Source of the DNA: Minisyncoccota bacterium
GTDB lineage: Bacteria > Patescibacteriota > Minisyncoccia > Minisyncoccales > Minisyncoccaceae
Direction: 5' to 3'
Length of the DNA: 27,143 nt
Assembly: GCA_041673285.1 (NCBI GenBank)
Contig: JBAYXY010000001.1
Span: forward strand, 1 to 27,143
The notes beneath the pieces are model-generated. The model made no database searches. It was not told the DNA's origin and was given only the letters and a program-made list of their open reading frames with translations. Positions 1 to 27,143 of this stretch are shown piece after piece. Position 1 is the first letter of the stretch. Every line of letters starts with the position of its first letter. The position numbers and the translations under genes are program-made.

Positions 1-834
1 CAGTCATTTACACTTATTGAACTTCTAGTCGTCATTGTTATCATTGGCATCCTTTCAGGACTAGTCGTCATTGCTACTTCTTCTTTCATAGAGAAAGCGA
101 ACTTTTCAAAAGCTCAAGCGTTTTCGTCTACGATTCACAAGGAAATGTTGTTTAGTTTGGTGTCGGAGTGGACGTTTGATGATGGTACAAATCAAGCAGT
201 TAATAGAATAGCTACTGCTGATGATGTAAAAGACTCTTGGGGATCTAATCATGGAACAGTTCATGGTAATCCTCAAGTAAAAGGAGGAGATGATTGTATT
301 TTTGGAAGGTGCCTAAGTTTTGATGGGGATGATCATATTGTAATAGATATGTTTGTTAGTGGAACAGAAGCAACGATTTCTTTGTGGGTGAAAAATCCAT
401 CTGGTAGTTATGTTTTAAGGTCTGATGCAAATTGTAGAACTTATGTGCGCAGGAACTCTTTTTCAAAAGGAGACCCTTTAGTTTCTTTAGGATCTGCTTC
501 GTATTCTAAAGATTGGAATCATGCTGTAATTACATGGAAAAAAGAAAATGGCCAGCTTAAAGGAAAGGCTTTTATAAATGGGGTGCCAACACAAAAGGAT
601 TTTAAAGATTTTTCAGATGAGTGTAATGGAACTTATATCACATTAATGTCTTTTACCCGTGGCGGGGAACAGTTTGCTTCAGGAACTATTGATGATGTAA
701 GATATTATAATGCTGTTTTATCTACTGCAGAAATCAAACAAAACTACATTGCAGGACTAGACTTAATGCTAAAAAATGGAAGCTTGTCAAAAAACGAATA
801 TAATCAAAGATTGCAAGCTTTAGCGAACAATTAA
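1..834 (+). CDS. Type IV pilin-like N-terminal methylation domain protein with LamG/concanavalin A-like domain (5' partial)
   Basis: Frame 1 is open from base 1 and reads QS-FTLIELLVVIVIIGILSGLVVIA (class III signal, F+1, E+5, S at -1), running into the tracked ORF at 145. LamG-like motifs: WTFDDG, CLSFDGDDHI, WNHAVITW, FINGV, GTIDDVRYYNAVLS. The true start lies upstream of the window. Confidence 0.85.
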   Translation, partial: QSFTLIELLVVIVIIGILSGLVVIATSSFIEKANFSKAQAFSSTIHKEMLFSLVSEWTFDDGTNQAVNRIATADDVKDSWGSNHGTVHGNPQVKGGDDCIFGRCLSFDGDDHIVIDMFVSGTEATISLWVKNPSGSYVLRSDANCRTYVRRNSFSKGDPLVSLGSASYSKDWNHAVITWKKENGQLKGKAFINGVPTQKDFKDFSDECNGTYITLMSFTRGGEQFASGTIDDVRYYNAVLSTAEIKQNYIAGLDLMLKNGSLSKNEYNQRLQALANN

Positions 835-868
835 TCTCTTGCAAGTATTGTATGGCTTGCACAAAAAA

Positions 869-897
869 TTGACAGACTTTCAAAAATTAATCACAAT
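869..897 (+). promoter_or_regulatory. sigma70-type promoter for the tsaE run (probably leaderless)
   Basis: TTGACA (869-874), 17-nt spacer, CACAAT (892-897), 6 nt, ATG at 904. Confidence 0.65.
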
Positions 898-903
898 GGA
901 ACT

Positions 904-1332
904 ATGGATGTGATTACGAATTCGGAAGAGGAAACAAAGAAGCTTGTTTTAAGCTTGCTTAACATTTACCCTTTTAAAGAGCATGCAACTATTTTTGTGC
1001 TTCAAGGAGAGCTTGGTTCTTCTAAAACAACTTTTGTGAAAGGACTTGAAAACGTTTTAGGAGTTAAAATTAAAAGTCCAACATTTAATATTATTCAAAA
1101 GTATAAGATAGATTTTAGAGGTTTTAAGAACTTGTATCATATTGATTTTTATAGAGTGTCTGATGTTTTGGGATTAGACTTTGATGAAATTGTAAAGAAT
1201 AGGGAGAACTTGGTTTTTATTGAATGGGGAGAGAATGTAAAAGAACACATTCCTAAATATTCAAAATGGATCTATTTTGAATATGTAGATAAGTATAAGA
1301 GAAGGATTTATGAAAAAGATAATCATCATTGA
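904..1332 (+). CDS. tsaE: tRNA t6A biosynthesis ATPase TsaE (YjeE)
   Basis: GELGSSKTTFVKG P-loop-like motif, IKSPTFNIIQKY, LYHIDFYR and FIEWGE match TsaE signatures; 142 aa. Confidence 0.9.
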   Translation: MDVITNSEEETKKLVLSLLNIYPFKEHATIFVLQGELGSSKTTFVKGLENVLGVKIKSPTFNIIQKYKIDFRGFKNLYHIDFYRVSDVLGLDFDEIVKNRENLVFIEWGENVKEHIPKYSKWIYFEYVDKYKRRIYEKDNHH

Positions 1333-2176
1333 TAGCAACTCAGTAATTCATAGAGCGTTTCATGCACTTCCTCCTTTGGAGAATAAGAAAGGAGAAGTTG
1401 CAAATGCTGTTTTTGGGTTTTTGAAGTTTTTGTTTAAAGCAATAAGAGAATTAGAACCCGATTATATTGCGGCGTGTTTTGATGTTTCGGAAAAGACTTT
1501 TAGAAAAGAAATGTTTAAGGATTACAAAGCAAAAAGGGAAAAAGCGCCTAATGAGCTTTATTCTCAAATACCGATGGTAAAAGAAGTTTTAAGAAAGTTT
1601 AGAATCCCTATTTTTGAAAAAGAGGGGTTTGAGGGGGATGATTTGATTGGAACAATTGCAAAAAAAGAAAATGGAAATTTGGAGAAAATAATATTGTCGG
1701 GAGATTTAGATAATCTTCAATTAGTGGATAAGAATGTGAAGCTGGTTTTTTTAACAGGGAAGCTTGTTTTTTTTGATGAAAAGAAAATAGGGGAAAGGTA
1801 TGAGATTTTGCCAAAGCAGATTGTAGATTTAAAAGCTCTAATGGGAGATAATGCAGACAATATTCCCGGAGTTTTAGGAATTGGTATTAAAACTGCAACA
1901 ACACTTTTAAAAAAATATGGGACATTAGAAAATATTTATAGAAATATTGATTTAATAGAGGGAAAGGTAAAAGAGAAATTAATTCAAGGAAAAGAAATGG
2001 CTTTTTTAAGTAAAGAGCTTTCTCAAATAAAAACAGATGTGTGTTTTGATTTTGATTTAGAGAAGTGCAAATGGGGAGATTATGATAAAGATGAGGTGCT
2101 TCAATTTTTTGAAGAGTTTGGTTTTAAAAGCTTAGTTTCAAAGATTCCTGAAAAAAGTAATTTGAGATTATTTTAA
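1310..2176 (+). CDS. Stand-alone 5'-3' exonuclease/flap endonuclease (PolA N-terminal domain only)
   Basis: IIDSNSVIHRAFHA, CFD, RKEMFKDYKAKR, FEGDDLIGT, SGDLD and GDNADNIPGVLGIGIKTA (H3TH) are present. The protein ends at 288 aa with no polymerase domain. Confidence 0.9.
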   Translation: MKKIIIIDSNSVIHRAFHALPPLENKKGEVANAVFGFLKFLFKAIRELEPDYIAACFDVSEKTFRKEMFKDYKAKREKAPNELYSQIPMVKEVLRKFRIPIFEKEGFEGDDLIGTIAKKENGNLEKIILSGDLDNLQLVDKNVKLVFLTGKLVFFDEKKIGERYEILPKQIVDLKALMGDNADNIPGVLGIGIKTATTLLKKYGTLENIYRNIDLIEGKVKEKLIQGKEMAFLSKELSQIKTDVCFDFDLEKCKWGDYDKDEVLQFFEEFGFKSLVSKIPEKSNLRLF

Positions 2177-2179
2177 TTT

Positions 2180-3013
2180 ATGCCTGAACTACCAGAAGTA
2201 CAAACAATAGTAGATGAGCTTAATCTAAAAGTAAAAGGAAAAACAATTCTTAAAAGTTTGCCTGCTATTAAAAATATTAAGAATAAGAAAATATTAAATA
2301 TTAGAAGACGAGCAAAGTATATTATTCTTGAATTGTCAGACAATTATATTTTATTGATTCATTTAAAAATGACAGGGCATCTTCTTTTAGGAAAGTGGGA
2401 AATGAGAGATAATATTTTCTATCCTATTTCAGAAGGTCCTTTAAAAGAGGATCGGTTTAATCAATATGTGCGTACAGTTTTCTATTTAGACAATGATTTT
2501 GATTTGGGTTTTTCTGATTTAAGAAAGTTTGGACAAATTGAGCTTTTTAAAAAAGAAGAGTTTGAGAAATTGGAAAAGATAAACAAGCTGGGGGTGGAAC
2601 CGTTTTCAAAAGATTTTACTTTTAAATTTTTTAAAGGTATTATTAAAAATACAAAAACAAACATTAAAAAATTATTAATGGATCAAGAGAAAATAGCAGG
2701 AATAGGAAATATTTATGCATCAGAAATATTATTTTGTGCAAGAGTTTCTCCTTTAAGGAATGCAAATAGTTTAAGTGAAAATGAGATGAAAAGAATATAT
2801 GAGGTAATAAAACTTGTTTTAAAAAAAGCCATTGATTTAAAGGGAAGTAGTGCTTTTGATTATAGGAGGACAGATGGGATTAAGGGTTTTTATCAAGAGC
2901 ATTCATTTGTTTATGGAAGGCGTGGAGAAGAATGTTTGAAGTGTAAGGGAAAAGTAGAATACGTTAAAATTGGACAAAGAGGAACATACTTTTGTCCGAA
3001 ATGTCAAAAATGA
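2180..3013 (+). CDS. mutM: Formamidopyrimidine-DNA glycosylase Fpg/MutM
   Basis: N-terminal PELPEV, HLKMTG, DLRKFG, LLMDQEKIAGIGNIYASEILF (H2TH), C-terminal zinc finger CLKC...FCPKCQ. Confidence 0.95.
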   Translation: MPELPEVQTIVDELNLKVKGKTILKSLPAIKNIKNKKILNIRRRAKYIILELSDNYILLIHLKMTGHLLLGKWEMRDNIFYPISEGPLKEDRFNQYVRTVFYLDNDFDLGFSDLRKFGQIELFKKEEFEKLEKINKLGVEPFSKDFTFKFFKGIIKNTKTNIKKLLMDQEKIAGIGNIYASEILFCARVSPLRNANSLSENEMKRIYEVIKLVLKKAIDLKGSSAFDYRRTDGIKGFYQEHSFVYGRRGEECLKCKGKVEYVKIGQRGTYFCPKCQK

Positions 3014-3915
3014 TAATATTAATTTACGGAAAAGATACATTTAGGTCAAAGGAGAGATTAAACGAACTAAGGTCAGCTTACAAGCTTAAAAATCAAAGCG
3101 GAATAAATGAAAGATTTTTAAATGGAAAGAATTTAAGTTTTGATGAGCTCAAAGATGAGGTTTTAGGACTTTCTTTTTTTAATGAAAAGAAGTTGATTAT
3201 AGTGGAAAATGTTTTTTCAAATAAATTATTAAAGGAAGAAATTAAAAAAAGAGGAAAGGACTTTTTAGACTCAGAAAACATTATTATATTTTATGAAGAT
3301 AAAAAAGTTTTGAAAGGAGACATTTTGTATGCTTTTATTAGAAAGAAAGCAAAGATAGAAGAATACGAATTTTTAAAAGGAGAAGAGCTTAAAAAATGGA
3401 TTTTAAAAAAGGTTTTGAAAAATGGAGGGAGTATAACAAAGTCTGCACTTAATTTATTATATGAATATATTGGTTCTGATTTATGGAGACAGAAAAATGA
3501 AATTCAAAAATTGATTGCTTATAAAAATGAGATAGAGGAAGAAGATGTGAAGTTTTTGGTGAATGTTAATTCTGAATTAAATATTTTTAACACGGTGGAT
3601 GCGATATCTAAAAATGATAAAAAAAATGCCATAAAATTAGCGAAAAAACATTTAGAAAAAGGAGAGTCTATTTTTGGACTTTTAGCTTTAATAGGAACTC
3701 AATTTAAGAATATGTTGATTGTTAAAACTTTAGATGATTATAGAAAGGCGAGTTTACATCCTTTTGTTTTAAGAAAATCCTATTATCAATCACAAAAGTT
3801 TTCAGTTGAGGATTTAAAAAGAATACATAATAAGATATTAGAAATAGATTCTAAAATAAAGACAGGAGAGCTTGATGAAAAAATAGCCATGGAAACGCTT
3901 ATACTTGAAATATGA
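3010..3915 (+). CDS. holA: DNA polymerase III delta subunit
   Basis: MIILIYGKD start (ATG at 3010 overlaps the mutM stop as ATGA), LSFFNEKKLIIVEN, EIQKLIAY, NIFNTVDAI, LHPFVL, IDSKIKTG. Confidence 0.85.
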   Translation: MIILIYGKDTFRSKERLNELRSAYKLKNQSGINERFLNGKNLSFDELKDEVLGLSFFNEKKLIIVENVFSNKLLKEEIKKRGKDFLDSENIIIFYEDKKVLKGDILYAFIRKKAKIEEYEFLKGEELKKWILKKVLKNGGSITKSALNLLYEYIGSDLWRQKNEIQKLIAYKNEIEEEDVKFLVNVNSELNIFNTVDAISKNDKKNAIKLAKKHLEKGESIFGLLALIGTQFKNMLIVKTLDDYRKASLHPFVLRKSYYQSQKFSVEDLKRIHNKILEIDSKIKTGELDEKIAMETLILEI

Positions 3916-4856
3916 ATATTATTGATAAATTAAAAAAAGCAAATTTAAAAGGGAGAGGAGGAGCATGTTTTCCTACATATTTAAAATGGGAAAGTGTTTT
4001 AAATGCAAAAGCTTTTAAAAAGTATATTATTTGTAATGCAGCTGAGGCGGAGCTTGATTTTAAGAAAGATAAATATATATTAGAGCATTTTTTAGAGGAT
4101 GTTTTAAATGGAATAAAAATAGCATTAAAAACTATTCCTAAGTCTTCCGCTTTTATTTATCTTAATAAAAATTATTACCCAATTTTTAAAGAGAGGATAA
4201 AAGAAGAGAAGATTACTTTAATTGAAGGGGATAATAAATATATAGGAGGGGAGGAAACGGCTTTAATAAATTTTATAGAAGAAAAAATAGCGATACCTAA
4301 AAAGAAGCCTCCTTATGTTTCAGAAAAAGGATTATTTAATATGCCAACACTTGTGAATAATGTAGAAACTTTTTACTATACTTCTAAAATAGAAAAAGGG
4401 GAGTATCAGAATGAAAGATTTTATATGGTTTTAGGAAAGGGAATTGATGATCATATTTTAGAGCTTAAAAGTAATACAACGATAAGAGAAATTTTGAAAG
4501 AAGTTAAAATTCCTTTTCCTTATTATATTCAAGCAGGAGGTGTTTTAGGGGAGATATTAGAAGAAAAGGATTTTGATAGAGTTTTAGAATGTACAGGTCT
4601 GATGAGAGTGATTGCTTACAGTGAAGACCCTTATTTAGTAATGGAGGAATGGGCAGAGTTTTTAACAAATGGAAATTGTGATAAATGCACTCCTTGTAGA
4701 GAGGGAACACATCGAATTTTAGAAATGGTAAGGAAAAGAGAAATTGAAAAGCTCGAAGAATTATTTTTAGCACTTGAGAAAACAAGCTTTTGTGCTTTGG
4801 GAAAAGGCATTCCGATTCCTTTTAGAAGTTTAATTAAAAAAATATGTTTGAAATAG
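3912..4856 (+). CDS. NuoF/HydB/HoxF-like FMN- and [4Fe-4S]-binding NADH-oxidoreductase subunit (minimal, divergent)
   Basis: LKGRGGACFPT, YIICNAAEAE, YIGGEETAL, PTLVNNVETF, and cluster cysteines CDKCTPCREG...CALG. Confidence 0.85.
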   Translation: MNIIDKLKKANLKGRGGACFPTYLKWESVLNAKAFKKYIICNAAEAELDFKKDKYILEHFLEDVLNGIKIALKTIPKSSAFIYLNKNYYPIFKERIKEEKITLIEGDNKYIGGEETALINFIEEKIAIPKKKPPYVSEKGLFNMPTLVNNVETFYYTSKIEKGEYQNERFYMVLGKGIDDHILELKSNTTIREILKEVKIPFPYYIQAGGVLGEILEEKDFDRVLECTGLMRVIAYSEDPYLVMEEWAEFLTNGNCDKCTPCREGTHRILEMVRKREIEKLEELFLALEKTSFCALGKGIPIPFRSLIKKICLK

Positions 4857-6103
4857 AAATAGATGGAAAAAAAATATTGGTTGATCCTAAAAAAACTATT
4901 TTAGAAATAGCAATTGAGAATGATATAAAGATTCCTTATCTTTGTTATGACCCTGATATTCCCCCGAAAGAGTCTTGCAGGCTTTGTGTGGTTGATATTA
5001 AAGGAGAGCTTTTTCCTGCCTGTGCAACTTATCCTAAAGAGGGAATGGTTATAAAAACAGAAACAGAAGAGATTTTAAAAGTAAGGAAAACTAATTTAAA
5101 ATTATTGTTTTCTCAGCATATTGAAAAATGCAATACGTGTATTTGGAATAATAAATGCAAGATGCTTAACTATGCTAGAGAGTGGGGGGTTGCTATTAAT
5201 GAATGGGAGGATAGGAAGATAGGGCACAAGGAGTATAATTTTAAAAATACCATTATTTATGATTCTTCAAAATGTATTAACTGTTTTAATTGTGTTGATG
5301 TGTGCGAAGTTGGGTTTTTAGAGATTAAAAACAAAGGAAGTTTTCATGAAATTGTTCCTTCTTCCAAAAAAGAATGTATTTATTGTGGGCAATGTTTAGT
5401 ACATTGTCCTTCTGGGGCTTTTTCTTCTTTTGATTCGTCTTTGAAAATAGAGGAAGAGATTCAAAAAGGTAAAAATGTTGTTTTTCAAGTTTCGCCTTTT
5501 GTTTGTTTAGGTATGGGTGTTTCAAATGAGCATTTAATTGGAGCAATTAGAAAATTAGGAGTGAAGAAAGTTTTTGATTTGAGTTTGGGAGAGAATTTGT
5601 TTAAAGAGAGGGAAGCAGAAGAACTTGAATTAAGGATTCAAAAAAAAGAAAAGCTTCCCATGCTTTCTTGTTTTTGTCCTGCGTTTGTTCAGTTTGTAAA
5701 AGCTTATAGAAAGGATCTTATTTCTAATTTATCTAAAGTTTCCTATCCTCATATTCTTTTAAAGGAGGTGATAGAGGAAAAAGAAAAGGATGCTGTTGTT
5801 GTTTCTGTTTTACCTTGCACAGCGGTTAAGTATAAAAGCAATGACTATATTTTAACAACGCACGAACTTTCAAGAATGTTAAAAAAGAATAAAATTGATT
5901 TTAATGATGTTTCCTCTTTTGATGAGATTTTGGAAGCTCAAGAAAGCGAAAAAGTGAAAACAATTTATGGAATTCTGAATGCTAAAAAAGCTCTTGAAAG
6001 TTTAGATGCTAATTTTTTGAGAGTGGAGGCTTGTCCAAAAGGTTGTGCATTTGGAGGAGGTCAACTTGTTCCAACAAAAAAACGCCTATTTGGCGCTTTC
6101 TAA
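4844..6103 (+). CDS. [FeFe]-hydrogenase-like (HydA/NuoG N-terminus) multi-Fe-S protein with degenerate H-cluster domain
   Basis: 2Fe-2S (IPYLC...SCRLC...AC), His-ligated 4Fe-4S (HIEKCNTCIWNNKC), two 4Fe-4S (CINCFNCVDVC, CIYCGQCLVHCP), then H-domain-like motifs SCFCPAF, LPCTAVK and EACPKGCAFGGGQ. Confidence 0.8.
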   Translation: MFEIEIDGKKILVDPKKTILEIAIENDIKIPYLCYDPDIPPKESCRLCVVDIKGELFPACATYPKEGMVIKTETEEILKVRKTNLKLLFSQHIEKCNTCIWNNKCKMLNYAREWGVAINEWEDRKIGHKEYNFKNTIIYDSSKCINCFNCVDVCEVGFLEIKNKGSFHEIVPSSKKECIYCGQCLVHCPSGAFSSFDSSLKIEEEIQKGKNVVFQVSPFVCLGMGVSNEHLIGAIRKLGVKKVFDLSLGENLFKEREAEELELRIQKKEKLPMLSCFCPAFVQFVKAYRKDLISNLSKVSYPHILLKEVIEEKEKDAVVVSVLPCTAVKYKSNDYILTTHELSRMLKKNKIDFNDVSSFDEILEAQESEKVKTIYGILNAKKALESLDANFLRVEACPKGCAFGGGQLVPTKKRLFGAF

Positions 6104-6358
6104 TGAGTTTACTAATTTTGTAATGCGTGCTTTTTTACGAGAGGCGGTATTGTCTTTAATAACATTTGTTTTGGCTGCTTTATCAATGGCTTTGTATGCT
6201 TTTGGTAATAGTTTTAATGCCTCCTCTTTATTCTTTAAAGTAACCAAAGATTTAATCTCTTTTAAGATTTTTCTCATTTCTTTTTTCTTTAAAAAGTTTG
6301 CGTATGTTTTTTTCTTGTCTTGCACAAGACGTTTTTTTGCTGATTTAAGTATTGGCAT
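6086..6358 (-). CDS. rpsT: 30S ribosomal protein S20
   Basis: MPILKSAKKR...AYKAIDKAAKTNVIKDNTASRKKARI; 90 aa, highly basic. Confidence 0.95.
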   Translation of the reverse strand: MPILKSAKKRLVQDKKKTYANFLKKKEMRKILKEIKSLVTLKNKEEALKLLPKAYKAIDKAAKTNVIKDNTASRKKARITKLVNSLESAK

Positions 6359-6364
6359 GGGTTT

Positions 6365-6393
6365 AATATATACTAAAGTTTGAAAATATGCAA
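6365..6393 (-). promoter_or_regulatory. sigma70-type promoter for rpsT (probably leaderless)
   Basis: Minus strand: TTGCAT (6393-6388), 17 nt, TATATT (6370-6365), 6 nt, ATG at 6358. Confidence 0.6.
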
Positions 6394-6396
6394 GGG

Positions 6397-7608
6397 TTAG
6401 AAGTCAACTTGGTATTCGCTGATAACTCCAGGGCCTCCGTTTTGGCCATTGGAGGCGGGTTTGTTAGAGTCTCCGCCTTGCCCTCCTATTCCGCCAGATA
6501 CGTCTACGGTTCCTGTGCCAGATTTTGTATTATATACTAATAGTATGTAACCGCCGCCACCACCGCCACCACCCCCATCGGCGTAGGTTACGCCATATTT
6601 TTCTTCGAACCATGTTGTTCCGTTGCCTCCATTCCCTCCACGTGCACTTATAGTTCCGTTATTAACAAGGTTTTTAACAAAAATGTGTATTATACCACCA
6701 CCGCCGCCACCTCCGCCATTTAAGCCATAGCTACCTGCATAGTCTATGGCTCCTCCACCTCCTCCCGCACCGCCAATTGTGGCTAGTGTAAGGCTAGGCA
6801 ATAGAGCTAATTGTGATTGTGAGGGAGGATCTATATGTTCTCTTAAAATTATATTTGTATTATTGCCAGTGCCCCCTGCTCCTCCCTCACCACCGACATA
6901 TCCACCTTTTCCTCCATATCCAAATTCTCCATTGTCGGCTTCATTGCCACCGTCATTACATCTATGAATACATCCACCAGAGGCACTACATCCAAAGGTA
7001 CATCGTCCTCCTTTGGCAGACCCTCCTACTCTATTAGTTGCAAGGGCAGTGCCCCCGTATGAATAAGATCTATTTTTTCCACTTGCATTGTCTCCATTAT
7101 TTCCATCTCTACTTATTTTTCCCCCTGAATTAATGGTAAGTGTCCCAGACACAAATACTCTCCAGCCGTTGGGGTTTAGGGTAGCTCCTGAGTTGATAGT
7201 AAGATTTCTGTATTCCATATCTTTGTTTAAAGTTGTATTTCCTGTAATGACAACATCTCCATCAATACCAGAGCCAAAGTATTTAGTTATTGCAGGAGAC
7301 CCTCCTGCATTATTATCAACGTATTCTTTTGTGGCCAGATGTTCATTTTCTGTAGGATTGCTTGCTGATATTGTTCCTGCAACAATACTATCTCCTGTAA
7401 GGTTAAGGTAGTAGCCTTGATTCTGAAAATCGTGTAATTCTGTGATGAGTAATCTTCCTGCTTTTCCTTGAGGCTCTATGCCTGTGTTCAAAGGAATGCT
7501 GTATGAGCTTGGCATTTCTACTGGCTCTGTCCAACTGTATACAATGAAAGCTAAGGCAATGAAGAGCATTGCTGACAAGGAAAAGATAAGTGTTTTTTGT
7601 TTGTTCAT
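6397..7608 (-). CDS. Membrane-anchored or secreted glycine-rich surface protein
   Basis: N-terminal hydrophobic helix followed by WTEP, an HLATKEYVD motif, beta-rich repeats (LTINSGATL / LTINSGGKI) and multiple poly-Gly runs. Confidence 0.75.
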   Translation of the reverse strand: MNKQKTLIFSLSAMLFIALAFIVYSWTEPVEMPSSYSIPLNTGIEPQGKAGRLLITELHDFQNQGYYLNLTGDSIVAGTISASNPTENEHLATKEYVDNNAGGSPAITKYFGSGIDGDVVITGNTTLNKDMEYRNLTINSGATLNPNGWRVFVSGTLTINSGGKISRDGNNGDNASGKNRSYSYGGTALATNRVGGSAKGGRCTFGCSASGGCIHRCNDGGNEADNGEFGYGGKGGYVGGEGGAGGTGNNTNIILREHIDPPSQSQLALLPSLTLATIGGAGGGGGAIDYAGSYGLNGGGGGGGGIIHIFVKNLVNNGTISARGGNGGNGTTWFEEKYGVTYADGGGGGGGGGYILLVYNTKSGTGTVDVSGGIGGQGGDSNKPASNGQNGGPGVISEYQVDF

Positions 7609-7640
7609 ATGGCTATTATTTTAATTAATTATTTTCAGTT

Positions 7641-7668
7641 ATTATAGCATGGTAGGAGAAATTGTAAA
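7641..7668 (-). promoter_or_regulatory. Promoter for the Gly-rich protein gene
   Basis: Minus strand: TTTACA (7668-7663), 16 nt, extended -10 TGc-TATAAT (7646-7641). Confidence 0.55.
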
Positions 7669-7680
7669 AGGTAAATAATA

Positions 7681-7708
7681 TTGAAAAACTTTAATTAAAT
7701 GGTATTAT
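7681..7708 (+). promoter_or_regulatory. Promoter for ruvA-murE (probably leaderless)
   Basis: TTGAAA (7681-7686), 16 nt, extended -10 TGg-TATTAT (7703-7708), 6 nt, ATG at 7715. Confidence 0.55.
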
Positions 7709-7714
7709 AATAAT

Positions 7715-25336: not shown

Positions 25337-26281
25337 ATGAAAATAAAGGAGATATTTGATTTATCAATAAAACTTGGAGTGGAAGCAGATTTTAGAGGAC
25401 GGGATGTTATTCTTAAAAATCTTGAAAGGAGGAAAGAAAGTTATGAGAAGTTAAGTTTAGACCAAAAGAATAACTTTGATTTGGAGGCATTAACAAATCC
25501 CTATATGGATTCTAGGATATATAACGTTGCTTTTGATAACGAAGTTAAAAAGGTTTTAGCGGGAATTGATATAGAGGGAGAGGAGCTTCTTTTAGCAGAC
25601 AAATTAGGCGATATAGATTTAGTAATTGGACATCATCCTGAGGGAAAAGGATTGGCTTGGCTTTCTGATGTGATGGATATTCAGATAGATATATTAAGTT
25701 ATTATGGTGTTCCTGTAAATCAAGCGGAGAAAGTAACAAGGGAAAGAATATCAGAAGTTAAAAGATCTGTGAGTGCTGCTAATCATAATCGGGCAGTGGA
25801 TATGGCAAAACTTTTAAAGCTTAATTTTATGAATAGTCATACGCCATGTGATAATTTAGCTGCTGATTTTTTAAAGAAAGAGATAAAAAAAGGAGAACCT
25901 CAATATTTAGAAAACATTATTCAGATTATTGAAAATATTCCTGAATACAAAGAAGCAATTAAAATAGGGGCAGGGCCTTCACTTTTTGTTGGAAGTCCTG
26001 AGAATAGATGTGGAAAGGTTGCTTTAACTGAAATTACAGGGGGAACAGAGGGTTCTGAAAAAATGTATGAGAAAATGGCACAAGCTGGTATAGGTACAGT
26101 CATTGGAATGCATATGTCTGAGAGGAATAAAAAAGAAGCAGAAGCAAATAATATTAATGTAGTGATAGCAGGTCACATTTCCTCAGATTCACTTGGTATG
26201 AATTTATTTTTAGACGAGCTTGAAAAAAGAGGAATAGAAGTTATTCCTTGTAGTGGCTTAATTAGGGTGAAAAGGTTTTAA
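25337..26281 (+). CDS. NIF3-like (DUF34/NGG1p-interacting factor) dinuclear metal-binding protein
   Basis: VLAGID, IGHHPEG, HTPCDN, IGMH, IAGHISSDSLGMN. Confidence 0.75.
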   Translation: MKIKEIFDLSIKLGVEADFRGRDVILKNLERRKESYEKLSLDQKNNFDLEALTNPYMDSRIYNVAFDNEVKKVLAGIDIEGEELLLADKLGDIDLVIGHHPEGKGLAWLSDVMDIQIDILSYYGVPVNQAEKVTRERISEVKRSVSAANHNRAVDMAKLLKLNFMNSHTPCDNLAADFLKKEIKKGEPQYLENIIQIIENIPEYKEAIKIGAGPSLFVGSPENRCGKVALTEITGGTEGSEKMYEKMAQAGIGTVIGMHMSERNKKEAEANNINVVIAGHISSDSLGMNLFLDELEKRGIEVIPCSGLIRVKRF

Positions 26282-27143
26282 CCATATAATAGTTTTCTAA
26301 TTTGTATCCTAATTTTCTATAATAATCTCTGACTCCAACTCCTGAAATTACATAGATTTTTTTAGGTTTTGCTATTTTTTCTGCTTCTTTGATAAGTGCT
26401 TTTCCAAGTCCTCTGTGCTGAACATCTCCTTTTTCTTCTATTCTTTTAGATTCTCCATAGGTATGTAACTCTCTTATAATAGCAATGTCTTTGATAATTC
26501 TAAGTCTTAACATGGAGTAAATGTTTTTTCTTTTTTCATCTTCAAAACTTAAAAAGATTTCTTTTCCATTTTGTGCAGTGTATTCCTGTTTAAATAATTT
26601 TAATTTTGCTGATTGTTTTTGATCCTTTATTTCTCTACAACGAATACATTTACATTTCCAATTTTCTTTTTTGATTTCAGTATCTATGATTTGTCTTAGG
26701 TTAGATGTTCTTGCACCACCTTCAACAATCAAGGGTGCGGGAATGTCTCTGATGATTCTTTCAATTCTTGTGTAATAAGGGACTTGTTTTTTGATTTGTT
26801 TAATAAGATTGATGAGTTCTTTTTCAGTGTATGGCTTATAATTTCCTTTTTTGTAATCATGATAAAGCTCTGTATTTTTAATAAGGGCACAAGGGTATAT
26901 TTTTAAGTAATCAGGTTTAAAGTTTTGATTTTTGAAAAGCTCTTTTACCATTTCTAAATCTTTTTTAGGATTACTTAAAGGTAAGTTAAGCATAATTTGA
27001 TAGGAAACTTTGAAGCCTGCATTTTTTAATAATTCAGTTGCTTTAATAGTTGTGTTGACATCATGTCCTCTTTTTGTTTTTTTAAGAATGTTATTGTAGA
27101 TGCTTTGAACACCGAGTTCAATTTTTGTGGCTCCTAGTTTTCG
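26262..27143 (-). CDS. Elp3-like radical SAM/GNAT tRNA U34 acetyltransferase (5' partial)
   Basis: The frame is open to the window edge: RKLGATKIELGVQSIY...RGH...AGFKVSYQIMLNLP, then PDYLKIYPC, YTRIERIIRDIP, SNLRQ, CKCIRCRE, IRELHTYG, QHRGLGKALI, VISGVGVRDYYRKLGY. Confidence 0.92.
   Translation of the reverse strand, partial: RKLGATKIELGVQSIYNNILKKTKRGHDVNTTIKATELLKNAGFKVSYQIMLNLPLSNPKKDLEMVKELFKNQNFKPDYLKIYPCALIKNTELYHDYKKGNYKPYTEKELINLIKQIKKQVPYYTRIERIIRDIPAPLIVEGGARTSNLRQIIDTEIKKENWKCKCIRCREIKDQKQSAKLKLFKQEYTAQNGKEIFLSFEDEKRKNIYSMLRLRIIKDIAIIRELHTYGESKRIEEKGDVQHRGLGKALIKEAEKIAKPKKIYVISGVGVRDYYRKLGYKLENYYMVKTFSP

What the first reader, a model, noticed from the sequence alone, without database searches (positions are those of the whole stretch)
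4844..6103. Hydrogenase-like protein that probably cannot be a hydrogenase (Nar1-like degeneration)
All accessory clusters and all four [4Fe-4S]H cysteines appear retained, but the di-iron site residues are lost. P1 TSCCP becomes SCFCP (proton-transfer Cys to Phe, 5669-5680). P2 MPCxxKxxE becomes LPCTAVKYK (5810-5836; Met, Lys and Glu all changed). P3 ExMxCxxGC becomes RVEACPKGC (6020-6046). Only 71 residues separate the P2 and P3 cysteines versus about 143 in CpI, so the GAGxIFGxxGGVMEAA segment is gone. No hydEFG maturase genes are in the window. Eukaryotic Nar1/IOP1 shows a similar pattern (Fe-S kept, catalysis lost). Inference: an electron-transfer, redox-sensing or Fe-S carrier protein.
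Basis: partly seen in the sequence, partly recalled or inferred. Interest (0 to 1): 0.75.

Follow-up and report, generated by a model that had tools for sequence, protein, structure and literature searches.

The report
Decayed hydrogenase kept as iron-sulfur wire
In one tiny-genome (CPR) bacterium from anaerobic digesters, the hydrogen-making enzyme gene that its close relatives keep intact has lost the pocket for the hydrogen-splitting metal centre. It survives as a shortened iron-sulfur protein next to a small flavoprotein, which catches an enzyme in the middle of being lost or repurposed.

Summary
Window 4844-6103(+) encodes a 419-aa HydA-type protein. It keeps every Cys/His ligand of five Fe-S sites, including the four [4Fe-4S]H cysteines. 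It has lost the di-iron pocket: TSCCP>SCFCP, MPCxxKxxE>LPCTAVKYK, ExM>VE, APS>SPF and SPQ>YPH. The GAGVIFG..GGVxE segment and the C-terminal small-subunit-like domain are deleted.

New here: it is the syntenic ortholog of a canonical 554-567-aa group A hydrogenase. That hydrogenase is present in 7 of 8 same-genus genomes and 34 of 36 same-family genomes.

- Its H-domain is the fastest-evolving part of the locus; in relatives it is the slowest.
- The frame is still open, which neutral simulation gives in 0.05% of runs or fewer.
- The neighbouring hymD-like membrane gene is gone.
- The sister species has deleted hydA entirely but keeps the short NuoF-like gene.
- An independent lineage shows an intermediate 522-aa decay form.

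Absence of hydEFG does not discriminate, because intact relatives lack these genes too. A second "hydrogenase" in the bin is a Bacteroidales contaminant.

Most likely this is a non-catalytic hydrogenase relic retained as the Fe-S wire of a NuoF-like diaphorase. The alternative is a late stage of gene loss. It resembles Nar1 only by analogy. The scan has met comparable relic HydA subunits on other DNA.

The parts
3912..4856 (+). Short NuoF/HymB-like flavoprotein (314 aa): FMN/NAD(H) domain plus an N3-type [4Fe-4S] site. It has no NuoE-like partner and none of the extra ferredoxin domains of bifurcating HydB. It is translationally coupled to holA (ATGA overlap) and to the HydA-like gene (13-nt overlap).
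   Evidence: Pfam Complex1_51K E 4.6e-32 and NADH_4Fe-4S E 1.9e-14. Alignment to HydB/NuoF structures. The genus-wide alignment shows NAAEGELD is family-wide, and that GGAGFP>GGACFP plus two small deletions are shared only with G006. No NuoE-like domain anywhere in the genome.
4844..6103 (+). HydA-like relic, 419 aa: the whole gene given in the finding.
   Evidence: AlphaFold2 model with mean pLDDT 86.5 and pTM 0.85. Foldseek TM 0.87 (query-normalised) to T. kivui HydA 8a6t and 0.85 to CpI.
4847..5065 (+). N-terminal plant-type [2Fe-2S] domain (C34, C45, C48, C60).
   Evidence: Pfam Fer2_4 E 1.7e-13, residues 2-74. The Cys are invariant in alignment A2.
5084..5191 (+). His-ligated [4Fe-4S] site of NuoG/CpI type (H92, C96, C99, C105).
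   Evidence: Pfam NADH-G_4Fe-4S_3 E 7e-08, residues 81-116. Invariant columns.
5252..5422 (+). 2x[4Fe-4S] ferredoxin domain (C144/147/150/154 and C178/181/184/188).
   Evidence: Pfam Fer4_7/Fer4_9, residues 137-193. Invariant columns.
5471..6058 (+). Shrunken H-domain (residues 210-405). It keeps the four [4Fe-4S]H cysteines (C278, C325, C397, C401) but not the di-iron pocket.
   Evidence: PF02906 scores 119-121 bits here, against about 282-310 bits for the syntenic HydA copies of same-family genomes. It is 47-50% identical to same-genus orthologs, which are 77-98% identical to each other.
5666..5680 (+). P1 remnant SCFCP (canonical TSCCP). The proton-transfer Cys (CpI C299) is Phe; the cluster ligand (C300) is kept.
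5810..5836 (+). P2 remnant LPCTAVKYK (canonical MPCxxKxxE). Met, the CN-binding Lys and Glu are replaced; Cys is kept.
5912..5953 (+). Scar of the roughly 50-60-residue in-frame deletion that removed the GAGVIFG..GGV(M/A)E..R segment. This is the only long low-confidence stretch of the model (residues 357-370).
   Evidence: Alignment gaps in A1 and to 7p5h/8a6t. pLDDT below 50 at 357-370.
6020..6046 (+). P3 remnant RVEACPKGC (canonical ExMxCxxGC). Met (CpI M497) is Glu; both Cys are kept, followed by GGGQ at 6053-6064. The protein ends 12 residues later, so the small-subunit-like C-terminal domain is gone.
6086..6358 (-). rpsT (ribosomal protein S20), convergent, overlapping the 3' end of the HydA-like gene by 18 nt. 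In intact relatives a 162-164-aa hymD-like membrane gene lies between hydA and rpsT. It is absent here.

Best explanation
The gene is the direct, same-position descendant of a group A (CpI/HymC-like, M3-architecture) [FeFe]-hydrogenase. In this CPR family that hydrogenase forms a three-gene module: short NuoF-like flavoprotein, HydA, and a HymD-like membrane protein.

What happened in the lineage leading to this species:
- The hydrogen-catalysing di-iron site was abandoned. Nearly every residue that contacts the [2Fe] subcluster was replaced, two of them by bulky Phe.
- The helix-loop that closes the pocket and the C-terminal small-subunit-like domain were removed by in-frame deletions.
- hymD was lost.

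What remains is a compact protein predicted to fold like HydA, with five Fe-S sites: one [2Fe-2S], one His-ligated [4Fe-4S], two ferredoxin-type [4Fe-4S], and the cubane site of the former H-cluster.

I infer that it still works as the Fe-S 'wire' subunit of a two-subunit diaphorase with the translationally coupled NuoF-like protein, analogous to HoxF-HoxU or NuoF-NuoG. It would move electrons between NAD(P)H at the flavin and a low-potential partner, most plausibly the ferredoxin reduced by the genome's 2-oxoacid:ferredoxin oxidoreductase, without making H2.

Shown: orthology, synteny, loss of pocket residues, retention of ligands, domain-specific rate acceleration, and maintenance of the open frame.

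Inferred: actual cluster content, flavin binding, partner identity, and direction of electron flow.
For: Orthology and synteny:
- tsaE-exo-fpg-holA-nuoFshort-hydA-(hymD)-rpsT-ruvA-murE is conserved in relatives carrying 554-563-aa HydA with canonical TSCCPAW / MPCxSKKYE / EVMxCPGGCxGGGGQP.
- 7 of 8 same-genus and 34 of 36 same-family genomes have the intact form.

Loss of catalysis:
- The motif changes and deletions.
- A graded TIGR02512 score: 421-430 bits for intact orthologs, 295 for the 522-aa intermediate, 122 for the window, against a cut-off of 406.
- hymD is absent from the genome, and so are HydE, HydF and HydG.

Domain-specific change of constraint:
- Terminal branch lengths are 1.07 substitutions/site for the H-domain and 0.33 for the N-terminal Fe-S part. 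Intact lineages have H shorter than N.
- Within the locus, the H-domain is the least conserved segment in the window (52% to G007) but the most conserved segment between intact species (67%).
- The N-terminal part (64%) and the NuoF-like protein (67%) diverge like housekeeping neighbours (59-80%).

Still under selection:
- In neutral simulations run to the observed divergence, the 213 aligned H-domain codons stay stop-free in 0.05% of runs or fewer.
- All deletions are in frame.
- All 20 cluster ligands are retained. The four H-site Cys are also retained in the independently decayed 522-aa form.

Fold: model pLDDT 86.5, TM 0.87 to HydA.

Context:
- OFOR alpha/beta subunits are present.
- There is no NiFe hydrogenase and no NuoE.
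- The only other HydA in the bin is on a 40%-GC contig and is 90% identical to a Rikenellaceae gene, so it is a contaminant.
- The organism is widespread in anaerobic reactors, and the gene is identical on every one of the 10 other contigs compared, from independent samples.
Against: - The sister species G006 has deleted hydA completely while keeping an intact NuoF-like gene. So the relic is dispensable in at least one close lineage, and the NuoF-like protein must have a HydA-independent role or partner.
- The NuoF-like protein itself is accelerated and carries a Gly>Cys change in the FMN-phosphate loop.
- The two sequence variants found in metagenomes differ mostly by non-synonymous changes clustered in residues 363-411, as expected if the C-terminal remnant is weakly constrained.
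- Transcription is not demonstrated. Only one 208-nt metatranscriptome contig matches.
- No biochemical data exist. Cluster occupancy of the former H-site is inferred from cysteines only, and I could not measure Cys geometry in the model.
Confidence: 0.6

Rival explanations
1. Late-stage gene loss. The protein no longer has a selected function. The open frame and cysteines are leftovers of a recently inactivated hydrogenase that will eventually be deleted, as already happened in the sister species.
For: - G006, sister to the window species (UFBoot 98), has fpg-holA-nuoFshort-rpsT with no hydA at all.
- Hydrogenase decay has occurred at least twice independently in the genus: the window lineage, and the L008/L055 lineage that is sister to G008.
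- The H-domain branch is very long.
- Metagenome variants carry clustered non-synonymous changes in residues 363-411.
- Transcript evidence is only marginal.
Against: - A neutrally drifting 213-codon stretch in a 31%-GC genome would almost never stay stop-free at 51% amino-acid divergence: 0.05% of simulations or fewer.
- At least four separate deletions are all in frame.
- All 20 Fe-S ligands are intact.
- The N-terminal half diverges no faster than housekeeping neighbours.
- Translational coupling to the upstream gene is preserved.
- CPR genomes are streamlined and delete useless DNA quickly, as G006 shows.
Confidence: 0.22
2. Repurposed sensor or Fe-S cluster carrier (a true functional analogue of Nar1/CIAO3). 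The former H-site binds a labile cluster that is sensed or handed on, rather than serving as the end of an electron wire.
For: - The four H-site cysteines are retained in two independent decay lineages.
- An extra Cys is created next to the ligand (SCFCP, C276), and there is a further new Cys at 221.
- Nar1 shows that an H-domain can serve as a cluster carrier (PMC12621388, abstract seen).
Against: - There is no output or partner domain (no PAS, kinase or phosphatase) and no regulatory gene nearby.
- The full CpI-type electron-transfer N-terminus and the coupling to a NuoF-like flavoprotein point to electron transfer.
- The protein is not related to Nar1 beyond the shared superfamily.
- The sister species does without it.
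Confidence: 0.08
3. Still a hydrogenase, using a remodelled pocket or an unconventional cofactor made by an unknown maturase-independent route.
For: - Whole CPR families and many archaea encode canonical HydA without HydEFG, so an alternative maturation route is suspected (PMC11216029).
- The proton-pathway Glu/Arg positions (CpI E279, E282, R286) and GGGQ are still present.
Against: - Relatives that also lack maturases nevertheless keep every canonical pocket residue under strong constraint. The pocket therefore matters for their function, and it has been dismantled here.
- CpI C299, S232, Q325, M353, K358 and M497 equivalents are all changed.
- The F417/G418-bearing segment and the C-terminal domain are deleted.
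- From established mutagenesis of CpI and CrHydA1 (my knowledge, not tested here), single changes at K358, M353, M497 or C299 already cripple activity or cofactor insertion.
Confidence: 0.03

Closest known systems
Group A [FeFe]-hydrogenase catalytic subunit of M3 architecture (C. pasteurianum CpI; HydA/HymC/HndD of NAD(P)H-linked multimeric enzymes; PDB 3c8y/4xdc, 7p5h, 8a6t, 7q4v)
   Same: - Same domain order: [2Fe-2S], His-[4Fe-4S], 2x[4Fe-4S], H-domain.
- 24-30% identity and TM 0.85-0.87 to the solved structures.
- Direct syntenic ortholog of canonical CPR members, with up to 63% identity over the first 358-363 residues.
   Different: - Di-iron pocket residues are replaced.
- About 60 residues of the H-domain and the whole C-terminal small-subunit-like domain are deleted.
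- It scores 122 bits against a 406-bit cut-off on TIGR02512.
- The hymD neighbour is lost.
Eukaryotic Nar1 / CIAO3 / IOP1 / NARFL (hydrogenase-like CIA factor)
   Same: An H-domain protein that keeps cluster-binding cysteines but has no [2Fe] subcluster and no hydrogenase activity. It shows the same general pattern of Fe-S kept and catalysis lost.
   Different: - Nar1 has a full-length H-domain, a simple N-terminal 4-Cys site (no [2Fe-2S], His-cluster or 2x[4Fe-4S] domains) and a C-terminal tail that binds the CIA targeting complex.
- Nar1 is an ancient, essential eukaryotic family.
- The window protein is a recent derivative nested within CPR HydA orthologs and is paired with a NuoF-like protein.
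HoxU/HoxF diaphorase module and NuoG(N-terminus)/NuoF of complex I
   Same: - The N-terminal 200 residues match HoxU (NF005745, E 6e-35, residues 4-198) and NuoG.
- The partner is a NuoF-type flavoprotein with an N3-type cluster.
- This is the best model for how the pair would work.
   Different: - No hydrogenase or quinone module is attached, and no NuoE/HoxE-like subunit exists in the genome.
- It carries a vestigial H-domain with a probable extra cubane.
- The NuoF-like subunit is minimal (314 aa) with a non-canonical NAAEAELD motif.
HydA-derived non-catalytic subunit of NiFe-HydABCSL (Acetomicrobium mobile, PDB 7t2r chain A); also relic HydA subunits noted earlier in this scan (e1-1294477 in another Patescibacteria genome, e1-4938814 in Bacteroidales)
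   Same: A HydA-family subunit that has lost H-cluster function but is retained as an electron-transfer subunit beside a NuoF-like protein. 7t2r_A matches residues 4-200.
   Different: In those systems the relic serves another catalytic module, a NiFe hydrogenase encoded alongside. Here no NiFe hydrogenase large or small subunit is found in the genome, and no other catalytic partner is adjacent.
Stand-alone minimal H-domain proteins of CPR (e.g. G037, 263 aa, next to a HymD-like gene)
   Same: Small H-domain with four Cys kept and degenerate P1/P3 motifs (TNPCP, ILNCEGGCINGPG) in the same order of bacteria.
   Different: That protein lacks all N-terminal Fe-S domains, keeps the P2 Lys/Glu (GPCLLKKVE), keeps HymD next door, and has no NuoF-like partner adjacent. 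It is a different, older lineage: its best NCBIfam hit is group B1-like.

Membership tests
[FeFe]-hydrogenase, group A (catalytic HydA) | P1 motif TSCCP, with the proton-transfer Cys (CpI C299) next to the ligand Cys (C300) | tested here: not met
   The motif is SCFCP. C299 is replaced by Phe; C300 is kept.
[FeFe]-hydrogenase, group A (catalytic HydA) | P2 motif MPCxxKxxE (CpI M353, C355, K358, E361) | tested here: not met
   The motif is LPCTAVKYK. Only Cys is kept.
[FeFe]-hydrogenase, group A (catalytic HydA) | P3 motif ExMxCxxGCxxGGGQP (CpI M497, C499, C503) | tested here: not met
   The motif is RVEACPKGCAFGGGQL. Both Cys and GGGQ are kept; Met is replaced by Glu.
[FeFe]-hydrogenase, group A (catalytic HydA) | Complete H-domain, including the GAGxIFGxxGGVMEAA segment and the small-subunit-like C-terminus | tested here: not met
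   The segment is deleted and PF02256 is absent. There are 71 rather than 143 residues between the P2 and P3 Cys.
[FeFe]-hydrogenase, group A (catalytic HydA) | Score above the curated HMM cut-off (TIGR02512, 405.95 bits) | tested here: not met
   121.7 bits. Orthologs P0002 and P0007 score 429.6 and 420.9; the intermediate P0003 scores 295.2.
[FeFe]-hydrogenase, group A (catalytic HydA) | Common descent with catalytic members (orthology) | tested here: met
   Same genomic slot and gene order as intact HydA in relatives. In the tree it falls inside the genus-level HydA clade.
[FeFe]-hydrogenase, group A (catalytic HydA) | H2 evolution or uptake activity with an assembled H-cluster | not testable with these tools
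   Needs expression, maturation or [2Fe]adt loading, plus activity and FTIR/EPR assays.
Nar1 / CIAO3 family | Eukaryotic clade membership. Architecture is an N-terminal 4-Cys site plus a full-length H-domain, with a C-terminal tail that binds the CIA targeting complex. | tested here: not met
   The protein is bacterial, with an M3-type N-terminus (Fer2_4, NADH-G_4Fe-4S_3, 2x Fer4) and a truncated H-domain that ends 12 residues after GGGQ. It is nested in CPR HydA. No direct alignment or tree with Nar1 sequences was made.
Nar1 / CIAO3 family | H-domain cysteines retained while [2Fe]-pocket residues are lost | tested here: met
   C278, C325, C397 and C401 are kept; pocket residues are replaced. 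This is a resemblance in pattern, not evidence of membership.
HoxFU / NuoFG-type diaphorase pair (functional analogy) | NuoF-type flavoprotein with an N3 cluster, encoded next to a NuoG-N-terminus-type Fe-S subunit | tested here: met
   Complex1_51K plus NADH_4Fe-4S at 3912-4856, overlapping the HydA-like gene by 13 nt. The N-terminus matches HoxU and NuoG models.
HoxFU / NuoFG-type diaphorase pair (functional analogy) | Canonical FMN/NADH-binding residues in the flavoprotein | tested here: inconclusive
   GGEETA, NNVET and the Gly-rich loop are present. However, NADEGEPG reads NAAEAELD (similar throughout the genus), and GGAGFP reads GGACFP (shared only with G006).
HoxFU / NuoFG-type diaphorase pair (functional analogy) | NAD(P)H:acceptor oxidoreductase activity of the complex | not testable with these tools
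   Needs co-expression and enzyme assays.

The most novel reading that the evidence does not exclude
The relic is informative about a larger puzzle. Whole CPR lineages keep canonical, strongly constrained [FeFe]-hydrogenases with no HydE/F/G in the genome. In a 301-genome class sample the HydA-positive and HydG-positive genomes do not overlap at all.

In the window's family, HydA is always accompanied by a HymD-like membrane protein resembling ECF-transporter S components. That gene disappears exactly where the di-iron pocket decays: in the window, in L008/L055 and in G006.

The most novel reading not excluded is that HymD is part of a maturase-independent route that supplies the [2Fe] cofactor or a precursor, for example by uptake from a host or neighbour. 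On that reading, this species is a natural 'knock-out' in which loss of that route left apo-HydA to be trimmed into a plain Fe-S protein.
Probability: 0.08. Interest if true: 0.85.

Novelty: new variant of a known kind. Interest (0 to 1): 0.45.

Why it matters
Hydrogenase-like proteins that kept Fe-S clusters but lost catalysis are known from eukaryotes (Nar1) and from a few bacterial complexes. In those cases the transition itself is ancient and cannot be observed.

Here the transition is caught within a single genus, in one conserved genomic slot, at four stages:
- intact enzyme (about 560 aa, with HymD);
- a 522-aa intermediate;
- the 419-aa relic of this window;
- complete deletion.

This gives an ordered natural series of what is lost. 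The proton-transfer Cys, the P2 Met/Lys, the pocket-closing segment and hymD are already gone at the 522-aa stage. The P3 Met and the C-terminal domain go later. All Fe-S ligands and the NuoF-like partner are kept.

The finding is also a practical warning for metabolic annotation. This gene would be called an [FeFe] hydrogenase by domain-based pipelines, and the bin even contains a contaminant hydrogenase. H2 production would therefore be wrongly assigned to a widespread digester and wastewater CPR organism.

Finally, the family-wide absence of maturases next to canonical HydA extends to CPR bacteria a puzzle already raised for archaea and some protists.

Tried and rejected
- **Second hydrogenase in the genome.** PF02906 found a canonical HydA on contig C44. 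I rejected it as belonging to this organism. The contig has 40.1% GC against 32.5% for the genome, and the protein is 90% identical to a Rikenellaceae gene.
- **Relic serving a NiFe hydrogenase.** This was a lead from earlier scan note e1-1294477. No NiFe large subunit (PF00374) or small subunit (PF01058) is in the genome.
- **Bifurcating HydABC.** There is no NuoE/HydC-like domain in the genome, and the NuoF-like protein lacks the extra ferredoxin domains.
- **Absence of maturases as evidence.** It does not discriminate, because relatives with canonical HydA lack them too.
- **Population genetics.** The gene is 100% identical at the DNA level in the 10 other contigs compared. The only two variants (13 and 7 differences) are too few for a meaningful pN/pS and may include assembly noise.
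- **Expression.** Only one RNA run holds any of the gene. A single 208-nt contig (5177-5384) was laid, and DNA carry-over cannot be excluded.
- **Shared origin of the two decayed forms.** The window and L008/L055 both read LPMLS at P1 and both delete the GAGVIFG region. However, the HydA and NuoF trees place them with different intact sisters, and the deletion borders differ. I therefore treat them as independent, while noting that HydA tree support is weak (42-56%) and long-branch effects are possible.
- **Literature.** Searches for CPR hydrogenases without maturases, or for HymD function, found nothing specific.
- **Cys-Cys geometry.** I could not check it in the model because coordinates are not exposed to scripts.


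Full report
**1. What is in the sequence**

Window 4844-6103(+) is an intact 419-codon ORF. It starts with ATG 13 nt before the stop of the upstream gene, and the convergent rpsT gene overlaps its 3' end by 18 nt.

Pfam finds, in order:
- a plant-type [2Fe-2S] domain (residues 2-74);
- the His-ligated [4Fe-4S] motif of NuoG/CpI (81-116);
- a 2x[4Fe-4S] ferredoxin domain (137-193);
- the [FeFe]-hydrogenase H-domain, PF02906 (E 7e-35). All 245 model positions are compressed into residues 210-405.

The C-terminal small-subunit-like domain (PF02256), present in all full-length relatives, is absent.

**2.

Alignments to solved HydA structures (T. maritima 7p5h, T. kivui 8a6t, A. woodii 7q4v, CpI) confirm each motif statement:
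- TSCCP is SCFCP (5666-5680). CpI C299 becomes Phe and the ligand C300 is kept.
- MPCxxKxxE is LPCTAVKYK (5810-5836). M353>L, K358>V, E361>K.
- ExMxCxxGC is RVEACPKGC (6020-6046). M497>E.
- 71 residues lie between the P2 and P3 cysteines, against 143 in CpI. The GAGVIFG..GGV(M/A)E segment is missing.

- APA/S>SPF;
- SPQ>YPH;
- a 9-residue deletion after GMG;
- loss of about 70 C-terminal residues.

All 20 ligands of the five Fe-S sites fall in invariant columns of a 60-sequence alignment.

It is not an artefact. The identical gene occurs on 10 other contigs fetched from independent bioreactor, digester, landfill, wastewater and soil metagenomes.

**3. Whose gene it is**

The genome is a 607-kb bin of 95 contigs with 32.5% GC. 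It is 92.8% complete. The nearest named proteins are from 'Candidatus Pacebacteria' and other Patescibacteria.

The closest homologs are 46-57% identical (BLASTP). All but one of them (the 522-aa P0003, section 5) are full-length at 554-564 aa and carry canonical TSCCPAW, MPCxSKKYE and EVMxCPGGCxGGGGQP.

These homologs sit in the same genomic slot. The order is tsaE, 5'-3' exonuclease, fpg, holA, a short NuoF-like gene (317-324 aa), hydA, a 162-164-aa membrane-protein gene, rpsT (opposite strand), ruvA, murE. The window has the same order, but hydA is shortened and the membrane-protein gene is missing.

The window gene is thus the positional ortholog of a canonical hydrogenase, not an old paralog.
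- 34 of 36 same-family genomes and 7 of 8 same-genus genomes have an H-domain scoring about 280-310 bits on PF02906. The window scores 119.
- On NCBIfam's group A model (cut-off 405.95 bits) intact orthologs score 421-430 and the window scores 122.

**4. A false lead removed**

The bin holds a second, canonical HydA on contig C44. That contig has 40.1% GC, an outlier. Its protein is 90% identical to a Rikenellaceae gene and 80-87% identical to many Bacteroidales genes. It is mis-binned. The CPR organism has only the degenerate copy.

**5. A series of decay stages**

A metagenomic relative (L008/L055, 522 aa) shows an intermediate state:
- P1 is SSSCP and P2 is TTCTSEKYE.
- About 26 residues of the GAGVIFG region are deleted.
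- P3 and the C-terminal domain are intact.
- The membrane-protein gene is already gone.
- It scores 295 bits on TIGR02512.

One same-genus genome, G006 (97% complete), has no hydA at all. Its locus reads fpg, holA, NuoF-like (314 aa, intact), rpsT, ruvA, murE.

A tree of the NuoF-like protein puts the window and G006 as sisters (UFBoot 98). They also share two small deletions and a Gly>Cys change in the GGAGFP loop. The pair is sister to the intact G001/P0002 clade. L055 is sister to the intact G008 (UFBoot 94).

Hydrogenase decay therefore happened at least twice in the genus. In the window's own clade it went as far as deletion in the sister species.

**6. Selection**

Among intact same-genus orthologs the H-domain is more conserved (77-98% identity) than the N-terminal Fe-S part (68-94%). 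For the window the order is reversed: 47-50% against 63-72%.

On a fixed topology, the window's terminal branch is 1.07 substitutions/site for the H-domain and 0.33 for the N-terminal part. Intact terminals have the H branch shorter than the N branch, for example 0.09 against 0.16.

Across the locus:
- The window's H-domain is the least conserved segment (52% to G007), while fpg, holA, rpsT, ruvA and murE are 59-80% identical.
- Between two intact species the H-domain is the most conserved segment (67% against 53-65%).
- The NuoF-like protein (67%) and the HydA N-terminal part (64%) diverge like the housekeeping neighbours.

The H-domain stump is nevertheless not drifting freely. I started from the G001 coding sequence and applied AT-biased random substitutions until the observed 51% amino-acid divergence was reached. 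The 213 aligned codons stayed free of stops in 0.05% of 2000 simulations or fewer. All deletions are in frame. The four H-site cysteines survive in both independent decay lineages.

This is a rough model, because part of the divergence accrued under constraint. Even so, it argues against a dead pseudogene.

**7. Structure**

With the 60-sequence alignment, AlphaFold2 gives a confident model (mean pLDDT 86.5, pTM 0.85). The only long low-confidence stretch is at residues 357-370, the deletion scar.

Foldseek matches T. kivui and T. maritima HydA and CpI, including apo-CpI 4xdd, with query-normalised TM 0.84-0.87. The protein should fold as a compact HydA.

I could not inspect coordinates, so the geometry of the four cysteines is untested.

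**8. Maturases and the neighbouring membrane protein**

HydE, HydF and HydG are not found in the genome. HydG and HydF are also not found in any of 24 same-family genomes, although 34 of 36 family genomes searched encode a canonical HydA.

In an even sample of 301 genomes of the class, 8 have a bona fide HydG and 29 others have a strong HydA. The two sets do not overlap.

So the missing maturases say nothing specific about this gene. They extend to CPR bacteria the puzzle described for archaea, Giardia and Entamoeba (PMC11216029).

The 162-aa neighbour is a HymD-like protein.
- It has a weak ECF-transporter S-component signature (Pfam E 0.18).
- Its nearest ESM-Atlas clusters are named '[Fe] hydrogenase HymD subunit', followed by RibU/ThiW-like S components.
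- It is found in 34 of 36 family genomes, the same number as have HydA, and directly beside hydA in every listed match. It is not found in the window genome or in G006.
- It is also absent from the L008/L055 locus.

Its loss therefore tracks loss of the catalytic pocket, not loss of the NuoF-like gene.

**9. How it most likely works**

The upstream 314-aa protein is a minimal NuoF/HymB-like flavoprotein:
- It has the Complex1_51K domain and the N3-type CxxCxxC...C cluster site.
- GGEETA and NNVET are present.
- NADEGEPG is replaced by NAAEAELD. The related form NAAEGELD is found in most of the genus.

No NuoE-like protein, NiFe hydrogenase or L-lactate/malate dehydrogenase-type domain (Ldh_1_C) was detected. 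The alpha and beta subunits of a 2-oxoacid:ferredoxin oxidoreductase are present on a contig of typical GC.

The N-terminal 200 residues of the relic match HoxU and NuoG.

The simplest model is a HoxFU/NuoFG-like two-subunit diaphorase. NAD(P)H would exchange electrons at the flavin, through the N3-type cluster, with the chain of clusters in the relic. That chain would in turn exchange with ferredoxin at the distal clusters, as in CpI.

In relatives this chain ends at the H-cluster and makes H2. Here it would link ferredoxin and NAD(P)(H) without H2.

This model is inferred, not shown. G006 keeps the NuoF-like gene alone, so the flavoprotein must also be able to act without HydA. The relic is evidently dispensable in that lineage.

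I therefore give 0.6 to 'non-catalytic relic still used as an Fe-S wire', about 0.2 to 'late stage of loss', and about 0.1 to sensor or carrier roles. A few per cent remain for residual hydrogenase activity.

**10. Comparison with what is known**

By descent the protein belongs to group A [FeFe]-hydrogenases. It fails every catalytic-site criterion tested (see the membership table).

It resembles Nar1 only in pattern. Architecture, taxon and phylogenetic position differ.

Functionally it is closest to HoxU/NuoG-type wire subunits and to the HydA-derived non-catalytic subunit of NiFe-HydABCSL (7t2r_A). Unlike the latter, it has no replacement catalyst.

The scan has reported comparable relic HydA subunits on other DNA: e1-1294477 in another Patescibacteria genome and e1-4938814 in Bacteroidales. 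I used the first as a lead and the test was negative here.

I found no paper describing this CPR decay series.

**11. Verdict**

It is a new variant of a known kind, a hydrogenase-derived Fe-S protein.

It is interesting mainly because intact, intermediate, relic and deleted states coexist in one genus at one locus. It also exposes a likely over-annotation of H2 metabolism in a widespread CPR organism. Interest is 0.45.

Noticed in passing
relatives G001-G036 (family f1) and a 301-genome class sample; not in the window: Canonical, strongly conserved HydA occurs in 34 of 36 same-family CPR genomes. HydG and HydF were found in none of the 24 family genomes searched. In a 301-genome class sample, the 8 HydG-positive genomes and the 29 other HydA-positive genomes do not overlap. 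Two things are unexplained: how these hydrogenases are matured, and what HydG does in HydA-less genomes.
   Followed up: partly
L021:11694-12182, L022:11667-12161 (the slot between hydA and rpsT, empty in the window at about 6103): A HymD-like membrane protein of 162-164 aa resembling ECF-transporter S components sits directly after hydA in intact loci. It is found in 34 of 36 family genomes, the same number as have HydA. It is missing wherever the catalytic pocket has decayed or hydA is deleted: the window, L008/L055 and G006. Its function is unknown.
   Followed up: partly
L139 (G037:C13) 1113-1904(-) and 1867-2553(-): Another family of the same order has a stand-alone 263-aa H-domain-only protein (TNPCP, GPCLLKKVE, ILNCEGGCINGPG). 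It lies immediately downstream of a HymD-like gene, with no N-terminal Fe-S domains.
   Followed up: partly
window 6397-7608 (-): A 403-aa Gly-rich protein with an N-terminal hydrophobic segment and no Pfam match lies in a 41%-GC stretch between rpsT and ruvA. Relatives (L021, L054, L055) have rpsT directly followed by ruvA, so this is a species-specific insertion.
   Followed up: no
G000 contig C44 (L001), and other short contigs of about 40% GC (C71, C78-C80, C83, C86, C93): C44 carries a Bacteroidales (Rikenellaceae-like, 90% identity) HydA and a membrane sensor gene. It is mis-binned. Several other short contigs are GC outliers and may be contaminants too.
   Followed up: partly
window 3912-4856 (+): The short NuoF-like protein shares with the hydA-less sister species G006 a Gly>Cys change in the FMN-phosphate loop (GGAGFP>GGACFP) and two small deletions. 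It also has a longer branch than in species with intact HydA. The partner may be changing function along with the relic.
   Followed up: partly
window 5931-6076 (residues 363-411 of the relic): The only two sequence variants found in public assemblies (L056, L057) concentrate their differences in this C-terminal stretch: 12 of 13 and 7 of 7 differences, mostly non-synonymous. Residue 378 changes in both. This could reflect weak constraint, strain variation or assembly noise.
   Followed up: no
window 5177-5384: A 208-nt contig of a biogas-fermenter metatranscriptome matches this part of the gene exactly, at depth 2.5. Nothing else in 800-9600 is covered convincingly. This is a weak hint of transcription only.
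   Followed up: partly
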